Assembly (NCBI GenBank): GCA_965279565.1
Contig: OZ257249.1
Span: 1,040,496 to 1,104,495, forward strand
Direction of reading: 5' to 3'
From: Tagaea sp.
GTDB taxonomy: Bacteria > Pseudomonadota > Alphaproteobacteria > CACIAM-22H2
Length of the DNA stretch: 64,000 bases
The position numbers and the translations under genes were made by a program. Shown here piece by piece: positions 1-64,000 of the stretch (the first letter of the stretch is position 1; every line of letters begins with the position of its first letter). The notes under the pieces were generated by a model that saw nothing but the letters and a program-made list of their open reading frames with translations, did not search any database and had not been told where the DNA came from.

Positions 1-1140
1 GACCAGCAGGCCCGCGATGACGTCGTCGACGTCGAGCGCGTCGACGAACACCTGCGAGCGTTCCTTGAATTCCTGCTGGCGCCGCTCGGATTCCTCGGCT
101 TCCGTCAGGATGTCGATGGCCCATCCCGTCAGCATCGAGGCGAGGCGCACGTTCTGGCCGCGACGGCCGATGGCCAGCGAAAGCTGCTCGTCGGGAACGA
201 CCACCTCGATGCGGCGGGCTTCCTCGTCGAGCACGACCTTCGTGACTTCGGCGGGTGCGAGCGCGTTGACGACGAACGTCGCCGGGTCGTTCGACCACGG
301 GATGATGTCGATCTTCTCGCCCTGCTGTTCGGCGACGACGGCCTGCACGCGGCTGCCGCGCATGCCCACGCAGGCGCCGACCGGATCGATCGAGCTGTCG
401 TGGCTGACGACCGCGATCTTGCCGCGGCTGCCCGGATCGCGGGCGACGGCCTTGATCTCGATGATGCCGTCGTAGATTTCCGGCACTTCCTGCGCGAACA
501 GCTTGGCCGTGAACTGCGGATGCGTGCGCGACAGGAAGATCTGGGGGCCGCGCGCTTCCTGGCGGACGTCGTAGATGTAGGCGCGCACGCGCTCCTGCGC
601 CTTGAAGTTCTCGCGCGGGATCGTCTCGTCGCGGCGCAGGATCGCTTCGGCGCGGCCGAGATCGACGGTGACGTTGCCGAACTCGACGCGCTTGACCAGG
701 CCGTTGACGATCTCGCCAACGCGATCCTTGTACTCGTCGAACTGGCGCTGGCGCTCGGCCTCGCGCACGCGCTGGACGATGACCTGCTTGGCCGTCTGCG
801 CGGCGATGCGGCCGAAATCGATCGGCGGCAGCGGATCGGTCAGGTAGTCGCCGACCTTCGCGTCGGGATTCTTGCGCAGGGCGTCCTCGACCGACATCTC
901 GGTCGCCTCGTTGGTCACCGGATCGGCGACCAGGCGGTAGCGCAGCAGCTGCATCTCGCCGTTGTCGCGGTCGATGTGCGCGCGGATGTCGTGCTCGATG
1001 CCGTACTTGGCGCGGCCGGCCTTCTGGATGGCCTGCTCCATCGCTTCAAGCACCTGCTCGCGCTCGATGCCCTTCTCGCGGGCCACCGTGTCGGCGACCT
1101 GGAGCATCTCGATGCGGTTATAGGCGGTCGTGCGTTCCAT
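1..1140 (-). CDS. nusA: Transcription termination/antitermination factor NusA, truncated by the window start; ATG at 1138-1140.
   Basis: Translating the reverse strand from 1140 gives [47 protein letters not shown], with S1 and KH-like regions, typical NusA. It follows rimP as in the conserved rimP-nusA-infB operon. The plus ORF 400..1623 is its antisense artefact. Confidence 0.9.
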
Positions 1141-1172
1141 GTGCGATCTCTCTCGGTCTCAAGTCTTTTAGG

Positions 1173-1679
1173 TCAGTTGGCGGTCGCCGCGGCCTTCTCT
1201 TCGGCTTTCGTCGCGGCAATGAGTTCGTCGGTCAGCAGAAGCTTCGCGCGCGCGATCTCGGCGAGCGGAACCTCGGCGGGGCCTTCCTTGGTCTCGATGC
1301 GCACGCGGCTCTCGGCCACGCCCAGCAGGCGGCCGGAGAAGCGCTTGCGCCCGTCGAGGGGCGCGCGCGTCTCGACCTTCGCGACGTGGCCGGCGAAGCG
1401 CTCGAAATCGGCGGGCCGCACCAGCGGCCGGTCGATGCCGGGCGAGCTCACCTCGAGCACGTACTGCGAGGCGATCGGATCCTCGACGTCGAGCTTGGCG
1501 GACAATGCGCGCGACAGGTTCTCGCAATCCTCGACGCGCATGGCCTTGCGGTCCTTGCGTTCGGCCATGATCTGCAGCGTCGGGCGGTCGCGGCCGGTGA
1601 CGACGACGCGCACGAGTTCGTAGCCCAGACCTTCGATGGTCGGGCCGACGATGTCTTCCAAGGCGCGCGCGCGTTCCAT
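1173..1679 (-). CDS. rimP: Ribosome maturation factor RimP.
   Basis: Internal Met of ORF 1173..1790 begins MERARALEDIVGPTIEGLGYELVRV, the RimP/YhbC family N-terminus. It lies immediately upstream of nusA on the same strand. Confidence 0.85.
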   Translation of the reverse strand: MERARALEDIVGPTIEGLGYELVRVVVTGRDRPTLQIMAERKDRKAMRVEDCENLSRALSAKLDVEDPIASQYVLEVSSPGIDRPLVRPADFERFAGHVAKVETRAPLDGRKRFSGRLLGVAESRVRIETKEGPAEVPLAEIARAKLLLTDELIAATKAEEKAAATAN

Positions 1680-1740
1680 GGTTCCGGTGCGGACTCTTCT
1701 GTCGATGTCGCGAAACGCCCGCGGCACAGCCGGGCGGGCA

Positions 1741-1770
1741 ATAAAAAAGTGCGCCGGTTTGGGCGCACTT
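1741..1770 (-). terminator. Hairpin plus U-run in the rimP-nusA leader, a candidate attenuator.
   Basis: On the minus strand AGUGCGCC-loop-GGCGCACU is followed by UUUUUU, located about 70 nt upstream of the rimP start. No gene lies upstream on that strand. Confidence 0.4.
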
Positions 1771-2031
1771 CCTATTGATGCCCGAGCCAAACCTCGGGAG
1801 TTATGACGGGCGGGAATATACGCTTTTCCGCGCCCGAATCAAGTATTGAAGACACCCGATTAACCTTTTGGATTTCCGGGGCTAAATCGGCCTGCGCGCG
1901 GTCCCCGCAAACGGCCGGCAACGCGCTGCGACAGCCATTGGAAGCCCGTCGGCGCTGGGCTAAGTTCAGACGGAACGGTCGAGTCGCCCGCACGCGTATC
2001 GCGTGCGGTGCCAGATGGATACGCAACGGAC

Positions 2032-3762
2032 ATGTCAAAGCGGTCGGCGAACGGCACCCTTCGGGCAGCGGCACTTGCGGCGGCCCTGCTGGGCGGCTGC
2101 GCGACCCCGCCGACGGCACAGGCCCCGCAGATCGAGCCGGCCGGCAGTTCGGTCCCGACCGCATCCGGCAACTTCCTTGCCGCCCTGCATGCCCAGCGCC
2201 AGCGCGACGTCGCCGCGGCCGCCGAGTTCAGCGCGCGTGCACTCGAAGCCGATCCGGGCAGTCTCGATTTCATGCTGCGCGCGCATTCGAGCCTCGTGGA
2301 GGCCGGCCGCATCGACGAAGCGGCAGCTCTCGCCCAGCGCATCGTGCGCGTCAATGGCGGTTTTGCGCCTGCACATCTCACGCTCGCGGTTTCCGAGCTC
2401 AAGTCCGGTCTCAACGATGTCGCGCGCGCGCGCCTCGGCTCGCTGCCGATCCAGGGCATCAACCGCATCGTCCATCCGCTGATGCTCGGCTGGATCGAGA
2501 TGGCGCTCGACCGGCCCGCCGCGGCGATCATCGCACTTCGGCCGGTTCAAGAGGTGCAGGGCTTCCGGTCGCTGCACGACTACCATGTCGGCCTGATCAA
2601 CGAGCTGGCCGGCCGCTTCGCGGATGCCGAGGAAGCCTATCGCCGCGCGCTCGAAGGCGACGGCGGCGCCCCGCCGCGCCTGATCGAGGCGTTCGGCGGA
2701 TTCCTCGAACGGCGCGGCCGGGCGGCCGACGCACGCGCGCTCTACACGCGCTTCCGCGCGCAGAATCCCGAATCACCGGTGATCCGCCAGGGCCTGCGGC
2801 GCACGATGGCCGGCGGCCCGCCGGCGGCGGCACCCGCCTTTCCGGCAAACACGCCGGCCGCGGGTGCGGGTGAGGCGCTGGCGAATCTCGCCGCCGCTTT
2901 CCGGCAGGACAACACGGTGGCGCTCGCACTCGGCTACGGCCGTCTGGCGCTCTACCTCAACCCCGACGAAGCCTCATCGCTCGCGACGGTCGCCGACATC
3001 CTCGACCAGCTCGGCCAGCGCGCGGAGGCCGACAAGCTCTATGCGCGCGTCGATCCCGCGTCGGTGCACGGCTTCGCCGCACGCCTGCGCATCGCCGAGA
3101 ACCTGCACGAGTCAGGCGACACGAACGGTGCGGTGCGTGCGCTCGACCGGCTCGCCGCCGACCGGACGGACCGGATCGAAGCGCTGATGACGATGGGCAA
3201 CATCCTTCGCGAGAAGGAGCGTTTCGCCGAAGCGGCGTCGGCCTATGGTCGCGCGGTCGAACGCCTCGGCACGCCGGAGCCGCGCCACTGGACGCTGTTC
3301 TACATGCGCGGCATCGCCTTCGAGCGCGCGAAGAACTGGCCGGCCGCCGAGCAGCACTTCAAGCGCGCGCTGGAACTGCAGCCTGACCAGCCGGACGTGC
3401 TGAACTATCTGGCCTATACGTGGGTCGACAAGAACCAGAACATCGCCGAGGCTGAGCGCATGCTGCGCCGCGCGGTCGAGCAGCGCCCGAATTCGGGCCA
3501 GATCGTCGACTCGCTCGGCTGGGCCTATTTCCGGCTCGGCCGGTTCGAGGAGTCGGTCCCGCTTCTCGAACGCGCGGTCGAGCTGCTGCCCGAGGACGCC
3601 GTCATCCTCGACCATCTGGGCGACGCGCTGTGGCGCGTGGGAAGATTCCTCGAAGCCTCGTTCCAGTGGCAGCGTGCGCTGCGCAACAAGCCGGAACCCG
3701 ATCTCAAGGTCGAGATCGAGAAGAAGCTGCGCGACGGGATGCCCGCCACCGCTACGCGTTGA
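2032..3762 (+). CDS. TPR-repeat lipoprotein.
   Basis: The N-terminus MSKRSANGTLRAAALAAALLGGCATP has a lipobox LLGGC. Multiple TPR-like repeats follow, for example AEQHFKRALELQPDQPDVLNYLAYTW. Confidence 0.7.
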   Translation: MSKRSANGTLRAAALAAALLGGCATPPTAQAPQIEPAGSSVPTASGNFLAALHAQRQRDVAAAAEFSARALEADPGSLDFMLRAHSSLVEAGRIDEAAALAQRIVRVNGGFAPAHLTLAVSELKSGLNDVARARLGSLPIQGINRIVHPLMLGWIEMALDRPAAAIIALRPVQEVQGFRSLHDYHVGLINELAGRFADAEEAYRRALEGDGGAPPRLIEAFGGFLERRGRAADARALYTRFRAQNPESPVIRQGLRRTMAGGPPAAAPAFPANTPAAGAGEALANLAAAFRQDNTVALALGYGRLALYLNPDEASSLATVADILDQLGQRAEADKLYARVDPASVHGFAARLRIAENLHESGDTNGAVRALDRLAADRTDRIEALMTMGNILREKERFAEAASAYGRAVERLGTPEPRHWTLFYMRGIAFERAKNWPAAEQHFKRALELQPDQPDVLNYLAYTWVDKNQNIAEAERMLRRAVEQRPNSGQIVDSLGWAYFRLGRFEESVPLLERAVELLPEDAVILDHLGDALWRVGRFLEASFQWQRALRNKPEPDLKVEIEKKLRDGMPATATR

Positions 3763-4651
3763 AGATCAGGATCGCCACGCCGGCCAGCACGAGAACGAGG
3801 CCCGCAAGCTCGTTCGGCTTGACCGTCTGCTTGAACAGCCGCCGACCCACAGCGAACGAGAACAGCACTTCGATCAGGCCGAGCGTGCGCACGGCCGCCG
3901 CCGTCGCGAGCGAGAATGCGGTGAACCATCCCGCCGACGCGAGTGCCCCCATCGCACCCGCGAACAGCGAAGGCCGCCACGCGGCCAGCACGCGCCGGAG
4001 TGCGGGGCGGTCGGTGACGGCGAGATAGGCGGTCAGGGCCGCCGCCTGCAGGCCAAGGGCGAGGACGAGTGCGGTCAGGGCCGCCAGCCAGAACACCGGC
4101 TCGCCGGATTTCAGGATCCCGCCGCGATAGAAGACCGCCGACAGCGCGAAGAGCCCGCCCGCCAGGATGCCGAGTGCCGTCGCGCGCCAGTCGTGGCCGC
4201 CCGCGCGCCACGGATTGCCCGACATCGCGATGACGCCGGCACAGGCGATCACGATCGCGGCAGCGCTTGTCAGCGTCACCGGCTCGGCCAGCACGAACAT
4301 CGCGAACACGGCAACCTGCACGGGCTCGGTCTTCGTGTAGGCGACCGCAAGGGCAAAAGACTGCGTCCGCATTGCGGCGAGCATCGCCGCGGTCGCCAGC
4401 ACCTGCGTGAGCGCACCGGTGGCGATCCACGCGACGGTATCCGTGTCCGGCAATGGCGGAAGATGGCCGGCAAACGCGCATCCGGCCGCGAACAGGGCGA
4501 CGGCGAACGGGAATCCGTAAAGGAACCGGACATGCGTGGCGCCGACCGTGCCGAGCGCCTCGGTCAGGTGGCGCTGCATGGCGTTGCGCGCCGTCTGCGC
4601 GCCTGCCGCCATCAGCGTCGCGGGAATCCAGAGCCAGTACCAGTCCTGCAT
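3752..4651 (-). CDS. EamA/DMT-family (drug/metabolite) transporter.
   Basis: 299 aa, highly hydrophobic with about 10 predicted TM segments and duplicated EamA-like halves. It converges on and overlaps the TPR gene by about 11 nt. Confidence 0.75.
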   Translation of the reverse strand: MQDWYWLWIPATLMAAGAQTARNAMQRHLTEALGTVGATHVRFLYGFPFAVALFAAGCAFAGHLPPLPDTDTVAWIATGALTQVLATAAMLAAMRTQSFALAVAYTKTEPVQVAVFAMFVLAEPVTLTSAAAIVIACAGVIAMSGNPWRAGGHDWRATALGILAGGLFALSAVFYRGGILKSGEPVFWLAALTALVLALGLQAAALTAYLAVTDRPALRRVLAAWRPSLFAGAMGALASAGWFTAFSLATAAAVRTLGLIEVLFSFAVGRRLFKQTVKPNELAGLVLVLAGVAILIFNA

Positions 4652-4793
4652 CGGCTTACCTTAGGCCATTGTCCGGCCGGCGCAATCTGCCGGTATCCGT
4701 GTACGTATACCGATGGATACCGCCTCATTAACCAAAAATTATGCGCAGAAGCGCATTTTAATGGCCATTCCGCAACTCATCGGGGACGGCACC

Positions 4794-6482
4794 ATGAACG
4801 CGTTCATCAACCTGCGCATCTCGGCGAAGATCGCGGTCGTCGCCAGCTTCATGGCACTGGTCAGCCTCGGGATCACGCTTTTCGCCATCGACACGATGCG
4901 CGCCTACAACGCCTTCAACGACGCGACGGTCTCCGCCTCGCGCCGCTCGACGAGCGCCGAGAAGGTCAACGGCCTGATCAACGCCGTCGTGATGGACTCG
5001 CGCGGCGTCTACATGTCGATGTCCATTCCGGAAGCGACGCGCTACGGCAACGGCATCCTCGCCTCGCTCAAGCTGCTCGAAGCCGAGATGTCGAAATGGG
5101 CCGCCGCCGTGAAGGCCGAGCAGCGCGAGACCTTCGCCAAGGCGCAGGCCGAGACGAAGCGCTTCGTCGAGTTCCGCACCGAGCTTGCCCGCCTCGGTCG
5201 CGAAGAGAGTCCCGCCAAGGGCCGCGAGTTCGGCGACAACGACGCCAACCGCTCGAACCGCCAGCAGCTCAACGTCTTCATCCAGCAGGTCGCCGCCGCC
5301 GATCTGGCCGAAATCGCCCAGCTCGACGAAGCACTCGGGAAGTTCTACGCCACCCGCCTGCCGCTGCTTGTCGGCGGATCGCTCGCCGCGATCGTCCTCG
5401 GTCTCGCCATCGCGCTGCTCGTCGCCAACCGGCTTATCGCGGGGCCGCTCGTGCGGCTCGGCGCCACGATCGAGAAACTTGCCGCCGGCGACACCGACAT
5501 CGTCGCCGAAGGTGCCGACCGCAAGGACGAGGTCGGCCGCATCGCCAAGACGCTCGAGGTCTTCAAGGCCGGCCTGATCGCCCAGCGCAACGCGCAGGAG
5601 AAGGAACGCGCCGACGTCGCCGCCCGCGAGAAGCGCGCGCGCGACATGATGGAGCTCATCCAGAAATTCAACACGGACGTCACCCAGCGCCTCGCCGCGG
5701 TCGGCACCTCCGTCGACGGCCTCAACGAATCCGCGACGACGATGAGCACGACGGCCGAAGAGACGGCACGCCAGGCCAACGCGGTCGCCGCGGCTTCGGA
5801 AGAAGCCTCGACGAACGTCCAGACGGTGGCTTCGGCGACCGAGGAGCTGACCTCGTCGATCCGCGAGATTTCCTCGCAGGTGAGCTCGTCGTCCGAGATC
5901 GCGCGTCGCGCAGTCGACCAGTCGACGCTCGCCAACTCGAAGGTCCAGGGACTCGCCGAGGCCGCCCAGCGCATCGGCGCGGTCGTCAAACTGATCAGCG
6001 ACATCGCGAGCCAGACGAACCTGCTTGCACTCAACGCGACGATCGAGGCCGCACGCGCCGGCGACGCCGGCAAGGGCTTCGCGGTCGTGGCGTCGGAAGT
6101 GAAGAGCCTCGCCAACCAGACGGCCAAGGCGACCGAGGACATCAGCCAGCAGATCGCCGAGATCCAGTCCGAGACCGGCGCTTCGGTCGAGGCGATCCAG
6201 TCGATCGGCGGGACGATCCGCGAAATCGACCAGATCACGGCGGCGATCGCCGCGGCGATCGAGGAGCAGGCGGCCGCCACGCAGGAGATCTCGCGCAACG
6301 TCCAGCAGGCTTCGGCCGGCACGCAGGAAGTCTCGTCGAACATCGTCGGCGTCAACGACGCGGCCGACCAGAGCGGCCGGGTCGCCGGGAACGTGCGCAG
6401 TGCGGCCGAAACGCTCGCGAACGAATCGCGCGCATTGCGCACGCGCATCGACGGGTTCCTCGGGGACGTCGCGGCGGCCTGA
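4794..6482 (+). CDS. Methyl-accepting chemotaxis protein.
   Basis: N-terminal TM segment, HAMP-like region, and a C-terminal highly conserved MCP signalling domain ([40 protein letters not shown]). GGGGA lies 7 nt before the ATG at 4794. Confidence 0.85.
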
Positions 6483-6491
6483 GGCCGCCCT

Positions 6492-7148
6492 TCAGCCTTC
6501 GCGCTTCAGCACGAACAGGCCCTGCTCGCCGAGCAGGTTGGCGAGCCGGCCGGGCGCGCGCAGCCCCTTGGGCCGGCCTTCCGCGTCGAGCACCATTGCG
6601 GTCTCGATCGTGACACCCAGCGCCTCGCACAGCTCGACGAAATCGTTGATCGTGCACAGGTGGATGTTCGGCGTCTCGTACCAGGCCGCACTCAGCGAAT
6701 CGGTCACCGGCATGCGCCCGCCAACGAGCAGGCGCAGGCGCACGTGCCACACGCCGAAATTCGGGAACGAGACGACCGCCCGGCGCGCGATGCGCACGAG
6801 CTGGCCGAGTACGGCCTTGGGATCCCACGTGGCCTGCAGCGTCTGCGACAGGATCGCGTAGTCGAATCCGCCGGTCGGGTAGTCCTTGAGGTCGGTGTCG
6901 GCATCGCCCTGGATGACCGACAGGCCCTGCGCCACGCAGGCGTTGACGCCCGCCTGGCTGATCTCGATGCCGCGCGCATCGACGCCTTTCTCGTGCGCGA
7001 GATAGTCGAGGAGTGCTCCGTCGCCGCAGCCGATGTCGAGCACGCGGGTACCCGGCTCGATCATCTCGGCGATCGCCTTGAGGTCGACGCGGATGGCCGA
7101 GCGCGGCCGGCCCTGGGCCGCCGCCGGCGGTGCAGCCGGCTCGCTCAT
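6492..7148 (-). CDS. metW: Methionine biosynthesis protein MetW.
   Basis: [50 protein letters not shown], a MetW-type SAM-methyltransferase-fold protein. Its ATG overlaps the metX stop as ATGA. Confidence 0.85.
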
Positions 7149-8359
7149 CCGAATTTCAGGCCGCGATGCTCGGCCGCCCCGTTGAGGAACCCGCCGAGAA
7201 CCGAATGGAACTCCGGCTCGTCGAGCAGGAAGGCGTCGTGGCCCTTGTCCGACACGATCTCGACGAACGAGACGTTGGCGGCCGCGGCGTTGAGCGCGTG
7301 GACGAGTGCGCGGCTCTCGGATGTCGGGAACAGCCAGTCGGACGTGAAGCTGACCACGCAGATGCGCGTCTTGGTGCCGGTGAAGGCCTCGGCGAGCACG
7401 CCGCCGTGCTCGGCCTGCAGGTCGAAATAGTCCATCGCGCGCGTGATGTAGAGATACGAGTTCGCGTCGAACCGGTCGACGAAGGTCGAGCCTTGGTGGC
7501 GCAGGTAGCTTTCGACCTGGAAATCGGCGTCGAAGCCGTAGGAAAGCTGCGCGCGGTTCTGCAGGCGCCGGCCGAACTTGCGGTGCAGCGCCGTCTCGGA
7601 AAGATACGTGATGTGCGCGGCCATGCGCGCGACCGCAAGGCCACGGTTCGGCATGACGCCGGCGGGCTGGTAGGCGCCGTCGCGCCAGTCCGGATCGGCC
7701 ATGATCGCCTGCCGGCCGACTTCGTTGAACGCGATGTTCTGCGCCGAATGGCGGTACGACGTGGCGACGGGTACGGCCGCGAAGACGCGCTCGGGATAGG
7801 CCGAGACCCATTCGAGCACCTGCATGCCGCCCATCGAACCGCCGATCACGCAGAACAGCTTTTCGATGCCCAGATGGTCGATCAGGCGCGCCTGCGCCTT
7901 GACCATGTCGCCGATCGTGATGACCGGGAAATCGAGGCCCCAGGGCTTGCCGGTCGCCGGGTTGACATCCTTGGGGCCGGTCGAGCCCATGCAGCCGCCC
8001 AGCACGTTGGCGCACACGATGAAATAGCGTTCGGTATCGAGCAGCTTGCCCGGACCCACCAGCGTCTCCCACCAGCCGGGCTTGCCGGTGACCGGGTGCG
8101 TGTCGGCGACGAACTGGTCGCCGGTCAGCGCGTGGCACACCAGCACCGCGTTCGACCGGTCGGCATTGAGCGTCCCGTAGCTCTGGTAGGCGACCGTCAC
8201 CGGCCCGAGCTCGACGCCGGAATCCAGCCGCAGCGGCATGCCGGCGGGGATCTCGAAGCGTCTGCCGGGAAAGTCCGGCGCGGTCGTGTCGACCGCGGCA
8301 ATGCGGGGATTTGCGCTCACGGGTTCGTTCTGGAAAGGGCCCAAGTTGCGGCGAAACAT
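7145..8359 (-). CDS. metX: Homoserine O-acetyltransferase MetX. The start is ambiguous between the ATG at 8359 and a downstream ATG (MPLRLDSG).
   Basis: Contains [23 protein letters not shown] and the catalytic GGSMGGMQ nucleophile elbow, the MetX alpha/beta hydrolase fold. It is followed by metW. Confidence 0.85.
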
Positions 8360-8461
8360 GGGCCAAGCAAGCCGCGGATTCAAGCGCCGCCTTTCCGGGG
8401 CGTCGGGGGCCGCGACGGCCATTGCGCGGGCGGCGCGCGCTGCGCTATGCCTGCGAACCCG

Positions 8462-9352
8462 ATGTCCCAGACGTCCCAATCCAACCAGACGCTTGCCGAC
8501 CTGCGCCGGCGTCTCGATTCGATCGACGACCGCATGCTCGACCTGCTGGCCGAGCGCGCGCGCGCCATGGAAGACGTGCGCGCCGCAAAGGCTGCGGAGG
8601 GCGGGGCCGATCCGCGACTGGCCCGGCCGGGCCGGGAGATGACGATCCTGCGCCGCCTGATCGACCGGATCAAAGGCCCGCTGCCGCCCGATCTGGTCGT
8701 CCGGCTGTGGCGCGACATCATGACGAGCTTCACGCGCCTGCAGGGGCCGTTTTCGATCGCGGTGCTCCGCAACGAGTCGTACACCGCGCTGATGGCGCTG
8801 GCCCGCCAGCACTACGGCCAGTCGACGCCGCTGCTGACGGCGACGTCCCCCGCCCAGGTTTTCGCGCGGCTCGACGACGGGCGCGCCCAGCTCGCCCTGC
8901 TGCCGTCGCCCGAGGACACGCCAGATCTCGACTGGTGGCGCAATCTCGATCCGGCCGGCCTGCAGGTCGTTGCCCGCCTGCCGATCGACGGCGTCGAGAC
9001 GCAGCCCGGCGCCCTCGCGATCGGCCGGGCGTCGTTCGAGGAGTCCGGCGCCGACCGCGGCCTGCTGATCGTCGTGGCCGAGACCGAGACGAGCCGCGCC
9101 AAGCTCGGCCGCGCCTTCGGGCAGGCCGGCATCGGCCTTGCCGGAACCATCGCCGAATCCGAGCGCGGCGGCCGCCAGAGCTTCCTTGCCGTCACCGAAA
9201 CCTACATCGCACCCGGCGACGCGCGGCTCGCCACGCTTTCCGGGCTCGGCCTGTCGGTGAAGGTCGCGGGCGGCTATGCCGTGCCGCTGGGCCTCGCGTC
9301 CGAGAAGGCAAGCCGGCGCGGCCAGGCCAGTTCCAAGGGAGCCTCCAGATGA
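8462..9352 (+). CDS. Chorismate mutase (AroQ class) fused to a degenerate prephenate-dehydratase-like C-terminal domain.
   Basis: The N-terminus [46 protein letters not shown] is a CM_2 domain. The C-terminal roughly 200 aa ([20 protein letters not shown]...[22 protein letters not shown]) follows a PDT-domain pattern without ACT. The stop overlaps the hisC start as ATGA. Confidence 0.7.
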
Positions 9353-10437
9353 CGACGCCCGTGCCAAAGCCCGGCATCCTCGAGATTTCCCCCTATGTCG
9401 GCGGCAAGTCGTCCGTCGCGGGCGGCGCCAAGCCGATCAAGCTGTCGTCGAACGAGGGGGCCCTCGGCCCGTCGCCCAAGGCGATCGAGGCGGCCACGCG
9501 CGCGGCAACCCAGATGCACCGCTATCCCGACGGCGGTGCAAGCGCGCTGCGTGCGGCGATCGGCAAGCGCTTCTCGCTCGATCCCGAGCGCATCGTGTGC
9601 GGTGCCGGCTCGGACGAGCTGATCGCACTTCTGGTCAAGTCCTATGCCGGACCAGGCGACGAGGTGCTCTACAGCCAGTACGGCTTCGTCATGTACCCGA
9701 TCGCCGCGCACAGCACGGGGGCGGTTCCCGTGCAGGCGTCCGAGAAGGGCTACCGCACCGACATCGACGCGATGATCGCCAAGGCCGGCCCGAAGACGAA
9801 GATCTGCTTCGTCGCGAACCCGAACAATCCGACCGGCTCCTACGTGACGGGGGCGGAGCTCAAGCGGCTGCGCGACGGCCTGCCGCCGCACGTGCTGCTG
9901 ATCGTCGATGCGGCCTATGCCGAGTATGTCAGCCGCAACGACTACACGAACGGGTCCGAGCTGGTCGATGCGAGCGAGAACACCGTGATGCTGCGCACCT
10001 TCTCGAAGATGTTTGCACTTGGCGGGATGCGCCTGGGCTGGGCCTATGCGCCCGCGAAGATCGTCGACGTGCTGAACCGCGTGCGCGGGCCGTTCAACGT
10101 TTCGGCCGCCGCACAGGCCGCCGGCGTGGCAGCACTCGAGGATCTCGCCTTCCAGGAGAAATGCCGTGCGCACAACGACCGCGTGCTGTCGTGGTTCACC
10201 GGAGAAGTCGCGAAGCTCGGTCTCAAGACGTTGCCTTCGGTCGGCAATTTCGTGATGGTCGAGTTCCCGTCGTCGGGCGCGCACACGGCCGCGGCGGCAA
10301 ACGAGTTCCTGATGTCGCGCGCGATCATCCCGCGCGCGGTCGCCAACTACGGCCTGCCGGACCATCTGCGCGTGACGATCGGCACGGAGGACGAGATGAA
10401 GGCCGTCGTCGTCGCCCTTTCGGATTTCCTCAAGTGA
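9348..10437 (+). CDS. hisC: Histidinol-phosphate / aromatic aminotransferase.
   Basis: 363 aa class I/II aminotransferase with [36 protein letters not shown] and the PLP-lysine context [14 protein letters not shown]. Confidence 0.85.
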
Positions 10438-11315
10438 AGCCCGTCGTCGGCACGCTCGCCATCATCGGCTTCGGGCTGATCGGCTCGTCGGTCGCGCGCG
10501 CCGCGCGCAAGAGCGGGGCCGTCCGCCGCATCGTCGCGTGCGACGCGAGTGCGGCGGCACGCCGCGCCATCAAGCGCCTGCGCCTTGCCGACGCCGTCGT
10601 CGCGAGCCCGGCCGAAGCGGCCGCCGGCGCCGACGTCGTGATGATCTGCACGCCGATGTCGGCCTATGCGCGCGTGGCGCGCGCGATCGGCCCGAAGATG
10701 AAGCCGGGCGCCGTCCTGACCGACGCCGGTTCGGTCAAGCGCGCGGCGATCGACGATCTCGCACCCTACCTGCCCAGGGGCGTGCATCTCGTTCCCGCCC
10801 ATCCGATCGCGGGCACCGAGAATTCGGGGCCCGAATCGGGCTTCGCGGAACTCTTCGACGGCCGCTGGTGCATCGTCACGCCGCTGGCGCGCACGCCCAA
10901 GGCGGCCTCGGCGAAGGTCGAGAAGCTGTGGAAGCGCATGGGCAGCCGCGTGACGCGTATGACGCCGCAGCACCACGACCGCGTGCTGGCGATCACGAGC
11001 CACGTGCCGCACCTGATCGCCTACACGATCGTCAACACCGCGAGCGACCTCGAATCGACGCTGCGCACCGAAGTGATCCGCTACTCGGCGTCGGGCTTCC
11101 GCGATTTCACGCGCGTGGCGGCTTCCCATCCGGTGATGTGGCGCGACATCTTCCTCGCCAACAAGGACGCGGTGCTCGAGATGCTCGGCCGTCTCTACGA
11201 GGACATCGCGCTGATGCAGAAGGCGATCCGCCACGACGAGGGCGACACGCTCGAACGCCTGTTTACGAGGGCCCGCCGCATCCGGCGCGGCGTCGTGGCC
11301 GCCAAACAGGACTGA
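10434..11315 (+). CDS. tyrC: Prephenate/arogenate dehydrogenase (TyrA/TyrC), GTG start overlapping the hisC stop.
   Basis: Rossmann motif IIGFGLIGSS and the prephenate dehydrogenase signature AHPIAGTE..SGPESGFAELFDGRWCIVTP. Confidence 0.8.
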   Translation: MKPVVGTLAIIGFGLIGSSVARAARKSGAVRRIVACDASAAARRAIKRLRLADAVVASPAEAAAGADVVMICTPMSAYARVARAIGPKMKPGAVLTDAGSVKRAAIDDLAPYLPRGVHLVPAHPIAGTENSGPESGFAELFDGRWCIVTPLARTPKAASAKVEKLWKRMGSRVTRMTPQHHDRVLAITSHVPHLIAYTIVNTASDLESTLRTEVIRYSASGFRDFTRVAASHPVMWRDIFLANKDAVLEMLGRLYEDIALMQKAIRHDEGDTLERLFTRARRIRRGVVAAKQD

Positions 11316-11438
11316 TTCCATTTAGCGAATCTCGATTGCGGCGCGCATGTGGCACGCGCGCCGGACAACTCCCCATTCTGGTCACATTCCTCCGGCACCA
11401 AGGGTCCCGCCCGTGGACCCCCGACCCCGGAGGCAATC

Positions 11439-12158
11439 ATGGATGCCACGCGTCACGACGCGTTCTTCCTCGACCTCGACGGAACGCTGATCGAAACTGC
11501 CTCGACGCCGGACGACGCCCGTGCCGACGCGCGCGTGCGCGGCGTGCTTCGCCAGCTCTGGGCCGCAACCGGCGGCGCAATGATGATCGTCAGCGGCCGC
11601 CCGATCGCGAAGGTGGACGAACTGCTGGGGATGCAGCTGCCGGTCGCCGGCCAGCACGGCGCCGAGATCCGCTTCCTCAATCCGAACTTCGACGACGTGC
11701 GCCTCGGCCTGCCCGACTACCGGCTGGTCGTCGCCGACTGCGTGGAACTGGCGATGCGCTGCGGCAACGCGATGGTCGAGGCCAAGAATCCGACCGTCGC
11801 GCTGCATCTACCGCGCCTCCATCCGGATTTCCCCGCACTCGTCGAGGGCATGCGCGCCATCGCGGAGGAATCGGATGGACGGCTCGCCTGTATCGTCGCG
11901 CACAACGTCGCCGAACTGCGGCCAGCCGATATCGACAAGGGAAAGGTGCTTGCTGGTGCCGCACTGTTCGAACCGTTCCTGGGTCGCCGACCGATCTTCG
12001 TCGGCAACGACACGCCCGATATCGACGGCTTCCGCGCCGCCGAAATGCTTGGCGGATTCGGCGTTTCGGTCGGCATCACGCGCGCCGGCGCGCGCTACCG
12101 GCTGGATTCGCCCGCTACGCTGCTCGACGCGCTCGAAGCCGTCGCGGAGGCCGCGTGA
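11439..12158 (+). CDS. otsB: Trehalose-6-phosphate phosphatase.
   Basis: HAD motif I FFLDLDGTLIE, then MIVSGRP and GNDTPDIDGF, typical of OtsB. GGAGG lies 7 nt upstream of the ATG. Confidence 0.8.
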   Translation: MDATRHDAFFLDLDGTLIETASTPDDARADARVRGVLRQLWAATGGAMMIVSGRPIAKVDELLGMQLPVAGQHGAEIRFLNPNFDDVRLGLPDYRLVVADCVELAMRCGNAMVEAKNPTVALHLPRLHPDFPALVEGMRAIAEESDGRLACIVAHNVAELRPADIDKGKVLAGAALFEPFLGRRPIFVGNDTPDIDGFRAAEMLGGFGVSVGITRAGARYRLDSPATLLDALEAVAEAA

Positions 12159-13966
12159 TCGCGGGGCGCGGGGGCGGATCGCTCGATCTCGGCGTGGTCG
12201 GCAACTCGCAGATCGCCGCCCTCGTCGATCGCGCGGGGCGCGTGGTGTGGATGTGCCATCCGCGTCTCGATTCCGACCCGGCGTTCGGCGCGCTCGTCGA
12301 CGCTGATTCCGACGATGGTGCCTGGGCGTTCGAGATCGTCGACAGCACGGCGAGCGAGCAGCGCTACGTGCGCAACACGGCGGTTCTCGAGACCGTCGTG
12401 CACGATCTGCGCGGGGCCGCGGTCCGGATCGTCGATTTCTGCCCGCGGTTCAAGCGCCACGGCAGGACCTTCCGCCCGCCGATCCTCGTCCGCAGGCTGG
12501 AGCCGCTGTGCGGCGCGCCGCGCGTGCGCGTGCGCATCCGGCCGCGGGGCCTGCGCGGCGACGGAGCGCCGGCCGTGGCGCAGGGCAGCCACCACATCCG
12601 CTACGGCTTCCCGACTGGCGCGATCCGCGTGACGACCGATGCGCCGCTCGCCTACGTGCACGACGAGACGGCGTTTGCACTCGACCGCCCGTTCAACTTC
12701 GTGCTCAGCGGCGACGAGCCGCTCGCGGAAGCGCCCGACCAGCTCGTCACCTGGTGGCTCGCGGAAACCCACGCCTACTGGCTCGAATGGGTCCGCTATC
12801 TCTCGCTGCCGTTCGAATGGCAGCAGCCCGTCCTGCGGGCGGCGATCACGCTGAAGCTGTGCCAGTTCGAAGATACCGGTGCCTTGGTCGCCGCACTGAC
12901 CACGTCGATTCCCGAGGCGCCGGGGAGCTTGCGCAACTGGGACTACCGCTTCTGCTGGCTGCGCGACGCGTTCCACGTCATCTACGCGCTCAACCAGCTC
13001 GGCGCCACGCGCACCATGGAGGAGTTCATCGTCTTCGCCGCCGACGTCGCGACCGCGGCGCAGGCCGGCGAACTGCGTCCGCTCTATCCGATCGCGCGCA
13101 CGCCGCCGTCGGCGGAGGTCGAGATCGCCGACGCGCGCGGCTACCGGTCTAACCGGCCGGTGCGCTTCGGCAATTCGGCGATCGACCAGGTGCAGAACGA
13201 CGTCTACGGCTCCGTCGTCGTCGGTGCGGCACAGATGTTCTTCGACGAGCGGCTTCCCGCGATGGGCGGCAGCGCGCTCTACGAACGGCTCGTGCCGCTC
13301 GGCGTGCACGCGCGCGCCGTGGCGCTCTCGCCCGATGCGGGCATCTGGGAATATCGCGGCAGGACCGGCATCCACACGCATTCGGCCGTCATGTCGTGGG
13401 GTGCGCTCGACCGGCTTTCGCGCATCGCGGCACGGCTCGGCCGGCCGGTCGAATCCGCCGCGTGGCGGCGCGACGCCGACGCACTGCATGCCGAAATCAC
13501 GGCGCGCGCATGGGACGATGGCCGCAAGGCCTTCGTCGGCACGCTCGACGGCGGCGAGATGGACGGCAGCGTGCTGATCATGCCGATGGTCGGCTTCCTT
13601 TCCGGAAGCGACCCGCGCTTCCTTTCCACGCTCGATGCGGTCGGGCGCGAACTCGATTCCGGCGGATTCATCGCGCGCTACGCGCATGCCGACGATTTCG
13701 GGCGCCCCGAAACGGCCTTCGTCGTCTGTTCGCTCTGGTACGCCGAGGCGCTTGCGGCCGCCGGCCGCGTCGCCCAGGGGCGCGCCGTATTCGAGCGGGT
13801 GCTCGCCCGCACCAACCATCTCGGCCTGCTGTCCGAGGATATCGACCCCGCCAGCGGCGAGCTGTGGGGAAACTTCCCGCAAACCTACTGCATGGCCGGG
13901 CTGGTCAGCGCCGCGATGCGCCTCAGCCGCGGTTGGAAGGAGGGCATATGGGACGCCTTGTCGTAG
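12155..13966 (+). CDS. Glycoside hydrolase family 15 protein (glucoamylase/trehalase-like), GTG start overlapping the otsB stop.
   Basis: About 600 aa with a GH15 (alpha/alpha)6 catalytic-domain pattern (NWDYRFCWLRDAFHVIYAL; WEYRGRTGIHTHSAVMSWGALD; ARYAHADDFGRPETAFVVCSLWYAEAL). It lies between otsB and otsA. Confidence 0.75.
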   Translation: MIAGRGGGSLDLGVVGNSQIAALVDRAGRVVWMCHPRLDSDPAFGALVDADSDDGAWAFEIVDSTASEQRYVRNTAVLETVVHDLRGAAVRIVDFCPRFKRHGRTFRPPILVRRLEPLCGAPRVRVRIRPRGLRGDGAPAVAQGSHHIRYGFPTGAIRVTTDAPLAYVHDETAFALDRPFNFVLSGDEPLAEAPDQLVTWWLAETHAYWLEWVRYLSLPFEWQQPVLRAAITLKLCQFEDTGALVAALTTSIPEAPGSLRNWDYRFCWLRDAFHVIYALNQLGATRTMEEFIVFAADVATAAQAGELRPLYPIARTPPSAEVEIADARGYRSNRPVRFGNSAIDQVQNDVYGSVVVGAAQMFFDERLPAMGGSALYERLVPLGVHARAVALSPDAGIWEYRGRTGIHTHSAVMSWGALDRLSRIAARLGRPVESAAWRRDADALHAEITARAWDDGRKAFVGTLDGGEMDGSVLIMPMVGFLSGSDPRFLSTLDAVGRELDSGGFIARYAHADDFGRPETAFVVCSLWYAEALAAAGRVAQGRAVFERVLARTNHLGLLSEDIDPASGELWGNFPQTYCMAGLVSAAMRLSRGWKEGIWDALS

Positions 13967-15324
13967 TTTCGAACCGCATTCCGGTCGCCAATGCCCGCGT
14001 GGGCAGCACGGGCGGCCTCGCCGTGGCGCTGTCGGACGTGCTCGCGCGTCGCGAATCGCTGTGGATCGGCTGGAACGGCGCGGTCGCCGAGGCGCCGGGC
14101 GACGTCACGCACCGGCGCGTGCGGCGCACCGAGATCGTCGGCTTCGGCCTCACGCCGCAGCTCCATGCCGGGTTCTACACGGGCTTCGCCAACGGCGCGC
14201 TGTGGCCGCTGTTCCACTACCGGCTCGGCTTCGTCGACTACAGGCGCGACGACTATCAGGCGTATCTGGCGACGAACGCGCAGATAGCCGAACTCGTCCG
14301 GCGGAACCTGCGACCCGACGACACGCTGTGGGTCCACGACTTCCACCTGATCCCGCTGGCGCGCGAGTTGCGCCGGCTCGGCGTGACGCAGCCGATCGGC
14401 TTCTTCCTGCACATCCCGTTTCCGGCGGCCGAGTTCTTCCGCACCCTGCCCGTCCACCGCGATCTTGCCAACGCGCTCTCGCATTACGACCTGGTCGGAT
14501 TCCAGACGCAGACCTGCCGCCGGCAGTTCGCGGACTATGCCGGCTCGGCCGATCCCGCTTTCGCCGAGATCGGCGGGCGACGCTTCGAGACCGGCGTCTT
14601 CCCGATCGGAATCGACACGCAGCGCTTCGCCGCCATTGCGGCCAGCGGCGACGGCAGCCCGGAATCGCAGCGGCTCGCCGACAGCGTCGGCGGCCGGGCG
14701 CTCGTGATCGGGGTGGACAGGCTCGACTACTCCAAGGGCCTGCCCAACCGCATCGCGGGATACGGCGAGTTCCTCGCGCGCAGCCCCGAATGGCACGGCA
14801 AGGTGCAGTATCTCCAGATCGCGCCGATCTCCCGCGGCGACGTCTCGAACTACCGGGCGATGCGCCGCGAGCTCGACGGGCTGGCGGGCCGGCTCAACGG
14901 CAAATACGCCGAGTTCGACTGGACGCCGCTGCGCTATCTCAACCGCGGCTATCCGCGCAAATCGCTCGCCGGCTTCTACCGGCAGGCGCGCGCCGGGCTC
15001 GTCACGCCGCTGCGCGACGGCATGAACCTGGTCGCCAAGGAATTCGTCGCCGCCCAGCGCGCGGAGGATCCGGGCGTGCTCGTCCTGTCGGAATTCGCGG
15101 GGGCGGCGGCCGAGCTGGGCGGCGCCCTCAAGGTCAATCCCTATGACGTCGACGCGCTGGCCGACGCGATCGGCAAGGCGCTGTCGATGCCTCTCGACGA
15201 ACGCATATCCCGCTGGAAGGCGGATTTCGGGAGCATTTCGGCGAACACGGCATCGGCCTGGGCCGAGTCGTTCCTGTCCACGCTCGGCGCGACGCACGCG
15301 GCGCGCGTGCCTATCGCCGCCTGA
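13948..15324 (+). CDS. otsA: Trehalose-6-phosphate synthase (GT20).
   Basis: [45 protein letters not shown] is the canonical OtsA signature. Its start lies inside the GH15 3-prime end, a 19-nt overlap. Confidence 0.9.
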
Positions 15325-16042
15325 AACGCAGCATCGTGGGCTTGCGGCCTTCGCGCCGCGCCTTGGCGGCATAGCGCGTTTCGATCGCGTCGGGCGGATA
15401 GAGGCGCCAGTCGTCGGCGGTGCGCGCCGTCCATTCGAACGCCGGATGCACCGGCACGCGTTCGAGCATCCACAGCAGATATGGCTCGTCGTCCGTCGCC
15501 ATGCGCAGCTCTCCACCGGGGACGAGCAGGCGCGCGGCCTCGTCGAGGAATGCCGCCTGGATGATCCGGCGCTTGTGGTGGCGCTGCTTGGGCCACGGAT
15601 CGGGGTGCAGCACGAACAGCTTCTCGAGCGACGCGTCGGCAAAGGCGGGCAGCAGGTCGCGCGCGTCGCCTTGGTAGAGGCGCACGTTCTTGAGGCCGAG
15701 CTTGCCGATATGCTGGAGGGCGGAGACCATGCCGTTCAGGAACGGCTCGGCGCCGATCAGCGCCACGTCGGGATTGTTCGCCGCCTGATGGGCGAGATGT
15801 TCGCCGCCGCCGAAGCCGATCTCGAGCCAGAGTGCGCGCGGCGCGAAGCCGAACAGGGCGGGAATGTCGAACCGCTCGCCCGGCGCGGGCTTCGCAACCG
15901 ACAGGGCCGGCAGCGCGCCCTCGACCAGCGTCTTCTGGTTCGGCTTGAGCTTGCGCCCGCGGCGCCTTCCGTAGGAATGGAGAAGGCGCCGGGGTTCGCC
16001 CGGCGCCTCGCCATTTCCGGTCTCGTGCGAAGGCGCGTTCAA
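15311..16042 (-). CDS. trmB: tRNA (guanine46-N7)-methyltransferase. The only in-frame start candidate is a TTG overlapping the metK stop.
   Basis: The C-terminal 240 aa of ORF 15311..17059 read [16 protein letters not shown]...[44 protein letters not shown], the TrmB family. The upstream part of the ORF is antisense to metK. Confidence 0.8.
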
Positions 16043-17253
16043 CGCGCGCCGAAGGCCGAGCGCAGTTCCTTGACCAGATCCGTGCGCTCCCACGAGAAGC
16101 CGCCATCCTTCTCCGGCTTGCGGCCGAAATGGCCGTAGCTGGAGGTGCGGCGGTAGATCGGCTTGTTGAGGCCCAGATGCTCGCGGATACCGCGCGGCGT
16201 CAGGTTGACGAGCTCCTGCAGCACCTTCGAGAGCTTGTTCTCGTCGGCCTGGCCGGTGTTGTCGGTGTTGACGTAGACCGACAGCGGCTTCGCCACGCCG
16301 ATGGCGTAGGAGAGCTGGATCGTGCAGCGGTCGGCGAGGCCGGCCGCGACAACGTTCTTGGCGAGATAGCGGGCCACGTAGGCCGCCGAACGGTCGACCT
16401 TCGTCGGGTCCTTGCCCGAGAACGCGCCGCCGCCGTGCGGCGAAGCGCCGCCGTAGGTGTCGACGATGATCTTGCGGCCCGTCAGGCCGCAATCGCCGTC
16501 CGGACCGCCGATGACGAAGTTGCCGGTCGGGTTCACGTAGAACTCGGTCTCCGGGATGCGCCAGCCCTTCGGGAGGACCTTCTGCACGTAGGGGCGGACG
16601 ATCTCGCGCACGTCGTCCTGGTCGACCTTGGGCGAATGCTGCGTCGACACGACGATCGCGGTCGCCTCGACCGGCTTGCCGTTCACGTAGCGCAGCGAGA
16701 CCTGGCTCTTCGCGTCGGGCTCGAGATACTTCTCCTTGCCCGAATGGCGCGCCTCGGCCATCAGCCTCAGGATGTTGTGCGAGTACTGGAGCGGGGCCGG
16801 CATCAGCTCTTCGGTCTCGTTCGTCGCGTAGCCGAACATGATGCCCTGGTCGCCCGCACCCTCGTCCTTGTTGCCCTTGGCGTCGACACCCATCGCGATG
16901 TCGGCGGACTGGCCGTGCAGCAGCACTTCGACCTTCGCCTTCTTCCAGTGGAAGCCCTTCTGCTCGTAGCCGATCTCGCGCACGGCGCCGCGCGCGAGCG
17001 CCTCGACGACCTTGGCGTTGACCTTGCCGCCCTTGAGCATCGGCGCCTTGGGCCCGCACTTGCGCGAATCGAGGCGGACTTCGCCGGCGATGACGATCCG
17101 GTTGGTCGTCACCAGCGTCTCGCAGGCGACGCGGGCATAGGGGTCGAGGCCCAGGAAGGCGTCGACGACCGCGTCGGAAATGCGGTCCGAGACCTTGTCG
17201 GGATGGCCTTCGGACACGGATTCGCTGGTGAAGACGTACTCGCCCTTGCGCAT
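16039..17253 (-). CDS. metK: S-adenosylmethionine synthetase.
   Basis: Internal Met begins [34 protein letters not shown], then [34 protein letters not shown], near-universal MetK motifs. GGAGG lies about 8 nt upstream of the ATG at 17253. Confidence 0.95.
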
Positions 17254-17435
17254 GGGCTTACCTCCGGGAATTGGACGTGGGATGGGGCGGGATGGGTGGG
17301 GCCGCCACAAGTGGACCTTCTCGAACGCGCCCGCCCGGCCCGCCATTCCCTTCGGCGGCCGGGTCAGGCCCGAATGCGGGGGTCTTGTGGCAAGGTTCGC
17401 CCCTGCCGTCAATATCGAAGGGGTAAAAGGGCCTT
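17254..17435 (-). promoter_or_regulatory. metK 5-prime leader, 182 nt, GC-rich and structured; a candidate SAM-responsive element.
   Basis: Long untranslated leader before metK with complementary segments CCACAAGACCCCC / CCACUUGUGGCGGCCCC. Alphaproteobacterial metK genes commonly carry SAM riboswitches. No class assigned by eye. Confidence 0.3.
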
Positions 17436-17960
17436 TTAGGACTTCTGCTTGGGTGGTCTGCCCCGCCGGGGCCGGGCGGTTGCCTCCGCCTGCCCGTGGA
17501 CGCGGGCGACGGCCCGTATCGTATTTACCATCTGCAGGCGGATCTTGCGCTCGGGGATCTCGTAATAGGCGCGCACCAGCTCGATCGTCTCGCGGCGCGC
17601 CATCGGGTCGGCGCGGTAGACGGGGATCGGCCCTTCAGCCACGCCCTGGATATGCTTTCGGCCGTAGGAGACGACGTCGGACGGCATCTCCTCGAAGAAG
17701 TACTGGACGCTCGTGTCGAGGACGCGGGCGGCCTCGAACAAACGCGAGGCCGACATGCGGTTCGTGCCGCGCTCGTTCTTCTGGATCTGCTGGAACGTCA
17801 CGCCGAGCAGCTGGCCGATCTCGTGCTGCGACAGACCGAGCATCGTGCGCCGCTCGCGCAGGCGCTTTCCGACATGGATGTCGATCGGGTTGGGGCCGGG
17901 CGATGCACGGCCTCGTTGTCCTCGGCGGCGCTGCGGCTTCGCCTTGTGCTTGTCAGCCAT
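17436..17960 (-). CDS. XRE-family helix-turn-helix transcriptional regulator.
   Basis: [15 protein letters not shown]...[54 protein letters not shown] has a classic Cro/C1 HTH. Conserved position between lnt and metK. Confidence 0.7.
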
Positions 17961-18061
17961 GGAGGGGGGATATCCGATCGAGCGAATTCGTTCAGTCTGA
18001 TTCGTTGTAGTCGAATCGCATGTGGTTGGGGAAGCTGCGATTGGCAAGACTGCATACTATA

Positions 18062-19633
18062 TTATGTAATGCCCCGCAGAATTCTCGCAAAAAAAGCGGC
18101 CGCAATCGCCAATAGCAGAATCACAAATGCTACGTTTCCAAGCTGTGCAAACGGGGTCGGCGCAATAGACCTCGGCAGGTCGCTGTCGAGCACGCCGGTT
18201 GCACCCAATGCCAGCGACGCAAACGGCCGTCCGTAAGGATCGACGACGGCGGAAATCCCGCCGCCGGCCGAGCGCACCAGGGCAAGCCCCTCCTCCACGG
18301 CGCGCAGACGCGCGGCCGCGAAATGCTGGTAGGGACCGGCGGACTCGCCGAACCATGAATCATTCGTGACGTTTAGGAGCATCTCGGCACGCCCGGCATC
18401 CGGAACGACGCGGCCGGGAAAAATGATCTCGTAGCAGATGAGCGGACTGGCGAGCGGCAGGCCGCGGATCGCCAGCAGCTGCGGGCCCGGCCCGGCGCTG
18501 AAATCGATCCCGCCGGGCACGATCCGGTCGATCGGCAGGATCTCGCGGAACGGCACGTACTCGCCGAACGGCACGAGATGGAACTTGTCGAAGGTCGCCT
18601 CGATCGTGCCGGCCCCGTCCATCGCGTGCAGCGAATTCCAGGCGCGCAGCGAACCGTCGGCCGCCCGCTCGAATCGCGGCGCGCCGGTGACGAGCATCCC
18701 GCCCGGCGGCACGGCCGCGGCGATCTGGGCGCGCCGGCGGGCCAGCACGTCGTTCTCGCCCCAGATCGGGAAGGCCGTGGCCGTCTCCGACCAGATCGTG
18801 TGGGTGCGTGTCTCGAAGCCCGGCTGGCGCGTGAGCTCGATCATGCGACGCAGGTTTTCCTCGCGCGCTTCCGGATCCCATTTCAGCGCCTGCGGCACGT
18901 TCGGCTGCACGAGGCGCAGCCGGACATCCGGAACCGTCCCGCTGTCCGCACCGGCAAGCCGATAGGCACCCGCCGCCCATCCGACGGCGACAAGCAGACT
19001 GGCGGCAGCCGTCGGCAGCCATCGCGCGCGCGTACCCGGTGCGGCCAGCGTCGCCGGCATCGCGCAGACCAGGACGGTCAGCGCCGAAAGCCCGTAGGCG
19101 CCGAACAGGGCCGCACCCTGGATCATCGGCGCGCTTTCGACCCAGAGCGTCGCCATCAGGTTCCACGGGAATCCGGTCAGCACATGGCCGCGCAGCCATT
19201 CGCCGAGCGACCATGCGATCGCCAGTGCCGCGACCGCACCGGTTGCGCGCATGCGGCTCGCATACACGGCGAGCGTGGCAAGGCCGGCGAAGACGCCGAG
19301 CAGCGCGCCGAGGCCGAAGACCGCGAACGGGATCATCCAGCCGACCCGCTGCCATTCGATCAGCAGCGCGTTGGCGACCCAGTAGAGCCCGAGCGAGAAA
19401 TGCCCGAAGCCGAACCACCAGCCGACGAGGAACGCGGCAAGTGCGGGCCGGTGCTTGTCGTCGCACGCGCCTTCGAGCAGCCAGACCAGCCCCGCGAAGC
19501 CGACGACCGCCAGCGGCAGAAGGTGTAGCGGCGGCAGGGCCAGTGCGGCACCCGCCCCGAGCAAAGCCGCAGCGATCGCCCGGCGGCGCCCGGCCAGCGC
19601 GCGCGTGCGCGCCGCGATTTCGGACAGGTCCAT
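18062..19633 (-). CDS. lnt: Apolipoprotein N-acyltransferase.
   Basis: 523 aa, N-terminal multi-TM region plus a C-terminal CN-hydrolase domain (LVQPNVPQALKWDP...LICYEIIFPG...NVTNDSWFG). Confidence 0.85.
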   Translation of the reverse strand: MDLSEIAARTRALAGRRRAIAAALLGAGAALALPPLHLLPLAVVGFAGLVWLLEGACDDKHRPALAAFLVGWWFGFGHFSLGLYWVANALLIEWQRVGWMIPFAVFGLGALLGVFAGLATLAVYASRMRATGAVAALAIAWSLGEWLRGHVLTGFPWNLMATLWVESAPMIQGAALFGAYGLSALTVLVCAMPATLAAPGTRARWLPTAAASLLVAVGWAAGAYRLAGADSGTVPDVRLRLVQPNVPQALKWDPEAREENLRRMIELTRQPGFETRTHTIWSETATAFPIWGENDVLARRRAQIAAAVPPGGMLVTGAPRFERAADGSLRAWNSLHAMDGAGTIEATFDKFHLVPFGEYVPFREILPIDRIVPGGIDFSAGPGPQLLAIRGLPLASPLICYEIIFPGRVVPDAGRAEMLLNVTNDSWFGESAGPYQHFAAARLRAVEEGLALVRSAGGGISAVVDPYGRPFASLALGATGVLDSDLPRSIAPTPFAQLGNVAFVILLLAIAAAFFARILRGIT

Positions 19634-19646
19634 CGCGCGCGTTCGC

Positions 19647-20537
19647 CTAGCCCGACGCGTCTTCGGCCGGGCGGCGCGGCTCGACCCGGCGCGCCTTGAG
19701 CTTCTTGAGCCGGCGCGGATCGGCGTCGATCACCTCGAACTCGCAGCCGGCCGGATGGGTGACGATCTCGCCGCGGCCGGGCACGCGGCCCGACAGCGCC
19801 ACGACCGCACCGCCGACCGTGTCGATGTCGGCGTCGCGCGCGTCGTCCTCCAGCGAGATGCCGGTCTGGGCGACGAATTCCTCGATCGGGACGCGCGCGT
19901 CGATCTGGAAGCTGCCGTCGGGAAGCTTCAGCAGGCGCGGACGGTCGTCGACGTCGTGCTCGTCCTCGATGTCGCCGACGATCGCCTCGACGACGTCCTC
20001 GATGGTCACGAGCCCGTCGATGCCGCCGTACTCGTCGACGACGAGGGCAAGGTGCGTGCGGCTCTTGCGCATCTCCAGCAGCAGGTCGAGCACGCGCATG
20101 GAGGGTGCGACGAACAGCACGCGGCGCAGGATGTCGGCGATCTGGAAGGGCGCGCCCGACTGCTGGATGCGCAGCACGTCCTTGACGTGGACGAAGCCCT
20201 GCACCTCGTCGAGCGTGCCGCGATAGACCGGCACGCGGCTGTGCGCCTCGCGCACGAGGAACGCGACGAGCGCTTCCAGCCCGATCTCCTGGTCGATGGC
20301 GACGATGTCGGCGCGCGGCACCATCACGTCGGCGGCGGACACTTCGCGAAGGCGAAGGACGTTCGCGAGGATCGCGCGCTCGGCCGCACCCATCGGCTCG
20401 GCGGGCGCTTCGCCTTCCTCGATGATCTCCTCGATCGTGTCGCGCAGCTGTTCTTCCGCCGCACGGCCCTTGGGCCGCAGCATGTCGCGCAGGCGGCCGC
20501 GCAGCTTGTCGGTGAAGGTCGATTCCGAATCGTTCAT
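19647..20537 (-). CDS. corC: CBS-domain CorC/TlyC-family protein (hemolysin-like, Mg/Co efflux associated).
   Basis: MNDSESTFTDK..., tandem CBS domains, a CorC_HlyC C-terminal domain (GSFQIDARVPIEEFVAQTGISLED..DTVGGAVVALSGRVPGRGE). ATGA overlap with ybeY. Confidence 0.8.
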   Translation of the reverse strand: MNDSESTFTDKLRGRLRDMLRPKGRAAEEQLRDTIEEIIEEGEAPAEPMGAAERAILANVLRLREVSAADVMVPRADIVAIDQEIGLEALVAFLVREAHSRVPVYRGTLDEVQGFVHVKDVLRIQQSGAPFQIADILRRVLFVAPSMRVLDLLLEMRKSRTHLALVVDEYGGIDGLVTIEDVVEAIVGDIEDEHDVDDRPRLLKLPDGSFQIDARVPIEEFVAQTGISLEDDARDADIDTVGGAVVALSGRVPGRGEIVTHPAGCEFEVIDADPRRLKKLKARRVEPRRPAEDASG

Positions 20538-20988
20538 GCGGCACCCCGCACGCGATAGGGATCGGACACGCCGAGCCGGCGCAGCACGCGCCGTTCGCGC
20601 GCTTCCATGGCGAAGGCGTCCGAGTCGGTCTCGTGGTCGAACCCCAGCAGATGCAGCGTGCCGTGCACGACGAGATGGCGCACATGCGCGTCCAGCTCCT
20701 TGCGCTGCGCATGCGCCTCGCGCGCGCACGTCTCGAAGGCCAGCGCCACGTCGCCGAGCTCGCCGTCGCCCGAACCGGGGAACGACAGCACGTTGGTCGG
20801 CTTGTCCTTGCCCCGGAAGTCGTGGTTGAGCCGGCGCAGCAGCGCGTCGTCGCCCAGCGCGAAGGTGACGGTGCCCGCGGTGCGGGACCCGTCGAGTGCG
20901 GCGCGCGCGCCGCGGCGCACGAGCGCTTCGGCCTGGCGCAGGTTGCGCCGCCAGCGCGGATCGAGGATGTCGATTCGGATGTTCGCGT

Positions 20989-20992
<4 letters not shown>
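20534..20992 (-). CDS. ybeY: rRNA maturation endoribonuclease YbeY.
   Basis: MNANIRIDILDPRW...[28 protein letters not shown], the H3xH5xH metal site of the YbeY family. Confidence 0.9.
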
Positions 20993-21965
<973 letters not shown>

Positions 21966-21969
<4 letters not shown>

Positions 21970-23303
21970 GCCGACCGCCTTTCACCGCCGTCGAGTTGCG
22001 AATCGACGATTGTGCCCGACAGCGAATTGGGCGCGACCGACGTGATCTTCGTTGCAAGGACCCGGCCGGCGAACGCCGCGGGTGCCAGCGCATGCACGGC
22101 CTGCAGCCACGGCGACTTGCCGACGAGCTGGCCCGGATTGCGGCCCGCGCGCTCGTAGAGGACCGGAACGGTCCGTCCGAGAGTCGCGGCATTGAACGCG
22201 TCCTGCTGGACCTTCAGCAGCGCCTGCAGTTCGGCAAGCCGCGCATCCTTGACCGCTTCAGGCACCTGCCTGTCGATCAGGGCAGCCGGCGTGCCGGGGC
22301 GCGGGGAATACTTGAACGAGAAGGCCTGCGCGAAGGTGACCTCGCGCACGAGATCGAGCGTGCGTGCGAAATCCGCGTCGCTCTCGCCCGGGAACCCGAC
22401 GATGAAATCGCTGGAGAGCGCGATGTCGCGCCGGGCCGCGCGCAGTCGCGCCACGATCTCGTGGAATTTCGCCGCCGTGTGCCCGCGATTCATCGCGTCG
22501 AGGATGGCGTCGGATCCCGACTGCACCGGCAGGTGCAGGAACGGCATCAGCTTGGGTTCCTCGGCGTGCGCGGCGATCAGCGCCTCGTCCATGTCGCGCG
22601 GGTGGGACGTCGTGTAGCGCAGCCGTTCGAGACCGTCGATCCGCGCGAGCCGGCGCACGAGGCTTCCCAGTCCCTCGCCGTCGCTGCCGTGCCAGGCATT
22701 GACGTTCTGACCCAGCAGCGTGATCTCGCGCGCACCGCCTTCGACCAGCACCCGCGCATCGCGCTCGATCGCGTCCGCGCCGCGCGAATACTCCGCGCCG
22801 CGCGTATAGGGCACCACGCAGAACGTGCAGAACTTATCGCAGCCTTCCTGGATCGTCAGGAAGGCGGACGGGCCCTGGTTGGCCGACGGGGCCGGCAGAT
22901 GGTCGAATTTCACGTCGACCGGAAAGTCGGTGTCGAGGGCCGCCCCGGCGCCACGTGCCGCGCGAGCGACCAGCTCGGGCAGGCGGTGATAGGCCTGCGG
23001 GCCCAGCACCACGTCGACATAGGGGGCGCGGGCGAGAATCTCGGCCCCTTCGGCCTGCGCCACGCAGCCCGCTACCGCAAGCATCGTGCCGTCCCGCTCC
23101 TTGAGCGGGCGCAGCCGGCCAAGCTCGGAAAACACCTTTTCCGAAGCCTTTTCACGGATATGGCAGGTGTTCAGGATGACGAGATCCGCACCTTCCGGAA
23201 CGTCCACCGGCGCATAGCCCAGCGGCGCCAGGACATCCGCCATGCGGGCGGAGTCGTAGACGTTCATCTGGCAGCCGTATGTCTTGATATGGAGCTTCTT
23301 CAC
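21966..23303 (-). CDS. miaB: tRNA-2-methylthio-N6-dimethylallyladenosine synthase.
   Basis: [18 protein letters not shown], the radical-SAM CxxxCxxC ([13 protein letters not shown]), and a TRAM domain. Confidence 0.9.
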
Positions 23304-23351
23304 GCGGTTCGGCGACCCATGGTCGAATCTATCACCCCGGCCCGGCGGCCT

Positions 23352-24182
23352 TCAAGCTGCCCCGGCCGCGGCCGCCAAGGCGGGTGCCGGCGGCGTCTCG
23401 CGCCCGGCATTGGCCGCCGCCAGCGTCGCGGCGATCGCGCGCTCGCAATGCTGTGCCAGATGCTTGCGCGATCCGGCTTCGGCCAGCGAGGTGGGCGCGT
23501 GGAAGATCACCTCGACGCTGATCCGTCCCAGCCCGATGAACGCCCACAGGTGGGGAAGCAGTTCCATGTCGCCGTACCAGGCCACGGCCGGGCGCAGGGC
23601 GCGGCACAGCGGCATCCCGTCGAGCCGCGTATAGGCGATCGTGACGGGCTGGACCGCGACCGGCGGGCCGCCCTCGGCCGGCTCGGCGGCGGCGAACAGC
23701 GCGCTCTTGAAGCGGCCGGCACGGTTGCCGTCGCCGGTCGTCCCTTCGGCGAACAGCACGATGTTGCCGCCCTCGGCGAGGCGGCGCTGGAGCGCGTCGG
23801 CCTCCTTGCCCACCGCGCGCGCGCGGCGCGCCACGAAGACCGTACGCTGCAGCTTCGCGAGCCAGCCGAAGAACGGCCAGCCGGCGATCTCGGTCTTGGC
23901 GACGAAGCTGACCTCGGCGAGTGCGGAGAAAACGACGATGTCGAGATAGCTGACATGGTTGGAGACGAACAGCGTGGGCGACGCGGATGCGGGCGCCCCG
24001 GTCACGCGGATGTCGAGGCCGAACAGGGAAGCGCAGCGCGCATGGTACCAGCGCGGCAGTGCTCGCGCCGCCGGCAGGCCGAGCGCCACGAACGCCGCCT
24101 GCACCGGCATCAGCGGCACGGTCAGCGCCACGTAGATGCAGGCGCGCAGGAACGCCAGCGCGCTCGACCCGATGCCGCCCAA
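23352..24182 (-). CDS. olsA: PlsC-family lyso-ornithine-lipid O-acyltransferase, OlsA-like.
   Basis: Acyltransferase HX4D motif FVSNHVSYLDIVV and the FAEGTTGDG motif. It sits next to miaB as in rhizobia, directly downstream of an olsB-like gene. Confidence 0.65.
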   Translation of the reverse strand: MGGIGSSALAFLRACIYVALTVPLMPVQAAFVALGLPAARALPRWYHARCASLFGLDIRVTGAPASASPTLFVSNHVSYLDIVVFSALAEVSFVAKTEIAGWPFFGWLAKLQRTVFVARRARAVGKEADALQRRLAEGGNIVLFAEGTTGDGNRAGRFKSALFAAAEPAEGGPPVAVQPVTIAYTRLDGMPLCRALRPAVAWYGDMELLPHLWAFIGLGRISVEVIFHAPTSLAEAGSRKHLAQHCERAIAATLAAANAGRETPPAPALAAAAGAA

Positions 24183-24187
24183 CGCGC

Positions 24188-25057
24188 CTAGTCCGCGGTC
24201 GGGCCGCCGACCTGGCGGCTATAGTGCTTGAAATACTTGTCCGTCACCGCATCGGTGACGACGAGGATGCACACGTCGATCGTATTGAACTCGTGGTCGA
24301 CGACGGCACCCTCGCCGATGAAGCCGCCCAGACGCAGATAGCCCTTGATCAGCGGCGGCAGCGCCGCCACCACGGTGCGCGCGTCGAACGCCTTGATCGC
24401 GTCCTCGTGGCCGCCCTGGCCCGCCGGCAGCAGATCCATCGCGACATGCCGCTCGGGCAATGCGCGCGCGCGGATCCCTTCCGGCGCCAGATGGTTGTGG
24501 TGGAGATAGGAAAGCGCCGCCGCGTGCTCGGCGGGATCGGTTCCAGGCAGGCTCGCGCAGCCGAACATCAGCTTGATGTCGTGCGCGAAGACGTAGGCCG
24601 CGATCCCCTTCCAGAGCAGCTGCATCGTGGGGCGGTTGCGGTGCTGCTGGTCCACGCAGGAACGGCCGAGCTCGAGAAGCTCGCCCTGCTGCGCCAGCAG
24701 GCGCGAGATGTCGAATTCGGTCGCCGTGTAGAAGCCGTCGTGGCGTTCGGCGACGGAACGGCGCAGCAGGCGGTAGGTGCCGACGATCGATTCTGGCCCC
24801 TCGCCCTTCGCGTGGTCGATCACCAGCAGATGGTCGCAATACGCGTCGAACTTGTCCGCGTCGCGACGCGATTCGCGGGCCGCCTGCGAGGGCTGCGCGC
24901 CCAGCTCGTCGTAGAAGACGCGGTAGCGCAGCGCCTGCGCGGCGTCGATGTCGGCCGCGTCGCGCGCCAGGCGCACTTCGAGATTCCCCGAACGCAGCGC
25001 GTCGCCGAAGCCGAGGAGGTCCTGGGCCTGTGTCTTTGGGAGTGCCTGTGCGGTCAT
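24188..25057 (-). CDS. olsB: GNAT-like (hemolysin-like) N-acyltransferase, OlsB-like; ornithine lipid biosynthesis, first step.
   Basis: 289 aa with the OlsB/lyso-ornithine-lipid family pattern (YRVFYDELGA..FDAYCDHLLVIDH..GTYRLL...MQLLWKGIAAY). Its ATG overlaps the stop of the Fur-family gene as ATGA. Confidence 0.65.
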   Translation of the reverse strand: MTAQALPKTQAQDLLGFGDALRSGNLEVRLARDAADIDAAQALRYRVFYDELGAQPSQAARESRRDADKFDAYCDHLLVIDHAKGEGPESIVGTYRLLRRSVAERHDGFYTATEFDISRLLAQQGELLELGRSCVDQQHRNRPTMQLLWKGIAAYVFAHDIKLMFGCASLPGTDPAEHAAALSYLHHNHLAPEGIRARALPERHVAMDLLPAGQGGHEDAIKAFDARTVVAALPPLIKGYLRLGGFIGEGAVVDHEFNTIDVCILVVTDAVTDKYFKHYSRQVGGPTAD

Positions 25058-25512
25058 TGCGATCGTTCCTTCTTTTCGGGAGGATCGGACTCGCGGGCGC
25101 CAAGCGGAATGCCGAACAGTTCGAGGCGGTGCCCGACGAGCTCGTAACCGAGCCGGCGTGCGACCTCGCGCTGGAGGCGTTCGATTTCTTCGTTGTGGAA
25201 CTCGATCACCGTGCCGCTCTTCACGTCGATAAGGTGATCGTGGTGCTCTTCGGGCGCTTCCTCGTAGCGTGCGCGCCCGTCGCCGAAATCGAGTCGGGCC
25301 AGGATGTTGGCTTCCTCGAACAGCTTGACGGTCCGGTAGACCGTCGCGATCGAAATGCGCGGATCGATCGCCGCGGCGCGGCGATAGACCTGTTCGACGT
25401 CCGGATGGTCCGTCGCTTCCGAAAGGACCCGTGCGATGACGCGGCGCTGGCCGGTCATCTTCAGACCCTTTTCGACGCAAAGCTGTTCGATTCGCTGCGG
25501 CATCGACATCAT
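25054..25512 (-). CDS. Fur-family metalloregulator (Fur/Mur/Irr-like; no C-terminal CxxC).
   Basis: QRIEQLCVEKGLKMTGQRRVIARVL...DHPDVEQVYRRA...SIATVYRTVKLFEEANIL...HHDHLIDVKSGTVIEF is a Fur winged-helix plus HHDH metal site. GGAG lies 5-6 nt before ATGATG at 25512. Confidence 0.8.
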   Translation of the reverse strand: MMSMPQRIEQLCVEKGLKMTGQRRVIARVLSEATDHPDVEQVYRRAAAIDPRISIATVYRTVKLFEEANILARLDFGDGRARYEEAPEEHHDHLIDVKSGTVIEFHNEEIERLQREVARRLGYELVGHRLELFGIPLGARESDPPEKKERSQ

Positions 25513-25675
25513 GCTCCTTGAACCTTCCGGCATGCCGATCCCCCTGTACCCGGACCCGGATTTCGCCATGTGCGAATCGGACCCGCGAACCGATGGGAAC
25601 GGTCTACGCGCATTATATTGCGGCGCGATGACGGGAACACTGCCGTTTTCCCGTCGTCCCGGTACCGCAGTCCGG

Positions 25676-26092
25676 TCAATCGCTGCCGCGGCGGCGCTTG
25701 GACTTCGTGCCGAGACCCAGATCGCGCGCGAGCTGGCTGCGCTTCTTGGCATAGTTAGGCGCAACCATCGGATAGTCCGGCGCCAGACCCCAGCGCTCGC
25801 GATACTGCTCGGGCGACATGTTGTAGGCCGCCTTGAGGTGCCGCTTCAGCATCTTCAGCTTCTTGCCGTCCTCGAGGCAGACGATGAAGTCGTTCGTGAC
25901 CGAACGCTTGATCGGCACGGCGGGCTGCGGCCGCTCGACCGGGGCGGCCGTGGTGCCGACGGTCGACAGCGTCTGGTAGACCTGCCGGATCAGGCCGGGA
26001 AGCTCCTCCGTCGCCAGCGCGTTCTTCGAGACATGGGCCGCGACAATATTCGCGGTCAGTGCCAGAACATCATTGGATTTAAATTCGGACAT
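25676..26092 (-). CDS. mucR: MucR/Ros-family zinc-finger transcriptional regulator.
   Basis: MSEFKSNDVLALTANIVAAHVSKN...IVCLEDGKKLKMLKRHLKAAYNMSPEQYRERWGLAPDYPMVAPNYAKKRS is near-identical in pattern to Ros/MucR. GAGGA sits 8 nt upstream. Confidence 0.85.
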   Translation of the reverse strand: MSEFKSNDVLALTANIVAAHVSKNALATEELPGLIRQVYQTLSTVGTTAAPVERPQPAVPIKRSVTNDFIVCLEDGKKLKMLKRHLKAAYNMSPEQYRERWGLAPDYPMVAPNYAKKRSQLARDLGLGTKSKRRRGSD

Positions 26093-26199
26093 TTTCATGT
26101 TCCTCAACAAATCGGGGCCGGTCCCCTCGGGGAGCACGGTGTATAGGAAGATCACAATTACTCGGCAAGGGCGAATACAGCCGCCCGCCGAAAGAAAAT

Positions 26200-26655
26200 T
26201 TACTTGGTTATATTAGCAGGTATTGCCGACATTGTCAGGGCCGCGACCCGCGCACCGGGTCCGCGCTGGTAATAGTCGGCCCGTCGCCCGACAAGGGCGA
26301 ATCCGAGCCCGGCGTAGAGTGCACGTGCCGCGGGATTGTCCTCGCCGACCTCCAGGAACAGCGCCCGGGCGCGCGGCACGCACGCCGCGATCCCCACGAC
26401 AAGCGCATGGCCGATGCCGAGTCGTCGTGCGCTCGCAAGCACGCCGATGCTGAGCAGCTCCGCCTCGTCCGCGGCGAGCCGGCCGATCGCGAATCCGGCC
26501 GGCTCGCCGTCGGCCAGTGCAAGCAGCGCGAACACGCCGGGCGAACGCAGGACTTCGCCCATCGCGTCGACCGACCAGCCGTCGGCGAAGGTCTCGCGAT
26601 GCAGTACCGACAGCAGCTCGGCATAGGCCCGGTCGACGGGATGGATCTCGATCAT
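26200..26655 (-). CDS. rimI: Ribosomal-protein-alanine N-acetyltransferase (GNAT).
   Basis: 151 aa GNAT with the acetyl-CoA motif RRLGIGHALV. Overlaps tsaB by 4 nt as in the conserved tsaB-rimI pair. Confidence 0.8.
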   Translation of the reverse strand: MIEIHPVDRAYAELLSVLHRETFADGWSVDAMGEVLRSPGVFALLALADGEPAGFAIGRLAADEAELLSIGVLASARRLGIGHALVVGIAACVPRARALFLEVGEDNPAARALYAGLGFALVGRRADYYQRGPGARVAALTMSAIPANITK

Positions 26656-27287
26656 GGCCGCTTGGGTGCGCTCGTCGCCGGCGGATGGATATAGAGCGGC
26701 ACCAGCCGGCCGACGGGTTCGGCCGCCGCGGCAAGGCGCGCGATCGTACGCGCGTCGGGCAGTGCGGGCCCGGCCGCGACGCGTGCCCGCTTGCCCGCCT
26801 TCGCGAGCGCTTCGACGAACGAAGCCGCGCGATCGCCCGCAACGAGGAACGAATCGCCGGCAGGGGCGAAGCCTTCGGGCGGGGCGGCGAACGGCGTCTC
26901 GTCGTCGAGCATCACGAACGCCTCGGCGCGCTTGGAATCGAGCGCGATCAAACTGCGTTCGCCCGCGTGCACCGGCTCGATGTCGCCGGCGACGGCCGCG
27001 AAACTGGTGATCCCGACGAGGGCGGCACCCGTCGCGAGGCCCAGCCCCTGTGCGGCGGCAAGCCCGGCGCGCAGGCCCGTGAAATGGCCCGGCCCCAGCG
27101 TCGTGGCGATCCGTGTCATGTCCTGCGCCGTCAACCCGGCCTCGGCGAGCACGTCGCCGATCATCGGCAGCAGCGCTTCGGCATGGCCGCGCGCCATCTC
27201 GACACGCCGCCAGGCGAGTACTTCGCCGTCGCGGGTCACGCAGGCCGAAACGGCGGCAAAGGCGGTGTCGAAGGCGAGAATTTTCAT
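26652..27287 (-). CDS. tsaB: tRNA threonylcarbamoyladenosine biosynthesis protein TsaB (YeaZ).
   Basis: MKILAFDTAFAAVSACV...LGPGHFTGLRAGLAAAQGL is the TsaB/YeaZ N-terminal signature. Confidence 0.85.
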   Translation of the reverse strand: MKILAFDTAFAAVSACVTRDGEVLAWRRVEMARGHAEALLPMIGDVLAEAGLTAQDMTRIATTLGPGHFTGLRAGLAAAQGLGLATGAALVGITSFAAVAGDIEPVHAGERSLIALDSKRAEAFVMLDDETPFAAPPEGFAPAGDSFLVAGDRAASFVEALAKAGKRARVAAGPALPDARTIARLAAAAEPVGRLVPLYIHPPATSAPKRP

Positions 27288-27301
27288 GCTAAACAGGCCC
27301 C

Positions 27302-27865
27302 ATGACGCTCGCCGCCATTGCCCCGCCGCAGTACGACGTGACGATCGATCTGCGCTACGCCACGCCGGCCAACTTCACCGGCAAACCCGTCTATGCGCGC
27401 GCCGCCGCGTTCCTGCATCCGGACGGCGCACGCCATCTCGCGCGAGCGATCGAGCTTGCCGCGGCGCTTGGCCTGCGCCTCAAGATCTTCGATGCCTTCC
27501 GCCCGTCCGAGGCGCAGTGGGCGTTGTGGAATTTCCGCCCCGATCCCGATTTCATCGCCGATCCGCGGCGCGGCTCGCCCCATTCGCGCGGCGTGGCGGT
27601 CGATCTCACGCTGGTCGACGCGGCCAGCGGCGAGGAGCTGGAGATGGGCACCGAGTTCGACGCCTTCACCGAGCTTTCGTATCACGGCAGCACCGAGGTC
27701 AGCGTCGAAGCGCAGCGCAACCGGCACATGCTGCTCGGGCTGATGTCGGCGGCCGGCTGGGATTTCTACAGGCGCGAATGGTGGCACTATCAGCTCTTCG
27801 AATCGAGGCGCTATCCGGTGCTGTCCGACAGCGTGCTGTCGCCGGGCATGATGGGTGCCGCCTGA
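27302..27865 (+). CDS. ddpX: D-alanyl-D-alanine dipeptidase (VanX/DdpX, peptidase M15D).
   Basis: DLRYATPANFTG..LKIFDAFRP...SPHSRGVAVDLTLVD...EMGTEFDAFTE..WWHYQL is the VanX zinc-peptidase signature. Confidence 0.8.
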   Translation: MTLAAIAPPQYDVTIDLRYATPANFTGKPVYARAAAFLHPDGARHLARAIELAAALGLRLKIFDAFRPSEAQWALWNFRPDPDFIADPRRGSPHSRGVAVDLTLVDAASGEELEMGTEFDAFTELSYHGSTEVSVEAQRNRHMLLGLMSAAGWDFYRREWWHYQLFESRRYPVLSDSVLSPGMMGAA

Positions 27866-27903
27866 CGAAGGCGCGGCCGGAGCGCGAATCGGGAGACGCA
27901 AGC

Positions 27904-29127
27904 TTGACCCGCCTTGCCGTAATCGTCAAAGGCTGGCCCCGCCTGTCCGAGACCTTCATCGCCCAGGAGCTGGTCGGGCTCGAGGCGCGGGGTCTCGAAC
28001 TCGAGCTGTGGTCGCTGCGCCACCCGACCGACACGCGCCGGCATGCGCTCGCCGGCTCGCTGAAGGCCAGGGTCAACTACCTGCCCGAATATCTGTGGCG
28101 CGAGCCGGCCCGTGCGCTCGCGGGCTGGGTGCAGGCACGCCGCCTGCCCGGCTACGCCGCCGCACTTGCCACGTTCCTTTCCGACTGGCGGCGCGATCCC
28201 ACGCCCAACCGCGGCCGGCGTTTCGGACAGGCCTGCGTGCTCGCGGCCGAGATGGGGCCGGAAACCGCGCATCTCTACGCGCACTTCATCCATACGCCGG
28301 GCTCGGTCGCGCGCTACGCCGCGATCATGCGCGGGCTGGGCTGGTCGGCCTCGGCGCATGCCAAGGACATCTGGACCACGCCCGACTGGGAGAAGCGCGA
28401 AAAGCTCGCCGCGATGCATTGGTGCACGACCTGCACAAAGGCGGGCTTCGAACATCTCGAAACGCTCGGGCCCGGCAAGACGCGGCTCGTCTATCACGGG
28501 CTCGATTTCGCGCGCTGGCCCGACCCGCCGGCCCGCGCCGGAAAGGACCCGAATGCGCCCGTCGTCATCGTGTCGGTCGGCCGGCTCGTCGCGAAGAAGG
28601 GCTATGACGACACGATCGCGGCCCTTGCACGCATCGGCACCGCGCGCGCCTGGCGCTTCGTGCATGTCGGCGGCGGCCCCTTGAAAGCGCAGCTTCAGGC
28701 GCAGGCGGCGGCCGCCGGCATTGCCGACCGGATCGAATGGCGCGGGGCGCGCGACCAGGCCGACGTGCTGTCGGCCCTGCGCGAAGCCGACCTGTTCGTG
28801 CTGGCAAGCCGGATCGCCGCCGACGGCGACCGCGACGGGCTGCCCAACGTGCTGATGGAAGCGGCGAGCCAGGGCCTCGCCCTCGTCGCCACCGACGTCG
28901 CCGCGATCCCCGAACTGGTCGGGCCGGAAAGCGGCGTGCTGGTCCCGCCCGGCGACGTGGCGGCGCTTGCCGCGGCGATCGAAGGACTGCTTGGCGATCC
29001 GGATCGCCGCGCGACGCTGGGTGCGGCGGCCAACGCGCGCGTCCGGCGCGACTTTCCCTTCGCGCGCGGATTGGAGACGCTGTACGACTTGCTGCACGCA
29101 TGCGTATCGCCGCCTATGCACCGCTGA
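27904..29127 (+). CDS. Glycosyltransferase family 4 (retaining GT-B), TTG start.
   Basis: The C-terminal GT4 motif region reads VGRLVAKKGYDD...ASRIAADGDRDGLPNVLMEAASQGLALVATDVAAIPELV. GGGAG lies 8 nt before the in-frame TTG. Confidence 0.75.
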   Translation: MTRLAVIVKGWPRLSETFIAQELVGLEARGLELELWSLRHPTDTRRHALAGSLKARVNYLPEYLWREPARALAGWVQARRLPGYAAALATFLSDWRRDPTPNRGRRFGQACVLAAEMGPETAHLYAHFIHTPGSVARYAAIMRGLGWSASAHAKDIWTTPDWEKREKLAAMHWCTTCTKAGFEHLETLGPGKTRLVYHGLDFARWPDPPARAGKDPNAPVVIVSVGRLVAKKGYDDTIAALARIGTARAWRFVHVGGGPLKAQLQAQAAAAGIADRIEWRGARDQADVLSALREADLFVLASRIAADGDRDGLPNVLMEAASQGLALVATDVAAIPELVGPESGVLVPPGDVAALAAAIEGLLGDPDRRATLGAAANARVRRDFPFARGLETLYDLLHACVSPPMHR

Positions 29128-30230
29128 AGCCGCCCGACCATCCGGTGCCGTCCGGCGACCGGCGTGTGGCGCGGCTGCTCGACCAGGCCCTGAAACTCGC
29201 CGGGCACGAGGTCGAATGGGCCGGCCGGCTGCGCAGCCGCGACGCGACGGGCGATCCGGCGCGTCAGGCGCGGCTCGCGAGGATCGGCGGCTATCTTGCC
29301 GCGCGCCTGATCCGGCGCTGGAAAGCCGGGCCGTCGCATCTGCGCCCCGATCTCTGGTTCACCTATCACCTCTATTACAAGGCGCCCGACCATCTCGGGC
29401 CGCCGGTCGCCAGGGCGCTCGGCATTCCCTATGTGGCGGTCGAGGCGTCGGTCGCGATGAAGCGCGCCGGCGGACCGTGGGATGCCGGCCATCGCGCCGT
29501 GCTCTCAGCACTGGCGCAGGCCGCTGCAATCGTCTCGCTCAATCCCGGCGACGTGCCGGCACTCGCACCGCATCTCGCGCATGGCACGAAACAACTCGTG
29601 CTGCCGCCGTTCCTCGATTCCAGGCCCTACGCTTCGGCCGCCGCGAACCGCGACATGCATCGCGACGCCTGGGCGCGGCGCCTGAAATTCGATCCGTCGC
29701 GACCGCTGCTGCTCGCCGTCGGCATGCACCGGCCGGGCGACAAGCTGCGTTCCTATGCCGTGCTGGCCGAAGCTTTGGGCCGCATCGCGGCACGCGACTG
29801 GCAGCTCATGATCGTCGGCGACGGACCGGCGCGGTCCGACGTGGAGGCAGCCTTCGCGTCCCTGCGCGCACGCGTCGCGTTCGCGGGCCAGCTCGACGAG
29901 GAATCGCTTGCCGGCCTGATGGCCGCGTCCGACATTTTCGCGTGGCCGGCGATCAACGAGGCCTACGGCATGGCGATCCTCGAAGCGCAGGCGAGCGGCC
30001 TGCCCGTCGTCGCCGGGCGCGGACCCGGCGTGGCCGCGATCGTCGCCGACGGCATCACGGGTACGCTTGTTCCGCCCGGCGATGCGGCGGCGTTCGCCCA
30101 AGCGCTCTCGTCGCTGCTCGACGATCCCGACCGTCGCGCCGCGTTCGGCCGGCAGGCGGCCGTGAAGGTCGCCGCGTCGCACGGCCTGGCCGGGGCCGCC
30201 GCGCAGCTCGACAAGGCGATCGCGCGATGA
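29100..30230 (+). CDS. Glycosyltransferase family 4, second copy.
   Basis: MRIAAYAPLKPPDHPVPSGD...LAVGMHRPGDKLRSY...INEAYGMAILEAQASGLPVVAGRGPGVAAIV is the GT4 EX7E-type pattern. It overlaps the upstream GT4 by 28 nt. Confidence 0.75.
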   Translation: MRIAAYAPLKPPDHPVPSGDRRVARLLDQALKLAGHEVEWAGRLRSRDATGDPARQARLARIGGYLAARLIRRWKAGPSHLRPDLWFTYHLYYKAPDHLGPPVARALGIPYVAVEASVAMKRAGGPWDAGHRAVLSALAQAAAIVSLNPGDVPALAPHLAHGTKQLVLPPFLDSRPYASAAANRDMHRDAWARRLKFDPSRPLLLAVGMHRPGDKLRSYAVLAEALGRIAARDWQLMIVGDGPARSDVEAAFASLRARVAFAGQLDEESLAGLMAASDIFAWPAINEAYGMAILEAQASGLPVVAGRGPGVAAIVADGITGTLVPPGDAAAFAQALSSLLDDPDRRAAFGRQAAVKVAASHGLAGAAAQLDKAIAR

Positions 30231-30829
30231 CGACCCATATCGCCTTCATGCGCCACGGGCCGACCGCATGGAACGGTGCAAAGCGCCTGCAGGGCCGCGC
30301 CGACATCGAGCTCACGCCGCGCACGCTCACGTTCCTCAAAGAACGCCGGCTGCCGCGCGAGTTCGCCGACTGGCGCGTGCTGTGCTCGCCCTTGCAGCGC
30401 TGCCGGCAGACGGCCGAGGCGCTCGGCCTTGCCGGCGAGATCGATCCGCGCCTTGTCGAGATGGACTGGGGTGCATTCGAGGGGCGCACGGTCGAGCAGC
30501 TGCGCATCGAACAGGGCGACGCGTTCGCGATGAACGAATCGCGCGGGCTCGACTTCACGCCGCCGCGCGGGGAATCGCCGCGAATGGTGCAGGCGCGCGT
30601 TGCCCCGCTGCTGGCCGAGATCGCCGCCGCCGGCCGCGACACGCTGTGCGTGACGCATCGCGGCGTGTTCCGCGCCGTCTACGCCGCCGCGCGCGGCTGG
30701 GACATGACGGGCGATTCGCCCGACAAGCTCGATCTCTACGCGCTGCACGTCTTCACGCTGGCACCCGACGGCACGCCGTCGGTCGACAAGCTCAATCTCG
30801 CGCTGAAGCGGCGATGGCGAAAATCCTGA
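30227..30829 (+). CDS. Histidine-phosphatase (phosphoglycerate-mutase) family protein.
   Basis: MTTHIAFMRHGPTAWN..RLQGRADIELT...LCVTHRGVFRAV carries the RHG catalytic-His motif of His_Phos_1. ATGA overlap with the upstream GT4 stop. Confidence 0.75.
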   Translation: MTTHIAFMRHGPTAWNGAKRLQGRADIELTPRTLTFLKERRLPREFADWRVLCSPLQRCRQTAEALGLAGEIDPRLVEMDWGAFEGRTVEQLRIEQGDAFAMNESRGLDFTPPRGESPRMVQARVAPLLAEIAAAGRDTLCVTHRGVFRAVYAAARGWDMTGDSPDKLDLYALHVFTLAPDGTPSVDKLNLALKRRWRKS

Positions 30830-31893
30830 TCCACGTCCAGCACCTGCTCGGCACCGGCCATGCGCGACGCATGGCCGCGATCGCGGCGGCGTGCGCGAAG
30901 CACGGTCACGATGTCGTGCTCGCAAGCGGCGGCATGAAGCTTGGTCTCGCGACCGGTGCCGCGAAGCTCGTGCAGCTTCCGGCGATGCGCGCGATCGACG
31001 CGACCTTCGCCACGCTCGTGGATGCGCAAGGACGCGCGGTCGACGATGCGTGGCGCACGGCGCGGCACGACGCCACGCTGGCGCTGTTCGACTCGTTCCG
31101 CCCCGACCTGCTGGTCGTCGAGCTCTATCCGTTCGGCCGTTCGATGCTGCGCTTCGAGCTTGAACCGCTGCTGGAACGCGCGCGGCGCATTCCGCGCCTG
31201 TGTTCGGTGCGCGACGTGCTGCAGCGGCCCGACGGATCGAAGGCCGCCGCGCGCGTGGAATCCGCGAAGCGCTTCAACGGCGTGCTCGTGCATGGCGATG
31301 CGAAGCTGCTCGCTTTGCCCGACAGCTGGCCCGAATGTGCCGATCTCGGCGAACGGCTGCATTACACCGGCTACGTGCCGGGCGATCCGGGCGTGACGGC
31401 GAACTCACGCGATGAGATTGTCGTGTCGGTCGGCGGCGGGGCGGCAGGCGCGAAGCTCGTTGCGGCAGCACGCGCCCTTGCCGCGCGCCGCGCGCATGCG
31501 GGCGAACGCTGGCGCATCCGGACCGGCGAAGATGCGCCTGCGCTCGCAGCACCCAATCCCCATGTCGTCGTCGAGCCCAACAGGCGCGATTTCCCCGACC
31601 TGCTGGCACATGCCCGCCTGTCGGTGAGCCAGGCCGGCTACAATACGTGTGTGGACCTGCTGCGCGCGGGCTGCCGGGCCGTCCTCGTTCCGTTCGCCGA
31701 AGCACGCGAGCGCGAGCAGACGATCCGCGCCGCCGCATTCGCGCGGCACGGCTGGGCGTCGGTCTGCGCCGAGGCCGACCTGTCGGCCGACACGCTCGGT
31801 GCCGCGATCGACGCCGCACCGGTGCCGCCGGCCCATCGGATCGCTTGCGATGGAGCCGTGCAAACGGCCAAACTCCTGACAAGATGGCTATGA
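30814..31893 (+). CDS. Glycosyltransferase, GT28/MurG-like C-terminal domain (COG4671-type predicted GT).
   Basis: MAKILIHVQHLLGTGHARRMAAIAAACAKHGHDVVL, plus a C-terminal half with GT-B nucleotide-binding features (LSVSQAGYNTCVDLLRAGCRAVLVPF). Confidence 0.6.
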   Translation: MAKILIHVQHLLGTGHARRMAAIAAACAKHGHDVVLASGGMKLGLATGAAKLVQLPAMRAIDATFATLVDAQGRAVDDAWRTARHDATLALFDSFRPDLLVVELYPFGRSMLRFELEPLLERARRIPRLCSVRDVLQRPDGSKAAARVESAKRFNGVLVHGDAKLLALPDSWPECADLGERLHYTGYVPGDPGVTANSRDEIVVSVGGGAAGAKLVAAARALAARRAHAGERWRIRTGEDAPALAAPNPHVVVEPNRRDFPDLLAHARLSVSQAGYNTCVDLLRAGCRAVLVPFAEAREREQTIRAAAFARHGWASVCAEADLSADTLGAAIDAAPVPPAHRIACDGAVQTAKLLTRWL

Positions 31894-32651
31894 TCCCGCC
31901 CCCGGCCGACTGGGCCGACCTCGACCGCACCCTCGACGCGTATGCCGCCGCCGGCAAGACGGCGACCTGGTGGTGGCGCGACGACGACGCCACGCATCCT
32001 ACGCCCGCACTCGACAGGCTGCTCGCGCTTGCCCCCGACGTGCCGCTCGTGCTGGCCGTGATCCCGGCGCGCGCGCAGCCCGAGCTCGCCGAACGGCTGA
32101 AGACGGCACCGGCCGCGCGCGTCTGCCTGCATGGCTGGAACCACTGGAACCATGCACCGCTCGGCGAGCCGAAGGCCGAGCTGGGCGCCCACCGGCCGAC
32201 TTCCTACGTGCTGGGCGAGCTCGCGCGCGGCTGGATGCGGCTCACGCAGATCTTCCCCAACGCGATGACGCTGCTCGTCCCGCCGCACAATCGCGTGGCG
32301 CCTTCGGTCGCCGCCGGCCTGCGTGGTGCGGGCATTCGCGCATTGTCGACTTACGGTGCGCGCAAGAACGTGCCGGCCGGTATTGCGCAGACGAACACGC
32401 ATACCGACATCATGGACTGGGGGACGCGCGCCTTCATCGGCGAGGGGCCCGCACTCGGCGCGCTCGTAGCACATTTCAAGGCGCGCCTTGCGGGCACGGC
32501 CGATCCCGGGGAAGCGACGGGCGTTCTCAGCCATCATCTTGCACACGACGAGGGTGCGTGGCGCTTCCTCGCCACGCTGATCGCGCAGCTGAAGGCGCAT
32601 CGCGCGACACGGGTGCTCGACCCGCGCGACATTTTCGCCGCTTCGGCATGA
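31884..32651 (+). CDS. Polysaccharide deacetylase-like (CE4/NodB-homology) protein.
   Basis: WWWRDDDATHP fits the Asp-Asp metal motif and CLHGWNHWNH the His-x-x-x-x-His motif. ATGA overlap with the upstream GT stop. Assignment from short motifs only. Confidence 0.45.
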   Translation: MAMIPPPADWADLDRTLDAYAAAGKTATWWWRDDDATHPTPALDRLLALAPDVPLVLAVIPARAQPELAERLKTAPAARVCLHGWNHWNHAPLGEPKAELGAHRPTSYVLGELARGWMRLTQIFPNAMTLLVPPHNRVAPSVAAGLRGAGIRALSTYGARKNVPAGIAQTNTHTDIMDWGTRAFIGEGPALGALVAHFKARLAGTADPGEATGVLSHHLAHDEGAWRFLATLIAQLKAHRATRVLDPRDIFAASA

Positions 32652-33139
32652 ACCGGCTTTCCTATCCCGTGCGCGCGACATACGGCGACTACGCGCGCGC
32701 GGCCGTCGGCCTCCTGTTCACGCTGGGTCCGGCACTGGCGATCGGGCAGTGGAGCTACGCCCACTGGCTGCTGCTGCCTCTTGCCGGCCTGTTCGGCGTA
32801 TTCGCGTTCCGCACTTGGCGGCGCGGCCGAACCGTCATCGAATGGGACGATACGGGTCTATCGATTTCGGGCGGCGGGCGGGCTAGTCTGCCGTGGTCGG
32901 AGCTGGTTTCGCTCAAGCTCGCGTTCTACGCGACGGGGCGCGACCGCACGGGGGGCTGGATGCAACTGACGCTACGCGGCAACGGCGCGAAAGTGCTCGC
33001 GGATTCGGGTGCGGAGAATTTCCCCGCCTTCGCCGCGCGCTGTGCGGCGGCGGCCCAGGCGAAGAACCTGACGCTCGACACCGCGACGCGCGCCAATTTC
33101 GCCTCGCTCGGCATCCGGCTTGCCGGGGACGCGGCATGA
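32648..33139 (+). CDS. Small hypothetical membrane protein (163 aa).
   Basis: Two hydrophobic segments (AAVGLLFTLGPALAIGQW; LLLPLAGLFGVFAF). It is ATGA-coupled to genes on both sides. Confidence 0.45.
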   Translation: MNRLSYPVRATYGDYARAAVGLLFTLGPALAIGQWSYAHWLLLPLAGLFGVFAFRTWRRGRTVIEWDDTGLSISGGGRASLPWSELVSLKLAFYATGRDRTGGWMQLTLRGNGAKVLADSGAENFPAFAARCAAAAQAKNLTLDTATRANFASLGIRLAGDAA

Positions 33140-35058
33140 ACCTTCTCGAAGTCCGCGACCTGGCGATCGATTTCCGCGTGCACAACACGCACGTGAAAGC
33201 GGTCGACGGCGTGGACTTCCGCGTGCGGCCCGGCACGACGGTCGCCATCGTCGGCGAATCGGGTTCGGGCAAGACTGTCATCAGCCAGTCCGCACTCGGC
33301 ATCCTGCCCAAGGTCGGGCGCATCAGCCGCGGCTCGATGCTTTTCCGCGACCGGGGCAACGAGATCGATCTCGCGAAGCTCGATCCGGACGGGGCGGAAT
33401 TCCGCAAGCTGCGTGGCGGGCGCATCTCGATCATCTTCCAGGAACCGATGACGTCGCTGTCGCCGCTGCACACGGTCGGCGACCAGATTTCGGAAGCCGT
33501 GCGCCTGCACCAGTCGGACGACCCGAAGCTCGCACTCGAGCTGGCCGAGGACATGCTGCGTCGCGTGGGTTTCCCCAATCCGGCGAAGGCGCTGGTCACG
33601 TATCCGTTCGAGCTTTCGGGCGGCCTGCGCCAGCGCGCGATGATCGCAATGGCGCTGGTGTGCCGGCCGGCCCTGCTGATCGCCGACGAGCCGACCACCG
33701 CCCTCGACGTGACGATCCAGGCGCAGATCCTTAAGCTGCTGAAGGACCTGCAGCAGGATCTCGGCATGGCCATCCTGCTGATCACGCACGATCTGGGCGT
33801 CGTCGCCAACATGGCCGACGAGGTCGTCGTCATGTATCGCGGCCGCGTGATGGAATCGGGCATGCGCGAGGACATCTTCCGCCGGCCCGAGCATCCCTAT
33901 CTGAAGGCGCTGCTGCACGCGGTCCCGCGCTTCGACATGGCGCCGGGCGAGAAGCTCGTCCCGCTGCGCGAGATCAAGTCCGACATCGGCTCGATGATGC
34001 GCAAGGGGACCGGCGAGGCCAACGCGCGCGTCGCGAACAAGGGCCCCGCCCCCGGTGCTATCGACCGGCGGGCACCCGTGCTGTCGGTGCGCAACCTGCG
34101 CAAGTCCTACACGATCCGCAAGTCGGGCTTCCTGGGTGCGGGCAAGCCGCAGTCGGTGCTGGCGGTCGACGACATCAGCTTCGACGTGTTCCGCGGCGAA
34201 TGCCTCGGCCTTGTCGGCGAATCGGGCTGCGGCAAGACGACCGTGTCGAAGATGGTCATGCGCGCGCTGACGCCGGATTCCGGCAAGGTCGTGTTCGAGG
34301 GGCGCGACGTCCACACGCTGGAAGGCGACGACCTGTTCGAGTACCGCCGCCAGGTCCAGTTCGTGTTCCAGGACCCGTTCGGCTCGCTCAATCCGCGCAT
34401 GACGGTGTTCGACATCGTCTCCGAGCCGCTGGTCATCCACGCGATCGGCGACGCCGCCTCGCGCCGCGCCACGGTCAGCGAGCTGATGCGCGTCGTCGGG
34501 CTCGACGACCGCGCGCTCAACCGCTATCCGCACTCGTTCTCCGGCGGGCAGCGCCAGCGCATCGGCATCGCGCGGGCGCTGGCCCTCGGGCCCGAGATGC
34601 TGCTGCTCGACGAACCGGTCTCCGCCCTCGACGTGTCGATCCAGGCGCAGGTGCTGAACCTGCTCAAGGACCTCAAGAAGGCGCTCGGCCTCACCTACGT
34701 GTTCGTCAGCCACAATCTCGCGGTCGTCGACTACATGGCCGACCGCATCGCGGTGATGTGCGCGGGCCGGCTGGTCGAGGTCGCGCCGCGCGCCGCCCTC
34801 TTCAAGGCGCCGATCCATCCCTATACGCAGGCCCTGCTCGCGGCCGTGCCCGAGCCGGACATCGACCGGCCGCTCGACCTGACGGCACTGATGGAGGGCC
34901 GCGCCTCGATCCCGTCCGCCTGGCCCGCCCCCTTCACGATCGACGAGGCGGCCGATGTCGGCTTCATCGATCTGGGCCAGGGACATTTCGTGCGCGCCGC
35001 CATCGGCACGTCGCCTTCCACATTGCGTGCCTGCGCACGCCCGCGGGAGCTCGCATGA
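33136..35058 (+). CDS. yejF: ABC transporter ATP-binding protein with duplicated ATPase cassettes (YejF/DppDF-like).
   Basis: Two Walker A sites (GESGSGKT; GESGCGKT) and two LSGGxxQR signatures (LSGGLRQR; FSGGQRQR). Confidence 0.85.
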   Translation: MNLLEVRDLAIDFRVHNTHVKAVDGVDFRVRPGTTVAIVGESGSGKTVISQSALGILPKVGRISRGSMLFRDRGNEIDLAKLDPDGAEFRKLRGGRISIIFQEPMTSLSPLHTVGDQISEAVRLHQSDDPKLALELAEDMLRRVGFPNPAKALVTYPFELSGGLRQRAMIAMALVCRPALLIADEPTTALDVTIQAQILKLLKDLQQDLGMAILLITHDLGVVANMADEVVVMYRGRVMESGMREDIFRRPEHPYLKALLHAVPRFDMAPGEKLVPLREIKSDIGSMMRKGTGEANARVANKGPAPGAIDRRAPVLSVRNLRKSYTIRKSGFLGAGKPQSVLAVDDISFDVFRGECLGLVGESGCGKTTVSKMVMRALTPDSGKVVFEGRDVHTLEGDDLFEYRRQVQFVFQDPFGSLNPRMTVFDIVSEPLVIHAIGDAASRRATVSELMRVVGLDDRALNRYPHSFSGGQRQRIGIARALALGPEMLLLDEPVSALDVSIQAQVLNLLKDLKKALGLTYVFVSHNLAVVDYMADRIAVMCAGRLVEVAPRAALFKAPIHPYTQALLAAVPEPDIDRPLDLTALMEGRASIPSAWPAPFTIDEAADVGFIDLGQGHFVRAAIGTSPSTLRACARPRELA

Positions 35059-36989
35059 TCCGTCCGGTCCGCCTCTTCGCCGCCGCCCTCATCGCCTGCG
35101 TTTCGGCATCGGCGTTCGCGGCACCCTACCGGGAAACGCCGTGGATGGCCGACGACGTCGCCGCCGGCCGCTTCCCGCCGGTGGAAAAACGCCTGCCGGC
35201 GGTTCCGCTGGTGATCGCGCCCACGCGCGCGGACTGGGTGCCGGGCCGGCACGGCGGCGAGCTGCGCATGCTGTCGGGCCGCGCGCAGGACGTGCGGCTG
35301 ATGTCGGTCTACGGCTATGCGCGTCTCGTCGGCTTCGACGCCGACCTCAAGCTGCGCGCCGACATCCTCGAAGCGGTCGAGAACGAAGGCGACCGCGTCT
35401 TCACGATGCGCCTGCGCGAGGGCCATCGCTGGTCCGACGGAAAGCCGTTTACGTCCGAGGATTTCCGCTACTACTGGGAGGACGTCGCGAACAGCAAGGA
35501 ACTGTCGCCCGGCGGACCGCCCAAGGCGCTGCTGGTCGACGGCAAGCCGCCGCGCGTGAGCTTTCCCGACGCGCGCACGGTGCGCTATGCGTGGGACGGG
35601 CCGAACCCCGGCTTCCTGCCGGCGATCGCGGGGCCCGCCCCGCTCGTGATCTACCGTCCGTCGCACTACATGAAGGGCTTCCACGCGCGCTATGCCGAGC
35701 GCGAGGTGCTGGTGCAGGCCGCCCGGCGCGCCAACGCGCGCAACTGGGCCCAGCTCCACAACCGGCTCGACAATCTCAACCGCAACGACAATCCGGACCT
35801 GCCCACGCTCGACCCGTGGGTCGTGCGCACGCGCGCCCCGTCCGAGCGCTTCGTGTTCGAGCGCAACCCCTATTACCACCGCGTCGACATCGAGGGCCGC
35901 CAGCTTCCCTATATCGACCGCGTCATCATGAACGTGGCCGACGGCAAGATCCTGTCGGCCAAGACCGGCTCGGGCGAGGCCGACCTGCAGGCGCGCGGCC
36001 TGACCTTCGCGAACTACACGTTCCTGCGCCAGGCCGGCAAGCGCAACGAGTTCGAGACCGTGCTGTGGGACACGGCCAAGGGCGCGCAGATCGCCCTCTA
36101 TCCCAATCTCAACGTCAACGATCCGGAATGGCGGGCACTGATGCGCGACCTGCGCTTCCGGCGTGCGCTGTCGCTCGCGATCGACCGCAAGGAAGTGAAC
36201 CAGGTCGTCTATTTCGGGCTCGCGATCGAGGGTGCGAACACCGTGCTGCCCGGCAGCCCGATCTACGACGCGAAGTACCGCAGTGCTTGGCACCGGCTCG
36301 ACCTGCGCGAGGCAAACCGGCTGCTCGACGAGATCGGCCTGACGAAGCGCGATTCGCGCGGCGTGCGCCTGATGCAAGACGGCCGCCCGCTCGAGATCGT
36401 CGTCGAGACCGCGGGCGAGGACGTCGAGCAGGTCGACGTGCTGGAGCTGGTGCACGATTCGTGGATGCGGGCGGGCGTGAAGCTCTATTCGCGCCCGCAG
36501 CAGCGCGAGATCTTCCGCAACCGCATCTTCGCGGGCGAGACGAAGATGAGCGTGTGGTTCGGTCTGGAAAACGCCGTCGCCACGCCCGACTTCTCGCCCG
36601 AGGAACTCGCCCCGGTTTCCCAGCAGGGCCTGCAATGGCCCAAATGGGGTCAGCACTACGAGACGGGCGGCAAGTCCGGCGAGCCGATCGACATGGCGGC
36701 AGCCAAGGAACTGATGGCGCTCAACGACGCCTGGCGCACCACGGCGGGTGCGGCCGCCCGCGCCGAGATCTGGCGCAAGATGCTGGCGATCCACGCCGAC
36801 AACGTGTTCTCGATCGGCATCGTCGCGAACGTGCGCCAGCCGGTCGTCATCTCCAGGCGCCTGCGCAACGTCCCGCGCCAGGGCGTGTGGAACTGGGACC
36901 CGGGCGCCTTCTTCGGCATCCACAACATGGATGCGTTCTGGTTCGACGAGCAGCCGCAGCCGCGCACGGCTGCCGCACCTCAGCGCTGA
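35055..36989 (+). CDS. yejA: ABC transporter periplasmic substrate-binding protein, SBP family 5 (YejA-like oligopeptide/muropeptide binder).
   Basis: Signal peptide MIRPVRLFAAALIACVSASAFA. A roughly 620 aa mature SBP_bac_5 protein (LRMLSGRAQDVRLMSVYGYARLVGFD..). Confidence 0.85.
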   Translation: MIRPVRLFAAALIACVSASAFAAPYRETPWMADDVAAGRFPPVEKRLPAVPLVIAPTRADWVPGRHGGELRMLSGRAQDVRLMSVYGYARLVGFDADLKLRADILEAVENEGDRVFTMRLREGHRWSDGKPFTSEDFRYYWEDVANSKELSPGGPPKALLVDGKPPRVSFPDARTVRYAWDGPNPGFLPAIAGPAPLVIYRPSHYMKGFHARYAEREVLVQAARRANARNWAQLHNRLDNLNRNDNPDLPTLDPWVVRTRAPSERFVFERNPYYHRVDIEGRQLPYIDRVIMNVADGKILSAKTGSGEADLQARGLTFANYTFLRQAGKRNEFETVLWDTAKGAQIALYPNLNVNDPEWRALMRDLRFRRALSLAIDRKEVNQVVYFGLAIEGANTVLPGSPIYDAKYRSAWHRLDLREANRLLDEIGLTKRDSRGVRLMQDGRPLEIVVETAGEDVEQVDVLELVHDSWMRAGVKLYSRPQQREIFRNRIFAGETKMSVWFGLENAVATPDFSPEELAPVSQQGLQWPKWGQHYETGGKSGEPIDMAAAKELMALNDAWRTTAGAAARAEIWRKMLAIHADNVFSIGIVANVRQPVVISRRLRNVPRQGVWNWDPGAFFGIHNMDAFWFDEQPQPRTAAAPQR

Positions 36990-37012
36990 CGGCGACGGAG
37001 ACCGGCAAGAGC

Positions 37013-38011
37013 ATGTTCGCCTATCTCGTCCGCCGACTTCTCGTGATGGTGCCCACGCTGCTGGCGATCAGCGCGATCGTCTTCACGATCATCCAGCTTC
37101 CGCCGGGCGACTACCTGTCGACCCTGATCGCCGAGCTGCAGTCGCAGGGCGAAGCTGCGAATCTGGAGCGCATCGAGTTCCTGCGCCAGCAATACGGGCT
37201 CGACCGCTCGCCGGTCGAACAGTATTTCCACTGGCTGTTCGGGATGCTGCACGGCGATCTCGGCTGGTCGTTCGAGTACAACCTGCCCGTCGCGCACGTG
37301 ATCGGCGACCGGCTGGTGCTGTCGTTCCTCGTCGCGTTCGTGACCGTGATCTTCACCTATGCGGTCGCGTTCCCCATCGGCATCTATTCGGCCACGCACC
37401 AGTATTCGTGGGGCGACTACGGGCTGACGCTGCTCGGCTTCCTCGGCCTCGCCACGCCGTCGTTCCTGCTCGCGCTCGTGATGCTCTATCTCGCGAACAT
37501 CTGGTTCGGCACGTCGATCGGCGGGCTGATGGACCCCGAGTTCGTCGACCAGCCGATGAGCTGGGGCAAGTTCGCGTCGGTGCTCGAGCATCTGTGGATC
37601 CCGGTCATCGTGATCGGCACGTCGGGCACGGCCGCGATGATCCGCCGCCTGCGCGCCAACCTGCTCGACGAGCTGCAGAAGCAGTACGTGACGACCGCGC
37701 GCGCCAAGGGCCTGCCGCCGCGCCGCGCACTGCTCAAGTACCCGCTGCGCATGTCGCTCAACCCCTTCATCTCCGACATCGGCGACCTGCTGCCGCACAT
37801 GATCTCGGGGGCCGCCATCGTGTCGGTCGTCATGTCGCTGCCGACGAACGGGCCGATGCTGCTGTCGGCCCTGCGCAGCCAGGACATGTACCTCGCCGGC
37901 TCGTTCCTGATGATCGAGGCGGTGCTGATCGTCGTCGGCGTGTTCCTGTCGGATCTGGCGCTGGCAGCCCTCGATCCGCGCATCCGGCTGCATGGCGGGG
38001 CGACGAAATGA
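37013..38011 (+). CDS. yejB: ABC transporter permease (YejB/DppB-like).
   Basis: BPD_transp_1 EAA-like motif VTTARAKGLPPRRALLKYPLR, six TM segments. Confidence 0.85.
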   Translation: MFAYLVRRLLVMVPTLLAISAIVFTIIQLPPGDYLSTLIAELQSQGEAANLERIEFLRQQYGLDRSPVEQYFHWLFGMLHGDLGWSFEYNLPVAHVIGDRLVLSFLVAFVTVIFTYAVAFPIGIYSATHQYSWGDYGLTLLGFLGLATPSFLLALVMLYLANIWFGTSIGGLMDPEFVDQPMSWGKFASVLEHLWIPVIVIGTSGTAAMIRRLRANLLDELQKQYVTTARAKGLPPRRALLKYPLRMSLNPFISDIGDLLPHMISGAAIVSVVMSLPTNGPMLLSALRSQDMYLAGSFLMIEAVLIVVGVFLSDLALAALDPRIRLHGGATK

Positions 38012-39180
38012 CCGACGCGCCCGCTTCCGGCGACAGGCTCGCGCACTATGTGCGCCGCGAACCGTTCGACGCCTACGACGGCGAGAAGACGGACCCGTCG
38101 CTCGAAAACTACTACATGGCCACGCAGTGGAAGCTGATGTGGTGGAAGCTCAAGCGCCACAAGCTTGCCCTGTGGTCGGGCGCGTTCCTGCTCGTCATGT
38201 ACCTGTCGATCCTCGTCAGCGAGCTGATCGCCCCCTATTCGCTGGCCACGCGCAACACCGACTTCATCTACGCGCCGCCGCAGGCCGTGCATCTGTGGCA
38301 CGAGGGCCGGTTCGTCGGCCCGTTCGTGTACGGGCTCGACTATTCGCTCGACATGGACACGCTCAAGCGCAACTACGTGCCCAATCCCGACAAGGTGCAG
38401 CCGATCCGCTTCTTCTGCCGCGGCGAGAGCTACGAGTGGATGGGCCTGGTCGAGGGCAGCCTCCATTTCATATGCCCGGCCGAGGACGGCACGCTGTTCC
38501 TGATGGGAACCGACCGGCTCGGGCGCGACATGTTCAGCCGACTCGCCTACGGTACCCGCATTTCGCTGACGATCGGGCTGATCGGCGTGACGATCAAGTT
38601 CGTGCTGGGAATCGTGCTGGGCGGGCTTGCCGGCTATTACGGCGGCTGGGTCGACATGGTGATCCAGCGCGTGATCGAGATCATCCGCTCCTTCCCCGAG
38701 CTGCCTTTGTGGATGGCGCTGTCGGCGTCGCTGCCCGTCTCGTGGAGCCCGCTCTACATCTATTTCGGCATCACGCTGATCCTCGGCCTGATCGGCTGGA
38801 CGGGGCTGGGGCGCGCCGTGCGCTCGAAGCTGCTGAGCCTGCGCGAGGAGGATTTCTGCACGGCGGCGAACCTGATGGGGGCCAAGCCGCGGCGCATCAT
38901 CTTCCGCCATCTCGTGCCCAGCTTCATGAGCCACCTGATCGCATCGGCCACGCTGGCGATCCCGACGATGATCCTTGGCGAAACAGCGCTTTCGTTCCTG
39001 GGTCTCGGCCTGCGCCCGCCGATCACGTCGTGGGGCGTGCTGCTGACCGAGGCGCAGAACATCAACGTCGTGGCGCTCTATCCGTGGCTGCTGCTGCCGG
39101 TCCTCGCGGTGATCGCGACCGTGCTCGCCTTCAATTTCCTCGGCGACGGGCTGCGCGACGCGGCCGATCCCTACAAGTAG
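38008..39180 (+). CDS. yejE: ABC transporter permease (YejE/DppC-like).
   Basis: 390 aa, N-terminal extension plus a permease core (NLMGAKPRRIIFRHLVPSFMSHLI). ATGA overlap with yejB. Confidence 0.85.
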   Translation: MTDAPASGDRLAHYVRREPFDAYDGEKTDPSLENYYMATQWKLMWWKLKRHKLALWSGAFLLVMYLSILVSELIAPYSLATRNTDFIYAPPQAVHLWHEGRFVGPFVYGLDYSLDMDTLKRNYVPNPDKVQPIRFFCRGESYEWMGLVEGSLHFICPAEDGTLFLMGTDRLGRDMFSRLAYGTRISLTIGLIGVTIKFVLGIVLGGLAGYYGGWVDMVIQRVIEIIRSFPELPLWMALSASLPVSWSPLYIYFGITLILGLIGWTGLGRAVRSKLLSLREEDFCTAANLMGAKPRRIIFRHLVPSFMSHLIASATLAIPTMILGETALSFLGLGLRPPITSWGVLLTEAQNINVVALYPWLLLPVLAVIATVLAFNFLGDGLRDAADPYK

Positions 39181-40005
39181 TCAGCGCTTGGCCAGCCACA
39201 GGCTGGCCGCATGCGCAGCCTTCGGCATCGGGATCGCGTCGAGGCCGCGCGAAGCGATCTCGCCCTGCATGTTGCGCGCGATCCATGCCGAACCCCAGAC
39301 GAGATCGAAGCCGCTGCCGGCCAGCAGGGCCGCGACCGCGTTCTGCTCGTTGTAGCCGCGCCACGCCCAGTCGGCCGGATAGGGCTCGGGCAGGAAGATG
39401 TCGTGGAAATGCACGAGGGCGCCGGCCGGAAGTACTGGCAGGATGCGCCCCAGCACGTGGTCCACGTCGGTGCCCGGCATCAGGATGTGCGAGGAATCGA
39501 CGAACAGCACGTCGCCCGCGACCAGCGTGTCGAGCGCGCATTCGGTCTCCTCGAGCCGGTGGCGGTGCCACGTGACGGCGAGCCCCTCGAGCGTGGCGCG
39601 CGGATCGGGATCGATGCAGGTGATCTGCGTGGCGAGCTTTGCGTCGGCGACGGCGCGCGCGAGGAACCGGGTCGAATGGCCCGAGCCGATCTCGACGATG
39701 CGCTTGGGTCGGCGCGCGCGCACCAGCGCATAGGCGAAGGCCGCATCGAGGCCGGGGAACCAGTCCTGTTCCCAGCGCGGGGCCGGCGGCGCCGCGTTCC
39801 CGAAGGCGAGCAGCGTGTCGCGATGTGCCGCGATCGTGTCGAGACCGCCGAGGAACGTCGATCGGGCGGCCTCGAAACGGCGCGCGAGTGCGGGGTAGGT
39901 TTCCGGCGGGCGCACGCCGGCGGCGTGGCGATAGGGAATGAAGAAGCCGCGCGCCGTGCCCAGCAGCGTGGCGGCCTCGAACAGCAGGCGGCGGATCACG
40001 CTCAC
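39181..40005 (-). CDS. Class I SAM-dependent methyltransferase-like protein (TylF/CmcI/Methyltransf_24-like), GTG start overlapping the MBL gene stop.
   Basis: Glycine-rich motif I IVEIGSGHSTRFLA and acidic motif II ITCIDPDP. It ends one nt after the yejE stop on the opposite strand. Confidence 0.5.
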   Translation of the reverse strand: MSVIRRLLFEAATLLGTARGFFIPYRHAAGVRPPETYPALARRFEAARSTFLGGLDTIAAHRDTLLAFGNAAPPAPRWEQDWFPGLDAAFAYALVRARRPKRIVEIGSGHSTRFLARAVADAKLATQITCIDPDPRATLEGLAVTWHRHRLEETECALDTLVAGDVLFVDSSHILMPGTDVDHVLGRILPVLPAGALVHFHDIFLPEPYPADWAWRGYNEQNAVAALLAGSGFDLVWGSAWIARNMQGEIASRGLDAIPMPKAAHAASLWLAKR

Positions 40006-40835
40006 AGCGCGATCGTCTCGCCTTCTTTCGCGACGATCGTGCCGGGCCGCATCGCGGCGGCTTCTGCCGCGATCCTGTCCATGAACGAATCGTCGTGCGA
40101 CGGGTCGTGGTGGAAAATCGCGAGGCGCTTGGCGCCGGCCTTCTCGACGAGGCGGATCCCCTCCTGCCACGTCGAATGCCCCCAGCCGACATGGCCCGGG
40201 AATTCGGCGTCGGTATAGGTGCTGTCGTAGATGACGAGATCGGCGCCCGCGATCAGGCCGAGGATGCTGGCGTCGGGCTTGCCCGGCAGGTGCTCGGTGT
40301 CCGTCACGTAGCAGAGCGACTTGCCCGCGACCTCGACGCGATAGCCGGTCGCGCGGTTGGGATGGTTGAGCCCCGCCGTCTTCACGATCACGCCGGGTGC
40401 CGGGTTCAGCGTCTTGCCGAGCGGGAAGTCGGTGTAGGTGACGTCGGCGCCGAAGATCTCGATCGGGATCGGGAAGAGCGGTGCCTGCATCATTTTCGAC
40501 AGCACGTCCTTCAGCGACATCTCGGGGGCAAGATGGGCGGCCCACAGGCGGAAGCGGTTGCGCTTGTCGTAGAGCGGGCTGAAGAACGGGATGCCCTGGA
40601 TATGGTCGAAATGCGTGTGCGTGAAATACCAGTCGGCATCGACGGGCTGATCGGGGGCCGCGAGTGCTCGGCCCAGCGGCAGCAGGCCGGTGCCCGCGTC
40701 GAAGATCATCAGGCGGTCGGAAGCGCGCACTTCAAGGCAGGGCGTGTTGCCGCCATAGCGCACGGTCGTCGGGCCCGGGCACGGGATCGAGCCGCGCACG
40801 CCCCAGAAAGTCACCGACAGGCGATCGGTCGTCAC
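40002..40835 (-). CDS. MBL-fold metallo-hydrolase.
   Basis: MTTDRLSVTFWGVRGSIPCPG..NTPCLEV..FDAGTGL...HTHFDHIQG...HHDPSHDD is the HxHxDH metal site of the beta-lactamase superfamily. Confidence 0.75.
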   Translation of the reverse strand: MTTDRLSVTFWGVRGSIPCPGPTTVRYGGNTPCLEVRASDRLMIFDAGTGLLPLGRALAAPDQPVDADWYFTHTHFDHIQGIPFFSPLYDKRNRFRLWAAHLAPEMSLKDVLSKMMQAPLFPIPIEIFGADVTYTDFPLGKTLNPAPGVIVKTAGLNHPNRATGYRVEVAGKSLCYVTDTEHLPGKPDASILGLIAGADLVIYDSTYTDAEFPGHVGWGHSTWQEGIRLVEKAGAKRLAIFHHDPSHDDSFMDRIAAEAAAMRPGTIVAKEGETIAL

Positions 40836-41497
40836 CGGGACTTGTCCTTTCCGCGCGGCACCAAGCGATATCCCCCCGGCACCGTCAGCAGCAGACGTGC
40901 GCGGGCCGGATCGCGCTCGATTTTCTGGCGCAGGCGGTAGACATGCGTCTCCAGCGTGCGGGTCGATACCTTCGAATTATAGCCCCAGACGGCGCGGAGC
41001 AAGTCTTCCCGCGCGAGCGGCCGGCCGGCGGCCTTGTGGAGGCTGTCGAGCAGCGTCGTCTCGATCTCGGTCAGGCGGACTTCCGTGCGCTTCGCCGGCT
41101 CGTAGAGGGAGCGGGCCGCGGCGCGGAACTCGAACGCGCCGATCCGGGGATTGCGCCGGCCGCCGGCAAGTTCGCGCAAGGTCGCGGCCAGGGCGGGCAC
41201 GCGGACAGGCTTGGCAAGCACGGCATCGGCCGCGGGACCCGCCCCCGGCCGGCCGGCCACCAGCAGGCAGAGCGGGGCCGCCAGCACGCCGCGCAGCCGC
41301 TTGATCAGCGCGGAAGCCCGCTGGCCCAGCATCGCCCGGTCGACGACCGCCACGTCGAAACCGATCCCGCCGGCCAGCACGAGGGCCGCGTCAGGTGCCG
41401 CCGTCGTCTCGACGCGCAATCCGTGCGCGCGCAGTGCCTCGCCGAGGGCCGGACCCAAGGCCGCATCGGCCAGCAGAAGGACGCGGATACCGCTCAT
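40832..41497 (-). CDS. OmpR/PhoB-family response regulator (orphan; no histidine kinase adjacent).
   Basis: Receiver-like N-terminus (MSGIRVLLLAD...FDVAVVDRAML...LAKPV) and a winged-helix C-terminus (LTEIETTLLDSL..REDLLRAVWGYNSKVSTRTLETHVYRLRQKIE). Confidence 0.75.
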   Translation of the reverse strand: MSGIRVLLLADAALGPALGEALRAHGLRVETTAAPDAALVLAGGIGFDVAVVDRAMLGQRASALIKRLRGVLAAPLCLLVAGRPGAGPAADAVLAKPVRVPALAATLRELAGGRRNPRIGAFEFRAAARSLYEPAKRTEVRLTEIETTLLDSLHKAAGRPLAREDLLRAVWGYNSKVSTRTLETHVYRLRQKIERDPARARLLLTVPGGYRLVPRGKDKSR

Positions 41498-41526
41498 TCG
41501 CAGTCGAGTCTAGCAACTCGCCCGCC

Positions 41527-41566
41527 AAAAACAAAATGGGCCGCCGGGCGGAACCCGGCGGCCCAT
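41527..41566 (-). terminator. Rho-independent terminator of the OMP gene.
   Basis: A 12-bp perfect stem UGGGCCGCCGGG-CGGAA-CCCGGCGGCCCA is followed on the minus strand by UUUUGUUUUU, 20 nt after the stop at 41586. Confidence 0.75.
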
Positions 41567-41585
41567 CGCTGGAAAAACCCAGAAT

Positions 41586-42464
41586 TTAGAACTTCTTGGT
41601 CAGCGACAGCGAGAACTGGCGCTTGGACTGCTCGTAGGTGTCCGACTGCAGGACCGGGTTGGCGTTGTTCGCCACGTTGTCGAAGCCGAGGCTGGAACCC
41701 GCCTTCATGTTCGTGTCCGAGTAGACCAGCGACGCCGTGAAGGCGATGGGCCATTCCATGTCGCGCGCCAAGCCGACGTTCCACGTCGTGTAGTCCGGCG
41801 TGCCCCACGTCGCGTTGCGGTCGATCGTCTGGCGGCCGAGGCGGGCCGAGCCGAGCAGCGAGAACGGCAGCGGCACGTCGAAGCCACCTTCGTAGTACAT
41901 GCCCTTGCCGGCGCCGTAGGAGAAGTCCTTGGCGTAGTAGAGCGAGCCGACGGCCGTCGCGAGGCCGAAATCATAGGCGAACTTGCCGTAGACTTCGTTC
42001 CACTGCGGGTTGCCGTAGGTGTTCGGGCCGCCACCGATATTCTGGTCGGCCGTGTTGCCCGGATAGGTGTAGCTGATGACGCCGACATCGAGCAGCAGCC
42101 CGTCGAGCGGCGTCTTCCAGCGCACGCCGCCGAAGAAGTCGAGCTCGCGGGTCTGGCGGATGCTGACCGATTCGCTGCCGGCCGGCGTGTTGTTCGACGG
42201 GAACCGCGTCGTCGAGGCGAACATGCCGAGATACGGCGTGAAGGCGCCGATCTCGTACGTGTATTCGAGATTTGCCTGGATCGCCGGATCCCTGCGCGAC
42301 TGCGAGAGGCCGCGGAAGATGTAGTTCGACGTGATCGTCACCGACGGGGCGAACGTGCCAACCGACGTTTCGATCTGTGCGTGCGCGGGTGCGCTGACGG
42401 CGGCGATGCCGAAAACAGCGGCAATTGCACCGAAAACCGTCGAAATTCTAGACACTTGAAGCAT
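41586..42464 (-). CDS. Outer-membrane beta-barrel protein (porin-like, TIGR02001/Gcw_chp-type).
   Basis: Signal peptide MLQVSRISTVFGAIAAVFGIAAVSAPAHA, alternating beta-strand pattern rich in Y/G/T/N, C-terminal ...SLSLTKKF with a terminal Phe. Confidence 0.7.
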   Translation of the reverse strand: MLQVSRISTVFGAIAAVFGIAAVSAPAHAQIETSVGTFAPSVTITSNYIFRGLSQSRRDPAIQANLEYTYEIGAFTPYLGMFASTTRFPSNNTPAGSESVSIRQTRELDFFGGVRWKTPLDGLLLDVGVISYTYPGNTADQNIGGGPNTYGNPQWNEVYGKFAYDFGLATAVGSLYYAKDFSYGAGKGMYYEGGFDVPLPFSLLGSARLGRQTIDRNATWGTPDYTTWNVGLARDMEWPIAFTASLVYSDTNMKAGSSLGFDNVANNANPVLQSDTYEQSKRQFSLSLTKKF

Positions 42465-42604
42465 TTTGACCCTCGTTTTGCCAAGTTTGGATTTACCGCA
42501 GCAAGCCGTGTTCCAAGTAACCGGCGAATCGGCACCGAGGGTGATATTTACAACCGCTGTAACATGGATTTTTGATGGTGTTGCCGTACGGTAACATATT
42601 TGCG

Positions 42605-43474
42605 TCAGCGGCTTCCGGCGCGACCCTGAATCATCGCCAGAGCCGCCTTTCCGACCGGATGGCTGAAGTCCGCGACGGTCTCGACGATGGAAAAGTGACT
42701 GTGACCGGCCGCCGGCACGACCGTGACCGCCGCCCCTGCCCTGCGCCACGCATGGACCAGATCGGCCTGCTGGCCGATGAAGGCCCCCAGCTCGTCGCCG
42801 CCGACCGTGACCCACAGTCGCGTGCCGGGTTGCGGACGCAGCGTCAGCGGCGAATAGCGCGCGACTTCGCGCGGCGTCAGGCGCAGCACCGGCTGCTGGT
42901 AGCTGCGCGCGAGCGGCGCCAGATCGTAGACGCCCGAGACCGAGAAGCAGCCGGCCGGGCGGACGGGCAGGTCGGCCATCGTGCACAGCATCGCGGCGAG
43001 ATGGCCGCCGGCCGAATGGCCGCCGACGAAGATGCGTGCCGGATCGCAGCCCAGGCGCGGCGCCTCGCGCCACAGGAACGCGAACGCGTCGCGGATCTGG
43101 CGCACGGTCGCCTCGACGCTCACGTCGGGGCACAGCGCGTAGTTCAGCGTGGCGAAGGCAATGCCGCGCGCAGCGAAGGCCGGGGCGAGCCCGCGCACGT
43201 CGCTCTTGTCGAGCGACTGCCAGTAGCCGCCATGGATGAAGACGAACAGCGGTGCGCGCGCGGCCCCCTTGCGCGGCGGCACCAGAAGATCGAGCGTCTG
43301 CTTGGGTCCGGGACCGTAGGCGAGATCGACATGCCAGCCCGGGCGCGCGAGTGCGGCTTCGCCCGCGCGCTGCCAGCCGGTCACGGTCGCCGCGAAATCC
43401 GGCCAGCGCGCGCGGTTGTTGAACAGCGCATCGAGGGCGGCCTGGTCGTCGGGATAGGCATAGGGTCTGTGCAT
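42605..43474 (-). CDS. Alpha/beta-hydrolase fold-3 esterase/lipase.
   Basis: Oxyanion-hole HGG motif VFIHGGYW and a nucleophile elbow GGHSAGGHLA (GxSxG). Confidence 0.8.
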   Translation of the reverse strand: MHRPYAYPDDQAALDALFNNRARWPDFAATVTGWQRAGEAALARPGWHVDLAYGPGPKQTLDLLVPPRKGAARAPLFVFIHGGYWQSLDKSDVRGLAPAFAARGIAFATLNYALCPDVSVEATVRQIRDAFAFLWREAPRLGCDPARIFVGGHSAGGHLAAMLCTMADLPVRPAGCFSVSGVYDLAPLARSYQQPVLRLTPREVARYSPLTLRPQPGTRLWVTVGGDELGAFIGQQADLVHAWRRAGAAVTVVPAAGHSHFSIVETVADFSHPVGKAALAMIQGRAGSR

Positions 43475-43511
43475 GTTCGCTTCCGCCTTGTTCGGGCCCC
43501 AATTCTGCGGC

Positions 43512-44174
43512 ATGACACCGCCGATGGGCCCACTTCGAAATCCTTCGCGCCGCGCCTTTCTCGGTGCCGCCGCCGCGCTCGTTGTAGCGCAGGCACCGGC
43601 ACGCGCGCAAAGCGCCGGCACGCCCTCCGCGGCCGATGGGGCCGACATCGCGCGCGCCGAGACGTATCTCGATTCGATCCGCACGCTCGAAGCGCGCTTC
43701 CTGCAGATCGCCCCCGACGGCTCGGTCGCCGAGGGCGGCTTCTTCCTGTCGCGGCCGGGCCGGCTGCGGCTCGACTATGACGCGCCCAATCCCAACCTGC
43801 TGGTCGCCGACGGCCGCGCATTCGTCCATATCGACCGGCACCTGAAGACGATCGCGTACCTGCCGATCGACTCCACGCCCGCGGGCCTGCTGGTGCGCGA
43901 GCGGATCCGTCTTTCGGGCGACGTGCGCGTCGTCGGCGTCGAGCGCGGCCCCGGCACGCTGCGCATCGCGATCGTCCAGGCATCCGATCCGCGCGCCGGC
44001 CGGCTCGTGCTGGCGTTCAGCGAGCGGCCCTTCGCGCTGTCGAGCTGGTCGTTCGTCGACGCGCAGGGCCAGATGACTCGGCTGTCGCTGCTCGACACCA
44101 AGGTCGGCCAGCCGATCGACCCGGCGCGCTTCGCCTATGCCGATCCGAGGCCGCCGGAGAGTCGCGGCAACTAG
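43512..44174 (+). CDS. LolA-like periplasmic protein (outer-membrane lipoprotein carrier family), possible Tat signal.
   Basis: N-terminus MTPPMGPLRNPSRRAFLGAAAALVVAQAPARA, then a LolA-like pattern (ARFLQIAPDGS...GRLRLDYDAPNPNLLVADG). The assignment is weak. Confidence 0.45.
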   Translation: MTPPMGPLRNPSRRAFLGAAAALVVAQAPARAQSAGTPSAADGADIARAETYLDSIRTLEARFLQIAPDGSVAEGGFFLSRPGRLRLDYDAPNPNLLVADGRAFVHIDRHLKTIAYLPIDSTPAGLLVRERIRLSGDVRVVGVERGPGTLRIAIVQASDPRAGRLVLAFSERPFALSSWSFVDAQGQMTRLSLLDTKVGQPIDPARFAYADPRPPESRGN

Positions 44175-44289
44175 CGCCGGCGCGGCAGGCTTGGCCCGGC
44201 AGAATCTGCCGGGCGGGCCGATTTTCCGAATTCAACCTGTTGAAATTGCAATGGTTTGCCGTGGTTTGGCCCTTGCAAGGTCTCCGGCG

Positions 44290-45303
44290 ATGAGCGATCC
44301 AGCCAACATGCCGCCTGCCGCGGCCCCGCGTTTCGAGGTCCGTCCAAGTCCGCTCAAGACCTGGAATCCGGACGCGCCGGACGAGTACGTCAATCTCGAC
44401 GCCAAGCCGCTCGGCTTCGGCGACATGCTCGAGGCGCTCAATCCGCTCCAGCATCTTCCCGTGATCGGCTCGATCTATCGCTCGGTGACCGGGGCCACGA
44501 TCGAGCCGGCCGCGCGCGTCGTCGGCGGCCTTCTGTTCGGCGGGCTCGGCGGCGGCATCTCGTCGATCGCGAACGCGCTGCTCGAAGGAATCAACGGCAA
44601 GGATCTCGGCGAGAACCTGATCGCGATGGTTTCGCCCGGCAAGGATGCCCCGCCTCCGCCGCCGGCGGTCGATGGCCTGGCCGTTCCGGCCGGCAATCCC
44701 GACCTCCATTTCGCGTCGTTCGCGGCGAGCGCCCCGGTCGGCGGAACGACCGAACGCAGCGGCCTGCTGACGACGTGGATCGCCGGCGGCGCACCGTCTG
44801 CCCCGTCGGAACCCGTCAAGCCCGAATACGACATGCGGATGGCCGGCGCCCCGGCGCAATCGCCCGGCGCGATCGTCGCGAAGGCGCCGCCACCGCCGAT
44901 GCCGACGCCTGCCGCATCGCCCGCACCTGTCGAACCGCAGCTGGCGGCCGCACCGCCGGCCGTCGCGCCAGGCCCGGTCATCCGGACGGCCGAACCCGAA
45001 GTTCCGCGTGCCCTGTCGCTCGACAGCTATCGCGCGCGCGCGCAGTCGGTGCTTCCGCAGGGGCCGATGGCGCGGGCACCCGCGATCAACGATACGCAGG
45101 GGCTGGCCCAGCGCGGCGAAGCGTTGCGCGCCCTCGCGACGAACCGCAGCCAGGCCCCGTTGCCGGCGGCGCTCCAGGCGCAGCAGGCGATCGATGCGGC
45201 CGGCGAGCCGCAGACTTTCTTCAGCGCGTCGGTGGCACTCGGGCTCGAACGCTATCGGCAGATGCAGATGCAGCGCGACGGTGCTGCACGGCGCGGGATC
45301 TGA
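44290..45303 (+). CDS. Hypothetical Pro/Ala-rich protein. The start is uncertain; 44308 is an alternative.
   Basis: The ORF codon usage looks like coding DNA and the protein has a low-complexity PA-rich centre (PPPPPAVDGLAVPAG; APPPPMPTPAASPAPVEP). I recognised no family. Confidence 0.4.
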   Translation: MSDPANMPPAAAPRFEVRPSPLKTWNPDAPDEYVNLDAKPLGFGDMLEALNPLQHLPVIGSIYRSVTGATIEPAARVVGGLLFGGLGGGISSIANALLEGINGKDLGENLIAMVSPGKDAPPPPPAVDGLAVPAGNPDLHFASFAASAPVGGTTERSGLLTTWIAGGAPSAPSEPVKPEYDMRMAGAPAQSPGAIVAKAPPPPMPTPAASPAPVEPQLAAAPPAVAPGPVIRTAEPEVPRALSLDSYRARAQSVLPQGPMARAPAINDTQGLAQRGEALRALATNRSQAPLPAALQAQQAIDAAGEPQTFFSASVALGLERYRQMQMQRDGAARRGI

Positions 45304-45304
45304 G

Positions 45305-45964
45305 CTAGCCGCGCGTGCCGAAGATGGCGCTGCCCACGCGCACATGCGTGGCGCCGAGCGCGACGGCGGTCTCGAAATCACCGCTCATGCCCATCGACAG
45401 GCCCGCCAGGCCGTTGCGTCGCGCGATCTCGCGCAGCAGCGCGAAATGCGGGGCGGCCGGCTCGTCGGCCGGCGGGATGCACATCAGGCCTTCGATCGGA
45501 AGCCCGTGAATCTCGCGGCATTCGCCGAGGAACGCGTCGACCGATTCGGGCGCGATGCCCGCCTTCTGCGGTTCCGCACCCGTATTGACCTGGACGAAAA
45601 GACGAGGCCGGCGCGTACCGCGCGCGAACTCGGCGGCGAGGGCGGCGGCAAGCTTGGGCCGGTCGAGCGTCTGGATCGCGTCGAAGGTCGCGACCGCCTC
45701 GCGGACCTTGTTGGACTGGAGCGGCCCGATCAGGTGCAGCTCGAACGCGACGCCGGCGGCGCGCAGCGGCGCGTATTTCGCCATCGCTTCCTGCACGCGG
45801 TTCTCGCCGAACACGCGCTGGCCGGCGGCGATCGCCTGCTCGACGTCTTCGGTCGGATGGGTCTTCGCGACGGCGACGAGCGTGACACTGCCCTGCGGAC
45901 GGCCGGCATTGCGGGTCGCATCGTCGATGCGCGTACGGACGGCTTCAAGTGCGGCGGAGATCAT
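45305..45964 (-). CDS. yggS: YggS-family pyridoxal-phosphate homeostasis protein.
   Basis: VAVAKTHPTEDVEQAIAAGQRVFGENRVQEA...LHLIGPLQSNKV is the YggS/PROSC signature with the PLP lysine. Confidence 0.85.
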   Translation of the reverse strand: MISAALEAVRTRIDDATRNAGRPQGSVTLVAVAKTHPTEDVEQAIAAGQRVFGENRVQEAMAKYAPLRAAGVAFELHLIGPLQSNKVREAVATFDAIQTLDRPKLAAALAAEFARGTRRPRLFVQVNTGAEPQKAGIAPESVDAFLGECREIHGLPIEGLMCIPPADEPAAPHFALLREIARRNGLAGLSMGMSGDFETAVALGATHVRVGSAIFGTRG

Positions 45965-45990
45965 GCCCGCCTTGGATTACGTCATATGCC

Positions 45991-46030
45991 CCAAAAGAAA
46001 AAGGGGCAGCTTTCGCTGCCCCTTTCCCCA
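45991..46030 (-). terminator. Rho-independent terminator of the porin gene.
   Basis: GGGGCAGC-GAAA-GCUGCCCC is followed by UUUUUCUUUU on the minus strand, 20 nt after the porin stop at 46050. It also has hairpin potential on the plus strand. Confidence 0.8.
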
Positions 46031-46049
46031 CCGATCGTTTTTGAGACGA

Positions 46050-47306
46050 TCAGAACGCGAGCGTCAGACCCGAGATGACGCCGTTGGCGCGCGACGACTG
46101 CGTGCCCGCCGTGAAGAAGTTGGCGTTCTGCGCGGCCGCCGTGTTGAGCGTGCCTTCCGTGAACTTGGCGGTGAAGACGCCGAGGTTCACGTTCACGCCC
46201 GGAGCGAGCGTGTAGCGGCCCGAAGCGCTGAGAGCTTCGATCTTGTCCTTGCCGCCGTTCTGCTGGGCAACGACACCGTTCGTGACCGTCGAGTGGTCGT
46301 TCTGCGACTGCGTGTAGTTGATCGACACCGCAGCGGCGCCGAACACGTAGCCGGCACCGACTTCCCAGCCGTAGCCGTTGTGGTTGCGGAGGCCGTCGGC
46401 GAGAGCGGCCGCAGCCGTCGTCGTCGTGCCGCCACCGATCTGGCGCCAGTCGCTGGTCTTCTGGTACGAACCGCCGACGTCGAAGCCCATGTACTGGAAG
46501 CCGAGACCGGCGTTCCAAGCCGAGGGGTCCTTCAGCGAGGCCTTGATCGCATCCGAGTTGCCGTAACCCGACGGCTTGTCGAACGTGATGTAGCCAGCGG
46601 CGGCGCGGATGCCGACGCCACCGATCGTGCGGACGAAGTTCAGGTTGGCGCCCACGCCGTTGATGTACTGCGTGTTCTCCGTGGCGAGGCCCTGGCGGTA
46701 CGACATTTCCGGCGTGTAGTTGACGCCGAGCTGGAAGCCCTCGATGCGCGGCGTGTAGTACACGATCTTGTTCGAAATGCTGTCGATATCCATGCCCGTC
46801 GACGGGTGCGAAGCCTGACCCGACTGCGCGCTGACGCCAACGCGGCTGGTCGCGAACGCGCCAGCGTTGTTATCGCCGTTGATCATGCCGCCCGTGAAGG
46901 CTTCGAAGCCGCCCACGGCCGACTGCGAGGCGACGTTTTCGATGCCGCCCAGCTGGACCTGACCGAAGCTGCCTTCGATGAAGTTCCACATACGGCGGGT
47001 GATCGCGTTGCCCGACGAGGTGCCAGCGTTCGGGTTCAGCTGCCATACCGTACCGGCCGACATGCCCGACGGCAGGGCCGCACGGAAGGTCAGGATCAGA
47101 CGGTTGTCCGAGGTCTGGTCGATGCCGCTGCTGCGGATCTGGCCGGCAACGTTGGTCTGGTCCGTGTACTGGACGAACTGGCGGGCGTAGCCGCCGACGG
47201 TCACGGCGAAGTTCGCCGAACCGAACGGCTGGGCCGGCGTCTGGGCAAGGGCCGGAGCCACTGCCGCAGCGACCAGCGCCGTCGTCGCAAGAAGAAGCTT
47301 CTTCAT
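46050..47306 (-). CDS. Alphaproteobacterial general porin.
   Basis: Signal peptide MKKLLLATTALVAAAVAPALA, then 397 aa rich in G/T/N/Y with beta-strand alternation, and a C-terminal ...GLTLAF terminal Phe. Confidence 0.8.
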   Translation of the reverse strand: MKKLLLATTALVAAAVAPALAQTPAQPFGSANFAVTVGGYARQFVQYTDQTNVAGQIRSSGIDQTSDNRLILTFRAALPSGMSAGTVWQLNPNAGTSSGNAITRRMWNFIEGSFGQVQLGGIENVASQSAVGGFEAFTGGMINGDNNAGAFATSRVGVSAQSGQASHPSTGMDIDSISNKIVYYTPRIEGFQLGVNYTPEMSYRQGLATENTQYINGVGANLNFVRTIGGVGIRAAAGYITFDKPSGYGNSDAIKASLKDPSAWNAGLGFQYMGFDVGGSYQKTSDWRQIGGGTTTTAAAALADGLRNHNGYGWEVGAGYVFGAAAVSINYTQSQNDHSTVTNGVVAQQNGGKDKIEALSASGRYTLAPGVNVNLGVFTAKFTEGTLNTAAAQNANFFTAGTQSSRANGVISGLTLAF

Positions 47307-47626
47307 ACTTTTTTCTCCATGTTGAGGCCAGATTACGGCCGCGCGGTCGTGATCCGCCCGCTCCCGAGGTTTTTCGCCCATGGGCCCGTAAACGGTCAAC
47401 CCGAATAAGCCCTTCAGCGGGAATTCGAATTGACCATGTGGCACGAATGCAACATGCCCTCTACGGGGCAGTCGGCAATTCTGCCGGTGCATTTTGCAAA
47501 AATCCTAGGTTTCCAAGGAACTTAGGGGGGCGGGTTGCGGCAACGGCCCGAATGGACTAAATAGGTGGAATTATTGGCATCCGGGCGCGTTCCGGATGCG
47601 AACCCGCCTTTCACAAGGTCCTCGCC

Positions 47627-48163
47627 ATGCGGAATCCGGTTTTCGGCCTTTTCATCGGCACGGCCCTGCTCGGCTTCACGGCCTGCAGCGGGCTGAAGGT
47701 CGAGGATAATTACCCCACGGTCGTGCCCGGCACCGACAGCAAGTGGGCGCCGCGCGACCAGGTGAACAAGGAAGGCGTGTTCGGCGAGGAAGGCCTCGGC
47801 GGCCTGTTCGGCGGCGGCAAGAAGGACGAGGGCGGCGGCGGTATCGGCGTGAATGCGCTGCTGTGGCGCGCCTCGCTCGACACGATCAATTTCATGCCCG
47901 TCACGTCGGCCGATCCGTTCGGCGGCGTCATCATCACCGACTGGTTCGCGCCCGCCGAGACGCCGAACGAGCGGTTCAAGATGAACATCTACATCCTCGG
48001 CCGCGACCTGCGCGCCGACGGCATCAAGGTGGCGGTGTTCCGCCAGCGCCGCGACGCGACCGGCAACTGGGCCGACGCGGCGGTCGAGTCGCGCACGCCG
48101 ATCGACGTCGAGAACGCGATCCTGACGCGCGCGCGCCAGATCCGCCAGACCGCCGGCCGCTAG
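47627..48163 (+). CDS. DUF3576-type lipoprotein, conserved upstream of leuS in alphaproteobacteria.
   Basis: MRNPVFGLFIGTALLGFTAC has a lipobox, followed by a Gly-rich region. Confidence 0.65.
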   Translation: MRNPVFGLFIGTALLGFTACSGLKVEDNYPTVVPGTDSKWAPRDQVNKEGVFGEEGLGGLFGGGKKDEGGGGIGVNALLWRASLDTINFMPVTSADPFGGVIITDWFAPAETPNERFKMNIYILGRDLRADGIKVAVFRQRRDATGNWADAAVESRTPIDVENAILTRARQIRQTAGR

Positions 48164-48231
48164 AGCACCCTTCACAGAATCTTTCGCTTCGCCTATTCAT
48201 GGCGGCCCTTTCCTGAAGGTCCGTCGACGAC

Positions 48232-50786
<2,555 letters not shown>

Positions 50787-50790
<4 letters not shown>

Positions 50791-52964
50791 GTCGCGGCAC
50801 CCGCCGCGCACCACTTCTTCCAGGCGGCGCGGTAGAAGCGCTCGAACTGGCGTGCCTTGGCGGGTGCCGCGCACAAAGTCGAATTCGCCACTCGCGCGCG
50901 CAGCGTTTCGCGCAGCACCGCCCGCCGCGGCGCGTCGTCGGCCAGACGCCGCGCAATCGCGAGATATTCCTCGGGCGAACTGGCGACGAGATCCTCGAGC
51001 TTCAGGCCCCTGAGCATCGCCGCCGTCCAGCGGCTCATCATGTTCCAGCCCGGCAGTGCCACGACCGGCACCCCCATGACCAGTGCGTCGAACGTCGTCG
51101 TCGAGCCTGAAAACGGGGACGTATCGAGGGCCACGTCGATCCCGTTGTACTGCTCCATGTGTTCGACGAACGAGCCGGCACTTGCGGGATAGTCGACGCG
51201 CGCCGGGTCCATGCCGTTGCGTTCGAAGGCGGCCGCTACCCGGGCCAGCAGCGACGGGACCTCGTACCAGTTCAGGTAACGCAGCAGGAGCCGGCTTTCC
51301 GGTACCTGCGCAAGCAGCAGCGCCCAAAGGTCGAGAGTCCGGTCCGAGACCTTGGACGGATTGTTGAGGCTACCGAACACGACCGGGCCCGCCGTGCGCG
51401 GCCGCACGGCCGGCAATCCTTCCGGAATCTCGGCGATGTAGAAGTGCGGCACACAAAGCACGCGCTCGGCGAATTTCTCCGCCGTGCCGCGCGGCGTCAT
51501 CGTCCGGTCGGAGATCAGGTAGTCCATCACTTCCATGCCGCTCGTCGCGGCGTCGTAGAGGCTGATCTGGATAGGTGCCGGCCGATGTGCGGCGACCAAT
51601 GGCCGGTTGAGGTCGAAGCGCCCGGCAAGGCAGACGAGGATGTCGATCCCGTCGGCCCGGATTCGGTCGGCCACGGCCCGGTCGTCGTGGCCGATGGTCG
51701 ATTGCCAGCCGTCGGCCGCCGCCTGGAACGCCGCCGTCGTCGCATCGGGTATTGCGACCTCGCCGTAGAAGTGGATCTCGAACCGGGAACGGTCGTGCGC
51801 ACGCACCAGCGGCAGCAGGTTGCGCGCCACCGAATGGCCGCGCAGATCGGCAGACAGGTAGCCGATCTTCAGCCGCCGTCCCAGATCGCGCGTGTTCGCG
51901 TGACGTACGGCCTGCCTGTAGAGCGGGCGCGCGTGCTTCGCCTCGAACCGTCGGTGCTCGGCGAAGAATTTCTCCGGATCGACCGACGGGTGATAGGTCA
52001 GCGACAGCAGGATGTTGCGGTGCGCATCGACATGACCCGGATCGGCCAGCAGCGCCTTCTCGAAGCATTCCAGCGCCTCGTCGATGCGGCCAAGATCGCG
52101 CAGCACGCTGCCGAGATTGCCCAACGCCACCGCGTGGCCGGGATCGAGTTCGAGCACGCGCCGGCAGGCGGCTTGCGCCTCGTCCAGCCGGCCGAGATCG
52201 CGCAGTGTCACGCCGATGCTCGACCACGTCTCGGCAAGGCCGGGATCGAGCTCGACCGCCTTGCGGTAGCTTGCCAGCGCGTCCTCGCGCCGCTGGAGCT
52301 GGCTGAGCGCGTTGCCGCGGTTGGACCAGGCGCGCGCGGAATCCGGATGCGCCGCGAGAACCCGGTCGAACTGCGCGAGTGCTTCTTCCTGCCGCTTCAG
52401 CTTCAGGTACGCGGCGCCGAGATTCGTCGCGATTTCCGCCATGCCGGGTGAGAGCGACAGCGCGCGCTCGAACGTCGCCGCGGCGCGCTCGAATGCGCCC
52501 TGCTCGAACAACGCGTTCCCGAGATTGAATACGTATTCGGCGTTGCCCGGATCGGCTTCGAGTACGGCCAGATAGTCCTGCTCGGCGTTCCGGAACTCGC
52601 CGAGGCCGAGATAGGCGTTGGCCCTGTTCACGAGAGTCGCGACCGAGCCCGGCTGCATCTGCAGCGCCTTGTTGCAGGCGTGGACGGCCTTGCGGTGATG
52701 GCCGAGCCTGACGAGCGCGAAGGCGAGATTGGACAGCGCCATCGGCTGGCGCGGGGCGCGTTCCAGCGACTTGTTGATCCAGTCGATCGCCGCCTTGAAG
52801 TTCCCGGTCTGCAGAAAAACGATGCCCAGATGGTGGAGGGCATCGGGGTTCTTCGGATCGAGCTTCAGGATTTCGTGGTACCCGGCCTTCGCGGCGTCGA
52901 GCCGGCCCGCCTGGTGGTTCGCCAGGGCGGCCCGGAACAGCGAGGTCTCGTCGGCCTTCGCCAT
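50787..52964 (-). CDS. TPR-repeat protein with a C-terminal GT41 (O-GlcNAc-transferase-like) domain.
   Basis: About nine N-terminal TPR units ([26 protein letters not shown]...). The C-terminal roughly 350 aa show the OGT-like pattern ([21 protein letters not shown]...[24 protein letters not shown]). Confidence 0.7.
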
Positions 52965-54566
52965 TCAGACGCGCAGCAGCCAGAACTGGTAGCCGCCGAA
53001 CAGCGACGGGTCGGCCTTCTCGACGGCTTCCCAGTTCGCGAGATCGGCGAACGTCTTTTCCTTCGGGAAGCGTTTCGCGTAGGCGCGTGTCGCGGGCACG
53101 TCGTCGGTGCGCCGCGCGGCCTGGCCGAGGCCGAAATCGAAGCCGAGGAAGCGCAGCGGCAACCCGTCGATCAGGCGGCGGATGCCCGCGATGTCGTAGC
53201 GATGCTCCATCACGTGGAAGCACAGATCGCGCAGCAGGCTGGCACTGTGGAAATCCGACCAGTGCGGCAGCTCGGTCTGCAGACGCTTGCCGAGCGCACC
53301 CGACTGCACGTCGGCACGGAAGGCGCGCAGGCCGGTAAGATCCGACGCGTAGCCGCGCGCGGCGATGGCCGCCCTCGCTTCGACCACGGCGGCGCGGCCG
53401 TGCTCGCCATAGAGCCCGAGGCGCATGAAGCTGCCGGGCACGCTCACCGCGACCAGCGCTTCGAGACCGGCGCGCGGATTCTCCATGTGATGCAGCACGC
53501 CGATCGATTCGACATGGCCCCAGCTTGCGCCGAGCTTCGGCAGGTCGAGGATGTCGGCCTGCGCGAAATGGATGTTCGGCACGCCGATCGTCTCGGCCTT
53601 GACGAGCCCGTAGGCGAGCGAGGCGCGCGACAGGTCGACCGCCTCGACCTGCACGTCGGCATAGTTGGCCGCGACCGTCAGCGGGTGCTGGCCCGTACCC
53701 GCACCCGGCATCAGCACGCGCAGCGGGCTGGTGAAGGCGGGGAAGGGGCCGGCGAATTCGAAGCGGCGGGAAAGCTCCGCGCGGATGTCGAAGGGCACGA
53801 TGCGCCGCAGGTTGAGCCAGCGCGGATAGGGGTTCGTCTCGTACATCGCCCCCACCGCGAGGCTCGTGCGGTCGATGATCGAGATGAGCGTGGGGATGCG
53901 CGATTGCGCCGCGCGCACGTTCTCGGGCGCCGTGATCGTCGCCGCGACAAGGCCGGCAAGCTCGGGGAACATGCCGGCATCCGCGTCGAGCGGGGCGAAC
54001 ATCGCGCGGCGCGCAAGCCCGAATGCATCGCGGGGCAGGTCGGCGGCCGAATCGTCGGCCGTCTGCGGCCAGATGAATTCGTTGTTGTCGGCCTGCAGGG
54101 CGAGAGCGAGGACAAGCGGCATGGCGCCGACCGGCATGTCGGGCGCGCAGAGTGCCCGGCGCGCCTTGCACATGAACGCCTCGAAGACCGGGTCGCGCAC
54201 GATGCAGCATACGAGCGTGGCCAGCATCAGCCCGTCGCGCGCCATCGCGAGCAGCAGGTCGCGCGCCGGCGTCTGCTGGGGATCGTCCATCCGGTACTTG
54301 CGCACGAGCTGGGCGGTCGCGCTCTGCGACAGCGCCTCGGTGTTCGCGCCGGGGGCCGCGAGGGCCGCCTCGATCAGCCCGGCCAGGCGCGGATGGAAGG
54401 ACGGCGTGCGCGCCATCTCGAGGATCGAGACGAGCCCGTCGAGTGCATCAAGCTGCTGCGGGTCGGCGGAAAGGATGGCCGCGTAGGCGCCCAGCGCCCC
54501 GTCGAGGTCGCGTGCCGCGTGCAGGCGCCTTGCCTTGGCAAGCGCTTCGTCGATTTTCTGATCCAT
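52965..54566 (-). CDS. Class I SAM-dependent methyltransferase with a roughly 230 aa TPR-like/helical N-terminal extension.
   Basis: Motif I LRVLMPGAGTGQH and motif post-I VQVEAVDLS. Its TGA stop is immediately followed, with no spacer, by the ATG of the OGT-like gene. Confidence 0.65.
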   Translation of the reverse strand: MDQKIDEALAKARRLHAARDLDGALGAYAAILSADPQQLDALDGLVSILEMARTPSFHPRLAGLIEAALAAPGANTEALSQSATAQLVRKYRMDDPQQTPARDLLLAMARDGLMLATLVCCIVRDPVFEAFMCKARRALCAPDMPVGAMPLVLALALQADNNEFIWPQTADDSAADLPRDAFGLARRAMFAPLDADAGMFPELAGLVAATITAPENVRAAQSRIPTLISIIDRTSLAVGAMYETNPYPRWLNLRRIVPFDIRAELSRRFEFAGPFPAFTSPLRVLMPGAGTGQHPLTVAANYADVQVEAVDLSRASLAYGLVKAETIGVPNIHFAQADILDLPKLGASWGHVESIGVLHHMENPRAGLEALVAVSVPGSFMRLGLYGEHGRAAVVEARAAIAARGYASDLTGLRAFRADVQSGALGKRLQTELPHWSDFHSASLLRDLCFHVMEHRYDIAGIRRLIDGLPLRFLGFDFGLGQAARRTDDVPATRAYAKRFPKEKTFADLANWEAVEKADPSLFGGYQFWLLRV

Positions 54567-54602
54567 CGCGCGCACGCTTAGCAAACTGCTATCATCGGCG
54601 CC

Positions 54603-55634
54603 ATGAAGATCGACGGGCGTGGAATCGCCGGATTCATCAAGCGGCCGGACCCGGCCGCCCGCGTGGTGCTGGTCTTCGGCCCCGACGCCGGCCTCGTGCG
54701 CGAGCGCGCCGAGGCGATCGCGCGTACGGCCGTGCCCGATCTCGCCGACCCGTTCGCGGTGGCCGAACTCTCGCCCGACACGCTGAAGGACGATCCGGCC
54801 CGCCTGTCCGACGAGGCGGCCGCCATCCCGATGCTGGGCGGCCGACGGCTGGTCCGCGTGCGCGGGGCGGGTACGGAATCGCTCGCCGCGGTCAAGAACC
54901 TGCTCGACGATCCCAAGGGCGACGGGCTGGTCGTGATCGAGGCTGGCGAACTTGAAAGCAAGTCCGCCCTGCGCAAGCTGTGCGAGGCGGCCGACAACGC
55001 CGCGGCGATCGCCTGCTATCGCGACGAGGGGGCCGATCTTTCGCGCACGATCGCCGACAGCCTCGCCGCATCCGGCATTTCCGCCGATTCCGACGCGCTC
55101 GAATGGCTGGCGATGCGCCTTGGCGGCGACCGCGCGATCACGCGCAGCGAGATCGAGAAGCTGTCGCTCTATGTCGGGGCCGGCAAGCGCGCCAGTGTGG
55201 AGGACTGCATCGCGATCATCGGCGATTCCGCCGACATCGATCTCGACGACGTCATCCGCGCCACGGCCGGCGGCGACATGACGTCGCTCGACCGCGCCTA
55301 TTCGCGCGTGTCGGCCGAGGGCGACAGCTCGATCGGCGTGCTGCGCATGGTGTCGCGCCATTTCCAGCGCCTGCAGATGGCGCAGGGCGAGATGGCGCGC
55401 GGCCTCGATGCCGACGCCGCGATGGGCAAGCTGCGCCCGCCGGTCTTCTGGAAGGAAAAGGCGCCGTTCAAGACCCAGCTTGCCCGCTGGCCGCTGCCGC
55501 GCCTGACCGCCGCGCTGGAACGGCTGCTGGAGGCCGAGATCCAGTGCAAGTCGTCGGGCATGCCGGCCGAGCTGGTCGCCCAGCGCTGCCTGATGGCGCT
55601 GGCCCAGATGGCCGCCCAGGCCGCCCGCCGTTAG
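54603..55634 (+). CDS. holA: DNA polymerase III subunit delta.
   Basis: ARVVLVFGPDAGLVRERAEAIAR...ELESKSALRKL is the HolA family pattern, in the usual leuS-downstream neighbourhood. Confidence 0.8.
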   Translation: MKIDGRGIAGFIKRPDPAARVVLVFGPDAGLVRERAEAIARTAVPDLADPFAVAELSPDTLKDDPARLSDEAAAIPMLGGRRLVRVRGAGTESLAAVKNLLDDPKGDGLVVIEAGELESKSALRKLCEAADNAAAIACYRDEGADLSRTIADSLAASGISADSDALEWLAMRLGGDRAITRSEIEKLSLYVGAGKRASVEDCIAIIGDSADIDLDDVIRATAGGDMTSLDRAYSRVSAEGDSSIGVLRMVSRHFQRLQMAQGEMARGLDADAAMGKLRPPVFWKEKAPFKTQLARWPLPRLTAALERLLEAEIQCKSSGMPAELVAQRCLMALAQMAAQAARR

Positions 55635-55691
55635 GAATTAACGGCAAATTTAGCGAAATCTTTACGTTTTGGCCTTTATGCTCGTCGAATC

Positions 55692-56618
55692 ATGAGCATC
55701 GGGCCGTTTCGAGCCGTCGGACAGATCGACAATGTACCGCGCGGCGCCTCGCGCGAGGTGGTCGACGCGATCCGCGACGCCAGCCAGCGCAGCGGCGTCG
55801 ACTTCAAGTACATGCTCGCCAAGGCCCAGACCGAATCGAGCTTCGATCCGCGCGCCAAGGCGCGCACCTCGTCGGCCTCGGGCCTCTACCAGTTCATCGA
55901 GAGCACGTGGCTCAACACCGTGCGCCAGCATGGTGCGAAACACGGGCTTGGCGACGCCGCCGCCCAGATCGAGGACGATTTCGCCGGCAATCCGCGCGTG
56001 CGCGATCCGGCCACGCGCCGCTCGATCCTCGACATGCGCTTCGATCCGAAGACCGCCAGTGCCATGGCCGCGGAGTTCGCCAAGTCGAACCACGCGCAGC
56101 TCGAGAACGCGCTGGGCTCCGGCGTCAACTCGACCGATCTCTATCTCGCGCACTTCCTGGGGGCGGGTGGGGCCACGCGTTTCCTCGCGAGCCACCGCAA
56201 CGATCCGCAGCGCGTCGCGGCCGCACAGTTCCCCGAAGCCGCCGCCGCCAATCGCGGCGTGTTCTACGATCCGCAGTCGGGCCGTGCCCGCACGCTCGGG
56301 CAGGTCTACGATTTCTTCGCGAAGAAGATGACCGGCGAGATCGCCACGGTCGACGCGACGACGGCCGAAGAGCTGCCGGCAGCACCCGCGATGGGCCCGC
56401 GCAAGACGAAGCCCGAGCTGCCGGCGCAGCTCCAGGCGCTCGCCGCACAGTTCGGTCTCAAGGGCGCTTCGCTGAAGCCCGAAACCATCATGGCCATGGC
56501 GCTTCTGGCCGAGCCGCTCGTCGCCTCGGTGCGCGGCGGCAACTCGCTGTTCGATCAAGGCGGCAAAGCAAGCCGCGTGGGTGCGGGCAAGGTGTTCAAC
56601 CCGGATATCGGAATCTAG
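55692..56618 (+). CDS. Lytic transglycosylase (SLT-domain) family protein.
   Basis: LAKAQTESSFDPRAKARTSSASGLYQFIESTW is the SLT catalytic-Glu / GLMQ-like motif. The C-terminal half is low complexity. Confidence 0.7.
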   Translation: MSIGPFRAVGQIDNVPRGASREVVDAIRDASQRSGVDFKYMLAKAQTESSFDPRAKARTSSASGLYQFIESTWLNTVRQHGAKHGLGDAAAQIEDDFAGNPRVRDPATRRSILDMRFDPKTASAMAAEFAKSNHAQLENALGSGVNSTDLYLAHFLGAGGATRFLASHRNDPQRVAAAQFPEAAAANRGVFYDPQSGRARTLGQVYDFFAKKMTGEIATVDATTAEELPAAPAMGPRKTKPELPAQLQALAAQFGLKGASLKPETIMAMALLAEPLVASVRGGNSLFDQGGKASRVGAGKVFNPDIGI

Positions 56619-56668
56619 GCCGCTATCCGAGCCGACGTCTGTCCGCCCGAAAAGTGGGGGAGACGATC

Positions 56669-56908
56669 ATGAGCGTATCCTGTGCCGTAGGCGCCTGGGC
56701 GATGATGGCCCTTGCGATGGACAAGGCGGACGAAATGAAGTTCGCCTGCTACCCGGACCGCAAGACCTGCGTGGAAATGATGGAAGGCCTCGCGCGGCGC
56801 ACCAAGCGCGGCTTCGACAACGGCGTCGTCGGCTGCCGCTTCGAGCGCGACGCGGTCGTGGGATCGGCGAAACTGCCGGAGACGGCGGGGATCACGCAAC
56901 AGCGTTGA
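56669..56908 (+). CDS. Small hypothetical Cys-containing protein (79 aa).
   Basis: GGGGGAG lies 8 nt upstream of the ATG, and the ORF ends the long same-frame read-through ORF. Four Cys residues (CAVGAW...CYPDRKTCVEMMEG...GCRF). Confidence 0.35.
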   Translation: MSVSCAVGAWAMMALAMDKADEMKFACYPDRKTCVEMMEGLARRTKRGFDNGVVGCRFERDAVVGSAKLPETAGITQQR

Positions 56909-56949
56909 TCGCCGGTTGACTTGCGCTACTTCAACTAACTAGCGGCGCG

Positions 56950-57648
56950 CTATTCAATCTTTGCGCTTTTTTGAAGATTGTGGCGCACACACAAGAGCTG
57001 AACATTCTCTGCCGTTAGAGACGTGCCGCCGCGCGAGTAGGGCACAACGTGATCAAAGTGGAGTTCATCGCTTGCGCCGCACTTCGTGCAGCGTCCTTGG
57101 TCTCGCTTCCAAACTTCTAGCTTTACCGAAGCCGGGATTATGCGTTGTCGCGATATCGCAAGTTTCCTGGTTTCAACTGCACCCAAGCGCTGATCTTCGG
57201 CTTCAACGGCAACTAACTTAAACTTAAATACAGAGCGCTTATCGACTTGTTCTTGCCAAACATCGACTAGCCGGAAATAGCCGTTATCGCTCCAGATTCC
57301 GCCGCGGATTTTTTCATAGACGCGAACTAAATCCGCGTCCTTCTCACTTGCTTTGTATTTCCGCGCGGCAGCGGCGAATTTGCCATTCTCTGTCGGCTTG
57401 CCTGACGGAAGGAACTCGGGCTGATCGACGAGCTTTGGATGGGGCGCACCCTTTCGCCGCGCCATGTCATGGCCTTCGTAAACAAGGACTAGCCCATCAT
57501 CTTCGATTCGATCGGCATAGGGGGCGTCAGGTCTCAGTGACATTAGAATCACGGAGTGGCGACCATTGAGCCGAAAATTCATTCCGCGCTGAAGGCTAAC
57601 GCCTTCAATTTGGCACATCTCAATGTAGCTAATTACTTGGCCGCGCAA
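56950..57648 (-). CDS. HNH endonuclease-domain protein with an uncharacterised N-terminal domain, encoded in a low-GC islet. The probable TTG start at 57648 is preceded by GAGGA; an alternative ATG lies at 57618.
   Basis: C-terminal HNH motif CTKCGASDELHFDHVVPYSRGGTSLTAENVQLLCVRHNLQK (CxxC...HxDH...N...HN). Local GC is about 50% against about 70% in the flanks, with rare codons (TTA, CTA, ATA). Confidence 0.7.
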   Translation of the reverse strand: MRGQVISYIEMCQIEGVSLQRGMNFRLNGRHSVILMSLRPDAPYADRIEDDGLVLVYEGHDMARRKGAPHPKLVDQPEFLPSGKPTENGKFAAAARKYKASEKDADLVRVYEKIRGGIWSDNGYFRLVDVWQEQVDKRSVFKFKLVAVEAEDQRLGAVETRKLAISRQRIIPASVKLEVWKRDQGRCTKCGASDELHFDHVVPYSRGGTSLTAENVQLLCVRHNLQKSAKIE

Positions 57649-57741
57649 ATTCGATCCTCAAGAATGCAGAAGCATCATGAGGAACTGAATACATCTGTAG
57701 GTAAAACTTCAATTGGAATTTAGTGAGTCGACCTAGTTAAC

Positions 57742-58635
57742 TCACTTTATTGCTGCCAGCTCCGCCTCCAGCGCGATCACGTGCGCGATCAGCTCGTCGG
57801 CGACGCGCAGCTGGTAGTCGTCGAAGGCGCCGGCGGGGGCGCGCAGGTCGGGCGTGGGATAGATGCCCTGGCGCCAGAGCAGGCGCTTGAAGAACAGGAT
57901 CGATGTCTCGAGGCTCTGGTTCGAGAAGGCGAGGACCGGCAGCAGCCGGCGGAACAGCGCGATGGCGCCGTCGCGGTCGCCGGCCGCGTAAAGCTTCAGG
58001 ATCGCGACATAGACGATGTTGAACGCCGTCGGCATGAACGCGTCGACGTCGCGGTCGAGTGCTTCGATCAGCTGCATGACCGCCCAGCCGCCCGACACGT
58101 GCGCCCGGCCGCCGGTCGCCTGCTTCAGCGCCGTGTATTTGTGGCCGGCATTCGCCGTCTCGATCTTCAGATAGCGGAACGCGTCGACCGCCTCGAACGC
58201 GGCGAGGATCGCCGGCAGCGGTGCGCCCGATCCGCTCGCGTCCCAGTCCTGGACCATGACCGGCTTTCCGGCCGCGCGCGCCACGCCGGCGATATCGGCG
58301 ACGTATTGCGCCTGCGATTCGTACGGCATGTTCACCAGCACGATATCGCAGCCCAGTTCGGCGAGCCGGCCGGCATGGCGGCAGCGTTCGTCCTGCGTGG
58401 GTGCAGATGCGCCGCCGACCACCGACGCGCGGCCGCCGGCCGTGGCCACGACCGTGCGCACGATCGCGTCGCGTTCGTCGGGCTGCAGCTTCTGCACCTC
58501 GGCCGCGAGGGCCGGCACGAGGAAACCGACCACGCCCGCGTCGAGGGCGACCTGAACGTGGCGTTCGAGGCCCGCGAGCGCCACGCTGCCGTCGGCAGCG
58601 AAAGGCGTGTTGAGCGACGTGACGATTCCCTTCAC
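57742..58635 (-). CDS. Dihydrodipicolinate synthase/N-acetylneuraminate-lyase family (DapA-like) class I aldolase.
   Basis: MKGIVTSLNTPFAADGSVALAGLERHV is the TPF motif of the DapA/NAL family. A candidate Schiff-base lysine sits in FRYLKIE. Confidence 0.7.
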   Translation of the reverse strand: MKGIVTSLNTPFAADGSVALAGLERHVQVALDAGVVGFLVPALAAEVQKLQPDERDAIVRTVVATAGGRASVVGGASAPTQDERCRHAGRLAELGCDIVLVNMPYESQAQYVADIAGVARAAGKPVMVQDWDASGSGAPLPAILAAFEAVDAFRYLKIETANAGHKYTALKQATGGRAHVSGGWAVMQLIEALDRDVDAFMPTAFNIVYVAILKLYAAGDRDGAIALFRRLLPVLAFSNQSLETSILFFKRLLWRQGIYPTPDLRAPAGAFDDYQLRVADELIAHVIALEAELAAIK

Positions 58636-59075
58636 GGCGTTTCTTTCGCGGGCGGCAGGGCTTTCGCCATGCGCGCGACGGCGTCGGCGAGCCGGTCGAC
58701 CGCGATCGGCTTGGCGAAGGTGCCGAGAAGATCGAGGCCGTAGGCCATCGTCAGCTTCGTCGCGGCCTCGCGCACGGTCTCGTCCGCACCCGACAGGATC
58801 AGCACGGAACCGCGGAAACGGCGCTGCGCCACCGCGCGCAGGAACTCGATCCCGTCCATGTCGGGCATGTTAAGATCGCACACGAGCAGTACGGGTGCAT
58901 CGCCCAGATCCGAGACGGTGCGCAGCGCCAGCGGGGCGGACAGGCAGCTATGGACGCGCCCGATGCCGATCCGGCCGAGGGCCTTTTCCATGAAGCGGAG
59001 CGCGAACGAATCGTCGTCGACGACCACGGCGGTGATGGCCGAAAGCCCGGCGGCGTCCGGTCGTGCGTTGTCCAA
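58632..59075 (-). CDS. Single-domain response-regulator receiver protein (CheY-like).
   Basis: VVVDDDSFALRFMEKAL..LLVCDLNMPDMDGIEF...ILSGAD...FAKPI gives a complete acidic pocket, phospho-Asp, T/S and Lys positions. Confidence 0.75.
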   Translation of the reverse strand: MDNARPDAAGLSAITAVVVDDDSFALRFMEKALGRIGIGRVHSCLSAPLALRTVSDLGDAPVLLVCDLNMPDMDGIEFLRAVAQRRFRGSVLILSGADETVREAATKLTMAYGLDLLGTFAKPIAVDRLADAVARMAKALPPAKETP

Positions 59076-59156
59076 GCCTCACCCATCGGCGGAATGCGTA
59101 CGGCGCATTCTACGACGGACCGGGCGTCGGAAAACCCGAATTTAGTGCGCGGCGTG

Positions 59157-59807
59157 CTACTCGCCGACGCCGACCACGTCGACGAGACCTTCGCGGATCG
59201 CGTCGGCCAGCGCGTCCATGCCCTTGGAGAGTTCCTCGTGCGCGCGGCGCAGGGCGGAAAGCTCCTCGACATTCGCGCGGCCGACCGGCGAGCGGTTGGC
59301 GCCGAGATCGACGATGCAGGCGAGATAGCGCGCGCGGGCGCGCGCGGAATGCTGGATGGCCTGCTCGACCTCGCGCGTGCGCACGCGCGTGACGATCTCG
59401 CCGACCGCCTTGGCCTCTTCGGTCTTCGCGAGATGTTCGATGGTCTTCAGGAATCGGCCACGGCTCATCGGCTCCATCGCGTCGGGCATGCGGCGCGCGG
59501 GCACCTGCGGCTTGGGCTGGACCTGTGCCGAACCGCCGGCGGGGGCGGCCCCGCGCGGAACGAGGTTGGTCGACGCGACGGCAAGCTGCGGGCGGGCGGT
59601 GGCCGGGCGGGGTGCCGGGGCCACGGGTGCGGGAGCGGGTGCCGCCGACGTCACGGGCACCAGGCGCGGCTCGATCCGGCTGCCCTCGGTTCCGGAGAAC
59701 AGCGAGCGGCGGGCGGGCTGTGCCTGTGCCGCTTCGGGCTGGTTCTGGGACGCGAGGTTGAACAGGCCCTTGTGGGACGGCAGGTCGGCGGTGGCGGCTT
59801 GCGACAT
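59157..59807 (-). CDS. Hypothetical protein: PA-rich N-terminal half, helical C-terminal domain.
   Basis: An internal Met (MSQAATADLP...) heads a coding-like frame. The C-terminal roughly 90 aa is a charged helical domain (GRFLKTIEHLAKTEEAKAVGEIVTRVRTREVEQAI). No recognised family. Confidence 0.4.
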   Translation of the reverse strand: MSQAATADLPSHKGLFNLASQNQPEAAQAQPARRSLFSGTEGSRIEPRLVPVTSAAPAPAPVAPAPRPATARPQLAVASTNLVPRGAAPAGGSAQVQPKPQVPARRMPDAMEPMSRGRFLKTIEHLAKTEEAKAVGEIVTRVRTREVEQAIQHSARARARYLACIVDLGANRSPVGRANVEELSALRRAHEELSKGMDALADAIREGLVDVVGVGE

Positions 59808-60071
59808 GGTGCTCGGCTCCGGAACGCGTTGAGGTTCTTCTCCGGAATCCTTCGCAAGCCGCGCGCCAACCTTGAAATCGATCAATTTCAATCGGTTAGA
59901 TACGTTCCGGATCGCCCGATGCCCGGCAGAAACGGTCCCGGGCGGCATTAACTGCCGGGCCCCGGTGATGCCGGTCACTGACGCGGCCGGTCGCACGCTG
60001 TTACACGCGCTTCCTTGAGATGCAACTTCCGGCACTCAATAGTCGGCCCCACAAACTTACCCCCCGAATCC

Positions 60072-61124
60072 ATGAAACCCGCACCCGCCGTCCGACCCTT
60101 CGCGTGGCCGCTGCTTGCCGTGCTGCTGGCGATCTATGTCGTCGCGGAGGCGGCGTTCAACATCCGTCTCGTCGATACCGTGGCCGCCGCGGAGATCGAC
60201 CCGGACGAGCTCGACGAGCTGACCACGCTGGGCAAGCTGTCCGGCGCGTTCGGGCTGATCCTGTTCGCACTTCGCCCCGCACTCCAGCGCGTGCGCCGGC
60301 TGCGCGTGTGGCACGCGGGCGTTTTCCTTGCCGCGTGGGCGGCGGCCTATGGCGGCCTGACGCTCGTCTACGAGACGGTCCTCGACCGCGTGCCGGTCGA
60401 AACGCAGTACGAGGCGTTCCATCTGGCGCTGTACCGCGAGGCGGTGTTCGCGGGCCTGGTCGAGAATCCCGACCTGCGCGCGCGCGAAGGCGAGCTGGAG
60501 GATTCGCACCGCCTGGCGCTCGTCAATCTCGCGGCACGCCTGACCGGCGACAAGCCGGAGATCCTCGCGATGCGCGACTGGCTGGCGCGCGGCGAGATGG
60601 CGCGGCTGGAGGGCGTGGCGCTCGAACCGCGCGCCGAGGCGGCCCTTGCGCGCGCGCGCGACGCCGGCGACGGCACGCTGCGCAACGCGACGGCCGCGAT
60701 GTTCCTGCCGCCGATGTCGATGACGCTGTCGCTGCTGGCGATCGTCGCGAATCTGGGCGCGCTTGCAGCCCTCGTGCTGGCGCGCGCGCGGCGCCGGCGC
60801 GTGCGCCGGCTGGCCGCGATGGTGCCGCTGCTCGCCGTCGCCCTCTTCCTCGTCGCCGCCGACCGGCCGCCCTTCGCCGCCGACAGCGCCAACTTCCATC
60901 TCTATACGCAGCTCGAAAACCGGCTCGGAATCGTGGGCTGGATCTGGGGACGCGCGATCAACGGCGAGGCCGCGATCCTGAAGATGTCGGCCGACGCGAT
61001 GGCGTCGCCCGCGAACTGGCGTTCAGCGGGGCTTGCGTTCGAGCCGGGCCAGCAGGTCGTCGAACTGGTCGAGCGAGCTGTAATGCAGCACGAGCTCGCC
61101 CGCACCGCCCTTGCGGGGCCGTAG
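60072..61124 (+). CDS. Hypothetical integral membrane protein.
   Basis: MKPAPAVRPFAWPLLAVLLAIYVVAEAAF is followed by several further hydrophobic segments. The 3-prime end overlaps the parB 3-prime end by about 100 nt, so one of the two calls may be too long. Confidence 0.4.
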   Translation: MKPAPAVRPFAWPLLAVLLAIYVVAEAAFNIRLVDTVAAAEIDPDELDELTTLGKLSGAFGLILFALRPALQRVRRLRVWHAGVFLAAWAAAYGGLTLVYETVLDRVPVETQYEAFHLALYREAVFAGLVENPDLRAREGELEDSHRLALVNLAARLTGDKPEILAMRDWLARGEMARLEGVALEPRAEAALARARDAGDGTLRNATAAMFLPPMSMTLSLLAIVANLGALAALVLARARRRRVRRLAAMVPLLAVALFLVAADRPPFAADSANFHLYTQLENRLGIVGWIWGRAINGEAAILKMSADAMASPANWRSAGLAFEPGQQVVELVERAVMQHELARTALAGP

Positions 61125-61916
61125 CTCGACCTTGAGGCCGAGCGATTCGGTCAGCCGGCGCTCGATCGCGCGCGTATCGGCATCGCGCGCGTCGCCCGTG
61201 GCACCCTTCAGCTTCTTCTTCTTCGCGACAGGATCGGCAGCGGCCTTCAGGCGCGCTTCGGCCGCGCGCACGCTGAGGTCCTCGCGCACGACGATGTCGG
61301 CGAACAAGGCCGGGTCCTTCGCGGTCAGCACAAGACGCGCGTGTGCGGCCGTCAGCTTGCCTTCGCCGACCAGCTTCTGCACCGAGTCCGGCAGGTCGAG
61401 CAGGCGCAGCGTGTTGGCGACGTGCGGCCGGCTCTTGCCGACCGCTTCGGCGACGCGCTCCTGCGTGAACTTCATCTCGTCCATCAGGCGGCGATAGCCG
61501 AGCGCTTCCTCGATCGCGTCCAGATCCTGGCGCTGCAGGTTCTCGACGAGGGCCGCTTCCAGCGCCTCGCGGTCCGACAGGTCCTTCACGACCGCCGGGA
61601 TCTCGTGGAGCTGGGCGGCCTGTGCGGCACGCCAGCGCCGCTCGCCGGCGATCAGTTCGTAAGACGTCGGGTCCTTCGGATCGCGGCGCACGAGGATGGG
61701 GGCGAGCACGCCCTGCGTCTTGATCGACGCGGTGAGCTCGGCGAGTGCCGCCGCATTGAAATTCCGCCGCGGCTGGAAACGCCCGGGATGGATCTTGCCG
61801 ACCGGCAGGTTGCGCGTCCCGCGCGGCGTTTCCGAGCCGGCCTGGCCGGGGTTCGGCGTGCCGAGCAGCGAGGAGAGGCCGCGGCCCAGTCCCTTTTTTC
61901 CGTCGGCGGGCGTCAT
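61023..61916 (-). CDS. parB: Chromosome partitioning protein ParB.
   Basis: GLGRGLSSLL...PILVRR...YELIAGERRWRAAQAAQLHEIPAVV is the ParB N-terminal box, plus an HTH (TQERVAEAVGKSRPHVANTLRLL). Confidence 0.9.
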   Translation of the reverse strand: MTPADGKKGLGRGLSSLLGTPNPGQAGSETPRGTRNLPVGKIHPGRFQPRRNFNAAALAELTASIKTQGVLAPILVRRDPKDPTSYELIAGERRWRAAQAAQLHEIPAVVKDLSDREALEAALVENLQRQDLDAIEEALGYRRLMDEMKFTQERVAEAVGKSRPHVANTLRLLDLPDSVQKLVGEGKLTAAHARLVLTAKDPALFADIVVREDLSVRAAEARLKAAADPVAKKKKLKGATGDARDADTRAIERRLTESLGLKVELRPRKGGAGELVLHYSSLDQFDDLLARLERKPR

Positions 61917-62728
61917 GCGGCCTGATCCGTCGCGAGGGCGCTTTCGCGCTTCAGCAGTTCGCTCGCCAGCATCACGTAGGCTTGCGAGCCCGGGCAGCGC
62001 AGGTCGTAGAGAAGTACGGGCTTGCCGTGCGACGGCGCTTCGGAGATGCGCACGTTGCGCGGGATCGCCGTCTCGTACACGACGTCGCCCAGATGCTGGC
62101 GCACGTCGGCGGCGACGGCTTCGGAGAGGTTGTTGCGCTTGTCGAACATCGTCAGCACCACGCCCTGCAGCGTCAACCTCGGGTTGAACCGGTCGCGCAC
62201 GCGGTCGAGCGTGCGCATCAGGTTGGAAAGCCCTTCGAGCGCGAAGAACTCGCACTGCAGGGGAACCAGGAGCGCATCGGCCGCGACGAGCGCGTTGAGC
62301 GTCAGCAGCCCCAGCGACGGGGGCGCGTCGATCATCACGTAGTCGAGATCCATGTTCGCGACCGCTTCGACGAGCGCGTCGGCAAGCCGGTATTCGCGCC
62401 GCTCGAGATCGACGAGTTCGAGTTCGGCCCCGGCGAGATCGGGCGTTGCCGGCATCACCGTCAGGCCCGGGATGATCGAAGGCTGGATCGCTTCGCCCGG
62501 TGTCGCGTTGCCGATCAGCACGTCGTACGAGCCGACCTCGCGCTGGTCGGCCGGAATGCCGAAGCCGGTCGACGCATTGCCCTGCGGATCGAGATCGACG
62601 ACGAGCACCTTCTTGCCGACGGCCGCGAGGGCCGTGGCGAGGTTGATCGCGGTCGTCGTCTTGCCGACCCCGCCCTTCTGGTTGGCGATCGCGAGAATGC
62701 GCGGCTTTTTTCTATTGTTGTCAGTCAC
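61913..62728 (-). CDS. parA: Chromosome partitioning ATPase ParA, GTG start.
   Basis: Deviant Walker A KGGVGKTTTAINLA, then VLVVDLDPQGNAS..GLLTLNAL. 4-nt overlap with parB. Confidence 0.9.
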   Translation of the reverse strand: MTDNNRKKPRILAIANQKGGVGKTTTAINLATALAAVGKKVLVVDLDPQGNASTGFGIPADQREVGSYDVLIGNATPGEAIQPSIIPGLTVMPATPDLAGAELELVDLERREYRLADALVEAVANMDLDYVMIDAPPSLGLLTLNALVAADALLVPLQCEFFALEGLSNLMRTLDRVRDRFNPRLTLQGVVLTMFDKRNNLSEAVAADVRQHLGDVVYETAIPRNVRISEAPSHGKPVLLYDLRCPGSQAYVMLASELLKRESALATDQAA

Positions 62729-63333
62729 TTGCGCGCGATATCCCGAAGCGTGAGGATTGCGGCGTCGGGTTCGGTCAGTGAAGCGGCGACGTCCACGCGC
62801 ATATGCCACGCGCTTTCCGCCTGGGTCAATTCGGCTTTGTACGTCGCCCCCTTGAGAAACGTGCATAACCCGCCCGGCTCGAGCAACGGGACCGCAAGTT
62901 CGAGCAGGTCGGGCAGCGGCGCCAGCGCACGTGACGTGACCGCCGCGACCTTCAGCTCGCCCGCCAGGCGCTCGGCGCGTGTGTTGTGGATCTTGATCTT
63001 CGCACCGGTCTCGCGCGCGACCTCGATCTGGAACGCGCATTTGCGCGCGTCGGATTCGACCAGATGCACGATCTTCTCGGGCGCGCAGATCGCGATCACG
63101 AGGCCCGGAAAACCGGCCCCCGCCCCCAGATCGGCGATGCTCGCCGCGTCGCCCAGATGCGGCAGGACCTGCCAGGAATCGTAGAAATGGCGGATCCAGG
63201 TATCCGGCAGCGTGGTCGCCGAGACGAGATTGATCTTCGCCTGCCATTTTTCGAGAAGGCGTTGATACGTAACCAGTTTCTCGATTGTTTCTTGAGAAAC
63301 ACCGGTCCGCTTGGCGAAATCGGACGGCTTCAC
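62725..63333 (-). CDS. rsmG: 16S rRNA (guanine527-N7)-methyltransferase.
   Basis: IADLGAGAGFPGLVIAI..VHLVESDARKCAFQ..VTSRALAPL is the GidB/RsmG signature. GTG start overlaps the mnmG stop. Confidence 0.85.
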   Translation of the reverse strand: MKPSDFAKRTGVSQETIEKLVTYQRLLEKWQAKINLVSATTLPDTWIRHFYDSWQVLPHLGDAASIADLGAGAGFPGLVIAICAPEKIVHLVESDARKCAFQIEVARETGAKIKIHNTRAERLAGELKVAAVTSRALAPLPDLLELAVPLLEPGGLCTFLKGATYKAELTQAESAWHMRVDVAASLTEPDAAILTLRDIARK

Positions 63334-64000
63334 GCTGCCCGCCTTGCGTGGCGCAGCAGGATCGTAAGTGCGGCGGGCGTGACGCCGGAAATGCGCGCCG
63401 CCTGCCCCAGCGTGGCCGGGCGGACGGAAGCCAGCTTCTGGCGCATCTCGTTGGAAAGCGCCGTCAGCGCCGCGTAATCGAGATCGGCGGGCAGTTCGAG
63501 CCCTTCGTCGCGGCGGAACTCGCGGATATCGGCATCCTGCCGGGCGAGATAGCCGCGATAGAGCGCGTCGATTTCCACCTGCGTGGCGATGTCGGGCCGC
63601 AGCGCGCCCAGCTCCGGCCACACCGCCACGAGGCCGGCCCAGTCCACGCCGGGCAGCGCCAGAAGGTCGAGCGGCGAGCGCGCGACCCCGTCCTGGTTGA
63701 CCGCGAAGCCGCGCTTCGCCAGCCGCGCAGGCGATTCCTTCAGGCGTTCGACCAGTGCGCGGGCCTCGGAAAGCCGGGCTTTCTTGTCGTTCCACGCATC
63801 CGTCCGAGCACCCGCGACGAAGCCGGCGGCAATGGCGCGGTCGGTCAGGCGCTGGTCGGCATTGTCGGCACGCAGCGTCAGGCGATATTCGGCGCGGCTC
63901 GTGAACATGCGATAGGGCTCGCGTGTACCCAGCGTGACCAGATCGTCGATCATCACGCCGATATACGCGTCCGCCCGGTCCAGCACGAAGGGGGCAGAGC
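63330..64000 (-). CDS. mnmG: tRNA uridine 5-carboxymethylaminomethyl modification enzyme MnmG (GidA), C-terminal part. The gene continues beyond the window.
   Basis: YIGVMIDDLVTLGTREPYRMFTSRAEYRLTLRADNADQRLT...YRGYLARQ are the highly conserved MnmG C-terminal motifs. Confidence 0.9.
   Translation of the reverse strand, partial: SAPFVLDRADAYIGVMIDDLVTLGTREPYRMFTSRAEYRLTLRADNADQRLTDRAIAAGFVAGARTDAWNDKKARLSEARALVERLKESPARLAKRGFAVNQDGVARSPLDLLALPGVDWAGLVAVWPELGALRPDIATQVEIDALYRGYLARQDADIREFRRDEGLELPADLDYAALTALSNEMRQKLASVRPATLGQAARISGVTPAALTILLRHARRAA

Follow-up and report, generated by a model that had tools for sequence, protein, structure and literature searches.

Enzymes that join an SRA domain to an HNH nuclease cleave DNA carrying 5mC or 5hmC and restrict phage T4gt (PMC4333417, PMC6212794, PMC6765204). 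In TagI of Thermocrispum agreste (6GHS) the modified base is held in a pocket formed by Tyr55, Asp58 and Tyr67, and the carboxylate present in the pockets of TagI and UHRF1 picks cytosine over thymine and purines (PMC6212794). The ScoA3IV (Sco5333) group, which includes TbiR51I, MsiJI, VcaCI, Vvu009I, Vsi48I and others, has the same SRA-HNH architecture; its members are 5mC/5hmC-dependent, toxic in Dcm+ hosts and mostly not located beside methyltransferases (PMC4333417, PMC6765204). As VcaCI illustrates, activity in vivo can be low. About 160 homologues of this group have been described, mostly from Actinobacteria and GC-rich Proteobacteria, and sco5333 itself lies in a genomic island. ScoMcrA (SBD-SRA-HNH, 5ZMM) has an extra sulfur-binding domain reading phosphorothioate, while in UHRF1 and SUVH5 the SRA domain is coupled to a chromatin-enzyme effector. 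One SRA-containing enzyme, HHPV4I, is dependent on m6A (PMC10101028).

The window analysed here is a 64-kb stretch (64,000 nucleotides) of Tagaea sp. DNA. Based on structural modelling, comparison with these enzymes and the absence of a methyltransferase from the islet (ORF list), the islet at 56888-57751 probably carries a single, self-contained gene whose product is a modification-dependent (type IV) restriction endonuclease of the SRA-HNH kind, which would act on modified cytosine. The 232-aa product is a new member of the known SRA-HNH class, from a compact clade of divergent sequence, and not a new kind of system. The features of the locus are given in Table 1.

Table 1. Features of the islet and of the adjoining host genes (positions within the window)
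Feature	Position	Strand	Basis and remarks
Conserved 79-aa host ORF	56669..56908	+	tblastn; convergent on the DHDPS-like gene
Islet	56888..57751	.	Segment without homology to empty-site relatives; stands in for ~21 bp of L001
Left border motif TTCAACTAACTAG	56930..56942	.	Sequence; placed at ~56921-56934 in the earlier note
SRA-HNH endonuclease CDS	56950..57648	-	ORF list; 232 aa, TTG start after GAGGA, TAG stop
Predicted HNH (beta-beta-alpha-Me) nuclease domain, aa 168-232	56953..57147	-	Pfam HNH, PHROGs HNH matches
Predicted flexible linker, aa 151-167	57148..57198	-	pLDDT <50; columns variable in the alignment
Predicted SRA (modified-cytosine reader) domain, aa 1-150	57199..57648	-	Foldseek, Pfam SAD_SRA, hhalign, invariant columns
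5' region travelling with the gene	57649..57721	-	RBS GAGGA at ~57655-57659 and candidate promoter
Hairpin AGTGAGT...ACTCACT	57722..57746	-	DHDPS-proximal end; dG -9.8 kcal/mol, z -3.2
Right border motif CTAGTTAACTCAC	57733..57745	.	Sequence; placed at ~57731-57743 in the earlier note
DHDPS/class I aldolase family host gene	57742..58635	-	Pfam DHDPS E 1e-14; not true DapA

An earlier note on this DNA had assigned about 170 N-terminal residues to an unrecognised family and had suggested a check of their fold. The protein was modelled as a monomer with AF2 (pLDDT 77), and a Foldseek search returned TagI as the top full-length PDB match (E 1.9e-9), with an identity of only 19%. It was followed by the SRA domain of SUVH5 (E ~1e-6, TM 0.62-0.65 normalised to target length) and then by UHRF1/2, ScoMcrA, AspBHI and LpnPI. 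In all, 38 matches at E<=1e-3 besides TagI were nearly all SRA domains or SRA-type restriction enzymes (among them SUVH5/6, KRYPTONITE, UHRF1/2, ScoMcrA and AspBHI). Both the SRA and the HNH domains of ScoMcrA were matched structurally (ranks 5-17); the 232-aa protein has no equivalent of the sulfur-binding domain. The model thus shows the "unrecognised" region to be a divergent SRA (5-methylcytosine base-flipping) fold of about 150 residues, followed by a linker predicted to be disordered.

By sequence, the link of this domain to SRA is weak. SAD_SRA (PF02182) aligned with residues 30-147 (model 41-144) at 20.5 bits (E 4e-4), below its gathering score of 30.7. SAD_SRA was also matched, below threshold, by 14 of the 30 homologues, at best with E 3.7e-6, and scores of 25-27 bits were seen in remote members. 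Homology to SAD_SRA is therefore likely on the profile scores, though formally sub-threshold, a point of difference from TagI. PDB sequence-profile searches, run for the family as a whole and for the isolated N-domain, found no SRA domain over the pocket region; they reached HNH domains and, marginally, SUVH9 at the C-terminal SRA block, and nothing else. The SRA residues that are invariant in the family include Y44, D46, G52 and Y57-E58-G59-H60-D61, with a further invariant block at G117-I-W...N122-G-x-F...D129. The flipped-base pocket of UHRF1 is built from Y466, D469 and Y478. In an hhalign alignment with UHRF1, which was of low confidence (E 0.056), Y44/Y466, Y57/Y478 and G52/G473 were paired, and D46 was placed opposite D468, one before D469. 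The YDG-like block also aligned (…NGYFRLVDVW… against …YDGIYKVVKYW…), whereas the 'NKR finger' region differs from that of UHRF1/SUVH5. The invariant columns and this low-confidence alignment are compatible with a putative two-tyrosine pocket with a carboxylate, like that of TagI (PMC6212794).

Judged from its sequence, the protein ends in an HNH nuclease domain, as the earlier note had proposed, and this domain is intact and zinc-stabilised. Pfam HNH was matched over residues 187-229 (E 7.8e-8, 32.8 bits against a gathering score of 21.4), the zinc ligands being C187xxC190 and C220xxH223. Residues C187, C190, D199, H200, N215, C220, H223 and N224 were invariant across 30 homologues. PADLOC and NCBIfam gave HNH-level matches only (type II REase models, IscB, Cas9 HNH). 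The protein resembles TagI in its order of N-terminal SRA, flexible linker and C-terminal HNH, in the CxxC of its zinc-stabilised HNH and in being encoded alone, with no methyltransferase. It differs in length (285 residues in the crystallised TagI chain), in having CxxH in place of CxxD as the second zinc motif, in the last catalytic-metal ligand (Asn, N224, giving an H-N-N variant, in place of His254) and in the residue before the catalytic His (Asp, D199, in place of Ala228). The CxxH motif is carried by CflDI, according to the TagI paper (PMC6212794). The N-terminus MRGxxISY is common to the homologues of 232 aa, and a dN/dS of 0.036 against the copy in L034 shows that the gene is under purifying selection. 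A modification-dependent (type IV) enzyme had been a functional guess from the architecture; the SRA fold at the N-terminus together with the intact HNH domain, and TagI as best match, supports it.

On the model of TagI and ScoA3IV, the N-terminal domain would scan duplex DNA and flip cytosine modified as 5mC and/or 5hmC into a pocket walled by Y44 and Y57, with the acidic D46 nearby. The HNH domain, connected through the disordered linker, probably forms dimers and introduces its cuts or nicks at varying distances. Incoming DNA that contains modified cytosine, from phage or other sources, would be destroyed by such an enzyme, which would also keep 5mC-methylating restriction-modification systems from becoming established. 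The gene comes without a methyltransferase, and it is proposed that the host escapes attack because its DNA is free of that modification. Since an m6A-dependent SRA enzyme exists (HHPV4I, PMC10101028), specificity for cytosine is not guaranteed. The domain might instead read another mark (N6-methyladenine, a hypermodified pyrimidine or a damaged base), making the protein a type IV enzyme of other specificity or a modification-independent toxin or nickase. Its distance from the SRA domains that have been characterised (TagI at 19% identity, Pfam sub-threshold) and the pocket Asp lying one position off in the sole alignment obtained point in that direction. So does P0201, a database protein in which this N-domain is joined to a D12 adenine methyltransferase. 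P0201, however, ends three residues after the domain and could be an artefact of gene calling, by truncation or false merging. Both putative aromatic walls and the adjacent invariant carboxylate, the feature that selects cytosine in TagI and UHRF1, are kept, and 5mC or 5hmC is the substrate of all nine SRA-HNH enzymes that have been characterised. Another mark is therefore considered unlikely, and modified cytosine is retained as the probable substrate.

The 232-aa clade comprises more than 7,600 clusters at 90% identity (about 1,000 at 50%) in Alpha- and Gammaproteobacteria, a far larger set than the homologues described for the ScoA3IV group. In the databases the family is labelled "HNH endonuclease" only, and the Pfam SRA model misses it at threshold; a likely function, reading of modified cytosine and cutting of DNA, can now be assigned to this very large and highly conserved family. 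Its enzymes are candidate tools for 5mC/5hmC mapping. An exhaustive search of representatives gave, among the matches listed, close family members only and no bridge to canonical SRA-HNH sequences. Both this family and the ScoA3IV group have Vibrio members; the accessions of VcaCI (WP_045378060), Vvu009I and Vsi48I were not found among the family cluster members examined, nor was a characterised member of the clade found in the literature on SRA-HNH enzymes.

The earlier description of the locus as a single-gene islet of low GC is borne out. The ORF has a GC content of 0.52 and the segment 56910-57741 one of 0.51, whereas the whole window stands at 0.68 and the flanks at 0.68-0.70. The GC3 of the CDS is 0.54, compared with 0.89 for the adjacent DHDPS-family gene. 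The islet holds the GC minimum of the window; nowhere else in the 64 kb does GC over 700 bp drop under 0.58. A tblastn search with C5-MTase found no homologue within the 64 kb. The earlier note had also proposed comparing the flanks with relatives in search of empty sites, and these were found: homology to L001-L004 ends at 56887 and restarts at 57752 (blastn and junction alignments), and the site is empty in five relatives of the Tagaea clade (L001-L004 and L006). These results support horizontal acquisition of the SRA-HNH gene as a single-gene islet between two convergent host genes. At the empty sites the convergent genes abut or share a CTAG stop; CTAG is present at the DHDPS-like stop in every one, and in L001 and L003 both convergent stop codons overlap within it.

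In L034 this site is taken by a copy of 95% identity, in L030/L031 and L043 by SRA-HNH alleles of 72-76% identity, and in L005 by a restriction-modification module (C5-MTase + GIY-YIG + Vsr). Every occupied locus has an empty sister in the flank tree. Because one site is found empty, with an SRA-HNH gene or with a restriction-modification module, the junction is a recurrent hotspot for restriction-type cargo in the Tagaea clade. The gene entered this convergent-gene junction by horizontal transfer and brought along about 70 bp of 5' sequence, and transfer among relatives by homologous recombination of the flanks would be the most economical route. In the 5' region a candidate promoter consists of TTGAAG (57712-57707), 15 nt and TATTCA (57691-57686). 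L030 and L043 retain both the TTGAAn-N15-TATTsA pair and GAGGA, though the surrounding bases differ. A consensus scan found no relevant sigma-70 site in 56500-58000, so the pair is put forward as a putative promoter.

A bolder reading, which we hold as tentative and rather doubtful, is that this is an old hotspot at which antagonistic systems alternate as alleles, a 5mC-writing restriction-modification module and a presumed 5mC-reading SRA-HNH enzyme. The islet alleles are saturated at synonymous sites, whereas dS in the flanks is 0.64, and on this reading the presence/absence/alternative polymorphism would therefore be older than the host lineages. The C5-MTase module of L005 may be the writer, and the enzymes of the window, L030 and L043 may be readers; if so, one occupant would exclude the other. 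The 232-aa clade could also be a biochemically uncharacterised SRA-HNH branch with a specificity of its own. The junction (empty, SRA-HNH or 5mC restriction-modification module) constitutes a natural experiment which bears on mutual exclusion between methylation-writing and methylation-reading systems, and it is useful for learning how single-gene defence islets move without a recombinase of their own.

Repeated occupancy would also be explained if the HNH protein were a free-standing homing endonuclease that cuts the empty site, such as L001 4870-4920, and copies its own gene in. The same gene occurs in the same orientation and site in at least three diverged lineages with empty sisters, HNH domains are common among homing nucleases, and many phage HNH matches were obtained in PHROGs. 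Its N-terminal domain, however, is predicted to be a base-flipping SRA reader and not a sequence-specific DNA-binding module. The presence of an unrelated restriction-modification module at the same site shows a hotspot that does not depend on the HNH nuclease. Recent homing would not leave three alleles at 72-76% identity with saturated synonymous sites. The gene is found in other genera at unrelated sites, with unrelated neighbour genes, and in integron arrays, and no full-length relative was present among 50,697 phage records and 72,556 plasmids or in IMG/VR. Homing is thus scarcely credible as an origin, and acquisition of a restriction gene at a hotspot is preferred.

The earlier note had described the islet as bracketed by CTAG-containing inverted repeats. 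Both motifs exist, slightly displaced from the positions first given, but they do not define the islet. What they share (TAACTAG/CTAGTTA) is 7 bp only, the left motif being complementary to 57733-57739, and 22% of shuffles yield, between the border segments, an inverted repeat of 7 bp or more (P = 0.22). The motif was not found in the other occupied copies of the site (L030, L034, L043) or in the gene flanks of family loci from other genera; one match, in Vibrio L038, was located within the gene. Nor do the two CTAGs stand out as had been thought. The window contains 17 CTAGs against ~67 expected from a Markov model; five of these lie in 832 bp of islet (three within the ORF), for which its own composition predicts 3.2. 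The border CTAGs therefore reflect foreign composition and are not a mobility signal. They were also considered as a target-site duplication, and this was rejected, as neither adjoins native sequence: the right CTAG is followed by 14-15 foreign bases and the left one is preceded by ~30 non-homologous bases. The borders likewise do not fit terminal inverted repeats, and with an insignificant 7-bp repeat, CTAGs away from native sequence and no transposase ORF in the islet (ORF list), the locus does not have the features of a transposon or insertion sequence.

A different border was also tried. The sequence CTAGCGGCGCGC at 56939-56950 resembles CTAGCGCCGCGCGC of L006 and might be taken for a remnant of the native DHDPS 3' end, an attractive idea, but one that depends on 12 GC-rich bases. 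On that reading the insert would run from 56951 to 57750 with TAT at either end; it found no support from L030, L034 or L043 and is speculative. The hairpin at the right border had been suggested as a terminator of the DHDPS-like gene. It exists and folds, but it has no U-tract and includes the stop codon of that gene (TGA, the reverse complement of 57742-57744) as well as the right-hand CTAG, so that it is at most a candidate terminator. A terminator consensus scan found nothing relevant in 56500-58000 and did not call the hairpin.

In Vibrio parahaemolyticus a gene 67% identical to that of the window is an integron cassette within cassette arrays. The attC site of a cassette is an imperfect inverted repeat of ~55-140 bp with R''/R' cores, located downstream of the ORF. 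In L038 and L039, attC repeats of ~125 bp (…ACATAACAAAC…GGGCGTTA) lie on both sides of the gene. The islet could accordingly be a cassette dropped by an integron integrase at a secondary (non-attI) site, with the border motifs as decayed core sites. Restriction genes of types II and IV are frequent in chromosomal integrons, the small ones reportedly being enriched in arrays (bioRxiv 10.1101/2024.07.02.601686), and the right border GTTAACT is near the core GTTRRRY. It departs from that core at position 6, however. The window copy lies outside an array and no attC is present in the window; the gap between the stop of the HNH gene and that of its neighbour is only 41 bp and folds no better than shuffles (z +0.6). 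The Vibrio cassette has 24 bp from attC to ATG and is without the ~70-bp conserved, promoter-like 5' region of the Tagaea-clade copies. The occupant of the site in L005 is a three-gene module. Descent of the islet from a misplaced cassette is thus highly improbable, and insertion of the gene with its own 5' region remains the preferred account.

The two host genes at the junction were also compared among relatives. The 79-aa ORF, for which there is no Pfam family, is 71-91% identical in L001-L006 and 70% in L030-L032 (tblastn), and in L034 and L043 its C-terminal tail is seen where the contig ends. The final six codons of the ORF lie within the non-homologous segment. Occupancy appeared to be tied to this tail (…ETAG[I/L]… where occupied, …ETAKL… where empty), a pattern which fitted three occupied and five empty loci until L043, occupied and ending in …AKLEPHR, was added; the association was rejected. 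The DHDPS-like gene scored 43 bits with TIGR00674 against a cut-off of 206. The islet supplies its last two codons and stop (…ELAA-IK), while the products in relatives end in …ELAA, …ELAARD or …ELGARR.

The islet is the only place in the 64 kb where any 700-bp window falls below 0.58 GC. The ORF that it carries has a GC of 0.52 and a GC3 of 0.54, compared with a GC3 of 0.89 in the adjacent DHDPS-family gene and a GC of 0.68 in the whole window. The compositional islet described in the earlier note is real, as is the HNH domain ascribed to its gene (Pfam, residues 187-229, above threshold). Based on the conservation of residues 1-10 among homologues (the N-terminal MRGxxISY is kept across dozens of 232-aa proteins) and on a GAGGA suitably spaced 5' of it (GAGGA-N6-TTG), the TTG at 57648 is the true start. 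The database version of the protein (P0001; 222 aa) begins at Met11 and is ten codons short (window 57619-57648). Purifying selection on the gene is strong (dN/dS of 0.036 in comparison with the L034 copy, which is 88% identical).

Features of the islet and its right border in the window
Feature	Position	Strand	Remarks
SRA-HNH ORF	57648 down to 56950	minus	232 aa, TTG start, TAG stop
Left border motif	56930-56942		TTCAACTAACTAG
Right border motif	57733-57745		CTAGTTAACTCAC
Hairpin	57722-57746		-9.8 kcal/mol, z -3.2
DHDPS-like gene	57742-58635	minus	TIGR00674 43 bits (cut-off 206 bits)

Going by the flanking genes, the host is a relative of Tagaea (Rhodospirillaceae). A search of relatives for the empty allele, suggested in the earlier note, returned five (L001-L004 and L006; DHDPS-like proteins 81-93% identical) in which the DHDPS-like gene and a convergent 79-aa ORF abut, and the window gene keeps its foreign GC. 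In L001 and L003 (4885-4905 in each) the convergent stop codons overlap in one palindromic CTAG (…CGCTAGGC…), while 3-8 bp lie between the two genes in L002, L004 and L006; CTAG is present at the DHDPS-like stop in 5/5 empty sites. Nucleotide homology between the window and the empty loci ends at 56887 and restarts at 57752; therefore the final six codons of the small ORF come from the foreign segment, as do the final two codons and the stop of the DHDPS-like gene, which ends …ELAA-IK* in the window versus …ELAA* in the nearest relatives. The small ORF ends …ETAGITQQR*, …ETAGIFLPR* or …ETAGLPPPR* in most occupied loci (window 56888-56908; L005:7511-7531; L030:4763-4783), sharply unlike …ETAKLDDRR* and similar tails in empty loci. 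Tail type was rejected as a rule for occupancy, since L043 is occupied yet its 3' flank encodes an "empty-type" tail, …AKLEPHR*, like that of L004. The neighbour called DapA-like matched the KdgD, NanA and HpaI models as weakly as TIGR00674, and it is a DHDPS-family aldolase, not DapA itself.

The CTAG-containing inverted repeats which the earlier note had placed at the islet borders do exist, but they are not meaningful as brackets. In 22% of composition-preserving shuffles the two border segments shared an inverted repeat of 7 bp or longer, and the inverted heptamer common to both motifs is unremarkable; that the window holds no further copy of it is due solely to the scarcity of AT-rich words at a genomic GC of 68%. 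The border motif was found neither in the other occupied copies of the site nor beside the gene in family loci from other genera; its lone match, in the Vibrio locus L038, is internal to the gene. The window has far fewer CTAG copies than expected (17 observed versus ~67 under a Markov model). The 832-bp islet holds five of these, three of them inside the ORF; for the islet, its own composition predicts 3.2. The hairpin at the right border is a real local structure; its proposed role as a terminator is possible but unsupported, as a U-tract is lacking and the stop codon of the DHDPS-like gene falls within it.

The Pfam SAD/SRA model matched residues 30-147 below threshold (E 4e-4, 20.5 bits versus 30.7), and it also matched 14 of 30 homologues (best E 3.7e-6), with remoter members reaching 25-27 bits. 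An AlphaFold model based on a 30-sequence alignment (pLDDT 77; disorder only in the linker, residues 151-167) had TagI (6GHS) as its top PDB match over the full length (E 1.9e-9), followed by the SRA domains of SUVH5 (TM 0.62-0.65 by target length), SUVH6, KRYPTONITE, UHRF1/2 and ScoMcrA; the SRA-type restriction enzymes AspBHI and LpnPI were also among the matches. Sequence profiles alone did not reach solved SRA domains, except for a C-terminal "YDG-like" block (…NGYFRLVDVW… versus SUVH9). The N-terminal domain, previously assigned to no recognised family, has in the model the fold of a modified-base reader and not a housekeeping fold. A profile-to-sequence alignment with UHRF1 (numbering checked against published residues) appears sensible though weak (E 0.056), pairing Y44, Y57 and G52 with Y466, Y478 and G473 and placing the invariant D46 one position before D469. 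The TagI pocket consists of Tyr55, Asp58 and Tyr67 (PMC6212794). The HNH residues C187xxC190 and C220xxH223 (structural zinc), D199-H200, N215 and N224 are all invariant in the family, and the domain retains all the residues that an active enzyme should have; the set D199-H200, N215 and N224 makes it an H-N-N variant. The CxxH zinc motif was reported for other family members in the TagI paper (PMC6212794).

Type IV enzymes of the SRA-HNH class (ScoA3IV, TbiR51I, TagI, MsiJI, VcaCI and others) bind 5mC/5hmC DNA with an SRA domain that flips the base, and their HNH domain, as a dimer, cleaves at a variable distance. Phage T4gt is restricted by these enzymes, Dcm+ hosts suffer toxicity from them, and their genes as a rule stand apart from methyltransferase genes (PMC4333417, PMC6212794, PMC6765204). 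TagI is the structural prototype of these modification-dependent restriction endonucleases. On its fold, its order of domains, its catalytic residues and its isolation in the genome, the window gene probably encodes a sequence-divergent, compact member; the sub-threshold Pfam score and the tentative pocket geometry keep the assignment at that level. The earlier reading as a type IV-like nuclease holds. Neither observation that the earlier note named as refuting it was made: the N-domain has a modified-base reader fold, empty sites exist in relatives, and the GC of the gene is still foreign. We infer a specificity for modified cytosine. The SRA-like domain may instead read another mark, as an SRA-domain enzyme dependent on m6A is known (PMC10101028).

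An SRA-HNH gene occupies the same site in the same orientation in three further contig sets, namely L034 (95% aa identity to the window protein), L043 (76%) and L030-L033 (73% aa and 69.5% nt identity; gene GC 0.50, GC3 0.53 versus 0.89 in the neighbour). The three diverged alleles are 72-76% identical to one another. In the flanking-gene tree each occupied locus pairs with an empty sister (window with L001/L003, L005 with L004, L030 with L006). Synonymous sites between the window and L030 copies are saturated (pS 0.78), against a dS of 0.64 in the DHDPS-like gene next to them, so the alleles are older than the divergence of the flanks. Simple vertical descent does not fit these ages; they are consistent with the gene having been acquired repeatedly, or with an old presence/absence polymorphism that recombination in the flanks has passed between relatives. 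About 70 bp of 5' sequence travels with the gene; in it lie the ribosome-binding site GAGGA and a TTGAAn-N15-TATTsA pair that is conserved, but the junction on the 3' side is not.

At precisely this junction, Tagaea sp. OZ245864.1 carries a 2.6-kb insert of 55% GC (L005:4910-7510) with genes for a C5 cytosine methyltransferase (PF00145, E 2e-48), for Vsr and for a GIY-YIG protein, which is likely a type II restriction nuclease. The hotspot is therefore independent of the SRA-HNH protein, and takes both 5mC-writing cargo and cargo predicted to attack 5mC. A module that writes 5mC would not be expected to coexist with an SRA-HNH enzyme that depends on 5mC.

The kind of enzyme is already known; the modest additions are this alternating-cargo hotspot and the likely function that can now be given to a protein family of very large size and poor annotation. 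A 90%-clustered collection yielded more than 7,600 relatives at E<=1e-3. Most are 232 aa long and 63-76% identical, and they come from Vibrio, Stutzerimonas, Altererythrobacter and many metagenomes; without exception their label is "HNH endonuclease" or "hypothetical". The N-domain profile recovered 1,033 clusters at 50% identity. Searches of phage, plasmid and IMG/VR collections found no full-length relative. In Vibrio parahaemolyticus (L038:4860-5830 and L039:4850-5830) the gene (67% aa identical, GC 0.39) is a true integron cassette with ~125-bp attC repeats on either side (…ACATAACAAAC…GGGCGTTA), in arrays with acetyltransferase, ParE, glyoxalase and other cassettes; the 36-46-aa "genes" called in these loci lie inside attC repeats. 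In Stutzerimonas it forms a single-gene islet amid metabolic genes (GC 0.505 versus 0.66). The Altererythrobacter segetis member (L037:187-4461) adjoins a SIR2_2-domain gene, a 530-aa unannotated gene and an SRAP (HMCES/YedK-like) gene, and this locus may be a small defence island. In the metagenomic locus L044 (1763-2764) a plain SRA-HNH gene is directly followed by a HIT-fused paralogue. In the representative-library hits P0155, P0279, P0201 and P0277 the SRA-like N-domain also occurs in HIT-SRA-HNH, MazF/PemK-SRA-HNH and SRA with HNH_2 architectures, and after a D12 adenine methyltransferase, the last being possibly a truncated or merged call.
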